Virus record (IMG/VR): IMGVR_UViG_2757320666_000001
Coordinates: 1-64,000 of that record
Reading direction: 5' to 3' (one strand)
Length of the DNA stretch: 64,000 nt
Source: a virus
Taxonomy: Duplodnaviria; Caudoviricetes
Of this stretch, positions 1-64,000 are shown piece after piece (within the stretch, counting starts at the first letter, position 1; each line of letters begins with the position of its first letter). Below the pieces are notes generated by a model. It was not told the origin of the DNA and did no database searches. It saw nothing but the letters and a program-made list of their open reading frames with translations. Both the position numbers and the translations under genes were made by a program.

Positions 1-61
1 TTTTTGTTCGGTAAGTATTATAATCCACTCCTGGCTTTAAAATGTTAGCAATATCGCTATA

Positions 62-454
62 AATAAGTGAGGGTTTTGAGAGATTGTATTATGCTCTCAT
101 TGCTGATGATGCATTAGCACCAGCTTCTTCAAGTTCTATTGATAATAGTTTGAAGAAAGATTGTAATGTTTTCATAATGTTGGGTATTATTGATTAATAA
201 ATGGTATTATTACATTATATTAAATTAACACATCAATATTAACTTTGGCTTCGCTCACAATCAAGTAGGAAGTTACAGATGAATATTTAATATAGTTAAT
301 ATGAATATGTACATACTAATAATAAGTGAGGGGTTTGAAATGTGCATCTGTTCTCAAGAGATACACATAGTAATTATAATATTCGCCCTTGAATTATGAT
401 ATGTTTAAGAAGCATAGGGGGATATTGGATTACTAATAATGAGTGGGGGTTTTG
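62..454. repeat. Three dispersed copies of a 17-bp G-rich motif AATRAGTGRGGGKTTTG (62-78, 321-337, 438-454)
   Basis: Read directly: aataagtgagggttttg, aataagtgaggggtttg, aatgagtgggggttttg in an otherwise very AT-rich intergenic region. Confidence 0.8.
89..175 (-). CDS. Possible 28-aa peptide MKTLQSFFKLLSIELEEAGANASSAMRA
   Basis: Manual translation: ATG at 175, TAA at 89-91; A-rich upstream context; below the ORF-track cutoff. Confidence 0.3.
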   Translation of the reverse strand: MKTLQSFFKLLSIELEEAGANASSAMRA

Positions 455-550
455 TTTCAAGGTAGCATACAAACTCAATATTTTCTTCAAAAAAAATACC
501 AAAAAAAATTTTTATCAACTTCTATCCTATCAACTTATAAATTACTTTCA

Positions 551-558
551 TATCTTTG
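551..558 (+). promoter_or_regulatory. Bacteroidota sigma70-type -7 box TATCTTTG
   Basis: Matches TAnnTTTG, 31 nt upstream of the ATG at 590. Confidence 0.65.
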
Positions 559-589
559 CCAAAATCAATATTAATTAAAATTTATAAGT

Positions 590-967
590 ATGAAAAGTTA
601 TGTGAAAGTTATTGAAGCTGAACAGTTTAATGGAGATGTAGCATCTTTAAAAGAATTTGTAGGAGCTGAAAATGAGATTATTGAAACAGATGGTAAAATC
701 ATTTTGGTTACTAAAACAGATAAATGGAATGTAGTTCCAACTGATTATGTAGCAAAAGGTTATTATGGTTTACTGGTATTTAAACAGGAAAGATTTGAAA
801 AAGAATTTGATGAGGTAGTTGTTGAAGATATTGATAACACACCTGTTGCTGTTGCAAAACCTATTGAAGCTGAACCTGTTACTAAAAATGTTTTTCCTGT
901 TGAAGAAGTAAAAGAACAATTGGAAAAAGTAAAAGCTGGTAAAAAGAAAGTTGAAACTGAAAAATAA
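590..967 (+). CDS. Conserved phage hypothetical protein (IEAEQFxG...DY motif, PGDYG-like family) with acidic/lysine-rich tail
   Basis: Clean ORF between a promoter and a terminator; N-terminal VIEAEQFNG...PTDYVAKG resembles a widespread small phage family. Confidence 0.7.
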   Translation: MKSYVKVIEAEQFNGDVASLKEFVGAENEIIETDGKIILVTKTDKWNVVPTDYVAKGYYGLLVFKQERFEKEFDEVVVEDIDNTPVAVAKPIEAEPVTKNVFPVEEVKEQLEKVKAGKKKVETEK

Positions 968-987
968 TACCAAATTATTTTATATTT

Positions 988-1027
988 AAGACCTATTAAA
1001 CATTGATTTTAATAGGTCTTTTTTTTA
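988..1027 (+). terminator. Rho-independent terminator
   Basis: 13-bp perfect stem aagacctattaaa / tttaataggtctt followed by a T run. Confidence 0.85.
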
Positions 1028-1074
1028 GGTTATAAAATTTTATATATTAATAGCCATTTTTTAATTTTTTATCT

Positions 1075-1082
1075 TAACTTTG
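1075..1082 (+). promoter_or_regulatory. Bacteroidota -7 box TAACTTTG
   Basis: TAnnTTTG downstream of the terminator and 19 nt upstream of the ATG at 1102. Confidence 0.65.
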
Positions 1083-1101
1083 CTTCAAATTAAAATGAAT
1101 T

Positions 1102-1512
1102 ATGTTTTATAAAAAGATACACAGACTACCTATTTATGATTCTCATTTATTTCAAGTAATTGTAGGAGATGAGACAGATAAAATAAATAAAGCTATAAAT
1201 CAAAATCAAGAAGATTATTTTGCTTCATGTTGGAGAAACAGTCATGGACCAAGAAGACTTAAATGTATAACAATAGTATTAGACCCAACAGATAAAAACA
1301 ATTTGATTACTGCTGGTATTATTGCACATGAGTGTATTCATGCTAAAAATATGTTATTTGAGAAGATAGGTTTTAAACCTAAAGTAGATAATGATGAAGC
1401 AGAAGCATATTTTATGGAGTATTTAGTAAATTATGTTACTGATTTTGTTAATAAAGTAAGAGAAAAAGAAGCAACTTTAAAAGATAAAAAAGATGGAGAT
1501 ACAAGAGAATAA
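1102..1512 (+). CDS. Small HExxH metallopeptidase-like protein
   Basis: IIAHECIH motif followed by a downstream Glu in DEAEAY. Confidence 0.6.
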   Translation: MFYKKIHRLPIYDSHLFQVIVGDETDKINKAINQNQEDYFASCWRNSHGPRRLKCITIVLDPTDKNNLITAGIIAHECIHAKNMLFEKIGFKPKVDNDEAEAYFMEYLVNYVTDFVNKVREKEATLKDKKDGDTRE

Positions 1513-1801
1513 CATCAATAATCAAGATTCAACAAATTTAGAAGATTTCAAAGCAGAAATGCCTACTACATTTGTAAAAGAAGATATTGTTGCACCAGAT
1601 AGTATTAATCTTTCTGGTAAAACATTAAGAAGAAACTTTATATATCAGCAAAGAGATGAGTATATAAATAAACATAAGGTTGCTCCTGATGAAAGAACAA
1701 TGGAAGACTTTGCAAACAATGCAAGAAGAAAATATATTCAAGAAGGAGATTATTCTTTTAATAAAATCACAGGAGAAGCTGTTTGGTTAGGAACTTTTTA
1801 A
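1493..1801 (+). CDS. Hypothetical protein
   Basis: ORF overlapping the upstream gene in the operon; no motif recognised. Confidence 0.65.
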   Translation: MEIQENNINNQDSTNLEDFKAEMPTTFVKEDIVAPDSINLSGKTLRRNFIYQQRDEYINKHKVAPDERTMEDFANNARRKYIQEGDYSFNKITGEAVWLGTF

Positions 1802-1811
1802 AATAAATTAT

Positions 1812-2171
1812 ATGAGAATAATTCAAAAAACAATGATACTTGAAAAAGAAAAGTATTATGAAATGCATTTGAAGATAATAAATTCACTTATACCAGCACC
1901 ATTAAGTAATATGGAGATTAAGGTACTTGCAGGATTTATGTCTTTAAGTGGAGATTTAGTGGAAGTAAATAGATTCAATGGTGCTGCCAGAAAGTTAGTT
2001 GCATCACAACAATCCCCACCCATTTCTTCTGCTGGTATGAGCAACTATATTAAATCTCTTGAACAAAAAGGAGCAATTTATTATAATATTGATAATGTTT
2101 TAGAAATAGCTAAAATATTGTTGTGTGAAAATGAAGAGCAATTTTATCAATTTAAAATTAAGAAAAAGTAA
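1812..2171 (+). CDS. Putative winged-helix DNA-binding protein
   Basis: LSNMEIKVLA...ISSAGMSNYIKSLEQKGAI pattern resembles a MarR-like wHTH; TAATG coupling to the next gene. Confidence 0.55.
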   Translation: MRIIQKTMILEKEKYYEMHLKIINSLIPAPLSNMEIKVLAGFMSLSGDLVEVNRFNGAARKLVASQQSPPISSAGMSNYIKSLEQKGAIYYNIDNVLEIAKILLCENEEQFYQFKIKKK

Positions 2172-2491
2172 TGAAGATTGAAAGTCAAGAATTAATGATT
2201 GAATTTTATGAAAAGAACAAAGAATCTTTTCCAGGATTGACATTTGAACAAATGAAAGAATGTTGTGGAACTCAATATTTATATACTAAAAAAGAAATAG
2301 AAAGTGGAAAGTTTCCTACTATTAGACTTAAATATTTTGGTACATTTTTAGTTTATCCTAAAAGAGCAGAAGCTATATTGAGAAGATTAACTGTTCAATT
2401 TAAAGAATTAAAACTTGATGCAAAAACTTACTTTGAAAAAAAGACCTTAATTGAAAATTTTTTACAAAATGAAACAGAAGAGAAAATTTAG
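2171..2491 (+). CDS. Divergent IHF/HU-like DNA-binding protein
   Basis: GKFPTIRLKYFGTFLV resembles the HU/IHF GxxVxLxGFGTF motif. Confidence 0.55.
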   Translation: MKIESQELMIEFYEKNKESFPGLTFEQMKECCGTQYLYTKKEIESGKFPTIRLKYFGTFLVYPKRAEAILRRLTVQFKELKLDAKTYFEKKTLIENFLQNETEEKI

Positions 2492-2771
2492 TGATATATT
2501 TGCATACTTTCAAGGTTATTACAGATATAATTTATATTATAGTAAATACTTTGCTTGGTTAATAAGAACTCATATACATGAGCAAATTGATTGGAGAATA
2601 AGTGTAATGGATAAACAATGTTATCTTACAGGAAGTTGTAAAATATGTGGTTGTGATACTACTGCTTTACAAATGGCTGATAAACAATGTGGTAAACCTT
2701 GCTATCCAAATATGATGAATAAAAAAGAATGGTTAAAATTTAAACAAAATAATTATGGAAAATTGGATTAA
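2469..2771 (+). CDS. Cys-rich hypothetical protein (putative Zn binding)
   Basis: C...GSCKICGC...C..PC motif; ATG at 2469 preferred over the track start at 2451. Confidence 0.65.
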   Translation: MKQKRKFSDIFAYFQGYYRYNLYYSKYFAWLIRTHIHEQIDWRISVMDKQCYLTGSCKICGCDTTALQMADKQCGKPCYPNMMNKKEWLKFKQNNYGKLD

Positions 2772-3051
2772 TAAAGTACTCAAGGTTGGTAACATTAGAC
2801 AAAATAAGATATTACCATTATCTTTTGTTGCTACCCCATATATAAAAGAAATAACTTTAATAGTTCCTGGTTGTGGGTGTACTACCTGTGAATATGATGA
2901 TAAAAAAAGAATGTTAAATGTAGTATTTAAAACAGGTAACATACCTAATCATATAATAGGAAATCAAGAATTTAGTAAAATAATAACAGTTGTATATAAA
3001 GATGGTTCACAAGATGAATTATTTATAAATGGCATAAAATTAAGAGAATAA
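2755..3051 (+). CDS. DUF1573-like Ig-fold protein
   Basis: PGCGCT motif and beta-rich pattern typical of Bacteroidota DUF1573 domains. Confidence 0.6.
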   Translation: MENWINKVLKVGNIRQNKILPLSFVATPYIKEITLIVPGCGCTTCEYDDKKRMLNVVFKTGNIPNHIIGNQEFSKIITVVYKDGSQDELFINGIKLRE

Positions 3052-3632
3052 TGGGAGCAAAAGTATTAGTAAATGATTATGTAAGATTAGCAAAAGCTAA
3101 TCCAACAATAGAAAAAGAATTTGAATATTTTAAAGAATTTATATTCAATAGAACATTAGTTTGGGAAGGAGTATCTAATCCTAAAGCTGGAGGTAATCTT
3201 CACAATGTTGCTGGTGATACTGGTGGTTGGACATTATGGGGAATTGCTTATAATTCTAATTCTGGTTTATTTAAAAATTTTGATGATTTCAAAGATACTA
3301 CTTATGAAGAAGCAGCCGCTATTGCTTATACAAAATATTACAGAGCTATCAATGCTTTCATACTTCCTTTAGAAGCAAGACTTATGTACTTTGATACTGC
3401 TTACAATATGGGTAATATGAGAGCAATTAAAATTATGCAATCTTGTGTAGGAGTTCCTCAAGATGGAGTTATTGGTCCTGTTACAAGAGAAAAAATGCAA
3501 TATGTAACAGAAGAATGTTTGTTCAATAAAAGAAATACTACTTATAACAACATAGTAAGAGCTAATATTAAAATGAATAAATTTATTAAAGGTTGGTTGA
3601 ATAGAAGTTTAGCAATATTTAAAATCAAATAA
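3051..3632 (+). CDS. Endolysin, glycoside hydrolase family 108 with C-terminal peptidoglycan-binding region
   Basis: EG...DTGGWTLWGI motif; FDTAYNMG..RAIKIMQ..VG..QDGVIGPVT; C-terminal FIKGWLNR. Confidence 0.85.
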   Translation: MGAKVLVNDYVRLAKANPTIEKEFEYFKEFIFNRTLVWEGVSNPKAGGNLHNVAGDTGGWTLWGIAYNSNSGLFKNFDDFKDTTYEEAAAIAYTKYYRAINAFILPLEARLMYFDTAYNMGNMRAIKIMQSCVGVPQDGVIGPVTREKMQYVTEECLFNKRNTTYNNIVRANIKMNKFIKGWLNRSLAIFKIK

Positions 3633-3633
3633 T

Positions 3634-4203
3634 ATGAGTTTATTATTTACAGTAGAAAATAAAATTGTAAGACCAAATGTTGAAACTCTTTTGATATTTC
3701 CTTTTTCAGAGATATGGGATAGAGATGATTTACCTGGAAAACAATTAGCTATAGAAGATTTTGCTTATATTGAGTTTGTTACATCAGCTAAAAAATCAAA
3801 TCCTTATGCTGGTTATGCTGAAAATGTCAGAAGAGAAAAAGTAATTGCTGATATTATCACAAGACCAGAATGGGTAGAAGATGATTTGATTAAACTTGCA
3901 ATTGAGAAAATGATTCAGTTTCAAAAAGAAGCATCTGTTACTTATAATTATTATATGTCAGCTAAAATTGCTGCTGAAAAAATACAAGATTTTTTCAATA
4001 CATTTGATATGAAACTTGTAAACTTGAAAACAGGTTTACCTTTGTATAAACCAAAAGAAATAACTTCAACTTTAATTGATACTTCTAAAGTATTAGAAAA
4101 TCTTAATACTTTGAAAGATAAAGTAGATACAGAAATATTTGAAGAAGTAAAAAATCGAGGTCAAAAAGTGGTAAGTCCATTTGCAGACCCAAACAGTTTA
4201 TAA
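3634..4203 (+). CDS. Conserved hypothetical protein immediately upstream of TerL (possible small terminase subunit)
   Basis: Position and helical character only. Confidence 0.5.
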   Translation: MSLLFTVENKIVRPNVETLLIFPFSEIWDRDDLPGKQLAIEDFAYIEFVTSAKKSNPYAGYAENVRREKVIADIITRPEWVEDDLIKLAIEKMIQFQKEASVTYNYYMSAKIAAEKIQDFFNTFDMKLVNLKTGLPLYKPKEITSTLIDTSKVLENLNTLKDKVDTEIFEEVKNRGQKVVSPFADPNSL

Positions 4204-4206
4204 TGT

Positions 4207-6432
4207 ATGGATATTTATGATGATGGTAAATTAGATGGTATTAGAAATCCAGATGGTATTTGGATTAACTCTCAAGTATTTAGAGAAGAAGCTCTAAATT
4301 TCAAGAAGTATAATATGTATTGTTCATCACCAGCTAATTCACCTGATTGGTTAAAATATTGGACAGAACAAAGAAGAAGATGTTTAAATGGTTATTCTGT
4401 TGGAGGAGTAAGGATTACAGGAGACCATTATTTTTATTTAAACTTCTGTCCTATTATGAAAACAGAAGAAGATGATAATGGTTTAATTAAAAATAAAAGA
4501 GCAAAGAAAGGTAAGAAAGAATTAGATTTTCCTGACTTTTGGGATGGAGATTATAATTATTATTGGTGTAGAGAAATTGCAAGAAATGGTATATTAGATT
4601 CAGGTTTAATTTTACCAGAAGAAGCAGATGAAATATACAGTTTACCTGATTTAGAACAAGCACTTAAAATGAAAGAAGTGTTTGATTCTTTACATCTTGA
4701 TGTTAAAATTGAACCAAATTATCTTTATGGTGGATATAATCTTATAGTAGGTAAATCTCGAAGAAAAGGTTATTCATTTAAGAATGCTTCTATTGGGGTA
4801 AATAATTATCTTACAAAACCTAATAAACTTACTATATTTGGTGCAGAAGATAAAAAGTATTTGTACCCAAAAGGTATATTTACTATGGCAAATAATTACC
4901 TCAACTTTATTTCCCAACATACTCCTTGGGTATATCCAAGAGATGTTATTAATCAGATAAGTAAAGGACATATTAGAGCATCTACTTTAGAAATAAAAGC
5001 AGGTGTACCTATTGAGAAAGGATTTATGTCAGAAATAATGTCTTTAACTTTTAAAGATAATCCCGATTCTGCAAGGGGAAAAGATGCTTATGACTTAATA
5101 TTTGAAGAAGCTGGTTCTTTTGGTACTCCTGGTTTATTAAAAGATAGTTATGTTGCATCAGAAGATTGTGTAATGGATGGTGATATTAAAACTGGTCTTA
5201 TTACAATATTTGGTACATCTGGAGATATGACTGGTGGTACAGCAGATTATGCTGAAATGCATAGTAGTCCTTTAGCATTTGGATTATTACCTTTTCAAAA
5301 TGTTTGGGATAAAGATAGTGAAGATATGAAGTGTGGTTTCTTCCATCCTATATCTTGGAATATGCCAGGACATTATGATGAGCAAGGAAATTCAGATAAA
5401 GCATCAGCTATTTCATCAGAATTAGCTACAAGAAAATTTCGTGTTGATAATGGAGCAACTAATGCAGCTATGCAAAAAAGAATGCAAGAAAAACCTCTTG
5501 GGCCTTTTGAAGCATTTGGTATGGTATCAACAAATAACTTTCCTATCATTGAATTAAAAAGAAGATTGGAAATTGTTAGAAGTAAAAATCTTCATTTAAT
5601 AAAAGGCACACCTGTAAATTTATTTTTTGATGCTGGTAAAGGGAAAGTGGTAGCAGAACCTATTTTAGATGGTAGTGCTAATCCTGTATATAAGATGAAA
5701 CCTGACAATATTTCATTAGAAGGTTGTCCAATTATATATGAATATCCATCAGAAGTTCCTGTTCCAGGAGCATATAAAATTGGTTATGACCCTTATAGAC
5801 AAGATAAAGGTACATCATTAGCAGCAATACTTGTATATAAAACAATTATAAAAGGTTCATATACAAGAAGAATAATAGTTGCTGAATATATTGGAAGACC
5901 AGAAAGTGCAGATGATGTAAATCTTATAGCTAAACTATTTGCTGAATTATATAATACTCAAGTAATGTATGAGAATGAGGTAACTCATGTAAAAGATTAC
6001 TTTAGAAGAAGAAAATGGTTACACTATTTAGCTTTACAACCTGATGCTGTAATATCTAAAAATGTAAAAAACAGTAAAGTAGCAAGGGTATATGGTTGCC
6101 ACATGAATGAGCAATTAAAAGATGCTGGAGAAAAATACATTAAAGATTGGCTGAATGATGTTCAAGATTTTGATGAAGATGGTAAAGCACAAACTACAAT
6201 AGACCAAATTAATTCTATTGGTTTATTAGAAGAGTTAATTGCTTATAATAGAAAAGGAAACTTTGATAGAGTTATGGCATTAATGCAAGTTATGTTCCAA
6301 GAACAAGAATCTTTATTAGGTAAAGAATATGATGAAAAAGCTACACCAAATAAGAATGCAAAAAAACTTGTAGCTATGATGGGAAACATGTATAATAAAA
6401 ATAGTAGTGCTTTTTATAAAAGATTAAATTAA
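4207..6432 (+). CDS. terL: Terminase large subunit, crAss-like
   Basis: ITGDHYFYLNF; Walker A-like GKSRRKGYS; Walker B LIFEEAG; nuclease motifs IGYDPY and GNFDRVMAL. Confidence 0.92.
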   Translation: MDIYDDGKLDGIRNPDGIWINSQVFREEALNFKKYNMYCSSPANSPDWLKYWTEQRRRCLNGYSVGGVRITGDHYFYLNFCPIMKTEEDDNGLIKNKRAKKGKKELDFPDFWDGDYNYYWCREIARNGILDSGLILPEEADEIYSLPDLEQALKMKEVFDSLHLDVKIEPNYLYGGYNLIVGKSRRKGYSFKNASIGVNNYLTKPNKLTIFGAEDKKYLYPKGIFTMANNYLNFISQHTPWVYPRDVINQISKGHIRASTLEIKAGVPIEKGFMSEIMSLTFKDNPDSARGKDAYDLIFEEAGSFGTPGLLKDSYVASEDCVMDGDIKTGLITIFGTSGDMTGGTADYAEMHSSPLAFGLLPFQNVWDKDSEDMKCGFFHPISWNMPGHYDEQGNSDKASAISSELATRKFRVDNGATNAAMQKRMQEKPLGPFEAFGMVSTNNFPIIELKRRLEIVRSKNLHLIKGTPVNLFFDAGKGKVVAEPILDGSANPVYKMKPDNISLEGCPIIYEYPSEVPVPGAYKIGYDPYRQDKGTSLAAILVYKTIIKGSYTRRIIVAEYIGRPESADDVNLIAKLFAELYNTQVMYENEVTHVKDYFRRRKWLHYLALQPDAVISKNVKNSKVARVYGCHMNEQLKDAGEKYIKDWLNDVQDFDEDGKAQTTIDQINSIGLLEELIAYNRKGNFDRVMALMQVMFQEQESLLGKEYDEKATPNKNAKKLVAMMGNMYNKNSSAFYKRLN

Positions 6433-6438
6433 AAATGT

Positions 6439-6446
6439 TACTTTTG
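6439..6446 (+). promoter_or_regulatory. Bacteroidota -7 box TACTTTTG
   Basis: TAnnTTTG in the terL-portal gap. Confidence 0.6.
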
Positions 6447-6479
6447 CAATAATTTAATTAATAATATTAAATATAGAAA

Positions 6480-8906
6480 ATGGCTGAATTAAATACAAAT
6501 TTTGATACTCATAGACTTACTCGTAAAGAGAAAGAAGCTAATGATTTTCAATGGTATAAAGAAAAAATAGACAGCTATGACAAAGAAGCAAATAATACTG
6601 CTTCTGGTTATGGTGGTATTTCTGAATACAAAAGAATGAAAGTCAATTGTGATTTATATAATAATATTATTGACTTGGCAGAGTTTGCTTATGTTTGTAC
6701 TCCATTTGGTGCAGAGGTTGGAGAACTTCCTGCTAATATGGTAAATAGAGATATTAGTTCTTATAGAATTAAAGCTCTATTAGGTATGGAAATGAAAAGA
6801 CCTTTTGGTTATAAAGTATTAGCTACAAATGTAGAAGCTACAACAAGAAGAGAAGAAGAAGAAACTAAAAGAATAAAAGAATATGTAATTGAGCAAATTA
6901 TGTTGCCAATTAAGCAACAAATTGAATTAGAATATCAAGAACAAACTAAAGGACAAGAATTAACTCCACAAGAAAAGAAAGATATTCAAAATCAAATTGC
7001 TCAAGCTATTCAAGCACAAACTCCTCCAGAAGTCAAAAGATATATGGAAAGAGACCATCAAGACCCATCAGAAGTTCAAGGACATCAGATTATGGAATAC
7101 TTGATGAAGGAACAAGATATTAAAAGAAAATTTAATAATGGTTGGAAATATGGTTTACTTACTGCTTATGAAGTGTATTGGGTAGGAATCATAAATAACA
7201 AACCAGTATTAAAAGTAGTAAATCCTATAAGATTTAATTGTGATAAATCTCCTGATTTAGATTATATTGAAAATGGAGAATGGGCTGTAGCAGAATGGAG
7301 AATGTCTCCTTCTGATGTAGTTAAAACTTTTAAATTAACAGATAAAGAAATTGATGATGTATATAAAAATCATCATAACTATAATGAAACTTATTTAAGA
7401 GAGAACTTGCATGATTTTAGTAATACTCATGTAAATATAAATCATCATACTGTAAAAGTAATTCATGTTCAATTTAAAGGTTTAAGAAAAGTTGGTTGGT
7501 TAGATTATATTGATAAAGATGGTAATCTTCAAACAAGATTTCTTGTAGATGAACAATACAAGTTGAATAAGGAAAATGGTGATGTAAAAATTGAATGGGA
7601 ATGGATTCCTGAAACTTATGAAGGATATAAAATAGGTACAAGTATCTATAAAAATATGCAACCTGTTCCTGGTCAAACAAAAGATATTGATACTATTTAT
7701 GATTGTAAACTTTCTTATCATGGTGTAGTATATGATAATACAAACTCTCAACCTACTTGTCCTATGGATAGAATGAGAGTGGACCAATATTATTATGATA
7801 TTATATGGTATAGAATAGAATTACTTATGGCATCAGATAAGGGTAAAAAAATATTAATGAATATTAATGCTATTCCTGAAAGTGCTGATATAGATGTTGA
7901 AAAATGGCAATATTTTTTTGAAAGCACACCTTTTATGTGGTATAATCCTGATGAAGAAGGGATGACACAACAAGATGTAAATACTATTGCTAAAACAATG
8001 GACTTATCTTTAGCTTCTGATATACAAAAATATATAGAGTTAGCTATGACTATAGATAGAAGATGTGGTACATCTGTAGGAATAGGTGATGCAGCATTAG
8101 GACAAACAGCTACAAGTAAATCAGTTGGTAATAATCAACAAGATTTAATACAAACTTCTTTAATATTAGAACCTTATTTTGATTTACATGCTTCTGTTAA
8201 AAAGAATGTTTTAAATTCATTATTGACTGTAGCTAAAATAGCATATACTAATTCTAAATTAGAAGTATTAAATTATGTACTTGATGATATGTCAAGAAGA
8301 ATGCTTGATATTGATATAAATTTACTTGATAATTCTACATTAGGTTTATTTGTAGAAGATAGTACAGAAGCACAAGAATCTCAAGAATTAGTAAGAAACC
8401 TTGCACATGCTGCTATGCAGAATCAAACTATTGAATTATCTGATGTATTAGCTGTTGTTAAACAAAAAGGTACTCAAGAAGCAGAAGAAGCTCTTAAAGC
8501 TGCTGAAAAAGCAAGACATGAAAGAGAAGATGCTAATGCACAAAAACAAAGAGAATTTGAAGCTGAACAATCTGATAAAGCAAGAGAGCATGAAAAAGAA
8601 GTTTGGGCAAATGAAAAAGATAATATTATTCTTAAAGAAACTGAAAGAAGAAAAACTGTTGTTCAAGCTCAAGCTATGATGTCTATGGGATTCAATGAAG
8701 ACAAAGATGTTGATAATGATGGACAATTAGATATTCTTGAAGTAATGAAGAATGCAACAAATGTTCAAATTCAAATGGAAAAAACTCAATTAGAGAATAG
8801 AAAATTAGACCATACTATAGAAAATGACAAAGAAAAAAACAGTATAGAAAGGTCAAAAATAAACATGAGTAACAATTTACCTAAAAAAACAAGTCCTAAA
8901 AAATAG
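6480..8906 (+). CDS. Portal protein, crAss-like
   Basis: Follows terL; about 800 aa; coiled-coil C-terminus with a DVDNDG motif; fits the crAss gene order terL-portal-scaffold-MCP. Confidence 0.88.
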   Translation: MAELNTNFDTHRLTRKEKEANDFQWYKEKIDSYDKEANNTASGYGGISEYKRMKVNCDLYNNIIDLAEFAYVCTPFGAEVGELPANMVNRDISSYRIKALLGMEMKRPFGYKVLATNVEATTRREEEETKRIKEYVIEQIMLPIKQQIELEYQEQTKGQELTPQEKKDIQNQIAQAIQAQTPPEVKRYMERDHQDPSEVQGHQIMEYLMKEQDIKRKFNNGWKYGLLTAYEVYWVGIINNKPVLKVVNPIRFNCDKSPDLDYIENGEWAVAEWRMSPSDVVKTFKLTDKEIDDVYKNHHNYNETYLRENLHDFSNTHVNINHHTVKVIHVQFKGLRKVGWLDYIDKDGNLQTRFLVDEQYKLNKENGDVKIEWEWIPETYEGYKIGTSIYKNMQPVPGQTKDIDTIYDCKLSYHGVVYDNTNSQPTCPMDRMRVDQYYYDIIWYRIELLMASDKGKKILMNINAIPESADIDVEKWQYFFESTPFMWYNPDEEGMTQQDVNTIAKTMDLSLASDIQKYIELAMTIDRRCGTSVGIGDAALGQTATSKSVGNNQQDLIQTSLILEPYFDLHASVKKNVLNSLLTVAKIAYTNSKLEVLNYVLDDMSRRMLDIDINLLDNSTLGLFVEDSTEAQESQELVRNLAHAAMQNQTIELSDVLAVVKQKGTQEAEEALKAAEKARHEREDANAQKQREFEAEQSDKAREHEKEVWANEKDNIILKETERRKTVVQAQAMMSMGFNEDKDVDNDGQLDILEVMKNATNVQIQMEKTQLENRKLDHTIENDKEKNSIERSKINMSNNLPKKTSPKK

Positions 8907-8958
8907 CTAAAAACAAAAAATGGCTATTACACATCAAATAACAAAAGTTCATTTTTTA

Positions 8959-8991
8959 TTTGATTAATATAAATAAATAATATTAAATTTG
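8959..8991 (+). promoter_or_regulatory. Complete Bacteroidota promoter: -33 TTTG (8959-8962) and -7 TAAATTTG (8984-8991)
   Basis: Both boxes present with a 21-nt spacer, upstream of the ATG at 8999. Confidence 0.7.
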
Positions 8992-8998
8992 TACCGTT

Positions 8999-10144
8999 AT
9001 GAGTAAAGAGACACAAAACAACGAAGAAATTGCAAACAATCAGTTTGCTGAATGGGAAACAGGAGAAACAGCTTTTTTTGAAAATACAACAGTTGTACCT
9101 GAAACAGTAGTAGAAGCAGCATTGAAAGATGATGTTGTAGTAACTACAGAAACAAAAGAAGTACCCGAAAAACAAGAAACACCAGCAGCTAAAGAAGATT
9201 ATGTATTTGACTTTGGAGCAGAAACTACTACAGAAGAGGAAGTAGAAGCTACAACAACTGATGAAAAATCTGTTAAAGTAAAAAGTAAAGATACATTAGA
9301 GTTCTTAAAAGAAAAAGGTCTTGTTGATTATGAACTTGAAGAAGGAACTGAATTAACTGATGATTTAGCTGATGAAATTTTAGAAGACAATTGGGATGCT
9401 TCTATTATTGCTGGTGTTGAAGAAACTATCAAAGACCTTCCAGATGCACTTAAAGAATTAATTAAGTATTCAGCTAAAGGTGGAGATTTTACAGAGTTAC
9501 TTTCTAAAATGACAACTCAAACAGTATCAGGTATCAACAAAGATACAGATATGGAAGTTGAAGCAAATCAAGTTTTAGCAGTATCTTTAGATTTAAAAGA
9601 CCAAGGTTATGACCAAGAATATATAGATACTCAAATTGAGTTCTTAAAAGATAGTGGTAAATTAGCTGGAATATCTAAAAAAGCATTTGAAAAGAAAATT
9701 GCTAAACAAGAGAATGATATTCAAGAAACTGTAAAACAAGCTGAAAAAAGAAAAGAAGCTGAAAAAGAGGCACAAAAAACCTATAAAAAAGATATTACTG
9801 TGCAAATTAATTCTCTTAATGATATTAAAGGATTAGTTCTAAATAAGCAAGATAAAGAAGTGTTACCTTCATATATATCAGATGCAAATATAAAATTGCA
9901 AGATGGTAGAACAGTAACTAAATTTCAACAAGAATTGTTCAGTATATTTGGAGACAAAGAACAAACAATTTTATTAGCTAAACTTGTTAAAGATAAATTT
10001 GACTTTTCAAGTATTACAAATAAAGAAATTACCAAATTCTCAAAAGGAATTAAAGAAGAAATACAAAACAACCAAGTTATCATAAAAGGGTCAAAAGGAA
10101 GTTCACAACAACCAAAGAAGTCTTTAGCAGAATTGCTTGACTAA
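8999..10144 (+). CDS. Acidic putative capsid scaffolding protein
   Basis: Very Glu/Asp/Thr-rich N-terminus, coiled-coil C-terminal half, located between portal and MCP. Confidence 0.65.
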   Translation: MSKETQNNEEIANNQFAEWETGETAFFENTTVVPETVVEAALKDDVVVTTETKEVPEKQETPAAKEDYVFDFGAETTTEEEVEATTTDEKSVKVKSKDTLEFLKEKGLVDYELEEGTELTDDLADEILEDNWDASIIAGVEETIKDLPDALKELIKYSAKGGDFTELLSKMTTQTVSGINKDTDMEVEANQVLAVSLDLKDQGYDQEYIDTQIEFLKDSGKLAGISKKAFEKKIAKQENDIQETVKQAEKRKEAEKEAQKTYKKDITVQINSLNDIKGLVLNKQDKEVLPSYISDANIKLQDGRTVTKFQQELFSIFGDKEQTILLAKLVKDKFDFSSITNKEITKFSKGIKEEIQNNQVIIKGSKGSSQQPKKSLAELLD

Positions 10145-10173
10145 TCATTAATTAAATTAATTTATAAACAATT

Positions 10174-11631
10174 ATGGCTACATTAGGAAATAAACTTATT
10201 ACCAAAGAAATGGAGTGGATGTCAGGAATGACAGAACAAAACCATTTAGGTAGAGCATTGTTAGCAAAACCTGCAAGGTTAGCTGGAACAATGGACAAAT
10301 TATTCTCTTCCGAAAATTACTATGCTGATAATCCTATTAGTTCTACCTTAATGGGTAGTCCAAGAACAGAGGAAACTATCACAAGTACCTCTTGGGAATG
10401 GGAAATGAAAGGTGCTAATACAAGACCACTTGTAGTAGTAGAGAATGTTCAACCTGCTTCAAATTTGACACCAGGTAAATTCAAGAAAACTTTCAGAATT
10501 AAATTGGATGAAAATTGGTATTCACCAGGGGATGTTTTAAGTCCAGGTACTTCTGATAAGAGATTCCAAGTTCGTGTACAAAATCAAGTTCAGAAACATG
10601 GTGATGGATATGTTTATGTAGTAAGAATAAACTCTGATGACCCTCAAGCATTTATTCCTGCTAAATATTTATCTCCAGGTTCTCAATGGGGTAAATTGTT
10701 CTCTCAATATGAAGAAGCTGCTGAACAATCTGGTTCTACTACTTTCAGTACACCAATTGCTTTCATCAACAAGATGTCTAAATACAGAAAAGAATACAGA
10801 ATTACTGACTATGCTTCTCAAGAAGTTTTGTCTGTAGCAATTCCAGATTCTAAAGGTGGTTATCACAATTCTTGGATGAAATATGCAGAAGTTGAGTATT
10901 GGTTACAATGGTACAGAGAAATTGAAAGAGGTTACTGGTATTCAAGAAGTGCTGAAACAGTTCTTGGTGCAAATGGAAGACCTGTAAGAATGGGTGCTGG
11001 TATTCAAGAACAACTTGAAGATTCACATGTTCACAGATATTCTCACTTGACTGCTAAATTGATTGAAGAGTATCTTCAAGATATTTTCTATTCAAGAGTT
11101 AAACCTGGACAAGGAAGACAAATCAAAGGATATACTGGGGAATATGGTATGATTCAGTTCCACAGAGCAATTCAAGATTGGCAAAATAAATCTGGTTTCA
11201 TTAAAAATGTTGAGGTTTATACTGACAAAGTAAAATCTGATGTTCATACAAATGCTTTACAAGCTGGTTATCAATTTGTTAAGTACAACATGGCAAATGG
11301 AGCTTCATTAGAGTTAGTTCATAATCCTCTTTATGATGATAGAGAAATTAACTTTGAAATTGACCCTGTAACTGGTTTCCCTATGGAATCTCAAAGAATT
11401 ACATTCCTTGATTTCTCTGGAGAAAACAAAGCATCAAACATTAAAATTATGAAGAAAAAAGATTCTTCTACATTTACTTATGTTTGTGGTACACAAGGTC
11501 CATGGGGTCCTGTTAATGGTGGAATGTCAGCTCATGCTGGTGATTACTATGAAATGCATGTTGGTATTTCAGGAGGTATTCATATCCAAGATGTTACTAA
11601 ATGTGGTGAACTTATATTGAGTAGAAACTAA
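10174..11631 (+). CDS. Major capsid protein, crAss-like
   Basis: 485 aa; WEWEM, RIKLDENW, GIQEQL, C-terminal CGELIL motifs; higher GC and biased codon use consistent with high expression. Confidence 0.9.
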   Translation: MATLGNKLITKEMEWMSGMTEQNHLGRALLAKPARLAGTMDKLFSSENYYADNPISSTLMGSPRTEETITSTSWEWEMKGANTRPLVVVENVQPASNLTPGKFKKTFRIKLDENWYSPGDVLSPGTSDKRFQVRVQNQVQKHGDGYVYVVRINSDDPQAFIPAKYLSPGSQWGKLFSQYEEAAEQSGSTTFSTPIAFINKMSKYRKEYRITDYASQEVLSVAIPDSKGGYHNSWMKYAEVEYWLQWYREIERGYWYSRSAETVLGANGRPVRMGAGIQEQLEDSHVHRYSHLTAKLIEEYLQDIFYSRVKPGQGRQIKGYTGEYGMIQFHRAIQDWQNKSGFIKNVEVYTDKVKSDVHTNALQAGYQFVKYNMANGASLELVHNPLYDDREINFEIDPVTGFPMESQRITFLDFSGENKASNIKIMKKKDSSTFTYVCGTQGPWGPVNGGMSAHAGDYYEMHVGISGGIHIQDVTKCGELILSRN

Positions 11632-11666
11632 TTAACATTTAGTTAAGTCATATAAAAAGAATTTTC

Positions 11667-11674
11667 TATCTTTG
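11667..11674 (+). promoter_or_regulatory. Bacteroidota -7 box TATCTTTG in front of the endonuclease gene
   Basis: TAnnTTTG 29 nt upstream of the ATG at 11704. Confidence 0.6.
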
Positions 11675-11703
11675 CTGAAATTATTTAATAAAAGTAAGCA
11701 AAG

Positions 11704-12486
11704 ATGGAGAAAACTTTAAAACAAAAAGAAGCATTATTGAAAGTTAATCATTTAAAAAAATTGACCACACAACAGTTCATTGACAAAGCTAAATTATTAC
11801 ATGGAGAAAAATTTGATTATTCTCAAACTATATATAAAAATGCAACAACTAAATTAATTATTATTTGTAAATTACATGGAGAGCAAACTATGTTACCTCA
11901 TCATCATACAAATAGTAAATCTTATGGTTGTGCTATATGTGGAAAACAAGCTATAAATAAAAATAAGATTCTAACTCAAGAAGAATTTATAAATAGAGTA
12001 AAAGATTTAAAAGGTTTAAGTTTTGATAAAACTATTTATAAAACTAAAAGAGAGAAAATAATTGTAACTTGTAATATACATGGAGATTATTCTACAACAG
12101 CAGAAGTTTTATTAAAATTATGTGGTTGTCCAAAATGTAAATCTTCAACAGGAGAATTAGAAATTGCTTCTATTTTAAATAAACAAAATATACAATATTT
12201 AGAACAATTGGGTTTTAATGATTGTACAGCATCAAACAATAGAAGATTACTATTTGATTTCTATTTACCTTTTTACAATGTTTGTATAGAATTTGATGGA
12301 GAACAACATTTTAAATCTATAAAGTATTGGGGAGGAGATAAAGGGTTTGAAAGAAGACAATTATATGATAGAATTAAAAATGATTATTGTAAATTAAATA
12401 ATATTCCATTATTAAGAATAAAATTCGATAATATAAATATTGAAGAAACAATAAAAGAATTTTTACAAAAAAATAAATATAAATAG
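11704..12486 (+). mobile_element. Freestanding putative homing endonuclease (two DUF723-like Zn repeats plus a C-terminal PD-(D/E)xK/Vsr-like nuclease)
   Basis: FDYSQTIY...IICKLHG...GCAIC and SFDKTIY...VTCNIHG...GCPKC repeats; FDFYLP..NVCIEFDGEQH nuclease motif; sits between core head genes. Confidence 0.8.
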
Positions 12487-12488
12487 TT

Positions 12489-12496
12489 TATATTTG
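12489..12496 (+). promoter_or_regulatory. Bacteroidota -7 box TATATTTG
   Basis: Immediately after the endonuclease stop, 25 nt upstream of the ATG at 12522. Confidence 0.6.
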
Positions 12497-12521
12497 CACA
12501 AATAATTCAAAAATAGAAATT

Positions 12522-13358
12522 ATGGCACAAAAACAAATAGCTAAAACATTTAGCTTACCAAAAGGAAAAACATTGGTTGAAGTTAGACCAATTGAAATTA
12601 AAAAATGGCATGGTAAATCAGGACAAGAAAGTTTTACAAGACCTAAAAGCTCACAAGCATTAGTAAATGGGGAATCAATGACCTATGATACAGGCTTGAC
12701 AAAAGAAGAAATTGAAGCATTAGAAAAAGTAGTTAAGTATGATTTAACTAATCATTTTAACACAGAAGAACCACATCCTTTTTGGGATTCTCCAATGAGT
12801 AAAGTAAAATTGGAAAATAATACAATGTTCTTTGATATATCACAACCTTTAAATTATATTAAGGTAAAAGTGATGAAAGCAAGTAAGTATGTAGCAAACT
12901 CAATGACAGATTATGAAAATGGTTTGTTCCCAGAAGCTACACATGTTATATTTGATGAAGCTGAACAAGCAGAAGTTTTAGCTACTAAAGTACAACAAGA
13001 AGAAGATGCTATTATTGCAGCTTCAAGTATGAGTAAAGATAGAAAAATAGAATTAGTATTAGCTCTATCTGGTAAAAATTTGAAAGGTCAAAGTGATAAT
13101 TTTGTTAAAGTTGAATTAAACAAAGTAATCAAAAAAGATACAGCAGAATTTTTAAGACTTAATACAATGGATAAAGAAGAATTATCTAATTATTCATTAG
13201 TATTGGAAGCTCTTCAAAAAAGTGTTTTAAGAAAAGATGGTCATAAAATTCTATACCATGATTCTATTTTAGGTATGGAAGAATTAGAAGTAGCAAAATA
13301 TTTGATGCTTGATGACAATCAAGAGTTGAAATTAAGAATAATGGCTCAAGTAAACTAA
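12522..13358 (+). CDS. Conserved crAss-like head-module protein (gene 75-like position)
   Basis: Gene order after MCP; no catalytic motif. Confidence 0.6.
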   Translation: MAQKQIAKTFSLPKGKTLVEVRPIEIKKWHGKSGQESFTRPKSSQALVNGESMTYDTGLTKEEIEALEKVVKYDLTNHFNTEEPHPFWDSPMSKVKLENNTMFFDISQPLNYIKVKVMKASKYVANSMTDYENGLFPEATHVIFDEAEQAEVLATKVQQEEDAIIAASSMSKDRKIELVLALSGKNLKGQSDNFVKVELNKVIKKDTAEFLRLNTMDKEELSNYSLVLEALQKSVLRKDGHKILYHDSILGMEELEVAKYLMLDDNQELKLRIMAQVN

Positions 13359-13364
13359 TATATT

Positions 13365-14072
13365 ATGTCAATCAAAAATATGCACTATGACTTCAAAATG
13401 AAGTTTAATAAGATTGATAGTCAAAACAATAGGAATTTATTAGTTCCTGAAATTGATTGGCTACTTAATCAAGCTGCAAATTTGTTTGTAAGTATAATAG
13501 CAGAACCAAGATTAAAAAAGCAATTAGGATTTGAAACAAATCAAAGAACAATTGATGATATAAGAGCAATAGTAGTCAGTAATGACAATAACTGGCTACC
13601 TGTTGCTTCTAATTCAGTTGCATTACCTATAGATTACTGGTATTTCGTTAAAGGAAATGTTAGAATGACAAAAGGTACATGTAATAGAATTAAAGCCAGA
13701 GTTCACATTAAACAACATGATGATATGTTTGAAGAAAGTTCTTTTAACAATTCATCTTTTGAATGGAGAGAAGTTAATGCATTATTTTATGATGGGGGTT
13801 TAAAATTCTTTACAGATGGAACTTTTACAATAAATGATTTTTGTATCAACTATATTCGCAAAATGACTTATATGCACAATGCCGAAGCATTTCGGATTGG
13901 AGGTTATAAGTTACCAAATGGTCAGATATTAACAGGTTTTAGTAATTGTGAACTTCCTGAAACCACCCATTCTGAAATTGTGGATATTGCAGTATTATTA
14001 GCTGCTGGTCAAATACAAACATCAGACTATCCATTAAAAATGGAAAAATTAAACATTAATCAAATAATTTAA
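13365..14072 (+). CDS. Putative head-tail ring/connector protein (gene 74-like)
   Basis: N-terminal MHYDFK..FNKIDSQ..RNLLVPEIDWLLNQA and C-terminal CELPE.TH.EIVDIAV pattern typical of crAss ring proteins. Confidence 0.65.
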   Translation: MSIKNMHYDFKMKFNKIDSQNNRNLLVPEIDWLLNQAANLFVSIIAEPRLKKQLGFETNQRTIDDIRAIVVSNDNNWLPVASNSVALPIDYWYFVKGNVRMTKGTCNRIKARVHIKQHDDMFEESSFNNSSFEWREVNALFYDGGLKFFTDGTFTINDFCINYIRKMTYMHNAEAFRIGGYKLPNGQILTGFSNCELPETTHSEIVDIAVLLAAGQIQTSDYPLKMEKLNINQII

Positions 14073-14083
14073 AACTTATAATT

Positions 14084-15319
14084 ATGAGTAATAGAAACAA
14101 TGATGTATTCCAAGTTCTTGTAACTAAAGGAAATCAAGCTGTTTTACCTGTTGGACAAGCAGTAGAAACTTTAGCTGTTGGTCAAATTGGTGTCTTTGAT
14201 GCCAATACAAACCTTTCTGTTGCTACCCTACCAAGAGAGGCCTACTTTGCAGCAAGAGAGTTCTACTTTGCAGTAGGAGTAAACAGAAGTGGTGGTAGAA
14301 CATTGGAAGATATTAAGACATCAGCAGGACAACTTATACAAAAGAAAGGTATTGTAAACTACTCTTTTGTATCTCACACAGCAGCACAACCTATGATTGT
14401 GAAAGTTGGTGATTACAAAGCTGAATGTGAAACTGATTATGCTGTTAAAATTGAATTTAGAAATTCAAGAATTTACAGAACTCAAGGTTTCAATCAATTT
14501 AGCAAAACTTATGCAGTAAAAACATCATGTTGTGATTGCGAATCAGGTTGTGGCTCAGGAGATGCTAATGAATTAACTAATCTTTTAGTTAATGAAATTA
14601 ATATGGAAAGAGATGGATTAGTATTAGCTAAACCTATTGCGAGACAAGTAGTTACTGCTGCTACACATGGTACTTCTGTAAACTATGCTATTGGTGCTGT
14701 AATGACTATAGCAGATGTAACTGCTTTGATTGCTTATAATGCTGTTCCAGCTAACAATGCAACAAAAGTATTTACAGATATTAGTTTAACTGCTGTACCT
14801 TTGAAATTGAAACAATTCTGTGATATTAATTTAGGTTTCCACAAATTTGTAGAAACTGTATTAGTAGTGTCATTAGTAGATGGTTTTGCTTGTACTGGAA
14901 AAGTAACAATTACACAAGAAATTGTGTTTGAAGAAGGAACTGGAAACAATATTCGTCAAAAAGAATATCATGCTTCTGGTTGGAATGGAGCAGGTCCTTA
15001 TCCTGTTTCTGCTGTAACTGGTATGAGTTTAGGTAATATTAATTATGATGCAGATGTTAATGGTAAATATGACCAATTTATTTTGGAATATAATCAAAAA
15101 TCTGAATCAGGTTGGTTAGAGTATGAAAATACTTTAAGTACAATATTTGCTGTTCCAGAAGCTGATGTAACAACAAGAGCTGGTTTAGCTACTGTTTTAG
15201 ATGCGTTAGTAGATGGTGGTAATTTTGAAGCTCTTGCTGATGATGCTGCTCTTGCTGGCACTAATCCATTAGTTGTTGAGCCTGTAGTTACAGACATAAC
15301 TAAAGATGGATTAGCATAA
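14084..15319 (+). CDS. Virion structural protein, possibly auxiliary capsid protein (gene 73-like)
   Basis: Ala/Val/Thr-rich beta protein followed by a strong terminator; contains CCDCESGC. Confidence 0.6.
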   Translation: MSNRNNDVFQVLVTKGNQAVLPVGQAVETLAVGQIGVFDANTNLSVATLPREAYFAAREFYFAVGVNRSGGRTLEDIKTSAGQLIQKKGIVNYSFVSHTAAQPMIVKVGDYKAECETDYAVKIEFRNSRIYRTQGFNQFSKTYAVKTSCCDCESGCGSGDANELTNLLVNEINMERDGLVLAKPIARQVVTAATHGTSVNYAIGAVMTIADVTALIAYNAVPANNATKVFTDISLTAVPLKLKQFCDINLGFHKFVETVLVVSLVDGFACTGKVTITQEIVFEEGTGNNIRQKEYHASGWNGAGPYPVSAVTGMSLGNINYDADVNGKYDQFILEYNQKSESGWLEYENTLSTIFAVPEADVTTRAGLATVLDALVDGGNFEALADDAALAGTNPLVVEPVVTDITKDGLA

Positions 15320-15335
15320 TAGAAAAATAAATCTG

Positions 15336-15367
15336 AAAAAGGGTTATGTAATGTAACCCTTTTTTTA
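15336..15367 (+). terminator. Rho-independent terminator closing the head module
   Basis: aaaaagggttat / gtaacccttttt stem with a G-U pair, followed by a T tract. Confidence 0.8.
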
Positions 15368-15404
15368 TTAACTTTATACATTATTAATTTTTATCCTATA
15401 TAAC

Positions 15405-16151
15405 ATGTCAATTATTAATAATACATTTGGTTTTGAAATTAGTAGAACATTAAAAAAAATAAAAGTAAAAAAAATTGGTACTAACATTATTGATATTCAA
15501 TTATTTGTTAAAAATGGTTGTTCAAATAACTTTTATAAACCAGTAACTAATAAACTATCTGTTGTAGATTTTATAGAGATTAACCTTCCTTTTAAAGATG
15601 GAAAATATAAAATTAGAATAACATCTACTGCATTAGATACTTCTTTTGAATATGTTGAATATGGATTTGATGTATTTAACAGATTATTAGATAATATTAT
15701 TGAAGAAGTACAAAATAGAATATGTAATTGTGCATGTGAAACTTGTGATGATTGTAAGGAAGAAGATAAAGTTGAAAGTGGTTTACTAAAAGTAATATCT
15801 TTTTATATTTTAAACAATAGTTATTACTCTTTCTTTTTTAACACAGGTTTAAAATGTATTGATTGTAAATTATTAGAGGATATAAATTGTTTAATATTAA
15901 ATGATTTTGTTACTGGTAAATCAGATAATAAAAAATTAATGAACAAAATACTTTCTTATTTTTATTTAATTTTTTATCTTGGTGAAAAAGCTATATTTAC
16001 TTGTTGTACTGAAGAAATTGAAATTAAATTTAACTCTGAAGTAGTGCTAAAATGCATAGAAAATGCTGGAATAGATATAAATTGTGTAGTAAATGCAATA
16101 GAAACTAATCCTAATTATTATATAAGTGATTCAAACTTTAAACTATTATAA
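15405..16151 (+). CDS. Cys-rich putative virion protein (possible tail hub component)
   Basis: CNCACETCDDC, CIDC and TCC motifs; precedes the fibre genes. Confidence 0.55.
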   Translation: MSIINNTFGFEISRTLKKIKVKKIGTNIIDIQLFVKNGCSNNFYKPVTNKLSVVDFIEINLPFKDGKYKIRITSTALDTSFEYVEYGFDVFNRLLDNIIEEVQNRICNCACETCDDCKEEDKVESGLLKVISFYILNNSYYSFFFNTGLKCIDCKLLEDINCLILNDFVTGKSDNKKLMNKILSYFYLIFYLGEKAIFTCCTEEIEIKFNSEVVLKCIENAGIDINCVVNAIETNPNYYISDSNFKLL

Positions 16152-16154
16152 ATA

Positions 16155-18146
16155 ATGTGTAAACAACAAAATTGTGGGTGTAATGACCCATGTAAACCTG
16201 TAATATGTGTTTCTTATGTAGAAGATTCTTGTGCTGATAGAAAATTAGCTACAAGTAATACTACACATCCCACAGGTTATGATAATGTAACTTTAATAAC
16301 ACCAGAGGTAAATCAAATATCTGCATACAAAGAACATTTAGAATTTGTAAATTCACCTGAACTTTTAAGTAATATTCCTAAACATTCTGTATTAAGATTT
16401 TCACAAAAATTTCTTGATATTATTTCTAATTTATTTAAAGGTAGAAATGTAGGTACTGGTGCTAAGGTATATAAAGGAAGTACAGTATTAGGACTAGATA
16501 CATTTCAAGATTTTAAAACTCTTAAAAATTCTAGTTCAGTAGATGTAAATAATGATACTAATGAAATAATTTTTTCTGTAAATGAGAATTGGTTAGAAGC
16601 GCAAATGCCTATTATACCACCACCTATTGTACCAGATTATCCAGTTATAGATGGTATATCTGTTGGTACAGGTGTACCAATATATGATGGAATAACTAAT
16701 AAAAAAATTAAAATATCATCATTAAAATCAAATACTTTAAACATTTCTAAACTCCTTGATGGTACAGTAAAAATAGATAGTATAAATACAGAGTTTGATT
16801 ATCTTAAAGCATATTACATAAATAGTAATTATGTTTCAACTTTATTATCACCTGCTGATGGTTCTGTTAGTAGACCTTTTCCAACATGGGATGAAGCTAG
16901 AACAAAAATGATTGGTACAGGTACTATTTTAAATCCTGAAAATCAAAATGTAACATTTATATTACAAACTAATGCTTCAACAGCTTTAAATCCTACTATA
17001 AATACATTAAGTATTAAGTTTATGAATACCTCATTAACTTATACAGGAAATGATGTCTATATGATAGATTCAGAAGTATTATATCCATTAATACCTAAAG
17101 ATACTAACAATGAAATTACTGAATCAATTACACTCAATATTTTTGGAGTTGGTTCTTTACATAGAACTACAGTTGGTGGTTATATAAGAAGTGTTGGAGC
17201 TAAAAGAGGTTCAAGTATAACAACAAATAACCCTAATAATATTATCTTTAGAATAGGTGAAAATGAAAATGATACTTTATATTTAGAAGAGTTTGTGAAT
17301 TATCCAAACTCAATATGGGAAGGAGATGTTTTAAAACGAGATGGAGTAACTTTACTTGGTAATGATTATAATCCACCAATAGTTTTAAAATGGACAACTC
17401 AAGTAAATCCTACAAACCCATTAGTATATGTTAAAAACAATAGTTTTGGTAGTTTTACTTATCCTGTGCTAGGGAAAGGTAGTTTATATATACAAACTTT
17501 TGTAAACACTGGATTACATGTTGAAAATACAAATATAAATTTCAATAAACTGACTATACTTCCTTATTCTTATAGGATTTCTGTTGTGCAAGGTAACACT
17601 TTTGTACCTAGTTTTCCTGGAGTATATGAACCAAAAAATGCTCCAGCTATCTATTCAAAAGATGTTCAATGGTTTTTAAACTCTTTATATAATATAAATA
17701 TTGGTACTTTTACATTTAATGGTTTTGATAAATTTTTTAAAATAGAAGGTTTTTTCACTTTTCATGGTTCAACTAATTATGATACAAATCATTATATAAA
17801 AACATTTGCTGATTTAAGTACAACCACACAAAATAGTTTTCAAATAAATGGTTTAGATAAAAATTCAAATCTTAATTCAAATATTAATTATTTAATAAAT
17901 AGTAATATAGTTGGAGATTTTAACCTATTTATACCTAATTCTAGTATAAGAACTATAAGAAACATTAGTCAAAATCCAACTACTAATATTATTCCAATTA
18001 CAAAAGGTACTTTATCCTCTATAAATGATAAACCCTATTTGTCAGGAATAAATGATTATGCAGATGATGCAGCAGCAATGTCAACAGGACTACTACAAAA
18101 TGCATTATACTTTAATACAACAAACAATGTTTTAGATAAAGTTTAA
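16155..18146 (+). CDS. Putative tailspike/receptor-binding protein
   Basis: Cys-rich N-terminus; two xVGTGxxVYxG repeats; ADGSVSRPFPTWDEA motif typical of the start of beta-helix domains; Asn-rich body; C-terminal YADDAAA..GL...LY motif. Confidence 0.65.
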   Translation: MCKQQNCGCNDPCKPVICVSYVEDSCADRKLATSNTTHPTGYDNVTLITPEVNQISAYKEHLEFVNSPELLSNIPKHSVLRFSQKFLDIISNLFKGRNVGTGAKVYKGSTVLGLDTFQDFKTLKNSSSVDVNNDTNEIIFSVNENWLEAQMPIIPPPIVPDYPVIDGISVGTGVPIYDGITNKKIKISSLKSNTLNISKLLDGTVKIDSINTEFDYLKAYYINSNYVSTLLSPADGSVSRPFPTWDEARTKMIGTGTILNPENQNVTFILQTNASTALNPTINTLSIKFMNTSLTYTGNDVYMIDSEVLYPLIPKDTNNEITESITLNIFGVGSLHRTTVGGYIRSVGAKRGSSITTNNPNNIIFRIGENENDTLYLEEFVNYPNSIWEGDVLKRDGVTLLGNDYNPPIVLKWTTQVNPTNPLVYVKNNSFGSFTYPVLGKGSLYIQTFVNTGLHVENTNINFNKLTILPYSYRISVVQGNTFVPSFPGVYEPKNAPAIYSKDVQWFLNSLYNINIGTFTFNGFDKFFKIEGFFTFHGSTNYDTNHYIKTFADLSTTTQNSFQINGLDKNSNLNSNINYLINSNIVGDFNLFIPNSSIRTIRNISQNPTTNIIPITKGTLSSINDKPYLSGINDYADDAAAMSTGLLQNALYFNTTNNVLDKV

Positions 18147-18178
18147 TTTTATATATCACAAAATAAATAAAATAATCA

Positions 18179-18186
18179 TATATTTG
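18179..18186 (+). promoter_or_regulatory. Bacteroidota -7 box TATATTTG
   Basis: TAnnTTTG 19 nt upstream of the ATG at 18206. Confidence 0.6.
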
Positions 18187-18205
18187 CATAATAATAGTTT
18201 ATGAG

Positions 18206-19078
18206 ATGGGTAATAAAAGTATAGTGGAACAAATTAAAGATTTAACAAATAAAGTAAAATGTTTGTGTAAATTACAATCAAACAGTCTAACTATAGATAA
18301 TTTAATTCCTTATGAATTAAAATCTGAAAAAGGACAACCTGATGGTTATGCTCCTTTAAATAATAGTTCACAAATAGATTCTCAATATTTACCAAGTTAT
18401 GTAGATGATGTTTTAGAGTTTGCTGATTTAGCTTCTTTTCCAGTATCAGGAGAATCAGGTAAGATTTATATAGCATTAGATTCTAATTTACAATATAGAT
18501 GGGGTGGTAGTATTTATGTACCTTTTAGTGGAGGAACTATATCATATTCATATTTATATTTTAGTAAAACAAATATAAATATTCATTCTTTACCTTCAGA
18601 TTCTAATTGGTATTATTGGAGAGGTAATTATGTAAGACCAGAATTTACTAATTTTGAAAATATACCTTTGGGAAATGGAGTTTCTCCAAATAATTTTTCA
18701 AATAATGTTCGTTCTGATTTTCCAATACCTAAAGGTTATTTTGTAGATAAAATTTTAATATATGGTCCGTACACAGATAGATGTAATATTGACTTTTGTT
18801 TTATGAAACAAGATATTTTAAAAAATAGTTTGGATTCACGTGTTGTAAATCCAAGAATAATAAGTTTATTTAATTATGACTTAAATGTAAATAATGTAAA
18901 TATGGATGATGGAATAGTGCCATTTCGTACTACTGCATATTTTGCACCAATTTCAGATAGTAATGACACAGATATAAATGGAATTTTATCCACATTATCT
19001 TTATATACAAGAAAAACAAATAGTGTAGGTGGTGTAAGTATCAGTTTACAAATAATATTAAAGAAAAAGATAGATTAA
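18206..19078 (+). CDS. Putative tail fibre/spike protein
   Basis: EKGQPDGYAPL....IDSQYLPSYVDDVLEF...FP..GESGKIYIA....YRWGGS.Y motif common in phage fibre shafts, followed by a variable beta-rich domain. Confidence 0.7.
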   Translation: MGNKSIVEQIKDLTNKVKCLCKLQSNSLTIDNLIPYELKSEKGQPDGYAPLNNSSQIDSQYLPSYVDDVLEFADLASFPVSGESGKIYIALDSNLQYRWGGSIYVPFSGGTISYSYLYFSKTNINIHSLPSDSNWYYWRGNYVRPEFTNFENIPLGNGVSPNNFSNNVRSDFPIPKGYFVDKILIYGPYTDRCNIDFCFMKQDILKNSLDSRVVNPRIISLFNYDLNVNNVNMDDGIVPFRTTAYFAPISDSNDTDINGILSTLSLYTRKTNSVGGVSISLQIILKKKID

Positions 19079-19080
19079 TT

Positions 19081-19527
19081 ATGAAAGCAAAAATTAATAT
19101 TGATAATTCTTTTGGAGGAATATATACAATTGATTATATAGAAAAAATAGAAGAAAATGATAAATTAAATTTTACAGAAATATTACCTTCTGAAAATATT
19201 ATTTTACCTATTTGAAATAAAAATAAATGGGAAGAAAAATTATCACAAGAAGAAATTGAAACAATAAATTTTGAAAAAGGAGTTTTACAAATTTCAAAAA
19301 GAGATTTATTTATTAAATTATTAGATTACAATATTACAGAAGAATTGATTAAAAATACAATTTTAGAAAATTCTAATTTAACAGAAAAAGAAAAAAGTAT
19401 ATTAATAATTAAATTAAACAATTCAAATATTTTTTATAAATTGGATGAGGACTTATTAAATTTATCTGATTTAATTGGAATTTCAAAAAACAATTTAACA
19501 AAAATTTTTAACAAAACAATAGATTAA
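19081..19527 (+). pseudogene. Fibre-associated (chaperone-like) gene with one in-frame TGA at codon 45 (19213-19215); 148 aa if read through
   Basis: Manual translation: MKAKINIDNSFGG...ENIILPI*NKNKWEEKLSQEEIE...TKIFNKTID; ATG lies 2 nt after the fibre gene stop; the frame stays open for 104 codons after the TGA; about 17% GC by hand count over 19081-19500. Confidence 0.7.
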
Positions 19528-19534
19528 AAGAATT

Positions 19535-19560
19535 ATCTACAAAATTAAATGTAGATTTTT
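19535..19560 (+). terminator. Weak terminator-like hairpin
   Basis: atctaca / tgtagat 7-bp stem followed by TTTT. Confidence 0.4.
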
Positions 19561-19572
19561 CAGATAATTCAT

Positions 19573-19580
19573 TAACTTTG
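19573..19580 (+). promoter_or_regulatory. Bacteroidota -7 box TAACTTTG
   Basis: TAnnTTTG after the hairpin and upstream of the membrane-protein/holin genes. Confidence 0.5.
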
Positions 19581-19717
19581 CAAAATATTAATGAATTATT
19601 TCAAAAAGGTTTATTAATTATAATTCAATCAGAATGCCAACAAGGAATTTCTGGAGAAGGTAGAGGAATGTAATTTAGTGAAGTTAATGATTGGGAAATC
19701 TTAAATTAAATTGTGTA

Positions 19718-20230
19718 ATGGAAAATATAAAAGATGTTAAAAGATTAGAAGTATTAGTAGCTTTTTTACTGATATTTATTCCGATAATATTAAGATTATT
19801 TGATGGTACTTGGAGACCAAGTATAAGTGATTATGCTTATAGTGAATTTAATTATCTATTTGCTTTCTTATTAACATTGGCTGGTTCAATGTTTTTATAT
19901 AATGGAGTTGGTTATAAAAGACATTGGTATAATGGTATATTAGGAATATCATTATTTGGTGTTACTTTAACTCCTCATTTGGATTATCCTTTTTTTCATT
20001 ATATATTTGCAAGTATATTTTTTATTGGTAGTATTTTATCAATAGGATTAAGTTCTAATATTGTATTCAGAAGTTTTAAATATTTTGTATCAGGAATAGT
20101 TCTAATTGGATTACTTTTACATTTTGTGTTTAATATGTTTAGTTTATTAGTAGCTGAATGGATTGGAATTATACCAATAGCAACACATTTTATTATAAAA
20201 TCACGAATTACAAATAAAGTTTTAAATTAA
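19718..20230 (+). CDS. Multi-pass membrane protein, DUF998-like
   Basis: Five to six hydrophobic segments; RPSISDYAY and HYIFASIFF motifs; ATG at 19718 preferred over TTG at 19691. Confidence 0.65.
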   Translation: MENIKDVKRLEVLVAFLLIFIPIILRLFDGTWRPSISDYAYSEFNYLFAFLLTLAGSMFLYNGVGYKRHWYNGILGISLFGVTLTPHLDYPFFHYIFASIFFIGSILSIGLSSNIVFRSFKYFVSGIVLIGLLLHFVFNMFSLLVAEWIGIIPIATHFIIKSRITNKVLN

Positions 20231-20237
20231 TATTAAT

Positions 20238-20825
20238 ATGAAATCCCAACTGATGACAGAGTTATTTATTTATGTGCAATATCTTGGTAAGATAATTGTA
20301 AATGCTAAAACTTTATTGACAACTAAAACAGGAGTAACAATTTTAGTATCAACTGTAAGTTATTATGCAATATCAAATGATTTAACAAATGCCTGGAAAT
20401 TATTAGGTATAGTTTTCTTTATAGACTTTGCTACAGGAATCTATGCTTCTTTTATAGAGAATAGGAATCTCAAAAAGAAAAAAGGAGAATTGAAGTTAGG
20501 TTTCTTGAACAAATGTCTTTTACTTATTGAAACAATTACAAGTGAAAAGTTGAGAAAATCTATAGTTAAGGGAATCGGTTATATTATTTTTACATTGCTG
20601 GTATATGGAGTAGAAAAAGTATTTTTAATTAAATCTTTTACATTCTTTAATATATCTGATAAAAATTGGACAATCACATTAGTTACTTTAGCTTTTTGTA
20701 CAGCTATTGAAATATATTCAATTGTATTTGAAAATATTAAAAGAGCAGGTTATGATATAGCAGGTTCATTTGTAAAAATGCTTACTCAATATAAAACAAT
20801 TAAAGGAGAAGTTAAAGATATATAA
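20238..20825 (+). CDS. Holin (phage holin 4_1 / toxin-secretion holin-like)
   Basis: IDFATGIYAS, KLRKSIVK.IGY and EIYSIVFENIKRAGY motifs; three hydrophobic segments. Confidence 0.75.
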   Translation: MKSQLMTELFIYVQYLGKIIVNAKTLLTTKTGVTILVSTVSYYAISNDLTNAWKLLGIVFFIDFATGIYASFIENRNLKKKKGELKLGFLNKCLLLIETITSEKLRKSIVKGIGYIIFTLLVYGVEKVFLIKSFTFFNISDKNWTITLVTLAFCTAIEIYSIVFENIKRAGYDIAGSFVKMLTQYKTIKGEVKDI

Positions 20826-20835
20826 AATTATTTTT

Positions 20836-20843
20836 TATCTTTG
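20836..20843 (+). promoter_or_regulatory. Bacteroidota -7 box TATCTTTG
   Basis: TAnnTTTG only 4 nt before the ATG at 20848, so a leaderless mRNA or the ATG at 20857 is possible. Confidence 0.45.
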
Positions 20844-20847
20844 TGGC

Positions 20848-21558
20848 ATGGAACAAATGATAAAAAATATAAAATCAAACTTTGAAAAACTCACTTTTGA
20901 TGAAAATAAACATCAATATAGTGTAGATTCTATTAAACTAAAAGGTTCTGTATCATCAAAAATTGATAAATTTGTTGAGAAAGTAAACTTTGATGAAAAA
21001 GCTGAAACTAAAGCTATAAGATTAGGAATATCAAAAGAATCTCTTTTAGCTCAATGGGAAGAGGAAAAAAATATAGCTTGTACTACAGGAAACAGAGTTC
21101 ACTTATTTGGTGAACTCTACCCATTTAATAGAACTATGAAACCTTCTTGTCCTCAAGAAGTTGCTGTAACAAAATTTTGGAATGACCTACCTACTCATAT
21201 AGTTCCTGCTTGTTTGGAGTTAAGAATGTACCATTTGCAATTTATGTTTGCTGGTACATCTGATATTCTTTTGTTTGATACTATAAACAAAACATTTATA
21301 ATTGCTGATTATAAAACCAATAAAGATTTATTTAAAAATTTTAAGAAAAAAACTTTATTAGCTCCTTTTGAAAGACTGTTAGATTCTCCCTTTAATAAAT
21401 ATCAGATTCAACTTTCTTTTTATCAACTTTTGTTTGAACAAACTGGTTATAAAGTTACTTCAAGAAAAATAGTATGGTTATTAAAAACAGGAGAATATTT
21501 AATGTATGATTGTGAAAATCTAACAAAAGAATTATTACAAGAATTAAATAAAGAATAA
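20848..21558 (+). CDS. PD-(D/E)xK family exonuclease
   Basis: FAGTSDILLFD...IIADYKTNK and YQIQLSFY motifs. Confidence 0.8.
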   Translation: MEQMIKNIKSNFEKLTFDENKHQYSVDSIKLKGSVSSKIDKFVEKVNFDEKAETKAIRLGISKESLLAQWEEEKNIACTTGNRVHLFGELYPFNRTMKPSCPQEVAVTKFWNDLPTHIVPACLELRMYHLQFMFAGTSDILLFDTINKTFIIADYKTNKDLFKNFKKKTLLAPFERLLDSPFNKYQIQLSFYQLLFEQTGYKVTSRKIVWLLKTGEYLMYDCENLTKELLQELNKE

Positions 21559-21559
21559 A

Positions 21560-22273
21560 ATGGGAGGAATTACAATAGGAGAATTAATTGAAAGAGTTCA
21601 GTCTGCTTATTCTAAAGGAGTAAGAAGTGATGATTCTCGTTTATCTAATAGACATATTTATAGTAAATTAAAATCTGTAAGAAATAAATTAATTTCTCAA
21701 CAACTTAAAAAAAGACAAAAGATAAGTGATTGGAATTTTATAATTTTACCTTGTGTAGAATTGATTGAAGTTGAAAAGCATGATTGTCCTTGTTTACCAC
21801 CATTAGGTTGTAAAGTATATAGAACAAAAGAGAAGTTACCTAAAGTATTGACCAATTTGAATAAACATATTATTCAATGGGTTATGACAATAGAAAGTAG
21901 TAAAATAATTGATGAAACTACAAGAGAATCATATTTATACAATACAGGAAACAAGTACACTAAAAAGCATTTAAAGTATATTTTAGAGAATGAATATATT
22001 TATGTTTATGGAGAATATGTTCCTAAATTAATAAAAGTAAAATTATTAGCTGAAAATCCAATTGAAGCATATAGTTTTCCATCATATTGCAAACAAGATT
22101 GTGTTGATTGTCAAGATGATTGTGAAAGTATGTTAGATAAAGTTTTTCCTATTGATGGAGATATGGTAGAACCATTATTAGAAATGTCTTTTCCAGAATT
22201 AATAAATATATTTTCTCAAGCTATAGAAGATATAAATAACAATACATCTGATTCAAATGACAAAAACAGATAG
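21560..22273 (+). CDS. Putative tail ring protein
   Basis: SDDSRLSNRHIY and C-terminal FPIDGDM pattern; position before the IHF-like, tail tubular and muzzle genes as in crAss-like phages. Confidence 0.6.
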   Translation: MGGITIGELIERVQSAYSKGVRSDDSRLSNRHIYSKLKSVRNKLISQQLKKRQKISDWNFIILPCVELIEVEKHDCPCLPPLGCKVYRTKEKLPKVLTNLNKHIIQWVMTIESSKIIDETTRESYLYNTGNKYTKKHLKYILENEYIYVYGEYVPKLIKVKLLAENPIEAYSFPSYCKQDCVDCQDDCESMLDKVFPIDGDMVEPLLEMSFPELINIFSQAIEDINNNTSDSNDKNR

Positions 22274-22742
22274 TAATATAAGAATAAGTTATAAGTTATA
22301 TAAACAATTACATACTAAAGAAGATAGTCATTTAATAGTAGATATTAAAACTTATATAAGTGTAGCAAATGAATATAATAAATTTTTACTTGATAAAGTT
22401 TTAGATGGAGAAGAAGTAACTTTACCTGCTAAAATGGGTACAATTTACATCAGAGGTAGTAAGCAAAAAATAAGATTTGATGAAAATGGATTACCATTAT
22501 TAGCTCCAGATTGGACAAAAACATTAGCTTATTGGAAAAATAATCCTCAAGCTAAAGAAGATAAAAAATTATTATATTGTACTAATGAACATACTGATGG
22601 AGTAAGATATAAAATTATTTGGTCTAAAAAAAGAATAATGGTTGAAAATAAAACACTATATAGTTTGAGATTAACAAGAACAAATAAAAGAGCTATAAGT
22701 TCAACTATTAAAAAAGGAAAAGAATACTTAATCAAAAAATAA
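22257..22742 (+). CDS. IHF-like protein of the crAss tail module
   Basis: LDGEEVTLPAKMGTIYI motif; LAPDW and TNEHTDG motifs; basic C-terminus. Confidence 0.7.
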   Translation: MTKTDSNIRISYKLYKQLHTKEDSHLIVDIKTYISVANEYNKFLLDKVLDGEEVTLPAKMGTIYIRGSKQKIRFDENGLPLLAPDWTKTLAYWKNNPQAKEDKKLLYCTNEHTDGVRYKIIWSKKRIMVENKTLYSLRLTRTNKRAISSTIKKGKEYLIKK

Positions 22743-22747
22743 AAATT

Positions 22748-23029
22748 ATGGCAACATTAGATACAAGTAAAGCAATTGAATCAGCAGAATTTGAAGGTAA
22801 AAGAGAATTTAAGTTACCAGAAGGAGCAACTGTTATTAAAAATAGTCATACTATAAGTGTGAGAGAAATTGAAAACGGTTTCATTTTGAGAAAATCTTAT
22901 GATATAAAATGGACATTAGGAGATGATTCAAATTATGAATATTTCAGTAAAGAATGGTGGTCTAAAGAAAACCCTTTAAAAATAACAATGCCTAAAGAAG
23001 AAAAATCTTTAGCAGATAAATTAGATTAA
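22748..23029 (+). CDS. Hypothetical protein
   Basis: ORF tightly packed in the operon with an A-rich leader. Confidence 0.65.
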   Translation: MATLDTSKAIESAEFEGKREFKLPEGATVIKNSHTISVREIENGFILRKSYDIKWTLGDDSNYEYFSKEWWSKENPLKITMPKEEKSLADKLD

Positions 23030-23030
23030 T

Positions 23031-24002
23031 ATGCAAAAATTTCAGTTTGTAAAAATAGATTCAATACTTTCAAAATTTCAAAGAGATTTTAAAGGTATTG
23101 ATATTAATGAAGATGATGCTATTGAATGGATAGGAGAAGCATTAGGATTTATGAAAATAGTTAGTGCATCAGAAGAAGCAATTGCTTTTATTGAAGTAAA
23201 AAACTATCATGCTTCTATACCAGCAGGTCTTCACTATATAACTCAAATAGCAAGAAATAATGATTGGGAAAAACCAGAAGATACAAATGGTTGTGCAGCT
23301 AACACTATTGCTCAAATTGAAACAGAAACTAAATGTTGTGATGAACAACAACCTAAACATTTATCAAATGAACAACTTTCTGTTACATGGGATGAAGAAC
23401 AATCTCAATATGTAGTAGAACTAAATTTACCATTATCTTTTCAAAATTGGATAAGTTCAACATATAAAAAAGCTAAATACACTCCTGTAAGATTAGCTAA
23501 TCATTCTTTTTTAAATACATTAGTTTGTAAAGAAAAAGATATGGAAGATGTATATTGTAGAGATTGTAAAGACAGAGATGAATATACAATAGTACAAGAC
23601 CAATTAAGATTTAATTTTCAGACAGGTTTTATTGCATTAGCATATATAAGACAAATGATTGACAATGAAACTGGTTATCCAATGATACCTGATGATGAAT
23701 CAGCAAGAGCAGCTATTACATACTATCTTGGTTGGAAAATTAAAGAAATGGAAGCATGGAATCATAGAGAAGGTGCTATGCAATTAGCTCAAATAGCAGA
23801 ACAACATTGGTTAAAATATATCAAGCAATTTAAGAATAAAGCTAAAATGCCTACTGGTGTGGACCAATATCAAAATTTAATGGAACAATCAAATTACTTG
23901 ATTCCTAATCATAATAGATATTATGGTTTCTTTGGTAAATTAGGAACTGCTGAAAATAGAACATTTAATGGTCCAAGAAAAATAACAAACTATGCGAGAT
24001 AA
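23031..24002 (+). CDS. Tail tubular protein (P22 gp4-like / ring protein)
   Basis: IEWIGEAL, GYPMIPDD.S...AITYY and W..Y..Q motifs; directly upstream of the stabilization protein. Confidence 0.75.
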   Translation: MQKFQFVKIDSILSKFQRDFKGIDINEDDAIEWIGEALGFMKIVSASEEAIAFIEVKNYHASIPAGLHYITQIARNNDWEKPEDTNGCAANTIAQIETETKCCDEQQPKHLSNEQLSVTWDEEQSQYVVELNLPLSFQNWISSTYKKAKYTPVRLANHSFLNTLVCKEKDMEDVYCRDCKDRDEYTIVQDQLRFNFQTGFIALAYIRQMIDNETGYPMIPDDESARAAITYYLGWKIKEMEAWNHREGAMQLAQIAEQHWLKYIKQFKNKAKMPTGVDQYQNLMEQSNYLIPNHNRYYGFFGKLGTAENRTFNGPRKITNYAR

Positions 24003-27000
24003 TAATACAGTAATTCAACCTGGAGGATTAAGTACAGATACATCTTATGTAAATCAACCTCAAGGAGCAACTACATTTGTTTTAAATGGGGTAAATGAAA
24101 CAGTTGAAGGAGATAAAGGTTTCATTGCTAATGAAGAATCTAATGAACCATGTTATACTATACCTCAAGGTTTTACACCAATAGGTAAGGTTTATATTGG
24201 TAATGATGAAACTTTAATATTTCTTTGTTCTACTAATGGTGATTCAATGTTAGCAATAGTGGATAGAGAATGTAATTTTTCTATACAAGTAAGTGATGTA
24301 AATCAAACTGAAAAATTTGGATTTAAGATAAGTCAGCAAATAGATGCTACTTTTAGATTAAGAAAAGGATGTGAAAGAGTTATCTATTGGATTGACCCTA
24401 AACCAAGAATATTTATATTAGAAAAACCAGAAAAATTCCAAGATAATACAACAGGTGATTGGGATATTTCAAAATTTAATTTGTTTAAAATTTATAAAAC
24501 AATACCTAATTTTGATGATGTTGAAGTATTAAACAATGGAGGTAATTTATTATCAGGTAGTTATAATTTTTCTATTCAGTATTTAGATGAAGATTTGAAT
24601 CCTACAGAATTTATTACAAGTAGTGAAACAGTACAAGTATATAATAGTGATTTCACATTACCTTATAGAGATGTAAGAGGTTCAACTAATACTGTAACTG
24701 AATATCAAAATTTTGGTAGGTCAGATAAAGCTATAAAAATAACATTATCTAATTTAGATGAAACTTTTCCTTTTTATAGATTAGCTATCACAGAAGCTAC
24801 AGGAGGTACAGGACAGATTACTGATACAAAATTTACACAAGAAATATCTACTCAAAATACTGTATTTACATATACAGGAAATAATTATGAATCTTCTGGT
24901 ACTCAATCAGATGTATTAGTATTTAAAAATATTATAGAAAAAGCAGGAAGTATTGAGCAAGTAGAAAATACTTTATTACTTGGTAATGTAAAAGGTAAAG
25001 AAGTAAATCTTTGTAATTTACAGAAATATGCAAGTAAGATATGTGCTGATATGGTTACTAAAAAAGTTGCACTAAATCAACTTATTGATGGTAACAGTAA
25101 ACATACTTCTGTTAATTTAGAAGGTTTAGGTTACATGCCTGGAGAAATATATTCTTTTGGTATTGTATATATTTTTGATGATAATACTTTAACACCTGTT
25201 TATCATATTCCTGGTAAAAGTAATTTGATTCCAGCAGATACTATTTTTGATGCTGGTCAGAATATACATCCAATGGCACTTAACAATACAAGTGCTGATA
25301 ATTCATATACTGATAATGATAGTTGTGGAGGAGTAAATTATTGGGGAGTAGATTCAGAAGGTACTCAATTAACAGGACAATTAGTTAGACATCATAGATT
25401 TCCATTAAGAACAGATGTAAATATACCTTTGTTAGAAAGAGTAAATACAAACACAACAACAAATGTATTTAAGAGAATAAAAGTAAATATAGCAGGAAGC
25501 ATTCCTACACCTACAACTTGTCCATTAGTTGATGAACCAGGATATGACCCAGCTTGTGTTCCTGTTATTGCTAATACTTTTCAGTATAATCTTAATTATA
25601 CTATAGATGGTGGAACTAATTTATATGAGTTTATAGGACAAGTAAAACCTTCTGATTATGCAAGTAGTAGTGCTTCTCATATAATATCTGAAAATGATTA
25701 TTCTAATATTATAGTTGCTACATTAGTAAGTTTTAGTACACTTGATGAAAGTCAAGAAAATGGAGATATATTAAGAATTATAGGTACAATAGCTGGAGGA
25801 ATTTTTACAGCTATATCTACTAATGGAGATTTAATAGACCCAGTTACAAATTTACCTACTGGTACAATAAAACCTGGTAGAGGTTTAACTTATACAGTAG
25901 AATTATCTAATGATATAGTTGAAACAAAAGATGAGCAATTTACCTCTGATATTTTTGGTATCCACTTTTCTAATATAGAAATTCCTTCTGAATTAGAATT
26001 AAATGGTAATAAAATCATTGGTTACTATATTGTTAGAAATGAAAGAATTGAAGATGAAAAAACTATATTAGATAGTGCTGTATTAACTTCTACTGTGCAA
26101 AATGCACAATTTGTATCTTCTGGTTTATTGATGCCTGAAATGGACAATGATTCAAGAATTAAGAAAGATATAGTTAGTATAATAAATCCAGAGTTTAAAT
26201 TCAATGAAAAAAAATATAAGAATGTAACTAAAATAATTCAACAAGGTAGTTTTAAAAGAACAGAAGCTATACACAGTAGAACAAAAATTATTGATGTTCA
26301 AGATGGTAATTCATATCAAAGTGGTATGAAAGATGCTGAAAATGGTAGATTTCAAGGTAATGGTAATAATGGTCCTGATGGATTCTTATTACAAATAAAA
26401 TCAAGAGATAACATTACAACTTTTACAGATAAAAAAGATTTTGAAATTGATGCTTCTAAAATAAAAGAAATTTTCTTTTTACCAGCATTAGGAGATAAGT
26501 TAATTCAAGATTCTGCTGATGTTGGTGTAGATGTATTTAATCTTGCTTGTGATAATAAAGTAGGTATAATGTCATTAAATGAAAATATAAATTTTCCTAT
26601 TGTAAATGATGTACCTTATGTTTATTTAGTAAAAGATAATGCTAATCCTTATAATAATTTTAGATTAACTCCTTATTATAAAGAAACTTTAAATCCAATT
26701 TATTTTACATCAACAGAATCAAGTTGTGATGTATTCAATGGAGATAGTTATATTACACCAATAAGATATACAAACAGTATATTTTATGATAACAGGTTAA
26801 GAAAAAGAGCAGCTAAAACATCTGTTTGGAATTATATTGCAGCAGCACTTTTAGTAATTGTAGCTGTTGTAATTGCTATTTTTACTTGGGGAGCAGGTAC
26901 AGCAGGAAGTATAGCTTTAATTGGTGTAGCAGCAGCTATGGTAGGTGGTGCAGCAGCACTTGTGGCTTCTGGTATAAAACAAGATGCTTGGGCAAGAGCA

Positions 27001-29877
27001 TATAGTGATTTATATGATAAAGGTTTGAGAGAAACTATTGTAGATAATTACATTTTATATGATTCAGACCCTGGTAATGGAGAACAAAGAGGTTTTGCTA
27101 AAAATCCACCAGATGATGAAATTCAATGGTTAGGAGAATGTTTAAATCTTTGGTTTGAATCTAATGTAAATATGAATTTAAGACAAGGTGCTACTGATAA
27201 TACACCTGACTTTCTTAATGCACCAGGTAATAGAGAATTAGGAACATCTTATGGAGAATGGGATGAAGAATATTTTGGAATACATTCAGTTGGTTCAAGA
27301 GAAATTGCTCCTACAAATTCTTTAGATATTCACATGGTTAAAAAATTAACTTATTTGAATAGTGAAAGAAAAGGAGGAAGAGCTTATATAGGACTTGCCC
27401 TTGCTGAAATATATCAAATTAATCAAGATTATAAAAGAAGAAATAAAGAAAAAATATATAATCATTTACCTTTGGAATATGATTGCTGTTCAGATTGTAC
27501 TGAAACATTTCCTCATAGATTGCATTGGTCTCAACAAGCATTTCAAGAAGAATTGACTGATAATTTTAGAAACTTTTTACCTAATAATTATAAAGATATT
27601 GAAGGAGAAACAGGTGTAATAACTGACTTGTTTAGAATCCAAAACAATCTTTATATTCATACAGAAGAAGCTCTGTGGCATCAACCACAAAACTTCCAAG
27701 AAAGAGTAACAGATAATATTATTTCTTTTATTGGAACAGGAGAATATTTTAATATACCACCAAGAAAAATTGTTGATGATAATAATAGTTCTTCTGGTAA
27801 TACTCATAAGTGGGGTAGATTGAAAACAAAAAATGGAGTATTGTTTCCTTGTCATAAAGAGAAAAAATGGTACTTATTTAATGGACAATCTCTTCAACCA
27901 ATTTCTGATACATACAACTCTAATTATTTTAGAGAAAATATGAAATTTAGAATGGCTGAAAGTTATTATAATGCTAATCACATTAATTATCCATATAATA
28001 ATAATCCATCAAATCCAATAGGAGTTGGTTATATTTCAACTTATGATACAAAAAAAGAAAGATTGATTATAACTAAAAAAGATTTTGATATTGCTGGTTT
28101 ACCTGATGGAGATTATCAATTATGCAATGAAGGTTTAGGAACAGTAATATTTCCTAATTTATCACAAATTATTGCTAATAGATTAGCTAATGGTTGGCAT
28201 TATGTTGGTATAGAAAATTGTAAGTTAAAATTTGAAAAAGTAGTTCTTGAAACAAGAATAGAAATAAGAACAATAACTACGAATGTTCCTAATAATAGTA
28301 ATATAGTTATACAGTTTGATAGGTCAGGTAGTTTTGGTAATGCTGGAGTTGCTAATGTTAAAGTAGCTGTATTAGCTTGGTTTACACAATTTAAAATTGA
28401 TAATCCAACATTTACAGGAAGATTAATTTATGTTTTAGCTGTTGAAAGATGTAGTGGTCAAGCATGGTTAAGTGTATTAAGATGGTTACAAAACAGTCAG
28501 CAAGTATTTTTAGTAGATAATACAGCAAATCCTTTAATTGGAATAGAAACACCTATAACAAATTTTAATACTATAAGTAGAAATATAATTATAGTTTCTA
28601 CTGTAAATGAAGCAGCTATAAATAGTTGTGGGGGTACTGGAGAATATCATACAAGTGGTATCAGTAATCCTACAGATGCTCCTTCTACAGAATATATTAA
28701 TGATTTTAATGATTATAACACAAGATATGATGCATTGATTGCTGCTGGATATAGCATTCATGGATTACAATATCCTATTGTTTATACAAGTATTCCTGGT
28801 CCTACAAGAGGTATGTTACAACATAGTATATCTGCTATTACAGGTAGAACATTGAATGCAACAGAATTAGCTTTTTTAGCAGCTAATATTAACCCTTTTG
28901 TTCCAACAGGAGATTATGCTTTATTATTAACAGTATTAGCAGGAGTAAATCCATATCCATCAGGTTTAAGTCAAAGAAATTGGCAATATAAACATACAAG
29001 AGGTTGGGATGGTACTGGAGATATAATTAGTCCTTTACAATTTGCTACTGATATAAATGGTTTTCTTGGAAGTTTAACTACAACAACACAAGTTGAAGTA
29101 GAAGTACAAATACCAGTATTAACTTATGAATATGAAGAAGGTGTACCTTTAGAAACAAATCTATTAAATAATAGTTTTACAATGAGTTACTCATTGAAAG
29201 ATACTAAATGGATTTCTTGGCATTCATATTTACCAAGTTTCTATATGCATGTTCAAGAGAAGTTTTATTCTTGGAAAGAAGGTTTGAGTAATATATGGAG
29301 ACATGGTAGAAGAAATCACTATCAAAATTTTTATGGAGAAAGACATCCTTTTATAGTAGAATATGTTGATAATTCAAATGCATTAATTAGTAAAATATAT
29401 GATGCAATTAAATTTCAAACAGAAGCTAAAGAATATGATGTAAATACAGATAGTTATATTGATAAAAGATTTATTACATTTAATAAAGTTCTGGCTTATA
29501 ATACTCATCAAATAAGTGGTATTCTTGATATGCTGGTAAAAGATGTTGATTTAGAATATATGAACAATCAAGTAGAAAATTCAGCAGGATTTATAAATCT
29601 TGATAGAAATGAAAGAGATTGGTGTATTAATGATTTAAGAGATTTATCTGTAAATCCTAATGTATCAATATTCAATAAAAATTTAACAAGTTTACAAGCT
29701 GATTATTTTATAGATAAAATAGTTAATAGTAATAGGATTGACTATAATAAGGATTGGACTGAAATGGAAAGTTTTAGAGATAAATTCATGGTGGTTAGAT
29801 TCATATTTGATACCTTTGACACCACAAGATTAATTATGAACTTCTCTGTGCAAGATTCAAAAGTATCTGAAAGATAA
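23992..29877 (+). CDS. Tail stabilization / muzzle protein (P22 gp10-like) with inserted domains
   Basis: N-terminal GGLSTD, GSYNFSIQYLDEDLNPTEF, GYMPGEIYSFGIVYIF, WISWHSYLP motifs; 1961 aa. Confidence 0.8.
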   Translation: MRDNNTVIQPGGLSTDTSYVNQPQGATTFVLNGVNETVEGDKGFIANEESNEPCYTIPQGFTPIGKVYIGNDETLIFLCSTNGDSMLAIVDRECNFSIQVSDVNQTEKFGFKISQQIDATFRLRKGCERVIYWIDPKPRIFILEKPEKFQDNTTGDWDISKFNLFKIYKTIPNFDDVEVLNNGGNLLSGSYNFSIQYLDEDLNPTEFITSSETVQVYNSDFTLPYRDVRGSTNTVTEYQNFGRSDKAIKITLSNLDETFPFYRLAITEATGGTGQITDTKFTQEISTQNTVFTYTGNNYESSGTQSDVLVFKNIIEKAGSIEQVENTLLLGNVKGKEVNLCNLQKYASKICADMVTKKVALNQLIDGNSKHTSVNLEGLGYMPGEIYSFGIVYIFDDNTLTPVYHIPGKSNLIPADTIFDAGQNIHPMALNNTSADNSYTDNDSCGGVNYWGVDSEGTQLTGQLVRHHRFPLRTDVNIPLLERVNTNTTTNVFKRIKVNIAGSIPTPTTCPLVDEPGYDPACVPVIANTFQYNLNYTIDGGTNLYEFIGQVKPSDYASSSASHIISENDYSNIIVATLVSFSTLDESQENGDILRIIGTIAGGIFTAISTNGDLIDPVTNLPTGTIKPGRGLTYTVELSNDIVETKDEQFTSDIFGIHFSNIEIPSELELNGNKIIGYYIVRNERIEDEKTILDSAVLTSTVQNAQFVSSGLLMPEMDNDSRIKKDIVSIINPEFKFNEKKYKNVTKIIQQGSFKRTEAIHSRTKIIDVQDGNSYQSGMKDAENGRFQGNGNNGPDGFLLQIKSRDNITTFTDKKDFEIDASKIKEIFFLPALGDKLIQDSADVGVDVFNLACDNKVGIMSLNENINFPIVNDVPYVYLVKDNANPYNNFRLTPYYKETLNPIYFTSTESSCDVFNGDSYITPIRYTNSIFYDNRLRKRAAKTSVWNYIAAALLVIVAVVIAIFTWGAGTAGSIALIGVAAAMVGGAAALVASGIKQDAWARAYSDLYDKGLRETIVDNYILYDSDPGNGEQRGFAKNPPDDEIQWLGECLNLWFESNVNMNLRQGATDNTPDFLNAPGNRELGTSYGEWDEEYFGIHSVGSREIAPTNSLDIHMVKKLTYLNSERKGGRAYIGLALAEIYQINQDYKRRNKEKIYNHLPLEYDCCSDCTETFPHRLHWSQQAFQEELTDNFRNFLPNNYKDIEGETGVITDLFRIQNNLYIHTEEALWHQPQNFQERVTDNIISFIGTGEYFNIPPRKIVDDNNSSSGNTHKWGRLKTKNGVLFPCHKEKKWYLFNGQSLQPISDTYNSNYFRENMKFRMAESYYNANHINYPYNNNPSNPIGVGYISTYDTKKERLIITKKDFDIAGLPDGDYQLCNEGLGTVIFPNLSQIIANRLANGWHYVGIENCKLKFEKVVLETRIEIRTITTNVPNNSNIVIQFDRSGSFGNAGVANVKVAVLAWFTQFKIDNPTFTGRLIYVLAVERCSGQAWLSVLRWLQNSQQVFLVDNTANPLIGIETPITNFNTISRNIIIVSTVNEAAINSCGGTGEYHTSGISNPTDAPSTEYINDFNDYNTRYDALIAAGYSIHGLQYPIVYTSIPGPTRGMLQHSISAITGRTLNATELAFLAANINPFVPTGDYALLLTVLAGVNPYPSGLSQRNWQYKHTRGWDGTGDIISPLQFATDINGFLGSLTTTTQVEVEVQIPVLTYEYEEGVPLETNLLNNSFTMSYSLKDTKWISWHSYLPSFYMHVQEKFYSWKEGLSNIWRHGRRNHYQNFYGERHPFIVEYVDNSNALISKIYDAIKFQTEAKEYDVNTDSYIDKRFITFNKVLAYNTHQISGILDMLVKDVDLEYMNNQVENSAGFINLDRNERDWCINDLRDLSVNPNVSIFNKNLTSLQADYFIDKIVNSNRIDYNKDWTEMESFRDKFMVVRFIFDTFDTTRLIMNFSVQDSKVSER

Positions 29878-29911
29878 TAAATATTAATCTGTATAAAAAT
29901 TCATTTTTATT

Positions 29912-31708
29912 ATGAAAAAAAAATGTGCTACTAAAAAGAAATATGGTTATGGCTCAAGTGGAGTTGGTAGTAACTATATAGAAAATCCTGCTACAACTAT
30001 AGCTAAAGGAGATATAATGAATGCAGAAGCAGAAAGAAAAGCTGCTAATAATCCCTGGATTCCTATTACTTTAATGGCTGGTCAATTAGCTTCAACAGCT
30101 ATTTCTGCTGGAGCAGGAAAAAGTGGTGCTAAAACAGGAGCAACAGATTTTACAGTAACAGGACAAGATACTGCTATAAATATACCTAATGAAGGAATGT
30201 CTCCTATACAACAACAATTCGTAAATGCTATGGGTAATAGTAATGCACAAGGTAATGTTGAAGTAGAAGGTAAAGAAGTTATTGAAACACCAGCAGGAGA
30301 AGTAGCAGAAGTAGAAGGTGCTTCACATGAACAAGGTGGTGTAAATATGAATGTTCCAGAAGGAACTAAAATTTATTCAAAAAGAATAGAAAAATTTGGA
30401 GAAACTATGGCTGAAAGAAAAATAGCCAGAGAGAGAAAATTAACTAATCTTAATAAATTATTAGAAAATTCTAAAGGAGATATTGCTGTAAAAAATGCTC
30501 ATGCGAGAAGTATAGAAGCTCTTAATGAACAAGAACAAGCTGATTTACAAACACAAGAAATGTATGGAGTTATAGCTGCTGTACATGAATTTGCTTTTGG
30601 TACAGATGAGAATGGAGTAAGAAAATATGGTGGTGGTACAGGACCAGGAGGAATAGAGTATGATGAATTTGGTAATCCAATTATAAAAGATTTACTTCAA
30701 AGTCAAATGATTACTCCAGGTGTAGTTGGTACTGCAAAATCGGTAAATAAAAAATATGCTACTGTACAAAATAAACCAGAAGCTCCTGATTACATGAAGA
30801 ATTTACAATCTTCACCTGTATTAAGTTTTGCTAATAACTTTGGAGAAACTTTACCAGAAAATAAAGATTATGGAGCAGGAGAATTTATAAAAGGATTTGA
30901 TAAAGGTGAACCTGATACTATATCTTTAACTGATGAAGAAGTATTGAATAAAGGTGGTAAATATGATGGATATTCTAATCCTGAATTAGCACCAGAAGAA
31001 ACAAGTATAGATAAACCAGGAAGTGTAGCAAGTAGATTTATAGATGGTGCTGGAAAATTTGTAGATAAGTCAGGTTTTAAAATGCCTGGTACTGGAGATT
31101 TAATTGGATTAGCAGGAGATGCAATATCAGCTTTTGCTCCAATGAAAAATACTTTAGAAAATAGAGCAGGAGATACTCCTAACATAAATGCTTTTAAAGA
31201 TTTTGGAAAAGATGCTTTAGAAGCTAATTTAGCTGCTATGGAAATGAGTGCTGGTCAAAAAGCAGAAGCATTAAGAAAAATAACAGCAAGTGCTAATGGA
31301 GCAAAAAGAATTGGTAGAAATTCAGCAAGAGGTATAAATCAAATGAGAGCATTGGATTTAGCAACTGATATAAATTCAAATGAAGCAAATCAAGGTGCTG
31401 TTGATAGTTTCCAAAGAACTATGCAAGAATTACTTGGTCAGAAAGCTGGTTTAGAAAATCAACAAGACCAAATGGTAATGAATGGGGAACAAGAAAGAGA
31501 TTTGAATGATAGAAAAGATAGAGATAATTTTTACACACAATTAGGTAAAGATAAATCTACTATGGGAGAAGGAGTTCAACATATTGGTAAAGATTTGAAT
31601 GCTATAAAACAAAATGATATGATGACAAATGTTATCAATCAATTATCTAAATATGGATTAGCTTTTGATGAAAAAGGTAATCTAATAGAAAAACCTAAAA
31701 CAACATAA
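29912..31708 (+). CDS. Virion cargo/ejection protein 1
   Basis: VEVEGKEV...VEGASHEQGGV motif characteristic of the first crAss cargo protein; Gly/Ala-rich. Confidence 0.7.
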   Translation: MKKKCATKKKYGYGSSGVGSNYIENPATTIAKGDIMNAEAERKAANNPWIPITLMAGQLASTAISAGAGKSGAKTGATDFTVTGQDTAINIPNEGMSPIQQQFVNAMGNSNAQGNVEVEGKEVIETPAGEVAEVEGASHEQGGVNMNVPEGTKIYSKRIEKFGETMAERKIARERKLTNLNKLLENSKGDIAVKNAHARSIEALNEQEQADLQTQEMYGVIAAVHEFAFGTDENGVRKYGGGTGPGGIEYDEFGNPIIKDLLQSQMITPGVVGTAKSVNKKYATVQNKPEAPDYMKNLQSSPVLSFANNFGETLPENKDYGAGEFIKGFDKGEPDTISLTDEEVLNKGGKYDGYSNPELAPEETSIDKPGSVASRFIDGAGKFVDKSGFKMPGTGDLIGLAGDAISAFAPMKNTLENRAGDTPNINAFKDFGKDALEANLAAMEMSAGQKAEALRKITASANGAKRIGRNSARGINQMRALDLATDINSNEANQGAVDSFQRTMQELLGQKAGLENQQDQMVMNGEQERDLNDRKDRDNFYTQLGKDKSTMGEGVQHIGKDLNAIKQNDMMTNVINQLSKYGLAFDEKGNLIEKPKTT

Positions 31709-31711
31709 GAA

Positions 31712-33910
31712 ATGGGAAGATTTTATCAAACATCAGATGCTAAATTTGTAGATAACAAAATGTTTGAAGCACCTCATCAACTAATGGCACAGGTACTTCA
31801 AAATAAAGATAAGGAAATTGATACAGAAATTACTTCTGCAACTGCTTATTTGGATAAACTAAAAGCTGATGTATTAACTCAAGATAGTCCAGAATTACAA
31901 CAAGAAATAAAAAACTATGAAGCTAAAATTACTGGTATAGTTGATAATATAAGAAATAATCCTCTTAATTATAATAAATATAGTTCAGATATAATGCATT
32001 TGGGTAGAGATATAAATGCTAACTGGACTACAGGTAAGATTGGTACAATGCAACAATATAAAAAAAATGTAGTTGCTGAATATGATAAATTAGATGAATT
32101 AGCAAAGAAAGACCCTAAAAAATATGATGCTGCTTATATAGCTGCTGAAAAAGCTAATATACTTGCTAAATACAAAGGTGTTAATTGGAATGCTGATATG
32201 AATAAAGCAGGAGCTTCTCCTGATATTCAAAATGCTTATTATGCTGCTGATTTTGATGATAAGTTTTTAGAACACATGAAAGCAAGTGGTTATTCTGTAG
32301 AAAAAGATACAAGAGGAGGAAATGGTTACATTTATAGACACAAAGAAGGAGGTAAACAATTAACTAAAGAAGAGATAGCTAATGCTATGTATTCTCAATT
32401 AAATGCAGATAATGATTATCAACAAGCTGTTGAGAGAAGAAAACAATTAGGTGTTAGTGGTTATGAAAATGCAGATTTGAGTAAAGCCTATGTTTATGAA
32501 AAAAATGAAAAAGGTATTCCTCAATTTAAAGGTTTTAATAATGACCATTATGGCAAAATGATAAATGCTGCTGCTCAAACTTATTCACATAAAGACACAG
32601 AAGTATCAGATACTATTCATAATGATGAAGGATATTGGAAAACTTGGGATAGAGCTAATAAATTAGCTGATGATGCTAAAGAAGAAGCTGAAAATGTAAA
32701 TACAAGTTATGAATCTGTATATCAAGTAGGTACTAACTCTTCATCTAATTTTCAGAAAACTCTTACTCAAACTAATCAAAATCTTGGTGCTATTCAAGAT
32801 AATATTAATACTCAAATTAAAAACTTAAAAGTTAAGCCTGGTAGTGATATGGAAAAACTTATCAAAAAAGGTAATGTTCAAGCTATGGTTGCTGCTGGTA
32901 TGTCAGAAGCAAGTGCTATAGAATTATCTTCTCAATATAAGTCAGAATTAACTAAAAAGAATTTATTAAATGCTCAAGCTCAAGGATTTATAGAATATGC
33001 TAAAAAGACAGGAAGAAAATTTGATACTACTAAAAATGGTTGGTTAAATGACCCTAATGCTCAAAAAGCATATAATGAATATTTAACTGTAAATGGTACT
33101 AAAGAAAAAAATAATGTTAAAGAAAATTTAGTAACTTTAAATGGTATAGGTTTAAATAAAAATACAATAACAGAATTAAAAGGTGTTATAGAACAAAGAT
33201 TTGATGATGTTGCATTTAATATAGACCAAACAGTAAAAGGTTCTCAATTAAAATTTGAAGATAAGAATGGTAATGAAATAGTTTATGTTGCTGCAAATGA
33301 TAAAAGAGCAGGTAAAACTGAAAAAGTCAAAGCAGGAATAAAACCTGCTGTTGAAACAGGTTACTTTGATTTCAAATTAGATAAACCAGCAGAACAATTA
33401 TATAAAACAAGAACCTATAAAGTTGCTCCTGGAGGTAAATTGTCTGTATCTCAATTAATTAGTGAAGGTGGTATAGAACAAAGAACTAACAAAGAAGGTA
33501 AAAAAATATATATTACAAGACAAAATGGTAAAGAAGTTGGTTTACAAGTAGATGAAAAAACAGTTGGTTTAGATATGGCATTAGATAATGCTGGTCAAAG
33601 TAATTTAGGTATGAGTGTACAAATTGGAGATTATAGATTACCAGCATTGGTTTCTACTAATCAAATCAGTACACCAAGTATAGATAATTTTGTTTCTAAA
33701 AATAGACCAGAAATGGAATGGAGAAAAACAATGAATCATACTAATATTAATACATTAGGTAGGAGAACTGTTCCAGCTATGAATGGAGAATCTTATGAAA
33801 CAGACCATGGAAAAGCATATATTATTCATAAAGATGGAAGTAGAACTCAATTACTTAAATCAGAAGAAATAGATAAAGTACATCAAATTATTTATTCTGA
33901 ACAAAATTAA
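31712..33910 (+). CDS. Virion cargo/ejection protein 2
   Basis: MGRFYQT...P N-terminus, helical, located between cargo 1 and the RNAP gene. Confidence 0.6.
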   Translation: MGRFYQTSDAKFVDNKMFEAPHQLMAQVLQNKDKEIDTEITSATAYLDKLKADVLTQDSPELQQEIKNYEAKITGIVDNIRNNPLNYNKYSSDIMHLGRDINANWTTGKIGTMQQYKKNVVAEYDKLDELAKKDPKKYDAAYIAAEKANILAKYKGVNWNADMNKAGASPDIQNAYYAADFDDKFLEHMKASGYSVEKDTRGGNGYIYRHKEGGKQLTKEEIANAMYSQLNADNDYQQAVERRKQLGVSGYENADLSKAYVYEKNEKGIPQFKGFNNDHYGKMINAAAQTYSHKDTEVSDTIHNDEGYWKTWDRANKLADDAKEEAENVNTSYESVYQVGTNSSSNFQKTLTQTNQNLGAIQDNINTQIKNLKVKPGSDMEKLIKKGNVQAMVAAGMSEASAIELSSQYKSELTKKNLLNAQAQGFIEYAKKTGRKFDTTKNGWLNDPNAQKAYNEYLTVNGTKEKNNVKENLVTLNGIGLNKNTITELKGVIEQRFDDVAFNIDQTVKGSQLKFEDKNGNEIVYVAANDKRAGKTEKVKAGIKPAVETGYFDFKLDKPAEQLYKTRTYKVAPGGKLSVSQLISEGGIEQRTNKEGKKIYITRQNGKEVGLQVDEKTVGLDMALDNAGQSNLGMSVQIGDYRLPALVSTNQISTPSIDNFVSKNRPEMEWRKTMNHTNINTLGRRTVPAMNGESYETDHGKAYIIHKDGSRTQLLKSEEIDKVHQIIYSEQN

Positions 33911-33913
33911 TCT

Positions 33914-33921
33914 TATATTTG
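33914..33921 (+). promoter_or_regulatory. Bacteroidota -7 box TATATTTG with A-rich leader
   Basis: tatatttgtaaaaaaataaatttatATG; nearly identical to the leader at 46810. Confidence 0.65.
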
Positions 33922-33938
33922 TAAAAAAATAAATTTAT

Positions 33939-36900
33939 ATGTTACCACCTAAAAGAAAGAGTGCAAGTTTAGATTTTTTAAACCAAAGTATAGAAAATAA
34001 AAAGAAAACATTTTCTTCACAAGTAGTTAATAATCAGCAAAATAATACTGCTAATGTATCACAAGAAGAGCTTACCTCTCAAGATATGAGTTTAGGTAAT
34101 GTGTCTGCTGGTACATTGGACATGATGTATAAATCTTCTACTGAAAGAGAAAGAGAAGATTTTTTCAATTCTCAAGCTAAAAAAGAAGCTGAAAAATTAG
34201 CTAAAGCTAAAACTCTTGATGATAATGGTGTTCTTGCTGAATTAAAAAATAAAGTAGGGGAAGAAAAAGCTATTGAATTTTTAGATATTGATGAAAAAAT
34301 AAAAGAAAAAAGAAAGAAAAGTATTGATTTCATTGATGATAATGGAGTTAATATTTTTGCTCCTATTTATAAATTACATGATTATTTTGCTGATGATGAG
34401 AATAAATGGGGTAAAACAGCTAAAGAAGAAAAAGAATACAATGATTTAATTACATACAGAGATAATAAAATTATGCCTGTAATGAATGAAGTTAAAGAAA
34501 GTTTTAAAAATAGATTTAAAGAAATTGAAGAGAAAGCTAAAAAATATAGAGATGCTAAACTAAAAGATGATGCACAAATAGTATATCATAAAGATGGAAG
34601 TGTTGGTCCAAAAGCATCTGTTCCAGATAGACTTACTGGTTATCAAAAAAATACATCAGAAGATAATTATACTCCATATCAAGAAGAGATAAATTATAAT
34701 ATTGCTAAAAAAAATTATGAAGAAGTAATAGAAACTTTAGAAGATTATACTACTGGTAATACAGGATTTTGGTCAGGATTTGGTACACAAAGTAAAGACT
34801 TAAAATCATTAGGGTTATATAGTATAGCTAAAGATATTAAAAGTATTCCTATTATTGAAAAACAAAATAGAATAGTAAATGAAGTAACAAAGAATACAGA
34901 TAAAAATGGTAATGTAAAAAAAGGTTATGTTCCTTCTGAAACACTTACTGATAGTGAACAAGCTGTTATAGAATCTATTGCTAAAAAACAAAATATTGAA
35001 GCAAGAGATTTAATGCATGATAATAGATTATACAGAACAGGTAAAGGTGTTGCTACATCTGCTGTTATGATGGAACAAATGATAGCTACTGCACCAATAG
35101 GAGGTCCTATAGAAACTGCTGTGGGTAAATTTGTTGCAAGAGATGCTATAGGATTAACTCTTAATACTGCTTTACAACAAGGTGGTAAGAAACTTGCTTT
35201 AAAAATGATAGGTGGAGAATTAGCAGGAGGAACAGCAAGTTTAGCTGTACAAGGACTTGTTAATCCTATGACCTATGGTGGTTATGCAAAAGACCAAATT
35301 GGAAATGTAGAAATATCACATGATGAAAATGGTAAAGAAATTTATCTAACAAGTCAAGCAATCTATAACAAATATAAAAAAGACTTTAATTTAAAGAATG
35401 TTCAAATAGATAGTCAAATAAATAAATTATCTAAAAATAAAACAGAAGAAAATTTAGCTAAAATAGAAGAATTACAAGGAATGAAAGATTCTTTAGCTGA
35501 TGAATTATCTTTAATACAACCACATAGTAAAGTTGAATCAGCTTTGTTTGGTTATTCAGAATATTTAAAAGAAGCATTTGCTGAAAGATTTGTTGGAGAA
35601 GCACTTGGACCATTAGGTAAATTAGCTAAATCTGAATCTACTATGTTAGGTAGAGGTTTAACTAAACTATCTGATAGTAAAATAGGTAAAGGATTATCAG
35701 CAATTAATGATAAATTTGTAAAGGGTAGAAATGCTATGAATAATTTAGCATTAGGTAAAATATCTACTCAAGCTATTGCTCATACAGGACAAATGAATAT
35801 GTTAGATTCATTACCTGGAGAAGTATTAGAAGAAGTATTTACTGCTTTAGTACCTACTTATGGTCAAGATTATGGTAAACAATTAGAACAATTAAGTGAT
35901 TCAGAATTTTATGAAGATGTAATAGCTCAAACTCTTATAATGAATGGAGCTATGGGAAGTGTTGGTATGGGAATGAGAGCCAATAATTTCAGATTAGATA
36001 AAAAAGCAATTGCTAAAATTTATAGAAATATTGATGCTGCTACAACAGATGAAGATTTAGCTGCTCATATTAATATGAATACTTCTGGTAGTTTATATAG
36101 CCCATTAGAATATGATGCTATGATAACTAAATTAAGAGATAGTGGTAAAACTGAACAAGCTAATAAATTAGAAAAAACAAAATTTGAAAGATTAGCTGCT
36201 CATGCTATAAGAACAGGAACAATAACTAATTTTCAAGAAACATTATATAAAGTGTTATTAAAACCTGATACTGAAATATCTGCTGAAACTAAATTAAATA
36301 TACAACTTGCTAAAAAGAGAATAGATGAATTAAAACAAGTTTATGATGCACATTCAGAAAAACAAAATTTTGGAACAATATTTAATTTAGCTGAAAAGAA
36401 ATTAGCAAATAAACAGACTATTGAAGAATTAGATAAACATATTGTTGAGAATAAACAAAATGCTAAAGAAGAAATAGATGCTTTTATAACAAGAGAAGGT
36501 ATTAAAATAGATTATTCTATTGATACTTTATTGGATAGACAGTTTGAAAATGAAGAAGACCAACAAAAATATAATTCATTTTTAGATAGATTAGAAAAAG
36601 AAAACTTATTAGCTGTAGAGAATCATAAAAATGCTACAATGTTAAAAGATACTTTGAATAGTAATCAAAGTATATTATTAAAAAATTATAATGACCAAGT
36701 TCATCCTCTATATCAAAAGAAAATGGAGGAGAAAAAAGCTATTTTACAGGATTATAATTCTATTGTAGAACAAATAAAACAAGAAGGTTCTGAAAATGCA
36801 GAATTTAATTATCAAAATGAATTACAAGAAACTCCTGCTTTAATTGAAAGTGTAGTTGAAAAACTTAAACAAAAAGATATTACTGGAGAAAATAAAGATT

Positions 36901-39900
36901 TTATTAATGATTTAAAAGAACAAAAATTACAAGAACTTAAAGTAAAACAAGAACAAGTTCATAAAGAAAAAATAGCTAAATCTATAAAAGACTTGTTAGC
37001 TCAAAGACAAGAAAAAATAGATGCTGGAGAAGTTGTTCCTGAAAATGAGCCATATATTACAATTGTAGATGAAGATGCTAAAGAAGAACACACTTCTTCT
37101 GTTGCTGGTAATTTACAAACTATGGAAACTGTTTTTTCATTAGATGACAATTCCACAACTATAAACAATGACCCTGTATTTATAGCAGATGATTTCAATG
37201 ATATGATTGGAAATACATCATCTTTTACACCTCAACAAAGTAATGTTGCTAAAAAGATTGTATCAGAAGATGTAACTAAAGTTAAAAATCTATTAAATAG
37301 AAATATTAGCTTTAGGGAATATATGTCTCATTTGGATGAAATTGTAAATAATAAAGAACAATTAAAAAAATTATTTGATGGTTATGTAGAAGGTTGGAAA
37401 CAAAATGGATTTGAAGCAGATGACTATAATCAAGTTTATATGGATTTATTTAATCCATTGGCTTCATTAGGTACTAATGCTTCATTAATGGCTCAAATGT
37501 TTGAACAACAAGTTCCTATTGAAGAAGCTAATACATTTGTAGAATTAGAAGAAAAAGTAGAAGAAATAAAAAAAGAAGTTGCTCAAAGAGAAGTTACTAC
37601 TGTTGGTTATGATGAAGAAAACATTCCTATTCAAAAAACAGCAGTAAATGAAATTGAATCTAAAAGAACTTTAACAATTACTCCTAAATTAGGATTTTCT
37701 TCTATTGCTTATGTTGAAGTAATAGAAAATGGTATTTTAGTTAGAAAATCAATAGGTAATGAATTGAATCACAAATTTGGAGATTTGATTGACTTTAGAG
37801 AATTGTTAAACCCTGATAAACATCCTTCTGGAAGTAAATTAGGGGTACAAATTGCTCCTGAATCATTATGGTCTCAAATTACTGTTTCTAATAGTAGAAA
37901 TGCACAAGGAACAGCACAAACTATTACTTTTGATAAATGGTTATCTGAAAAAGAAAAACAAAATGCTGATTTCAGAAATACACAAGAATTTAGAAATAAA
38001 GTTCCTGTATTCTATACTAATAAAGAAGGCAAAGCATTAGCTTATGTTCAAGATACTGATTGGTATAATACATTCAATATAGGTAATCCTTTTGGGGATT
38101 CAAGTAATCCTAATTTACCTACTCAAGAATGGGTGAATCATATTAATGAAGGTAAATTAAATGCTCAAAATTTAAGAAATAGTATAAACAATGGTTTAAC
38201 AGAAGTTACAATTAATAAACCTTCTGATGGTATATTTTATGAAATACCTATGACAGAACCAAAAATTACTCTTCAAGAAGCTAATCCTCAAACTGTTGTA
38301 ACAGTACAAATAGGAGAAGACTTATATATGGGTAATCAAATTTTCAATGCTGGAAAACTCTTAAATAAAGATAAATCTGGCAATGAAGGAAAGTTTGATT
38401 TTAATAGTGTAGGTCATACTTGGGAAGTAAGAAGAATAGGTACAACATTAAATGATAAAGGGGAATTAGTACCTACATATAGAGCTTATCCTGTAGGCAG
38501 AGTTGTTTCTGATGAACAAATAGAAACAGCAAGATTTGCTATGGCTGCACACCTTGCTCTTAAAAAAGATGCAAGTTGGACAAGACATTTAAAAGGTACT
38601 ATATATGAAATGACTTATGAAAAAGCTAAATCTATTCAGAAAGATGTTCATACTCAAATGGGTCTTGATATTGAAAATGGAAATGAAATAGTTCAATTTA
38701 TAAAAACTTTCTTTCAAGATAATATTGCTGGAGATAATTTAGGTCAATATAAAAAAGGTTTGTTTGATGAGAATGTTATGAATAATGTTTCACAGCATAC
38801 CAATAACAAACTTTTAAATAACAGAAATGTAAAAAGTATAGTTCATATTACAAGAGAAGGAGTTACTGCTTTAAATCAAACTTATGACACTTATTTAAAA
38901 AATAATTTACTTACAAATATCAAATCTTTTGATATTGATGATACTGGAAAAAAACCTACTTATGTTACTATGATACAACCAATTATCACAGTAGATTATA
39001 AGGAAGTGGAGAAACCAGCAACTAAAAATAATGATGCAAGACAAGAAGCTGCTAATGTAATTGTAGAACAGCTTAAAACATCTGTACCATTCAGTTTAGA
39101 AAAACATACTGAATTTTTAAATGATTTAGGTATTGACCCTAATGATTTTGATGAAAGTAATGATATGATTGCTAATACAGATAAATTAGCTAATATTTTC
39201 AATGTTAGTGGAGATTTATCTATAACTCAAGAAAAAAATGTAAGACAATTTATATACCATAAAATTGGTAATAAAGTAAGTTTTGGTTATAAAAATAAAG
39301 TATCAAAAGAAGCAATACAAAATGATATTAAATCTGAATTAAACTTACATCTTAATAAGATAGAAAAACAAGTATTATCAATGTTATCTGAAATTAAAAA
39401 TCAAAATAATACTAATGGTGCTTTAAATCATTATGTTGAAGCATATAATCAAACTTTAAAAAATATTGCTGATATTAAAAAGAATTATGAAGGTATATAT
39501 AATAAAGCATTTGCTGATATTCAAAAACAAACTCAACTTACTCTAAATGAGAAAGAAGAGAATGATATTGAACAAGATGATGTTGAATTAAGTGTTAAAG
39601 ATTATAGTAAAGATTCTATTGAAGAATCAGGTAAAGCTAAAGCATCTTATAGATTAAGAAGATTCTTATCTGAAATTCCTGTATTTGATAGCAAAGGAGT
39701 TGCTCAAAAAGGTTATTTAGGTATTCCTTTATATATGTCATTTAATGATGTATATAATGAATTAAGTAAAGTATTGGCTCTTGGTTCAGAAGTTAAATCT
39801 GATTACAATACTATTATAGCTAAAATGAAACAAAGTAATAATGCTTTTGTAAAAAGTGTTTTAGCTAAATTAGAAAGTGCTGACCAACAAATTAAAAATG

Positions 39901-42900
39901 AATTGGTTTATAATTTTGTTAGACATACTTTGTCTTCTAAATTTGCTATGTATGAAGATACTAAAAACAATGGTGTTTCATTAAAAATATATAATACTAA
40001 TGCAAATGAAGCTACAAGAATTATAGCTAAAAACTGGAAGAATGAGAATAAATCATCAGGTTTATATAATAAAAATCAATCCTTAAATGTTCAATATGCT
40101 CAATCATTATTAGATGACTTTAATAAATGGGATAGACAAGATTACAGAAAAGTTCCAGAAAATGATTTGAGAAAATGGTTATCTAAATTAGGTTATACTT
40201 TTGAAGATACATCATGGAATCAAATTTATAATGAAGGTATTTTTAATGCTGGAAAACAAAATTCTTTCAATGTATTGTATAGTCAAAATGCTGGTGGTTT
40301 ATTTATACCATTAAAAAATTGGTTAGAGAAAGCAATAACTAATCCTGCTGATTTCAGCTTTGATAGTAAAGAAAGTATTTTTAATGATTTAGCTGGTGTT
40401 ACAAAAGCATTAAGTTTAATAGAAGCAAAATATAACCCAACTTTAATAACCCTTTCTTTTAGAGATTCTGGTAAGAACATATCAACTTTAGTTCCTACCA
40501 AATATGTAACTGATATGGTTCAAAATTTAAAAAGAAGTATATCAGAAGATGGTAACAATTTAGTTGATGACTTGTTATCATTATCATTATCTGAAAATTC
40601 TATAATTTTAGATATGTTGAAAAATGAACCTACTTTTAAAAGTATGTTTGAAATTTCACATACTTCTATTACAGCATTTAAAGAAAAAGGAGAACAACCA
40701 TATAGAGCAAGTATTACTGATTTAAGTGATATTGATTATGATATGGCTGGTATTACTGGTTTTCAAGATAGAAAGATTGATAAATTACCTAAAGGAACTA
40801 AATTTGAAGGTATATCAATGAGAATGGCTAATATGTTATTTCCTACTATGTCAGATAAAACTACTGGTATGTATATGACAACTGCTATTTTTGATTTTTT
40901 GAAAGATGGTAAAATAGATGGTATGTTTAACTTATCAGAAGAAGGTGTAGTTCAAGGTATTGGTCCAACAGTTAAAACTTTATTGTTTAATCAATTGGTG
41001 TTACCAGAACTAAAAAGAATAGTTAAATTTCATACAGAAGTTAAAGCAACAAATATAAAAGATTATGATAAAGGAGCAACTCTTTTTCATTTCTTACCTA
41101 TAATGAATACTTTAAAAGATTCTGATGGATTAAATATTGTAAACAAGTTAGCATTAACTGGTATTACAATAGATGAAGCTATTGAAAAATATCAATCTAC
41201 TTTTGAAGATGCTATTGAAGGTGTTATTAAAAAAGAAGTAGAACATAAAAAAGATATGTGGAGTAATTATTTAGAAGTAAATAAAGAAGGAAACTCATAT
41301 TCTAAAATGTTTGATAACAATTATTTCAAAGAAGAAGGTAAAAATCCTTCAACTGATTATGATTTAGCTGTTTATGATTTTGTATTAAATAATATGATTA
41401 CTAATTCAGAAGTATTTAAAGTATTTGCTGGAGATATTGCTAATTATAGTAAAGATAAATTATACAAAGAAGAAGGTAAGTCAGTTAATCCTTTTGATAT
41501 AAAAGATGATAAAACTTATGTTTCTATTAATAAAGAAATTGGTGTGAATTTAGGTAAAAGGTTAGCTTTACTTATTGCTCCTGGTAGTAAAATTGCTAAT
41601 TCTTATGGAGAAAAATATAATCAAATTTTTCTTGAAGATTCTGTTGATATTAGTGAAAATTCAGAATACTTAATTAAAAATTATTATGGTCAAAAAGGAT
41701 TAGATGAAGCTCAATCTTTATTAGATAAATATAAAAAAGCTGCTGAATTACTAAACAAACACGAACAAGGAATTTTAAGTTTAAATCCTGTTAGATATAG
41801 TGCTGTTAATAAAACATTATCTGATATTAGAAAATCTTTAGCTAATAAATTTCCAGCTATAGATGCTTATTTTGATATTGAATCTACTGATGCTCAAGAA
41901 TATTCAACAGCAACAGAACACATATCTATTTTACATAGAATAGGTAGAATTTCTGATGAAGAATTTAAAGTAATTACTAATAAATTATTAACAGAAGGAG
42001 AAAAAGGTTATTTAACAAAAGAAGAATTGAAATTAGTATTTCAACCAATTAAACCTGTTCATACAGGAACTTATACTAATGTAAATCAGGATGTTAATAG
42101 AGTAGTTTATATTAAATCTTCTGCTTTTCCTTTGATACCACAATTAACTGCTGGTACTAAATTAGATGCTTTAAGATTGAAAATGGAAGAGTTAGAAACT
42201 AACACAGGTAGATTTACCAGAGCTTCTTTTCAAACAGCTAATAAGGTAGGTGCTACAATAAAAACTGTAAAACCATTTGATATAAATTCATTATCAACTA
42301 TAAAAGATTATAATGCTGATGATGTAAATGCTAATATGTTAGTATTAAACAGAGATAATTTTAGAATACAACAAGATGTACCTTTTAAATCTGATAAACA
42401 TCAAGATGATAAAGTTTCTATGGGTACACAATTCTTTAAATTATTATTTGGTGATGGTGTAATTGACAAAGAAGGTTTTGTTATAGATGGTAAAGAACTT
42501 ACTGGTAAAGAGTTATATCAACATTTTAATAAAGCATTTAGTGATATAGTAGATAGTAAAAAACAAGAATTATTTTTAGATTTAGGTTTAGATACAAATG
42601 GTCAAATTAAAAATGAACAAAACTTTGTAAAAAACTTACAAGATTTATTGATAAAAGAAGCTACTTCAAGAGGTTATAGTGTTAAATCATTAGCAGGATT
42701 GAAAATTGAAAAATTAGCTGCTGCTGCTGGATTTTACTATGAATTTAAAACTCCTTTATGGTTATCATCTGATAGTAATAGATATGAATCATTATTAAAT
42801 TCAATCATTACTAACAAAATTATGAAGCATAAAATGCCTGGTAATGGTTTTGTTGCTGGTTCTGAAAGTGGTTTTAGAATGAAAGAAAATCTTGAAGGTG

Positions 42901-45900
42901 TAGATAAATCAAGAATAATTTATTTAGATTCATATAATGGTAAAGAATTACAAGGAACTCATACTTCAACAGATGAAAATGGAATAGTATTTCATAAAGC
43001 TCAAGTATTTATTCCTTCTAAATTTAAAAATGATAAAAAAGAACTTATTGATTTATTTGAAGGATTTAATGGTAAAGAAGGAAAGTATTTAACAAGAAGA
43101 GAAAATGGTACATTAACTTTGAAAGAAGGTATGATAGACCCTGCTTTATTCAATAACTTCAGTTTTAGAACTCCTACTTCATCTCATAAATCAGGTTCAT
43201 CTATTGAAATTGCTGGTATATTACCTCCAGAAGTAGGGGATTTAATGATAGTACCTAAAAACTTTACTAAACAAAAAGGTCTTGATTATGATATTGATAA
43301 AGAATCTGCTTATCAATTAAATCATATTATGACTAATGATGGTAAAATTAAAGTATTAGAAAACTCTGATATAGAAGATATTACAAGAAGTTTAACTAAT
43401 AAAATAGAAGAATTTAATCTTGAAAATACAAGTGCTTCTGCAAAAAGTAATTTTGCTAATGAATTATTTAGAAGTTTCATAGCAGGTAAAGGAAGTTTAT
43501 TAGATGAAGAATCTTTAGAAACTTTATTATTACCTCAAGTTGATATTGTTGAAAAAATAAATAGATTAGAATTACAATTAAAAAGAAAATTAGCTGAAAA
43601 TGAATTTATTAAATCTCATTTGGCTATATTCAATAATCCTAATTTAGATATTCAAAACAAAATCAATAGTGTTTTATCTATTGATTTTGCAAAAAGTCAA
43701 GCTGAACAGTTAGAAAAATTAAATGAAGCTGGTTACAGAAACAAGATGATTGCTGAATATATGGCTAAAGATGCTACATTATCTGATTTAAAAGCTAATG
43801 AGATGTATGAAGCTGACCAATTGAATTTTACAATGCTTACAAATTCTTACCAAAAAAGTAAAATGAATTTAGGAGCTATTGGTAAAGTTGCTATTGGAGT
43901 ATATGCTAATTATAGTACATTTAATGCTTTACTTCAACAACATCAAGGAGAAGATATTTATATTCAAGATGATTTAGGTAATCCAAAAACTATTCAAATT
44001 GGTCATTTTATTAGTGATGGAAAACTTGGTGCTATACAACATATAGAACCAACAGGTTTATCTGAATCTAAATTGAAAGAATGGAGAGAGAAACATCAAA
44101 GAAATATTTCAGAAGCATTTGATGAAAAAATTAATACAGGTACTGATAATGAAAAAGAACAAGTTCTTGGTAGAGTAGGTGTAGATGAATTTACTATCAA
44201 TGTAGATGCTAATACAGCTTTAAGAGGATTTGGTAAAGATGAAAATGGTAATTCTATTTCTTATTTATTATTATCTCAACCAATCATTAAAGAATTAAAT
44301 CAAAGAAGAAAAGAAAGTAAAGGTGTTTTAGGAGAATTTATTAAAGATGAAGAGTTAATTAATGAATTAGTTAGTAAATATGGTAAAGATAAAGCACAAT
44401 ATCATACACAAGGTAAGCAATTTGTCATTGTTGATAATATTGATGGTTCATATTTAACAGGTAATAATTTATTAGAAGGAATAAAATCTAATGGTAAAGA
44501 TTACAATACACAATTGCAAACTTTAAAAACTTATCTTGATTTAGAAGAAGAAGCTAAAAGAGTTGCTAAAGTTCAAAAAGTAATCAATACTAATATGCTT
44601 GGTAAATCTATGATTGAATCTCAATTGAAATATGAAGGATTAAAAAAACTTCCTGATAATGGAATTATTACTAATGCTCATTTATTGATTGGAGATTATA
44701 TTGAAATTAATACATCTGAAAATCAAAATGGTGGTTATATGATTGGAAACTATTATGTTACACCAAGAACACCACAAGGACAAATTGTTATAAATGGTTT
44801 ACATTTAGGTAATACTTTATATAGAGATTTCTTTCCATATCAAGACAAATCAATAAATGACGTTGTAAAAGAAATTTTGAAAATACAAGGTAAAGAAGAG
44901 AATATTTCTGATAATGCTATTATTGAAAATTTTGAAGAAATTGTTGAAAACATTAAAAAATTAATCTATTCAAGAAAAGGTAATAATGTATTTAACATTG
45001 ACCCTAAAGCTAAAAGATATGAATTATTCATTGATGATGAAAACAATACTTCATTATCTACATATTTAAAAGATTTATCAAAAAATGATGATAAACAATT
45101 TAAAAAAGGAATAAAAGAAGTATCTCAAAATGCTTTACTAAAAAGTTTCCAATATGAAACAGGATTAGGAGAAGATGAGTTATCATTAATTAAATATAAT
45201 AACACAGCTACTGATAATTTAGATGAGGAAAATTTATATAATGCTATACCTGAATTGGTTATGGCTAATAAACAATTACCTTTTAGAAATGGACAACCTT
45301 ATTCTACAGTAAATTTAGCAGAAGATTTAGTAGCTTATTCTTTCTTACAAGGAGGTATTCAAAAAGCAACTGAATTTGCAAAATTTGTTCCTATTGAAAT
45401 GCTTGAAAGTATGGGTCAATTTGAAAAAGATAGCTTTGTACCAGCAAATAAAAAATTACAATTATACAACACAAAACAAAATAGTTCTATCAATTTGTTT
45501 AATAAAGTATTAGGTATCAAAGAAGATTCTATGAGTACATTTACTAAACAATATTTCCAACATAATCCAAGTAAAGCTCCAAAAGCAAACTTTAAAAATG
45601 TTAAGAATAAAAAAGAAAATAGTTTTGAGTATAATGTAGAAGATAAAAAATATCCTACCTTGTTATCTGTAAAAGATAATAAGAGAAATATGCCTGTATC
45701 AGTTTCTTTATTTGAACATGTTGGTAATGGTTTATATCAAAAAATTGATACATTAGGTAATATGGGTATTAGTGAATATGAATTTGGTAATGATAATGTT
45801 TCTTCTATTAAAAATTTAAAAAAGAATGTAACACCTAATATTGCAACAGATGATAATATAGCTAATATAAGCAAAAAAACATTTAAAGTTAATGAAAATA

Positions 45901-46802
45901 CTTCTGTAAAAGACTTATTGAATCAAGTAGCAAATACTGAATTAACACCAGAATATGCTCATATTACAGAAGCTGCTAAATGGTTATTACCTATAATTGG
46001 AAATGACAAATTAGTATTGGATTATAATTTAGATGCAGCAGGAAGAACAACAAAAAATAGTAAAGATGTTACTTTAAACCCTACTCATACATTAAATGTA
46101 TCAGATGATAAAGCAGCTATGACTTTATTACATGAAGTTATTCATACTGTAACTGTCAAAGAATTAGGTAATTATTTTGATGAAGCAGGTAATTTAAAAA
46201 CTGATGCTCCTAAACATGTTACAAATCTTGTAGTAGTATTTAATGAATTTAGAAAGTTATTACAACCAGAAATTACAGCTTTAATAGAGAAAAAAGCTCT
46301 TATAGATAATGCTAAAAAAACTGGTCAAACATTGCCTTCTAATACTGAATACACAGAAAGAGAATTAGGTTTAATCTATGCTGGTACTAATATTAAAGAA
46401 TTTATCACAGTTGCTTTGACATCTCCAATGTTTCAAGAAGAGATGAATAAAATACAATACAAAGCTACTGATAAATCTTTATGGGATAAATTATCTGATG
46501 CTATCTTAAATTTATTAAATACTGTTTATCCAGGATTAATCAATGATAGTGTAGCTAAAGAATCCATTATGGCTTCAATGCATTTTATCAGAATGGAAAA
46601 CAATTTTAGAGAAGTTGAAAGTGTAGATAATATACCTAATGATGTATATTTAGAGATGGAAAAAACTCAAGCTACTCCTACTCAATATGCTCCATTATCT
46701 GATAAAAATCAAGTTCAATTTACAATAGGAGATAATGATTTTGCTGAAAATGATATGATTGAAAATAATTTTAGATTACCAGAAATAAAAAATTGTAACT
46801 AA
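33939..46802 (+). CDS. Giant virion-packaged DNA-dependent RNA polymerase polyprotein with C-terminal zincin motif
   Basis: FRTP...LPPEVGDLMIVP...GLDYDIDK (DxDxD at 43284-43298); MGTQFFKLLF; FQPIKP; YIKSSAFPL; C-terminal LLHEVIH (46131-46145) with downstream IKEF. Confidence 0.9.
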   Translation: MLPPKRKSASLDFLNQSIENKKKTFSSQVVNNQQNNTANVSQEELTSQDMSLGNVSAGTLDMMYKSSTEREREDFFNSQAKKEAEKLAKAKTLDDNGVLAELKNKVGEEKAIEFLDIDEKIKEKRKKSIDFIDDNGVNIFAPIYKLHDYFADDENKWGKTAKEEKEYNDLITYRDNKIMPVMNEVKESFKNRFKEIEEKAKKYRDAKLKDDAQIVYHKDGSVGPKASVPDRLTGYQKNTSEDNYTPYQEEINYNIAKKNYEEVIETLEDYTTGNTGFWSGFGTQSKDLKSLGLYSIAKDIKSIPIIEKQNRIVNEVTKNTDKNGNVKKGYVPSETLTDSEQAVIESIAKKQNIEARDLMHDNRLYRTGKGVATSAVMMEQMIATAPIGGPIETAVGKFVARDAIGLTLNTALQQGGKKLALKMIGGELAGGTASLAVQGLVNPMTYGGYAKDQIGNVEISHDENGKEIYLTSQAIYNKYKKDFNLKNVQIDSQINKLSKNKTEENLAKIEELQGMKDSLADELSLIQPHSKVESALFGYSEYLKEAFAERFVGEALGPLGKLAKSESTMLGRGLTKLSDSKIGKGLSAINDKFVKGRNAMNNLALGKISTQAIAHTGQMNMLDSLPGEVLEEVFTALVPTYGQDYGKQLEQLSDSEFYEDVIAQTLIMNGAMGSVGMGMRANNFRLDKKAIAKIYRNIDAATTDEDLAAHINMNTSGSLYSPLEYDAMITKLRDSGKTEQANKLEKTKFERLAAHAIRTGTITNFQETLYKVLLKPDTEISAETKLNIQLAKKRIDELKQVYDAHSEKQNFGTIFNLAEKKLANKQTIEELDKHIVENKQNAKEEIDAFITREGIKIDYSIDTLLDRQFENEEDQQKYNSFLDRLEKENLLAVENHKNATMLKDTLNSNQSILLKNYNDQVHPLYQKKMEEKKAILQDYNSIVEQIKQEGSENAEFNYQNELQETPALIESVVEKLKQKDITGENKDFINDLKEQKLQELKVKQEQVHKEKIAKSIKDLLAQRQEKIDAGEVVPENEPYITIVDEDAKEEHTSSVAGNLQTMETVFSLDDNSTTINNDPVFIADDFNDMIGNTSSFTPQQSNVAKKIVSEDVTKVKNLLNRNISFREYMSHLDEIVNNKEQLKKLFDGYVEGWKQNGFEADDYNQVYMDLFNPLASLGTNASLMAQMFEQQVPIEEANTFVELEEKVEEIKKEVAQREVTTVGYDEENIPIQKTAVNEIESKRTLTITPKLGFSSIAYVEVIENGILVRKSIGNELNHKFGDLIDFRELLNPDKHPSGSKLGVQIAPESLWSQITVSNSRNAQGTAQTITFDKWLSEKEKQNADFRNTQEFRNKVPVFYTNKEGKALAYVQDTDWYNTFNIGNPFGDSSNPNLPTQEWVNHINEGKLNAQNLRNSINNGLTEVTINKPSDGIFYEIPMTEPKITLQEANPQTVVTVQIGEDLYMGNQIFNAGKLLNKDKSGNEGKFDFNSVGHTWEVRRIGTTLNDKGELVPTYRAYPVGRVVSDEQIETARFAMAAHLALKKDASWTRHLKGTIYEMTYEKAKSIQKDVHTQMGLDIENGNEIVQFIKTFFQDNIAGDNLGQYKKGLFDENVMNNVSQHTNNKLLNNRNVKSIVHITREGVTALNQTYDTYLKNNLLTNIKSFDIDDTGKKPTYVTMIQPIITVDYKEVEKPATKNNDARQEAANVIVEQLKTSVPFSLEKHTEFLNDLGIDPNDFDESNDMIANTDKLANIFNVSGDLSITQEKNVRQFIYHKIGNKVSFGYKNKVSKEAIQNDIKSELNLHLNKIEKQVLSMLSEIKNQNNTNGALNHYVEAYNQTLKNIADIKKNYEGIYNKAFADIQKQTQLTLNEKEENDIEQDDVELSVKDYSKDSIEESGKAKASYRLRRFLSEIPVFDSKGVAQKGYLGIPLYMSFNDVYNELSKVLALGSEVKSDYNTIIAKMKQSNNAFVKSVLAKLESADQQIKNELVYNFVRHTLSSKFAMYEDTKNNGVSLKIYNTNANEATRIIAKNWKNENKSSGLYNKNQSLNVQYAQSLLDDFNKWDRQDYRKVPENDLRKWLSKLGYTFEDTSWNQIYNEGIFNAGKQNSFNVLYSQNAGGLFIPLKNWLEKAITNPADFSFDSKESIFNDLAGVTKALSLIEAKYNPTLITLSFRDSGKNISTLVPTKYVTDMVQNLKRSISEDGNNLVDDLLSLSLSENSIILDMLKNEPTFKSMFEISHTSITAFKEKGEQPYRASITDLSDIDYDMAGITGFQDRKIDKLPKGTKFEGISMRMANMLFPTMSDKTTGMYMTTAIFDFLKDGKIDGMFNLSEEGVVQGIGPTVKTLLFNQLVLPELKRIVKFHTEVKATNIKDYDKGATLFHFLPIMNTLKDSDGLNIVNKLALTGITIDEAIEKYQSTFEDAIEGVIKKEVEHKKDMWSNYLEVNKEGNSYSKMFDNNYFKEEGKNPSTDYDLAVYDFVLNNMITNSEVFKVFAGDIANYSKDKLYKEEGKSVNPFDIKDDKTYVSINKEIGVNLGKRLALLIAPGSKIANSYGEKYNQIFLEDSVDISENSEYLIKNYYGQKGLDEAQSLLDKYKKAAELLNKHEQGILSLNPVRYSAVNKTLSDIRKSLANKFPAIDAYFDIESTDAQEYSTATEHISILHRIGRISDEEFKVITNKLLTEGEKGYLTKEELKLVFQPIKPVHTGTYTNVNQDVNRVVYIKSSAFPLIPQLTAGTKLDALRLKMEELETNTGRFTRASFQTANKVGATIKTVKPFDINSLSTIKDYNADDVNANMLVLNRDNFRIQQDVPFKSDKHQDDKVSMGTQFFKLLFGDGVIDKEGFVIDGKELTGKELYQHFNKAFSDIVDSKKQELFLDLGLDTNGQIKNEQNFVKNLQDLLIKEATSRGYSVKSLAGLKIEKLAAAAGFYYEFKTPLWLSSDSNRYESLLNSIITNKIMKHKMPGNGFVAGSESGFRMKENLEGVDKSRIIYLDSYNGKELQGTHTSTDENGIVFHKAQVFIPSKFKNDKKELIDLFEGFNGKEGKYLTRRENGTLTLKEGMIDPALFNNFSFRTPTSSHKSGSSIEIAGILPPEVGDLMIVPKNFTKQKGLDYDIDKESAYQLNHIMTNDGKIKVLENSDIEDITRSLTNKIEEFNLENTSASAKSNFANELFRSFIAGKGSLLDEESLETLLLPQVDIVEKINRLELQLKRKLAENEFIKSHLAIFNNPNLDIQNKINSVLSIDFAKSQAEQLEKLNEAGYRNKMIAEYMAKDATLSDLKANEMYEADQLNFTMLTNSYQKSKMNLGAIGKVAIGVYANYSTFNALLQQHQGEDIYIQDDLGNPKTIQIGHFISDGKLGAIQHIEPTGLSESKLKEWREKHQRNISEAFDEKINTGTDNEKEQVLGRVGVDEFTINVDANTALRGFGKDENGNSISYLLLSQPIIKELNQRRKESKGVLGEFIKDEELINELVSKYGKDKAQYHTQGKQFVIVDNIDGSYLTGNNLLEGIKSNGKDYNTQLQTLKTYLDLEEEAKRVAKVQKVINTNMLGKSMIESQLKYEGLKKLPDNGIITNAHLLIGDYIEINTSENQNGGYMIGNYYVTPRTPQGQIVINGLHLGNTLYRDFFPYQDKSINDVVKEILKIQGKEENISDNAIIENFEEIVENIKKLIYSRKGNNVFNIDPKAKRYELFIDDENNTSLSTYLKDLSKNDDKQFKKGIKEVSQNALLKSFQYETGLGEDELSLIKYNNTATDNLDEENLYNAIPELVMANKQLPFRNGQPYSTVNLAEDLVAYSFLQGGIQKATEFAKFVPIEMLESMGQFEKDSFVPANKKLQLYNTKQNSSINLFNKVLGIKEDSMSTFTKQYFQHNPSKAPKANFKNVKNKKENSFEYNVEDKKYPTLLSVKDNKRNMPVSVSLFEHVGNGLYQKIDTLGNMGISEYEFGNDNVSSIKNLKKNVTPNIATDDNIANISKKTFKVNENTSVKDLLNQVANTELTPEYAHITEAAKWLLPIIGNDKLVLDYNLDAAGRTTKNSKDVTLNPTHTLNVSDDKAAMTLLHEVIHTVTVKELGNYFDEAGNLKTDAPKHVTNLVVVFNEFRKLLQPEITALIEKKALIDNAKKTGQTLPSNTEYTERELGLIYAGTNIKEFITVALTSPMFQEEMNKIQYKATDKSLWDKLSDAILNLLNTVYPGLINDSVAKESIMASMHFIRMENNFREVESVDNIPNDVYLEMEKTQATPTQYAPLSDKNQVQFTIGDNDFAENDMIENNFRLPEIKNCN

Positions 46803-46809
46803 TATTAAG

Positions 46810-46817
46810 TACATTTG
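46810..46817 (+). promoter_or_regulatory. Bacteroidota -7 box TACATTTG with A-rich leader
   Basis: tacatttgtaaaaaataaaattATG. Confidence 0.65.
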
Positions 46818-46831
46818 TAAAAAATAAAATT

Positions 46832-49800
46832 ATGGCTTGTACAGTAGAAATTCAAGATATTCAAGAAGAAATAAAACTTGAATTAAAAGAAAAGTTTGAA
46901 TCTATAAAATTTACAAAATATAGAGATAGATTAGCAGGTTTTATTCCTTATGATATTAATAATCCTACAGAAGCTAAAGACCCTTTGTTTGGAAGAGTAC
47001 AATATCAAAAAAATAAATATAATACTCAATATAATTCTAAATTGTATGGAGAAGTAGTATCATTTAATCAAACAAAGGAAGGGATAGAATTTAATATTCA
47101 TCCTACTATAAAATTGGCAAAAGCAATGTCTAATCAAAATGAGCAAGATGCTTATAATGAAGCAAGAGCAAAAGCTGAAAAAGATTCAAGAAATGAAGGT
47201 AGAAAAATTCAGAATGAATATGATGAAATGAGAGATTTACCTCCAACATTTTCAGAGGATGATTTTGAATATATGCCAAGTAACAGTACAAATACTCCTG
47301 TATCAAAAACTGTTATACAACCTAACTTCAATGATGTTCTTGAACATAAAAGAAAATTACTTATCAATGTAGATAAAACTATTACAAGATTATATAATGA
47401 TAAAAGATTACATGATTCAGTTGAAATAACTAAAAAAATAGCTAAATTCAATTTAATTAAAGATTCTTTAGAAAAAGATATTAAAGACTTTAATAGTAAT
47501 ATTGATAAAGTATCATTGATTAGAGATTTTTTTGAAAAAGATATTCAAACAATAAATGAATTACTTTCTAATCCTACATTAGATAATGTATTTTTAGCAA
47601 AAACAATGTTTGATTATTTAGAAAGAACTAAAAAATCAGAAGCAAAAGATACTGATATTTTTGCTTTAAATAGTAAACAAGAGTTTGAAAAAGAAGTTCA
47701 AGATATAATTGATTATATAGAGAAACATTTAGAGAAAACTAAAAATAGAATAAATGAAACTGTAGATGACATCTTTCTTCAACTATTGGAAAAAAATGAA
47801 GATAACTTATCTAAATTATATCCAGGATTAACATTAGAAGAAATTAAAGAAGAACTATTAAAGAAATTACAGGATATAAATAAAATTGAATCTTACTTTT
47901 TTACTCAAGGTGCTAATTTATTATCAGAAAATAACATTATTGACCAGTTAATTATATTGGAATATAAGAGAGAAAAACAATTTCAAAATAATAAAATTCA
48001 ACCTATAATTGAAAGTATCAATAATGGTCTTCCTGCTATTGAAGAAGAATTAAAAAGACTTGGTAAATTCTTTACATTCAGAAAGAAAACAGTATTTGAT
48101 TATAATTGGTTATATAGAAAAGATAAGGTTGCTGAACCAGAGTTGATTAGTAAGTTTTCAAAAACTTATGAAAATACTATATACAATCTTCAAAAGAAAT
48201 ATCAAGAAGATTTATATCAAGCAAGAAGTCAGAAAGATTGGGCAGAAGTAGAAAGGTTATTAAAGAATAAATTTAATGATTTGAATGATAAGGTAGAATT
48301 TTTAAATTTTACTTTATTACATGATATATTTGATGACCCTATTTATGATAGTTTTAAAAGAGGAACTACTCAAGAAGCTGATAATTATAAGCAAGAAATA
48401 ATTGCTAAAATTGGGCAAGAAGAGTATGATAAAGCTATTGAAAATCAAAGAAATCTATTAGATAAATACTTAAATGAAGCAGGATTAATTATACAAGCAA
48501 AATTAGATGATGAAAATGTAACTGATGAAGCTCAATTATCTGGTGCTGCAAAAGATAGTATAGAAAATTCCCTTCAAAGAATTAGCCCATTGGCTTTCCT
48601 TGATTCTTTCTATGCTGGTAATTCTGGTATGGTAGAACTTAATTATGGTACTCAAAAAGATGAGAAACCTTCTTATATTAAATTCAATGGTTTTATACCA
48701 AAAGCACAAAATAATTTAGGATTAGATACAGGTTTCTTTGATGAAAACTTTAAAGATATTGAGAACAATCCTATAATGTATGATTTCTGGAAAAGAATGA
48801 AATCTGGTGTGGAATTAATAAATGAAAATCTTATTGATTCTGACTTGAAAGTAAAATACAATTCTATTTTGAGTTTTAAAGAAGGAATAACTAAACAAGT
48901 ATTAGATAAGTCATTTAAAACACAATTAAAAGAAGCATTTAGTAAATATACTAATTTACTTGGTTTATGGAAAAGTATTTTTAGTGCAAAGAATTATAAA
49001 CATAATGAATCAGAATATGTACAACTTGCACATCAAATAAAAACAATAGAAAGTGAGGTAAGTAAAGATTTTGCATTACTTAAAACTGATGTATCTAATA
49101 TAATAGGTAAGACTTTAATGGATAATACAGTTATTCATTGGAACTCTTTATCTTTAGAACAACAAGATAAGATACTTGCTGTAACAGGAATGAAAGATTC
49201 AGTTGAGTTTTTAGATAATTTAGATTCTACTAATGGTATATTTGGAGCAGGAGATTTGAAAATATTCTCTAAAATAAAGAATATGGAGCAACAATCTTTG
49301 AACTTACCAGCAGTAATAAAAGGATTATTAGAGTTATCAGCAGACCATAAAGCAAGAGCAACATCTAAAAATGAAACAAACATTTATAGAATGAAAAGTG
49401 CTGACATTTTAACAAAAGAAAATGGTTGGCATCAGAAAAAAGATGAAGTAAGAGAAAGTGAAATAAAAAGACAAGACTTCTTTTATGAAAAAGTTATTTT
49501 AAATAAAAATCAAAAAGACCATCCAGGAGGAGTAAATAACATAAGTGATATATTGAGAAAATCTTTAAGTAAAGAACATTTCAATGCTCCTATTGTAGGT
49601 AAAATATTTTATAAAAATTTCAACAAAGAAGAGAAAGTAATATATGATTCAGCAATTGAGAGAATAAAACAACTTGAAAATGAAATTGCACAAACTACTT
49701 CACCTAAAAAAGTTGAACAATTAAATATTGAAAAAGCTGCATTACATCAAAGAATAGAATTATTAGGTAAAGACTATATGATTAGTGCTTTATTTGATAA

Positions 49801-51622
49801 TATAGTTAATAAATTAAGAGTAAAAGTTGGTTTAGGATATAATTTACTTGCTGGAGTAAATAACTATAAACAAGGTTTTATTACTACATTAAATAGAGAT
49901 GGTGTATTTTGGCAAAGAGGTAACATTTATCCTGTTCAGCATTTTGTTGATTTAGGTTCAATAAGACATGTAAATCCTACTTATAAACAAAAATGGGAAA
50001 CAGCTAAATTATTTATAGAAAAATTAGGTATTGTAGAAACAGGAACTAATGAATTACAAAAAGCAGAAGCTGAAATAAAAAACAGAGCAGGTTGGATGCA
50101 ACCAATGTTTATTACTGAAAAAGTAGAATATCGAAATCAAGCAAAAGGTATTTTAGCTATGGCTATGGATGTTGAAGTAGAACATGCTACAGAAAAAAAT
50201 CCTGATGGTACTCCAGCTAAATATCCTTTATTCAATGGAAGTGATTTCATACCTTATATAAACAATAATGGTGTTTTAGAGTTAAAACCTGAATTTGATA
50301 CTCCAACAAATAGAGAACACTTAATTACTATGACTTCAAAAGATATTTCTGATTGGAAGTTAAATGTTAGAGCTATGAATAATAGTATGAATGGAGATTA
50401 TACTAAAGAAGGTGTTACAAGAATTAAAGGTAGCTTATTCACAAGACCATTAATGACTTTTAAAACTTGGATTCCAGAATACATAGGAGCAAGATGGAAA
50501 TATCAACAAAAAAATGTTCTTACTGGAGAAATTGAAACAGGTTTTATGTTATCAAGTTTACTTAATAAGAAAACTTCTGTTGCTGCTGGTTTAATGTTAG
50601 CAACTACAGGAGCATTAGGAATGGTAACAGCTTCACCTATTTTGATTGCTGGTTTTGTTGCTTCTTTAGGATTTGGATTTGGTTATACTAAATATATAGC
50701 ACATAAAAATAGAAATACAACTTTAGTAGATAATACTGAACCTATTGCTATGGTACAACAAGCTATGTATTGGTTAAAAATGATTAATCCTGTAGCTTTA
50801 GCTGAAATGCCAATAAATACTATATTTGGTAAAGAATTAATTAAACCTGTTGAGTTTAAATCAGAATTAAATCTTACTGAACAAGAAAAGAAAGATTTGA
50901 GAGCAATGGGTAGAAATATGCAACATTTAGCAATATTAATGTTAGTTAAGATAGCTATTCAAGCATTTTTAAAAGATAATGATGATGATGAACCTAAAGG
51001 AGAAGAAGGAACAGAGCAAAGAGCTAAATATGAAGCACAGAAATTAAGAAGAGCAGAAGGAAATCATACTTATAATTTTCTTGAAAATATGATTACTGGT
51101 ACTTTTAATGAATCTTCATTTGGTACAGACCCTGCTGCTTTATGGAAAGCTGGTTCAGAAGGTGGTATAGAAGGACAATTAAAAAGTATAATAAAGTTGG
51201 GTGTTGCTTTATGTAGTCCTACAGAAGAAATACAAAAAGGACCAAGACAAGGACAAAATAAATTAAGAAATGCAGCAGCATCAATGTTCATACCTGCTTT
51301 ATTTAGAGATTTAGGACATGATACTTATAGGTTTGGTTTTGAAAACTCTATGCTTACTGAATGGGATAAAGCAGAAGGTTTAGATGGTATATTTAACTCT
51401 GATTTTAAAGATGATAAGAAAGAACTAAAAGAAGCTAAACAAGCTAAAATACAAGAACTTCTTGAAGAATTTGAAACAGAAAATAATGTAGAATATGATG
51501 AATTACCAGAAGTAGAACAAGATGTAATTGATAAAGAAATTAAAAAAGAACTTGGAGATGAATTTAAAATAGACAGAGAAAATTATGATGAAGAGCAAAA
51601 TAAATCTGTAGATGAAGAATAA
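46832..51622 (+). CDS. Large virion cargo/ejection protein with membrane-like segments
   Basis: Last late gene after the RNAP; 1596 aa, helical; 38-aa uncharged stretch at 50573-50686; acidic C-terminus. Confidence 0.7.
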   Translation: MACTVEIQDIQEEIKLELKEKFESIKFTKYRDRLAGFIPYDINNPTEAKDPLFGRVQYQKNKYNTQYNSKLYGEVVSFNQTKEGIEFNIHPTIKLAKAMSNQNEQDAYNEARAKAEKDSRNEGRKIQNEYDEMRDLPPTFSEDDFEYMPSNSTNTPVSKTVIQPNFNDVLEHKRKLLINVDKTITRLYNDKRLHDSVEITKKIAKFNLIKDSLEKDIKDFNSNIDKVSLIRDFFEKDIQTINELLSNPTLDNVFLAKTMFDYLERTKKSEAKDTDIFALNSKQEFEKEVQDIIDYIEKHLEKTKNRINETVDDIFLQLLEKNEDNLSKLYPGLTLEEIKEELLKKLQDINKIESYFFTQGANLLSENNIIDQLIILEYKREKQFQNNKIQPIIESINNGLPAIEEELKRLGKFFTFRKKTVFDYNWLYRKDKVAEPELISKFSKTYENTIYNLQKKYQEDLYQARSQKDWAEVERLLKNKFNDLNDKVEFLNFTLLHDIFDDPIYDSFKRGTTQEADNYKQEIIAKIGQEEYDKAIENQRNLLDKYLNEAGLIIQAKLDDENVTDEAQLSGAAKDSIENSLQRISPLAFLDSFYAGNSGMVELNYGTQKDEKPSYIKFNGFIPKAQNNLGLDTGFFDENFKDIENNPIMYDFWKRMKSGVELINENLIDSDLKVKYNSILSFKEGITKQVLDKSFKTQLKEAFSKYTNLLGLWKSIFSAKNYKHNESEYVQLAHQIKTIESEVSKDFALLKTDVSNIIGKTLMDNTVIHWNSLSLEQQDKILAVTGMKDSVEFLDNLDSTNGIFGAGDLKIFSKIKNMEQQSLNLPAVIKGLLELSADHKARATSKNETNIYRMKSADILTKENGWHQKKDEVRESEIKRQDFFYEKVILNKNQKDHPGGVNNISDILRKSLSKEHFNAPIVGKIFYKNFNKEEKVIYDSAIERIKQLENEIAQTTSPKKVEQLNIEKAALHQRIELLGKDYMISALFDNIVNKLRVKVGLGYNLLAGVNNYKQGFITTLNRDGVFWQRGNIYPVQHFVDLGSIRHVNPTYKQKWETAKLFIEKLGIVETGTNELQKAEAEIKNRAGWMQPMFITEKVEYRNQAKGILAMAMDVEVEHATEKNPDGTPAKYPLFNGSDFIPYINNNGVLELKPEFDTPTNREHLITMTSKDISDWKLNVRAMNNSMNGDYTKEGVTRIKGSLFTRPLMTFKTWIPEYIGARWKYQQKNVLTGEIETGFMLSSLLNKKTSVAAGLMLATTGALGMVTASPILIAGFVASLGFGFGYTKYIAHKNRNTTLVDNTEPIAMVQQAMYWLKMINPVALAEMPINTIFGKELIKPVEFKSELNLTEQEKKDLRAMGRNMQHLAILMLVKIAIQAFLKDNDDDEPKGEEGTEQRAKYEAQKLRRAEGNHTYNFLENMITGTFNESSFGTDPAALWKAGSEGGIEGQLKSIIKLGVALCSPTEEIQKGPRQGQNKLRNAAASMFIPALFRDLGHDTYRFGFENSMLTEWDKAEGLDGIFNSDFKDDKKELKEAKQAKIQELLEEFETENNVEYDELPEVEQDVIDKEIKKELGDEFKIDRENYDEEQNKSVDEE

Positions 51623-51646
51623 AAAAAAGTAAAAGTGAGGAAATAA

Positions 51647-51696
51647 AAATGCACACATATTCCGTTTTAGTATATTTTCGGAAAATGTGTGCATTT
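51647..51696. terminator. Long hairpin at the convergence of the + and - transcription units (probable bidirectional terminator)
   Basis: aaatgcacacatattccg / cggaaaatgtgtgcattt, 17 of 18 pairs, 14-nt loop. Confidence 0.75.
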
Positions 51697-51705
51697 GTTT
51701 TAAAT

Positions 51706-51897
51706 TTAATTCTTTTTTCGTAAGTAGTTATAAGTTCTAATATGTGTAACAGATTTTTCTTCTTCACATATACCACAAATTGCTTTGTGAAATGTACTAC
51801 AACCTCCTTCTTCTTTTTGCTTTTCTGTTAAATATTGTACACCACATTCAAAACAGACATAATCTGACTTTCTATTTTCTACTGTATTCATACTCAA
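51706..51897 (-). CDS. Small Zn-ribbon protein
   Basis: CFEC...CGIC; ATGA overlap with the upstream gene. Confidence 0.7.
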   Translation of the reverse strand: MSMNTVENRKSDYVCFECGVQYLTEKQKEEGGCSTFHKAICGICEEEKSVTHIRTYNYLRKKN

Positions 51898-52214
51898 TTG
51901 TTTTTAAATTCTTTACATGCTTTCATAGCTAAAGTAACATCTTTTCCTGTTACAGCACATTTATGCATAATTCTTTTATTTGGTTGAGTTTTTAATAGAT
52001 ATTTACAAGTTTTACATCTATGAGTTTGACTATAATCTGTTAGTAAAGATTTTAATAATAAATCTTCATTGACAGTTAATTCAATACCTTTTTCATTTAT
52101 AGAATTAAAGATATTTCTTAAATCTATTTCAATTTCTTTATGAGGTAAACTTCTAAAAATAAAGATTATATTATGGTCTTTCAGAGAATAACACCAAATA
52201 ACTTCTTCCATCAT
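51894..52214 (-). CDS. Hypothetical protein with C-terminal Cys cluster
   Basis: CKTCKY...C......AC; ATGA coupling at both ends. Confidence 0.7.
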   Translation of the reverse strand: MMEEVIWCYSLKDHNIIFIFRSLPHKEIEIDLRNIFNSINEKGIELTVNEDLLLKSLLTDYSQTHRCKTCKYLLKTQPNKRIMHKCAVTGKDVTLAMKACKEFKNN

Positions 52215-52435
52215 TCTAAAATTATAAAATGTTTTTTAATTTCAATTGGATTTCTAATTCTTGATTCTACATAACTAATAGAATATTCCCAACCTATATT
52301 AAACTTATCTCTTAATTGTTGCATACCATAATAATCTACCATAGTATTAATTGATTCAATACATTTATAACAAGGTCTTTCTTTATTACAAACTGTTTCA
52401 TGTAAACTCATAATTAAAAAGCAATTAATTTCCAA
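52211..52435 (-). CDS. Hypothetical Cys-containing protein
   Basis: C...PCYKC; ATGA coupling. Confidence 0.55.
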   Translation of the reverse strand: MEINCFLIMSLHETVCNKERPCYKCIESINTMVDYYGMQQLRDKFNIGWEYSISYVESRIRNPIEIKKHFIILE

Positions 52436-53175
52436 GTTACACCAATCCCAATAAATACTTGTGGTTGAAAGCTGTTTCCAATTCCATAATAAACACCTGG
52501 TCCAATTGTTATTCTTTTAGTTGCTGGTTCTTTTGTACTATAAACTCTCATTTGCTTTACTTCACTATAAGGATTTAATAATACTACATCAGCAAAGGTT
52601 TTACCTTTACCTAACCCAAGAAAACCTGTTTTTTCTTTACCTATAATCAGATTTAACTCTTCTTTATAAGTAAGTTTTATTGAGGTACTATCTTTTGTAG
52701 CAATTGTGCTTCCTTTTATCCAACCTTTTAAATTGAAATTAGAAGTATATACAGGACTTTTTATAGAATCTAATGGTAATATACTATCTATTACTTTTGT
52801 TGCAACTGTAGTACCTACATTTGTTTCTGTGTTGATAATTGATATGCTACCTTGTCTATGTATTTTAGATTTATTACTTTCTACAAGTTTCTGTAATTTT
52901 TGTATAGTTGTGTCTTTTGTAGCTAAACTAATGAAATCTTTTTCCTTATCTGCTTCAAATACTGATATTTTAGCAGCATTTAAACCATCTTTTGTTTTAT
53001 AAGTAGTTAAACTATCTTTCAAACTCTGATTTAATGCTACTGATATACCACCTTGTCTTTCCATTTCACATCCTCTAAATAATAATATAGCAATTACTAT
53101 AATAGATATGATAATGTAAACTTTTCTCATTGGTTTTAAATCTTTTTCAAATTCTATTTGTTCAAATGTTGTCAT
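52414..53175 (-). CDS. Membrane-anchored protein with C-terminal amphipathic beta-hairpin (DUF6549/DUF6808-like, spanin candidate)
   Basis: N-terminal hydrophobic helix ending LLFRGC (alternative ATG at 53130); C-terminus IGPGVYYG...VFIGIGVTWKLIAF. Confidence 0.65.
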   Translation of the reverse strand: MTTFEQIEFEKDLKPMRKVYIIISIIVIAILLFRGCEMERQGGISVALNQSLKDSLTTYKTKDGLNAAKISVFEADKEKDFISLATKDTTIQKLQKLVESNKSKIHRQGSISIINTETNVGTTVATKVIDSILPLDSIKSPVYTSNFNLKGWIKGSTIATKDSTSIKLTYKEELNLIIGKEKTGFLGLGKGKTFADVVLLNPYSEVKQMRVYSTKEPATKRITIGPGVYYGIGNSFQPQVFIGIGVTWKLIAF

Positions 53176-53179
53176 ATTT

Positions 53180-53497
53180 TTATTTTTTACAATGTTCCAT
53201 TAAATAAATTTGAATGACATCCCAATTAATACCAATATTGGCATCATGTTTATGAATAATCATTTCTAAAACTTCTTCAAATTTTGTCTCATCAAAATCT
53301 AAATCAGGACTAAAACCTTTTAAATTTTCAGCTTGATGTTTAAGGTCTTCTACAGACCAAGATATACTTCGAGATTTTGGATAGTAATCATTTTCAACTA
53401 ATTCTATGACTTTCATCATACCATAACCTTTAGCTTTTTCTCTTGAATCTCCAAAATCTAATAATTCTTGAGCATGTTGTTTTAATTCTTTTAGCAT
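53180..53497 (-). CDS. Hypothetical protein
   Basis: Clean ORF in the operon. Confidence 0.7.
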   Translation of the reverse strand: MLKELKQHAQELLDFGDSREKAKGYGMMKVIELVENDYYPKSRSISWSVEDLKHQAENLKGFSPDLDFDETKFEEVLEMIIHKHDANIGINWDVIQIYLMEHCKK

Positions 53498-53511
53498 AAT
53501 ATGATATTTAT

Positions 53512-53537
53512 AAAGAGGAGTATTTCTACTCCTCTTT
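53512..53537 (-). terminator. Terminator-like hairpin with GAAA tetraloop
   Basis: 11-bp perfect stem aaagaggagta / tactcctcttt just downstream of the mazG-like gene. Confidence 0.7.
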
Positions 53538-53542
53538 TAAGA

Positions 53543-54121
53543 TTATTTTTCTAATTCTACTCTTTCAGCTTCTAAATTTCTATTTAAAGCAGCTTCATTA
53601 GTAAAAGAATCAGGGTATCTTACTTGTAATTTGTTAATATTATTTGTAAGTAATTGATAAAAATCAAATTGCCAAAAATCAGAAAGAAATTTAGTAACTG
53701 TAAGTAAATTAAAAGTGTTCATCATATCAAGATTACCAAAGAAATCTTTGTAAAATTGAATAGTAAAATCAACTTTAACATCAGTAGTTCTTTCAGGAAT
53801 TTTAATAAAATCATCATAAACACTACATAGATTCAACCATAAAGTCTTATCAACTTCTGTAATATCATCTAATAAAATTAATCCTTCAAGATTAGCTTTA
53901 TTAGCAATATACCACATTTTATCAGAAATTTCTTCTCCTATATTGACTACATCAACAGGTTTTGAATAAGCTAAATTCTTTTTACATACATCAAGTATTT
54001 CTCCAACTTCTGTAGTAATTCCTAACCACATGTGATTCTGATTTTTTTCATCAGTTTGTAAATCAACACAGGTTCTACTTGCTAATTGCTGGTATTCAGC
54101 AATATTTTTAATTTTTTCCAT
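53543..54121 (-). CDS. mazG: MazG-like nucleotide pyrophosphohydrolase
   Basis: GITTEVGEILD..KK..AY...GEEISDKMWYIA and NINKLQVRYP motifs, separated by an insertion. Confidence 0.8.
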   Translation of the reverse strand: MEKIKNIAEYQQLASRTCVDLQTDEKNQNHMWLGITTEVGEILDVCKKNLAYSKPVDVVNIGEEISDKMWYIANKANLEGLILLDDITEVDKTLWLNLCSVYDDFIKIPERTTDVKVDFTIQFYKDFFGNLDMMNTFNLLTVTKFLSDFWQFDFYQLLTNNINKLQVRYPDSFTNEAALNRNLEAERVELEK

Positions 54122-54133
54122 CTTAAATTTTTA

Positions 54134-54418
54134 TTATTCTACACCAATAATTTCATCATAGTAAACAATAGTATGTAAAATTGTTTTTACATCTTTTACT
54201 TCTTCTATAATTTTAGCACCATGAAAATCCACATGTTTTGTAAAAATAGGTACATCTCCTACATTTATAATACCTTCTGGACATTCTTCTCCTAACTGTA
54301 AAACTTTAAAAGTTATATCAAATGTTTCCTCTGGAGCAGATTTACCAGTTAATATAATTTTAGTTTGTTTTTTAGTCATTGTTTGTTCTACAAGAACTCT
54401 TCTACCTATTACTTTCAT
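54134..54418 (-). CDS. groES: Co-chaperonin GroES-like (Cpn10)
   Basis: RRVLVE...KIIL...VLQLG...INVGD...EIIGV aligns with the GroES fold. Confidence 0.8.
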   Translation of the reverse strand: MKVIGRRVLVEQTMTKKQTKIILTGKSAPEETFDITFKVLQLGEECPEGIINVGDVPIFTKHVDFHGAKIIEEVKDVKTILHTIVYYDEIIGVE

Positions 54419-54439
54419 AATTTTTATTTTTAAATTAGC

Positions 54440-55525
54440 TTACAAAGATAAGTTATTATCTACAATATATCTATATTGAATAAAACCTTTTAAATTATTA
54501 CACCAACCTAAATCTCTTCGAGTAATAGCTTTTTCTCTATTTAATCCTTGAACAGTTTTTACAGCAGTATAATATTCTTCATCAGACATTGCTCTTGCTG
54601 TATGTTCAAATGGACTTGAATGAGGAGGATGTTGATTTAAAAGTCTATCATGTAAAGCAATTAAGTTTTCATAGTTAAGCTCTTTTTCTTCTCCTACTAC
54701 TGTATAAGAAGTTCTTGCTGCCATTGCTACTGAAATTTTAATATCATTTAATTCAAAATCTTTTACTAATTTATCAATATCATCAGCATTTATATCAGAA
54801 TAACTTTCAAATCTCTCAATAAAAGGAATATGCCACTCTCCAGCTTTTAATTGTTTAGGTGTACTTTCATTGTAAGCATCCCAAATACATTCAGCTAAAG
54901 CCATCATGTGAATTTCAGCTTGACCTGTATTTTGTTTTAACCAAAATAAATCATTCCAATCATTTACTTCTACTGGTCTTGTAACATCTTTTCCTGTCTC
55001 AAAAGTACCATTCCAAGCAGCTACCCAGTCTTTTTTACTTCTATAAGATTTGTTTTCAGGTTCAAAATAATATTGAGGACATCTTAAATAAAAGAAATTA
55101 TCCCAACCTGATTTTGGTCCAGTAATTAACATAGTAGTCCACATAAAAGGTTCTAAAAGTCTGTTACAAAGTTGTTTAGTAACTTTATTTTTATCCAAAT
55201 CTTTTGCTCCTTCTACAGCTCTATCTCTTGCTATAAACCAACTTTCTTGTAAATCAAGAATTTCATGTTCTCCTTCCCAATATTCTGTTCCTTGCATACC
55301 TTTATGGTCTTTTTGCCAACCAATAGGAACAAATGGATTTCTCTCAATCATTTCTAATAATTTACTAAATGGAATAGCTCTTGATGATGAGGTATTTTTA
55401 CTTAACATCCTGTGAGTATTTATTTCGCTTAAAATTATACGAGGAAATGTTATTAAAAAAGATGTCAATCTTTCTCCCTGTGGACTTATACTATCTGCAA
55501 CTATCTCTGCACTTATTTTACTCAT
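54440..55525 (-). CDS. thyX: FAD-dependent thymidylate synthase
   Basis: EINTHRMLSKNTSSSRAIP, KQLCNRLLEPF, ARTSY and HSSPFEH motifs. Confidence 0.9.
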   Translation of the reverse strand: MSKISAEIVADSISPQGERLTSFLITFPRIILSEINTHRMLSKNTSSSRAIPFSKLLEMIERNPFVPIGWQKDHKGMQGTEYWEGEHEILDLQESWFIARDRAVEGAKDLDKNKVTKQLCNRLLEPFMWTTMLITGPKSGWDNFFYLRCPQYYFEPENKSYRSKKDWVAAWNGTFETGKDVTRPVEVNDWNDLFWLKQNTGQAEIHMMALAECIWDAYNESTPKQLKAGEWHIPFIERFESYSDINADDIDKLVKDFELNDIKISVAMAARTSYTVVGEEKELNYENLIALHDRLLNQHPPHSSPFEHTARAMSDEEYYTAVKTVQGLNREKAITRRDLGWCNNLKGFIQYRYIVDNNLSL

Positions 55526-56150
55526 TGTTTTGATTTTTATAATTTTTAAATTCTTCCTCTGTCATATCACCTTTACTACAATTACAACTTAAACAAGCCA
55601 TTGTTATATTGTTAGAAGAATGAGTTCCCCCTTTATTTAAAGGAAGTTTATGTTCTAATGTTCTAAATTTTACAGAAATATCTTCTTCACAGTAATAGCA
55701 TATATTTTGACCATACACTTCTATTACAAATTCAGAAGTTACAGTACCATCACTTACCAATTTAATTTTATTTCTTCTGTTAAACTGATTAATTCTATGT
55801 AATGACCTCCACCAAAGTCTATTATTATCTCTGTATTTTTGTGTTTGTACTCTCCTCTCTTCTTTAGTTTTTCTTTTAAGTTGTCTTTTAGAAGAACAAG
55901 ATTTACAATATGAAGATTTACCTTTTCTACCTCTTATAGAATCACTAAAGTTTTCTAATTCTACCATATCTTTACACTCACCACATTGCTTATGTGTATC
56001 AGTTACAGTTGGTATAAATTTCAAAGTGCAACCAATACTTATAGAATATTTTTGATTTCTCTTCTGTACACAATTTTTACAATTATATTTTCTTGAAGGA
56101 GTAAATTCTACTTCGGGTTCAGATTTATGACAGTCATTACAAATTTTCAT
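55518..56150 (-). mobile_element. HNH endonuclease with N-terminal Zn fingers (putative freestanding homing endonuclease)
   Basis: CNDC/CKNC and CGEC/CKSC fingers; CYYC...LEHKLPLNKGGTH..NN...CLSCNCSKG HNH core; overlaps the thyX start. Confidence 0.85.
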
Positions 56151-56170
56151 ATATTCATTCTTTTAGAGAA

Positions 56171-56178
56171 CAAATATA
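56171..56178 (-). promoter_or_regulatory. Bacteroidota -7 box TATATTTG (minus strand) in front of the HNH gene
   Basis: CAAATATA on the + strand, 20 nt upstream of the ATG at 56150. Confidence 0.55.
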
Positions 56179-56225
56179 TGAAAATTTTTTACTTCTACAA
56201 GAATAGGTAAGCCACTATTTCTGCT

Positions 56226-56450
56226 TTAATCATTAAAATATATTTTTTGTAATATTAAACAATCTGTTTTACCTTCTACTAATAAATCATTCAAATCCCT
56301 TAAAGTAGAACCTTCTTTTAGAGTAATTTCCATAGATTTTACTGTTTCTGTTTCAGTAAATTCTATTATTTTTTTCTCTATTTCATCTGTCATTCTACCT
56401 TCAAATGTTTCAAAGATAACTTGACCATTTTTTATAAATTCTGCTTTCAT
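56226..56450 (-). CDS. Hypothetical protein
   Basis: ATGA overlap with the upstream gene. Confidence 0.7.
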   Translation of the reverse strand: MKAEFIKNGQVIFETFEGRMTDEIEKKIIEFTETETVKSMEITLKEGSTLRDLNDLLVEGKTDCLILQKIYFND

Positions 56451-56644
56451 AATTCTTGATTTATTGTTGCTTTTAATTCTATACTAAATTCTTTTTCAGA
56501 ACTTATAGATACTGTTTTCTTATCAGTAGCTATGTTAAAATTACATACTACACCTTCTGCATGTAATTCTTTTAATCCTTCTTCTAAAGCACCTAATAAA
56601 ATTTTGATACCTTGTACTTTCTCTTTAATTGTTATATCACTCAT
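56447..56644 (-). CDS. Hypothetical protein
   Basis: Packed ORF with ATGA coupling. Confidence 0.7.
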   Translation of the reverse strand: MSDITIKEKVQGIKILLGALEEGLKELHAEGVVCNFNIATDKKTVSISSEKEFSIELKATINQEL

Positions 56645-56646
56645 TT

Positions 56647-56760
56647 TTAAGTTTTTTTGTTAATACAATCTTCACATTGTAAAGGTAAATGTAAGTTAGA
56701 ATCTTCTACATAAAATACTTTATTACAATTAGAATTTATACATTCTTTTGGTTTACTCAT
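56647..56760 (-). CDS. 37-aa Zn-ribbon microprotein MSKPKECINSNCNKVFYVEDSNLHLPLQCEDCINKKT
   Basis: Manual translation; fills the gap exactly; CxxxxC...CxxC; missing from the ORF track. Confidence 0.7.
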   Translation of the reverse strand: MSKPKECINSNCNKVFYVEDSNLHLPLQCEDCINKKT

Positions 56761-58252
56761 CTTCTGATTTAATTATTAAGTAATAAAGTTCTTTTTTTGC
56801 TCTGGTTCTTGCTACATATTTCAAATTTTGTTCTTGTTCTAATTGCATTGGTGATTTAGCAAATTTAGAAGGTATCAAAAATTCATTTAAAATATATACT
56901 ACATCAGCTTCTAAACCTTTTGATTTATGAATAGTACACAATGTAATTACTGTTTCATCTTCTGGTTCAGCAAATAATTGTTTCAAAGATTGTAATAAAA
57001 CTTCTATTTTATTATCTCCTATAACTAAATGAGTTATTAAAAGAATAAAATTAGAATAATTTTGTTTCAATCTGTATAGTTTAAACCTTTCATCATCATT
57101 CTTATTCTCAATTCTTTCTAATCTTGTCAATTCAGAAGCTATTTTTCTTTTAGTTTCATCAACAGTTTTATAAGAATATGGTTTTAAGAATTTAGTTATA
57201 GAAGCTAAAATGTCATCACCTTTAATAAATACCTTTCTATTTAAAGAAAGTAATTGAAAATATAAGTCTATAAGAGGAGTAGAATTTCTACAAATAACCA
57301 TTGAACCATCTTGAATCAAAGATACATCTTCAATATTCTCAACAATTCCTGGTTCTTGCTTAAATCCTTCCATTACATTATATACTTTATTTGCTTCATC
57401 TACAACTAATTGAGGACATCTATAACAAACATCTAATGGTAATTCAACTACATTAGGTTCTTCTTTAATTAAATCAAAAGAATTACCATAAGCACCTGAA
57501 AATCCATAAATTGATTGTCTTCTATCTCCAATTTTGACCCATTTTTGTATATCACCTTGATTTACCAGCAGATGAATAAATTGATGTTGTGCATAACTTA
57601 AATCCTGAACTTCATCAATCATCAAATAATAGGGTTGAACTGCTACCATAATTTTCTCTCTTACAACAAGATATATCATATCATTGAAATCAATTTCAAT
57701 TTTATTACCAGTATAAGTTTGTTCCCTCAAAGTAATAAATTCAGTCCAAAGTTGTTCTAAATTAGCATGTTCAAAATAGAATTTATCCATTTGTTTCATA
57801 AAGCCAAAAAGTTCTTTCATATCATTAGTAAGAAAAACTCTTGATAAGTCATTCATTTCCATAATAGTCATACTAATTTTAGCTCTTTCTTCCCAAATTA
57901 ATGAACCAAATAGTCTTTTATTAAATCTTTCCAAATCTTTCATTAATTGCCAAGATTTGTTATTATTTATAACAACATTTCCTGAACCATAATGATTTCT
58001 AATTGAAAGTAAACCTAAAGAATGGATAGTCATAGCTTTAGCATGAGCATATCCATTCTGTTCAATTTTACTTTGAATTTCTTCTTGAATTGATTTATTA
58101 AAAGCTAAAAATAAAGTTCTATATTCACATCTTTCTAAAATACCCATTAAAGTAGTAGTTTTACCACTACCTGCTACAGATTGAATAAGTAGATTATGAT
58201 TTGTTGAAGTCCAAGTATCATATACAACTTGTTGTTTTATACTTGGTATCAT
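56753..58252 (-). CDS. Superfamily 1 (UvrD/Rep-like) DNA helicase
   Basis: AGSGKTTT, LAFNKSI, IDEVQD, GDRRQSIYGF, YRCP, TIHKSKGLE, YVARTRAK motifs. Confidence 0.92.
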   Translation of the reverse strand: MIPSIKQQVVYDTWTSTNHNLLIQSVAGSGKTTTLMGILERCEYRTLFLAFNKSIQEEIQSKIEQNGYAHAKAMTIHSLGLLSIRNHYGSGNVVINNNKSWQLMKDLERFNKRLFGSLIWEERAKISMTIMEMNDLSRVFLTNDMKELFGFMKQMDKFYFEHANLEQLWTEFITLREQTYTGNKIEIDFNDMIYLVVREKIMVAVQPYYLMIDEVQDLSYAQHQFIHLLVNQGDIQKWVKIGDRRQSIYGFSGAYGNSFDLIKEEPNVVELPLDVCYRCPQLVVDEANKVYNVMEGFKQEPGIVENIEDVSLIQDGSMVICRNSTPLIDLYFQLLSLNRKVFIKGDDILASITKFLKPYSYKTVDETKRKIASELTRLERIENKNDDERFKLYRLKQNYSNFILLITHLVIGDNKIEVLLQSLKQLFAEPEDETVITLCTIHKSKGLEADVVYILNEFLIPSKFAKSPMQLEQEQNLKYVARTRAKKELYYLIIKSEDE

Positions 58253-58410
58253 TCAGCTAAAATTTTAGAAATTTCTATTGCAGTTTTCTTATTATGAGCT
58301 ACTTCTTTTTCAAGTATAGCAATCATTTCATTGATTTCACCAATTTCATCAGAACCTATCCTATCAGACCATTGCTTCATAGCTTTTAATCTGTTAATTA
58401 CTTCTATCAT
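58249..58410 (-). CDS. 53-aa hypothetical protein MIEVINRLKAMKQWSDRIGS...KILAE
   Basis: Manual translation; ATGA overlaps at both ends; missing from the ORF track. Confidence 0.7.
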   Translation of the reverse strand: MIEVINRLKAMKQWSDRIGSDEIGEINEMIAILEKEVAHNKKTAIEISKILAE

Positions 58411-58607
58411 AGTTTTTCAATATCTTTAAGTTCATAAACATCTATCCATTTTTTATTACAATCTTCTTCATTACATTTAACAGTTCTACTACAAGAATTT
58501 GTATCAAAATCTGGATGGTCTGCTGTAATATCTCCTGAATGACAATATGGACATTCATCTGGATTTTTCAGATAATGTTCTTTTTGTTCTTGTGTTAATT
58601 TAGCCAT
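58407..58607 (-). CDS. Small Zn-ribbon protein
   Basis: CPYC...C....C..KW..VY; ATG at 58607 preferred over the track start at 58616. Confidence 0.7.
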   Translation of the reverse strand: MAKLTQEQKEHYLKNPDECPYCHSGDITADHPDFDTNSCSRTVKCNEEDCNKKWIDVYELKDIEKL

Positions 58608-58762
58608 TATTGACAATATTTAATTTGTTGTTTCCAATATGAAATTAATGTATAAGCATTATCACAGTAATCTTTAAATTCTTCTTCATTTAAAGATGGT
58701 TCAATTTCTTCAATAGATTTCTCTATTTGACCAATAATTTGATTAATCTTTTGCTTTTCCAT
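58607..58762 (-). CDS. 51-aa hypothetical protein MEKQKINQIIGQIEKS...IKYCQ
   Basis: Manual translation; TAATG overlap with the downstream gene; missing from the ORF track. Confidence 0.65.
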   Translation of the reverse strand: MEKQKINQIIGQIEKSIEEIEPSLNEEEFKDYCDNAYTLISYWKQQIKYCQ

Positions 58763-59564
58763 TGATTTTAGAATTTACAATTGATAATAAAGCATGAGAA
58801 TTACATATACCATAACCTGCATTCATAACATCAATAACAGATAAACAAGGTTTATTTGATAAAATAAATTCTTGAGCAGCTTCTTTTGTTGAAAAATGCC
58901 AAGCTGATTCAGACATGTGTTCAAAATTATATTGTTTATTAGCAAAAGTTTGATGATTATACAATTCAAAATCTTTTTTAAATACTCTAAAATACTCATT
59001 ACCTTCATAAATTTCTTCTCCATCTTTAGTTGTGAAAAGATAATTATTAATGTGTCTAATTGTATTTAGTGGCATAGTTGTACCAGATTCAGCTTGACAA
59101 ATAATTTTAATACCAGGATAAAAAAATGTTATATTTTGAACTTTAAAATTAGTCAATTCATCTGTTAAAGAATCTTGAACTCTATTACCTAAAGTAAATA
59201 ATTCTCCATCAGATAATCTTTTAACTGAATAAATAGACCAATGTTTCATTTTAACAAGACCTTCTTCTCCTTTCCAAGTTAAAATCTTATCACCTTTATA
59301 TTGACCATTTTCTTGCTTGGTAATAATTTCACCTTTTCTTAACTCATTAAAGTTTTGATTACATACAAAAGATAAGATTTCATAATTTTTTTCAATTACT
59401 TCTTCCCAATATTCAGGATAATTTTCTACATAATTTTGTGAAACAGTCATATTTACATTAGGACTGTTTATATCAAAATATACAAAAACACCTCTTCTAT
59501 CCACAATAGTACCTAATTTAGGTGAACCTGGATATTCTTTGATTAGTTTATACTTCTTTGTCAT
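58743..59564 (-). CDS. Hypothetical protein
   Basis: YKLIKEYPGSP and YSVKRLSDGELFTLG motifs recalled from Bacteroidota phage proteins. Confidence 0.75.
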   Translation of the reverse strand: MTKKYKLIKEYPGSPKLGTIVDRRGVFVYFDINSPNVNMTVSQNYVENYPEYWEEVIEKNYEILSFVCNQNFNELRKGEIITKQENGQYKGDKILTWKGEEGLVKMKHWSIYSVKRLSDGELFTLGNRVQDSLTDELTNFKVQNITFFYPGIKIICQAESGTTMPLNTIRHINNYLFTTKDGEEIYEGNEYFRVFKKDFELYNHQTFANKQYNFEHMSESAWHFSTKEAAQEFILSNKPCLSVIDVMNAGYGICNSHALLSIVNSKINGKAKD

Positions 59565-59884
59565 TTTTTTTCAATTTTATCTTTAATAGATGCTTCACAT
59601 AATATAAGATAATTAATTAAATCTCCAATTTTTTCATCTACTTTTTCAGTAGAAGGAAGAATATTATTATCAATATCATTAAGAATATCAATAAATGATA
59701 CATAATGTTTTAGAGCAAATCCCCATAATGCTTTTTCTCTTGAAACATTATTTATTCTTGCTGCTACATTAAAATTATGTAAAGGGTCATTATTTCTCTG
59801 ATATTCCAAACCTTTAATTAATAATGTTTCTCTGATTTTTTGTAATCTATTTTCAATTACTTTGTCAAACTCCTCTTGTGTCAT
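59561..59884 (-). CDS. Nucleotide-modification-associated (DUF1599/Nmad1-like) all-alpha pyrophosphatase-fold protein
   Basis: KGLEY....DPLHNF..AA...KH...D...KIGDLINYLIL pattern. Confidence 0.55.
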   Translation of the reverse strand: MTQEEFDKVIENRLQKIRETLLIKGLEYQRNNDPLHNFNVAARINNVSREKALWGFALKHYVSFIDILNDIDNNILPSTEKVDEKIGDLINYLILCEASIKDKIEKK

Positions 59885-60123
59885 AATTCTACAAATTCTA
59901 TAGATTTTTTATGTAATTCAGTCATTACCAGTAAATCTTGATTATCAAATTTTTCATCGGAATCATCCATAGATTCCTGTATTAAACCTACTTCATATTG
60001 ACAAGATTTTCCAGAAACATCATCATCATTTTGCATTGCTGGTGTAACTTGTTCTCTTATGAATCTTTTAAATCCTGGAGTAAATTCTGGATTTAATGCT
60101 ACTTTAAATAGTGATTGCCACAT
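59881..60123 (-). CDS. Acidic hypothetical protein
   Basis: ATG at 60123 preferred because the track start at 60156 lies inside a terminator hairpin. Confidence 0.65.
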   Translation of the reverse strand: MWQSLFKVALNPEFTPGFKRFIREQVTPAMQNDDDVSGKSCQYEVGLIQESMDDSDEKFDNQDLLVMTELHKKSIEFVEL

Positions 60124-60133
60124 AATTATAAGT

Positions 60134-60175
60134 TTAAAAAAATCAAAGTGAAGCATTGCACTTCACTTTGATTTT
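60134..60175 (-). terminator. Rho-independent terminator after the HU gene
   Basis: 15-bp perfect stem aaaatcaaagtgaag / cttcactttgatttt with a T run on the minus strand. Confidence 0.8.
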
Positions 60176-60185
60176 ATATTATAGA

Positions 60186-60440
60186 CTATTTAGCTCCTTT
60201 GAAACCAAATACTTCTCTTGCTGCAATAGTAAGAGTTTCTCCTGTTTTAGGATTTCTACCTTGTCTTGCTGCCTTTTTCACATTTGAGAAAGTACCATAA
60301 CCTTGAATAGTTAATTTACCATCTTCAATAGCAAGATTTTTACAAGAAGTTAATACAGCTTGAATGTTTTTTTCAGCTTCTTCTTTTGTTTGTCCTGTAA
60401 CTTCTTGTACAGCTTTTGTTAGTTTAGCATTATTATTCAT
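60186..60440 (-). CDS. hup: HU family DNA-binding protein
   Basis: GKLTIQGYGTFS...AARQGRNPKTGETLTIAAR...F canonical motif. Confidence 0.92.
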   Translation of the reverse strand: MNNNAKLTKAVQEVTGQTKEEAEKNIQAVLTSCKNLAIEDGKLTIQGYGTFSNVKKAARQGRNPKTGETLTIAAREVFGFKGAK

Positions 60441-60461
60441 AATAAAGATTAGAGGTTTCCT

Positions 60462-61052
60462 TTACTCCTCAAGGTTCTTATAATTAAAAAATTCTTTTTG
60501 TTTTTCAGGAGGGAAGTCATATTCCATACCTTCATCTTTCAAGTCTTTGTGTGTTAAAACTGTACCAAATGAATCATTCACTTTTTTGATAAAAATATCT
60601 CTCATACTTAAAGATTTTGTAAGAACTTTTTTAGCTTCCGTTTCTTTTGGAAAAAATTGTTCTAACTCATCTTTACAGTACATTTTACTATATTTACCTT
60701 CATTGAATTTATCATATACATCACTATGACTTTCTGGAAATTTTATAACAACCATGTGTTTTCTTCCTCTTTCTATATCATCATAAGCATAATCAGTAAC
60801 ATAATATTCCTGATGTTTAAGATAATTTAAAAAGTTTTGAAATTTTGCAGGTTGATATAATTTATCTGATAAAATATAAATTAATCTTTGTTGTTCAAAA
60901 GGAGTACCATCTAAAAGACAGTCATGTATTCCAAATGCTAAATTAAAGACAGAATTTAATTTTACTACAAATGTTGGACCATGCAACTTTAAACAAGGTA
61001 ATAAATATTTATAAGTTTTATTTACATATATTTTTCCTAATTCTATTTGCAT
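60462..61052 (-). CDS. Conserved phage hypothetical protein
   Basis: Clean ORF; GKYSKMY motif; no function recognised. Confidence 0.7.
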   Translation of the reverse strand: MQIELGKIYVNKTYKYLLPCLKLHGPTFVVKLNSVFNLAFGIHDCLLDGTPFEQQRLIYILSDKLYQPAKFQNFLNYLKHQEYYVTDYAYDDIERGRKHMVVIKFPESHSDVYDKFNEGKYSKMYCKDELEQFFPKETEAKKVLTKSLSMRDIFIKKVNDSFGTVLTHKDLKDEGMEYDFPPEKQKEFFNYKNLEE

Positions 61053-61055
61053 AAT

Positions 61056-62294
61056 TTACACATTTATTACACCATTCCAATCAACAACTAAATGTTCATT
61101 TTTATCATCAGCTTCCATAATATCTTTATCCATTTCCCATCCTTTTTCAGTATGGTACAAAAATAAATCAATCAATTGCTCAAAACCATCAATTTTAGAC
61201 AATATTACATATTGTTCTGGTATTGATGTTGAGAAAGAAGTATCAACAACTGTATAAGATGGTCTTCCTTCTCTACCTATTTTAAGTAATGTTTCTGACA
61301 TTTCATAAATAAGTGGTTTTCCAGGATTTATCGTAGATTCAACAATGAATTTGAAAGGTTTTAATGATTGTAAATTATTTTGCAAAGCATAATAATCAAT
61401 TAAAGCATTAGAATACCAAGCAGCTTGAATATCATATCTATAAGATTTGATACTACTCAAGAAATCAACAGTATTTCCAGACATTGTTTTTAAATCAATA
61501 CCTTCTACACTAATAATTTTACCTTGTTCATCTCTTACTACAACAACCAAATCTAATAATGCTTTACAATTTACTCCTTTGTAATTGAAATATAAAGGCA
61601 TTTGATAAATAAAGGTTACATTTTCCATTTCATTTTGCAACTCTCTATCAAAATATTTAGATGTTCTCCAATGAGTTTTCAATGAAGAAACTATACCTAA
61701 AATTTTGTTGTGAGTTGTTGAATCAATGATAGTTTTACCAAAAGATTTAGATAAATCTTGAAAGTATTCTGTTCCAGGTTCACAAATAGCTTTCATTTTT
61801 GCTTCTGCTCCCCATCTTGATTGATAGTTTACTTCTGCACAAGCATCAAGAATATATGCTTCCCAATCATGTAAATAACCAGCAAATTCAGGAAAAGATT
61901 TTTTCAATTCAGGAAATTCCAAAGTATCATTTTCAATACTGATATGGTCTCCATTATCTTTTACTTCAACAGCATCTTTTACAGGATAACTATTTACTTC
62001 ATTATCATAATCTTCTTTTACTCTATTGAATACTGATAATATTATACCAGCAACAGCATCAGAAGGAGCTTTTTCCAATGAAGAAACATAAAATGCTTTT
62101 TCAAATTCTCCTTCTTCTCCTGTTAAAATGGTATCTACAGCTTTACCTAATATAATATGAGGTTTACTATTAATATCTTCTTCAAAAGTAAAATTATCAA
62201 CTCCTTTTGTCAGTTTTTTTAATTTAGACTGTCCTAAACTTTCTGATGCATAATAAGCATCAATTTCACTCTGTGGTGTTATTATTACTCCCAT
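61056..62294 (-). CDS. RecE/exonuclease VIII-like PD-(D/E)xK nuclease (DUF3799-like)
   Basis: LGQSKLK, G.AVD..LT, CKALLDLV...IDLKT and YRYDIQAAWY motifs. Confidence 0.8.
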   Translation of the reverse strand: MGVIITPQSEIDAYYASESLGQSKLKKLTKGVDNFTFEEDINSKPHIILGKAVDTILTGEEGEFEKAFYVSSLEKAPSDAVAGIILSVFNRVKEDYDNEVNSYPVKDAVEVKDNGDHISIENDTLEFPELKKSFPEFAGYLHDWEAYILDACAEVNYQSRWGAEAKMKAICEPGTEYFQDLSKSFGKTIIDSTTHNKILGIVSSLKTHWRTSKYFDRELQNEMENVTFIYQMPLYFNYKGVNCKALLDLVVVVRDEQGKIISVEGIDLKTMSGNTVDFLSSIKSYRYDIQAAWYSNALIDYYALQNNLQSLKPFKFIVESTINPGKPLIYEMSETLLKIGREGRPSYTVVDTSFSTSIPEQYVILSKIDGFEQLIDLFLYHTEKGWEMDKDIMEADDKNEHLVVDWNGVINV

Positions 62295-62799
62295 TTTCGA
62301 TGTAGTGTTTTAATATTATTTCATTTTTAAAAACTTCAAATGTCATATTAACAATAGTTTTAAATTCAGAGTTCATATCAAACTTAAAATCTTTCAATCC
62401 ATCATATTTCAAGAAAGGATTTAAAGTTTGAAAAATATCAAACTGTTGTAATGACATATAAACCTTTTCATGTTCAGGAAGTCTTTTATGACCTCTTCCC
62501 ACTTCTTGATAATGAATTAGCAATAAAGGTTTCTTAAAAACTTCATCTTCTTTTGGGAACATTGCTTGAATACAGCTATACATAGCAAACAACTCTTTAC
62601 CTGCATTCATGTTTTTTTGTTTACCAGCTTTGATTTGCAAATTAAATGGAATATACATTAAATCTATCTTTGCATTATCATGTTTTTTACTGACAAAACG
62701 AGAAGTTTCACAAAAATTAAAACCTAAATCTCTAAATTTTATGGCATATAATCTTTCTGCATTACTTCCTTTTCTTTTATTCGTTTTTCCTATTCCCAT
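62266..62799 (-). CDS. Putative Holliday junction resolvase (PD-(D/E)xK)
   Basis: NKRKGSNAER...LGF...D.AKIDL...LQIKAG pattern. Confidence 0.7.
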   Translation of the reverse strand: MGIGKTNKRKGSNAERLYAIKFRDLGFNFCETSRFVSKKHDNAKIDLMYIPFNLQIKAGKQKNMNAGKELFAMYSCIQAMFPKEDEVFKKPLLLIHYQEVGRGHKRLPEHEKVYMSLQQFDIFQTLNPFLKYDGLKDFKFDMNSEFKTIVNMTFEVFKNEIILKHYIENGSNNNTTE

Positions 62800-62845
62800 T
62801 AAGGTTTTTAATTTAATTAAACAATTAAAAACTTTATGTTACAAA

Positions 62846-63934
62846 TTAGAAGGGTAAATCTTCAACTTGTGGCTCTTCTGTATCATCAATAAGATTGATT
62901 ACAGTTCTTGTTCTTGTAGTGGGTGCAGGTAATGGATTATTTAAAAGTTGATTTCCTAAAGAAATATTAAATGCTTCTGCTGGAGTTCCAGGATATTCAT
63001 TGTAAGAATCAGTTGAACTGTTCAGAAAATTAGAAGGAACAAGTAAACTTTCATTTACTAATCTTCTTGCTTCTTCTATATTAAATGAATTAAGATAATC
63101 AGAAGTTATAGGATTAATAGGGTCAATAGCACCTCTTCTTCTCATTTGAGCTACTAAACCTTCCATTTTCGGAATTTCTTCCCCCCATAAAACTTCATCT
63201 TTTTTAACAGGAACAAATTTTCTTTGTCTATCTTCTAATTTACTACCAATACCAGGATTAAAAGTTTTAAATTGTTCAGGACTTTTAAACATTATGCTAC
63301 CTACATTATTAATTAAATGATTTTGTAATTCATCAATATTATTGAATTTCATTTCAAATTCATTAGAATAAGTAAGATTTTCTATTTTAACAGAAGTAGT
63401 AAAAACTACAGGAATATTTACTTTATAGGCATCTAATATATATTCTTTTTCTAATTTTTTATAGAAATTTGTATATATAGGATTAGTAACTAATTCTGTT
63501 GAAACTAACAATGTTAAATTTTTAGCATTTTCTTTTGGTATTGTGCTTTTTGAATATCTTGGTTGAAAAGGAAGATTTAATTTATCAGGTTTAGTAGTCA
63601 ATACCATAAGAATTTCATCTTTGTCATTAACTATATAACCTTTACCTACATAAATTATGTTTTTTTCTTCTCCTAAACCTAAATTAAAAGCATATAAACC
63701 AACACTTTCATTAATCATTTCAAGAAAATCTCTAATATTAAATTTTCTTGGTCTATTATCAATTTTAAGTAAAGGTTTATGATATAAAATAAAATTTCCT
63801 TCCGTAACTCTTTGATAACGATTACTTTCTCTTATACAATTAATTATAGGAACAAAATAAGAAGTAACTGATGAACCAATTTTAAATTCATTACCATGAA
63901 ATTCACTACGATAAGTTTCAGTTAATTGTAACAT
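62846..63934 (-). CDS. Hypothetical protein with acidic low-complexity tail
   Basis: 362-aa ORF; no motif recognised. Confidence 0.7.
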   Translation of the reverse strand: MLQLTETYRSEFHGNEFKIGSSVTSYFVPIINCIRESNRYQRVTEGNFILYHKPLLKIDNRPRKFNIRDFLEMINESVGLYAFNLGLGEEKNIIYVGKGYIVNDKDEILMVLTTKPDKLNLPFQPRYSKSTIPKENAKNLTLLVSTELVTNPIYTNFYKKLEKEYILDAYKVNIPVVFTTSVKIENLTYSNEFEMKFNNIDELQNHLINNVGSIMFKSPEQFKTFNPGIGSKLEDRQRKFVPVKKDEVLWGEEIPKMEGLVAQMRRRGAIDPINPITSDYLNSFNIEEARRLVNESLLVPSNFLNSSTDSYNEYPGTPAEAFNISLGNQLLNNPLPAPTTRTRTVINLIDDTEEPQVEDLPF

Positions 63935-63936
63935 AT

Positions 63937-63999
63937 TTAAAACTTATTAGTGGTTAAAGCTAAAGGAATAAAGAACTCGTAGTAAAAGGGAACATCTCT
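63937..63999 (-). CDS. C-terminal fragment of an upstream gene (RDVPFYYEFFIPLALTTNKF), possibly ThiF-like
   Basis: Open frame running off the window edge, with its stop 2 nt before the next ATG; family guess from only 20 residues. Confidence 0.35.
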   Translation of the reverse strand, partial: RDVPFYYEFFIPLALTTNKF

Positions 64000-64000
64000 T

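Follow-up and report, generated by a model that had tools for sequence, protein, structure and literature searches.

Insertion in the propeller of a crAss-like muzzle protein

The window, a 64,000-nucleotide stretch of DNA from an environmental crAss-like phage, carries on its forward strand a gene for a protein of 1961 amino acids (P0001; positions 23992–29877). The ORF matches the Pfam models crAss_MUZ (E 1.1e-36) and crAss_MUZ_C (E 9.5e-10), scoring 127 bits and 39.2 bits against PF25731 and PF25729 at a cut-off of 27, and also falls into phrog_15100, a virion structural protein. In relatives, the muzzle genes directly follow the CrAss_Ring_1 genes, which encode ring protein 1. The curated Pfam models and this synteny identify P0001 as the Crassvirus muzzle protein.

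By the same two Pfam models, gp44 of crAss001 (1371 aa; GenBank MH675552) is a homologous muzzle. Comparing alignment A1 with gp44 by hhalign matched both flanks of a long additional segment: residues 1140–1367 of P0001 correspond to gp44 999–1202, and residues 1731–1841 to gp44 1202–1304. Because both flanks converge on gp44 residue ~1202, residues 1368–1730 (28093–29181, forward strand) represent a single insertion of 363 amino acids at a point where gp44 has a tight turn. The alignment places this site at a hairpin turn in the C-terminal β-propeller, outside both the crass domain and IG2. Muzzle length variation has previously been ascribed to insertions within the latter two domains (Bayfield et al. 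2023, PMC10172136), and the insertion in P0001 thus differs from the published pattern. An earlier note, made from the sequence alone, had described the segment as built into the tail gate. This wording is loose: the insertion does lie in the propeller, at gp44 ~1202, whereas the gate loop is located in blade 4 (PMC10172136). Since the whole segment is absent from gp44, and another module takes its place in FPSV phages, it is not part of the ordinary muzzle core, as the earlier note had proposed. The insert has a GC content of 0.30 compared with 0.28 for the remainder of the gene, which is no meaningful difference. A profile of the whole muzzle searched against the PDB did not retrieve crAss001 gp44, and phmmer searches of the solved structures, with the whole protein and the insert separately, gave no match.

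The stalk and the fold of its cargo domain

The insertion begins with a stalk base (aa 1368–1410; 28093–28221, forward strand), which contains the short β-hairpin WHYVGIENC, a strand at positions 9–14 of both AlphaFold models and two cysteines, C1378 and C1410, that are invariant in A1. The base is conserved in FPSV-S29. It is followed by the first stalk strand (aa 1411–1430, KLKFEKVVLETRIEIRTITT; 28222–28281, forward strand; model strand 17–36), an amphipathic block with pLDDT values of 93–97 that is conserved among muzzles bearing other cargos. The second, likewise amphipathic strand (aa 1697–1716, TTTQVEVEVQIPVLTYEYEE; 29080–29139, forward strand; model strand 303–322) follows immediately on the last helix of the intervening domain (model helix 287–300), and from residue 1697 onward P0001 and FPSV-S29 share 70% identity. 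In both AlphaFold models, residues 1411–1430 pair with 1697–1716 to form a long β-ribbon; in model 2 the pLDDT of this block is mostly 88–97 and falls to 77 at the far end of the ribbon. The two-stranded stalk suggested earlier from the flanking linkers VVLETRIEIRTITT and TTTTQVEVEVQIPVLTYEY is therefore present in the predictions, albeit with strands of ~20 residues each, longer than first quoted.

Between the two strands lies the cargo domain (aa 1431–1696; 28282–29079, forward strand), a member of a family outside Pfam. Two AlphaFold models built from independent alignments (pLDDT 78.5 and 91.9) predict the same topology, in which strands and helices alternate. The alternating segments recognised previously, VANVKVAVLAWF, RLIYVL and NIIIVSTVNE, are among them, and the size of the domain is corrected from ~260 to ~265 residues. 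In the models, the domain adopts a three-layer α/β fold around a largely parallel central sheet that can be superposed on von Willebrand factor A (vWA) domains. The top 31 structural rows are all vWA domains, with Rpn10, TFIIH p44 and Sec23 among the matches, and the best esterase follows 1.7 Z units lower.

At the sequence level, no recognisable vWA domain emerges. Neither the insert nor any of 52 other carriers matched a Pfam VWA family at E≤1, a search of the insert against NCBIfam gave no match, and PF13519 (vWA) found nothing in the phage genome, whereas 12 of 14 control genomes matched. Alignment by hhalign with 56 BatA-type vWA proteins covered 24 columns (E 0.024, probability 2%), and the only part aligned in the profile comparison was the strand-DxSxS-helix stretch. 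PDB profile matches to integrin I domains had E values of 0.09–0.5; these weak matches place the DxSxS on the metal-ion-dependent adhesion site (MIDAS) of integrin αM and PTMP1, with DRSGS aligned to DGSGS of the αM I domain at a non-significant E of 0.09. The vWA-like assignment made earlier is thus borne out for the predicted fold class and not for recognition by sequence models. Profile matches to ADP-ribosyltransferases (Certhrax, diphtheria toxin; E 0.03–0.7) consisted of gapped, low-confidence alignments without support from fold searches and were taken as chance.

Conserved residues, cargo exchange and distribution

The MIDAS-like motif DRSGS (D1443, S1445 and S1447; 28318–28332, forward strand) is present, as noted before, within IVIQFDRSGSF in the translation of 23992–29874. 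In both AlphaFold models it occupies the β1-α1 loop, between a hydrophobic strand (model positions 43–47) and a helix (55–76). A single D.S.S pattern in the 1961-residue muzzle, against 0.58 expected from composition, is by itself not above chance. It is the conservation and the structural context that raise it above this level: D1443, S1445 and S1447 are unchanged in all of 12 homologues, the most distant of which share 25% identity in the region. Strict DxSxS occurs in 33 of 48 domains in a muzzle context, where the loop reads DxSGS[FM], but in only 5 of 51 in other contexts, so that strict conservation of the motif is confined to the muzzle subfamily. Variants such as DTTSM or DTTSGPY are found elsewhere.

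The signature shared by the whole family is D...[ND]E...YH. Its second element, N1539-E1540 (28606–28611, forward strand; [ND]E in 90/99 domains), directly follows strand β4 (IIIVSTVNE; model strand 137–142) and is a candidate counterpart of the MIDAS Asp. The third, Y1552-H1553 (28645–28650, forward strand), lies in the loop after β4 and is conserved as YH in 76 of the 99 domains. No conserved Thr that could act as a MIDAS counterpart was identified in the domain family. As most non-muzzle copies lack strict DxSxS, the family-wide site is apparently not a canonical MIDAS; a working MIDAS in the muzzle module is plausible.

The stalk serves as an exchange site. FPSV-S29 aligns with P0001 on both sides of the cargo domain and holds in the same slot an unrelated, Cys-rich module of 97 residues, whereas P0118, P0147, P0157 and P0144 carry a third type of cargo (~170–210 aa, mutually related) on an identical type of stalk. 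At least three unrelated cargos, the cargo domain included, therefore occupy this site in related environmental phages. The cargo domain itself has 192 relatives, which include proteins other than muzzles. Carriers include tail fibres bearing a Peptidase_S74 chaperone (P0097, P0077, P0110) and P0063, a cadherin-like protein encoded in the fibre region of a crAss-like genome. Scanning bacterial and archaeal genomes with alignment A5 and one narrow pattern returned a single locus, which adjoins a phage tail lysozyme in a phage-tail region of a Bacteroidales MAG. A tblastn search of the insert against 50,697 deposited phage genomes gave no match, and by megablast the FPSV phages matched only downstream of the insert.

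The domain tree contains nine switches between muzzles and other carriers, six of them forced by well-supported branches; nine is an upper bound because P0056 and P0129, labelled otherwise in the tree, are muzzles. The topology indicates that the domain is mobile. Its description as separate from the fibres needs qualifying, since the domain sits in the muzzle here and in tail-fibre proteins of other phages. A literature search found no paper describing such a domain in crAss muzzles, in line with the earlier note, and we regard the family as a previously undescribed, phage-restricted, vWA-like family common to muzzles and tail fibres.

Possible function of the module and comparison with known systems

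We give an even chance to the reading that residues 1431–1696 form an autonomous, exchangeable vWA-like module that most likely binds a host-surface component, with a metal-dependent mode favoured. The amphipathic ribbon would hold the module ~65 Å off a C-terminal propeller blade and, as the tail tip is hexameric, six copies would be displayed. Each could bind a component of a Flavobacteriia-type cell surface through the C-terminal ends of its strands, where the secondary-structure positions in the models suggest that the conserved polar residues gather on one face (D1443, S1445, S1447, Q/E1490, N1539-E1540, Y1552-H1553 and Y1594). In the muzzle subfamily, a bound divalent cation may plausibly bridge to an acidic ligand, which we favour because the DxSGS[FM] loop is typical of a metal-ion-dependent adhesion site. 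The recurrence of the domain in the host-recognition contexts of fibres and a tail lysozyme supports ligand binding at the host surface.

An unlikely alternative is enzymatic activity: the module could be an esterase, a deacetylase or another hydrolase that attacks capsule or LPS through an Asp/Ser/Glu/His catalytic site, as in SGNH-type esterases of tail fibres. Besides the 31 top structural rows, all of them vWA, several sequence features argue against this. Block I of SGNH enzymes has its Ser directly after the Asp, but the corresponding position 1444 varies here between R, T, S, M, I, V and others, and many members have a gap, Thr, Pro or Met in place of S1445 and S1447, which could otherwise serve as nucleophiles. 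A DxxH near the C-terminus (block V) is missing: H1553, 13 residues past [ND]E, is the single conserved His, and none lies in the C-terminal half. Comparison with nine SGNH proteins by hhalign produced no alignment of note.

We find a purely structural or assembly role without a host ligand less probable again; the module might then buttress neighbouring muzzle subunits or be a dock for other tail parts or cargo, and DxSxS would be a relic of the fold. Many vWA domains mediate protein-protein assembly, among them the matched Rpn10, TFIIH p44 and Sec23, the amphipathic stalk strands suggest packing on another surface, and half of the family has a degenerate DxSxS. Yet the cargos on the conserved stalk vary and crAss001 lacks the insertion entirely, so that a variable, outward-facing role fits better than a conserved assembly role, and the domain recurs in fibre proteins of unrelated architectures. 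That DxSxS arose by chance inside ordinary muzzle core, as its near-expected frequency would allow, is refuted by the relatives outside muzzles, the separate fold and the lack of a gp44 counterpart; the invariance of the motif in homologues also speaks against it.

Host binding by the module could in principle be coupled to ejection. In integrin I domains, ligand binding shifts the C-terminal helix. A ligand at the MIDAS-like face might similarly shift the module's C-terminal helix, which passes without a break into stalk strand 2; the pull would be transmitted along the 65-Å ribbon to a blade of the propeller close to the gate loop of blade 4, and would help to trigger muzzle opening and ejection. 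We consider such a coupling of receptor sensing to the tail gate a long shot. If true, the swappable cargo would act as a plug-in trigger, and through it host specificity would be decided at the irreversible step.

We know of no established mechanism for host recognition and muzzle opening in crAss-like phages. The published structure of crAss001 goes no further than suggesting cell contact by the distal crass domain (PMC10172136). What is new here is a conserved propeller stalk, used by at least three cargos unrelated to one another, together with a phage-restricted vWA-like family that could enter domain databases and that offers a small set of residues for mutation. Should the module bind the host, the muzzle would itself act as a modular determinant of host range, and an experimental handle on adsorption and the triggering of ejection would become available for Flavobacteriia-infecting crAss-like phages.

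When comparing the module with vWA and integrin I domains (integrin αM I, vWF A1, ITIH1 vWA), there are clear differences. At 265 residues against ~190, it is ~75–100 residues larger, and after its second strand a helix takes the place of the tight hairpin. It has no Pfam or profile-level sequence relationship to these domains and no identified MIDAS Thr; it adds a family-wide Tyr-His pair, whereas DxSxS is not family-wide. Unlike the SGNH/GDSL esterase domains of tail fibres, which rank below the 31 vWA matches, it lacks blocks I (GDS) and V (DxxH). The overall arrangement is reminiscent of vWA modules grafted into a stalk domain, as in the Gram-positive pilus tip adhesins GBS104, RrgA and SpaC and the minor pilin PilB of Streptococcus sanguinis. 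However, the muzzle module differs from these in organism and assembly, shows no isopeptide or pilin features, and is carried not by a CnaB/Ig or pilin domain but by the propeller of a phage tail nozzle.

A stalked domain in the muzzle protein

The virus record containing the window measures 88.4 kb, is estimated to be 98% complete and has a G+C content of ~28%. Among deposited genomes it is closest to the Flavobacterium psychrophilum FPSV phages, with only patchy matches at the DNA level. The ORF at 23992-29877 (+ strand) encodes a 1961 aa protein that matches Pfam crAss_MUZ (E 1.1e-36), crAss_MUZ_C (E 9.5e-10) and phrog_15100, and is the muzzle protein of a crAss-like phage from the environment. 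The gene order in relatives is CrAss_Ring_1, the muzzle gene and a gene of ~4200 aa. The crass-domain region contains a 50-residue uncharged Ala/Gly/Val double hydrophobic segment (26824-26976, aa ~945-995) that is kept among the 12 homologues. This segment weakly matches the SseC translocator in Pfam, at E 0.0065 here and 2.6e-4 in the homologue P0147, and, again weakly (E 0.5), the hydrophobic hairpin of the pore-forming toxins MakA/Nhe; it may be a membrane-inserting hairpin.

The earlier note had described a vWA/MIDAS-like domain on a β-ribbon stalk at 28240-29130, and all strings it quoted were found in the translation, DRSGS being located at aa 1443-1447 (nt 28318-28332). Since one D.S.S in the protein is close to the chance level (0.58 expected from composition), DRSGS alone is no evidence. 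D1443, S1445 and S1447 are invariant across 12 homologues, in which regional identity falls to 25%. AlphaFold models from two independent alignments, with 7 sequences (pLDDT 78.5) and 40 sequences (pLDDT 91.9, pTM 0.81), gave the same alternating strand/helix topology and placed DRSGS in the loop leading from the first strand to a 20-residue helix. In both, aa 1411-1430 pair with aa 1697-1716 to form a long ribbon whose strands each count 20 residues (~65 Å if extended), preceded by a short hairpin (WHYVGI) and carrying a cargo domain of ~aa 1431-1696. With this invariance and both models, the motif-bearing loop and the ribbon pairing stand, and the stalk is longer than had been quoted. At the stalk base (28093-28221, aa 1368-1410), C1378 and C1410 are both invariant, and a disulfide between them may clamp the ribbon to the propeller.

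Fold affinity and conserved polar residues

Searching the PDB with Foldseek ranked vWA proteins at the top with weak statistics (best E 2e-3), and the better model mixed Rossmann-type reductases among them. The only strong matches in BFVD were uncharacterised marine-phage proteins (A0A7S9SUN3 of Virus NIOZ-UU157, 1189 aa; A0A516LFG0; A0A516LFR9) with E values of 1.6e-5 and 2.6e-4 (range to 1.8e-3), and the first annotated class after them was 'von Willebrand factor type A'. These matches indicate that the domain family extends across marine Bacteroidota-type phages.

Pfam VWA families were absent from the insert and, at E<=1, from 52 non-muzzle carriers. PF13519 had no match in the six-frame translation of the phage (control genomes: 12/14 matched), and NCBIfam had none for the domain. 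Using our own reference alignments from Bacteroidales genomes, hhalign matched the 99-sequence domain alignment to 56 BatA/BatB-type vWA sequences over only 24 columns, comprising the first strand and DxSxS (E 0.024, probability 2%), and yielded nothing of note against 9 SGNH sequences. All matches of the domain profiles to PDB sequences were sub-significant; those of vWA type covered the strand-MIDAS-helix of integrin alpha-M (E 0.09), alpha-E and PTMP1, DxSxS over DxSxS. The proposed vWA-like character is supported at the level of the fold and not at the sequence level. The profile matches at 28500-28830 (aa ~1510-1610) to Certhrax (E 0.03) and the diphtheria toxin catalytic domain (E 0.7) are probably due to chance, and we rejected ADP-ribosyltransferase kinship, as these are sub-significant, gapped, low-confidence alignments without fold-search support.

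Across 99 domains, W1463, G1476, F1537, Y1594-P1595, N1653, Y1655 and W1664 are conserved, together with D1443 (96/99), [ND]1539-E1540 (90/99), D1571 (85/99) and Y1552-H1553 (76/99). The model places D1443, S1445 and S1447 after strand 1, Q/E1490 after strand 2 and N1539-E1540 after the fourth core strand, where I domains have the MIDAS Asp; Y-H1553 occupies the next loop and Y1594-P1595 come after the following strand. Judging by secondary-structure positions, all of these would therefore lie at the C-terminal ends of parallel strands, on the side that vWA domains use for metal and ligand binding. Close relatives also keep two cysteines of the domain, C1487 and C1545, close to this polar face. 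Strict DxSxS occurs in 33/48 muzzle-context copies, with four more carrying Ser/Thr variants, and in only 5/51 non-muzzle copies; loops in the non-muzzle group are one residue shorter or longer (DTTSM, DTTSGPY). In the muzzle subfamily the loop resembles a MIDAS well; the family overall conserves a somewhat different polar site. That the cargo domain has a working MIDAS is a tentative reading, to which we give rather less than an even chance.

Exchangeable cargos and their likely role

The FPSV-S29 muzzle (1783 aa; locus L011) aligns over aa 1-1433 and 1697-1961 of the present protein, the second stretch at 70% identity, and at its aa 1421-1517 bears an unrelated 97-aa Cys-rich, Gly/Thr-rich cargo, compared with 263 aa here. 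In a profile search covering 1.84 billion representative proteins, the muzzles P0104, P0118, P0147 and P0157 and P0144, listed as a shorter protein (828 aa), matched the stalk columns only. A third cargo of ~170-210 aa, unrelated to the present domain and with 31-44% mutual identity, is found in P0118 (aa 1440-1620), P0147 (1390-1572), P0157 (1482-1706) and P0144 (371-545), following the pattern DYLVF.YNFS...DLDT...WGGDNTGYG...YKGGT; the locus L043:4001-4846 probably also carries it. The cargo stretches of P0118, P0147, P0157 and P0104 matched no Pfam family. One conserved stalk therefore serves at least three cargos that are unrelated to each other.

The domain profile retrieved 192 proteins at E<=1e-3, including 40 at E<=1e-30. 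Muzzles with the complete stalk-domain-stalk layout account for about half; non-muzzle carriers matched only the domain columns (~31-307) and have other architectures. These comprise 700-800 aa proteins with bacterial cadherin-like or PKD domains, one of which is encoded among the fibre genes of a crAss-like genome, flanked by the auxiliary capsid protein and a Phage_tail_C protein, and tail fibres of 1300-2700 aa with a C-terminal Peptidase_S74 chaperone (P0097, P0077, P0110). A 2431-aa carrier adjoining a phage tail lysozyme was the sole locus retrieved by a single narrow pattern from the genome_contigs collection, in which 185,579 bacterial and archaeal species are represented by one genome each. 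The window holds one copy, and tblastn found none in 50,697 deposited phage genomes. A FastTree phylogeny of 99 domain sequences required several changes between muzzle and other carriers: 9 were counted, an upper bound because two 'other' proteins turned out to be muzzles, and well-supported branches force 6 of these. The cargo thus belongs to an autonomous domain family carried by phages, which Pfam and NCBIfam lack and PHROGs covers only within whole 'virion structural protein' families.

Its anatomy and distribution suggest that the module interacts with the host surface: it is an exchangeable unit projecting outward on a conserved tail-tip stalk, and the same domain recurs in tail fibres. 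Given the vWA-like fold and the DxSGSF loop, adhesion is the preferred role, possibly mediated by a metal, at roughly even chances. The main rival, an enzymatic cargo, would suit the conserved Asp/Glu/His set and the fibre contexts, but SGNH blocks I and V are absent and candidate Ser nucleophiles are not conserved, making it unlikely. A purely structural or assembly role fits the cassette behaviour more poorly and is less likely still. An integrin-like signal from ligand binding to the propeller next to the gate is conceivable because the domain's C-terminal helix continues without a break into stalk strand 2; we consider it improbable.

Insertion site relative to crAss001 gp44

HMMER searches of the muzzle protein against the PDB gave no connection to crAss001 gp44. 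Using gp44 from MH675552 and a 12-sequence muzzle alignment, hhalign equated muzzle aa 1140-1367 with gp44 999-1202 (E 9e-6) and aa 1731-1841 with gp44 1202-1304 (E 2e-4). Both flanks converge on one gp44 residue, in a tight turn joining two strands (...VYFTYKDHCL/CYSELINQF..., slash at the junction), and aa 1368-1730 therefore represent a single insertion into a hairpin turn. As this stretch has no gp44 counterpart, the domain is not ordinary muzzle core, in agreement with the earlier note. In gp44 (1371 aa), the IG2 and crass domains reach as far as residue 1021, and the remainder completes a propeller of seven blades, the fourth of which forms the gate (PMC10172136). Residue 1202 thus falls in a later blade, by its position presumably blade 5 or 6.

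The earlier note took such a domain not to be known from crAss muzzles, and our literature searches likewise found no vWA-like domain, and no report of a propeller insertion site, in a crassvirus muzzle. What is new here is the placement of a divergent vWA-like module, along with the recognition of a cassette site. Published muzzle length variation is ascribed to crass- and IG2-domain insertions (PMC10172136), and the propeller insertion is therefore a different site: whereas crAss001 gp44 makes a tight turn at ~1202, the present muzzle carries aa 1368-1730 inserted there.
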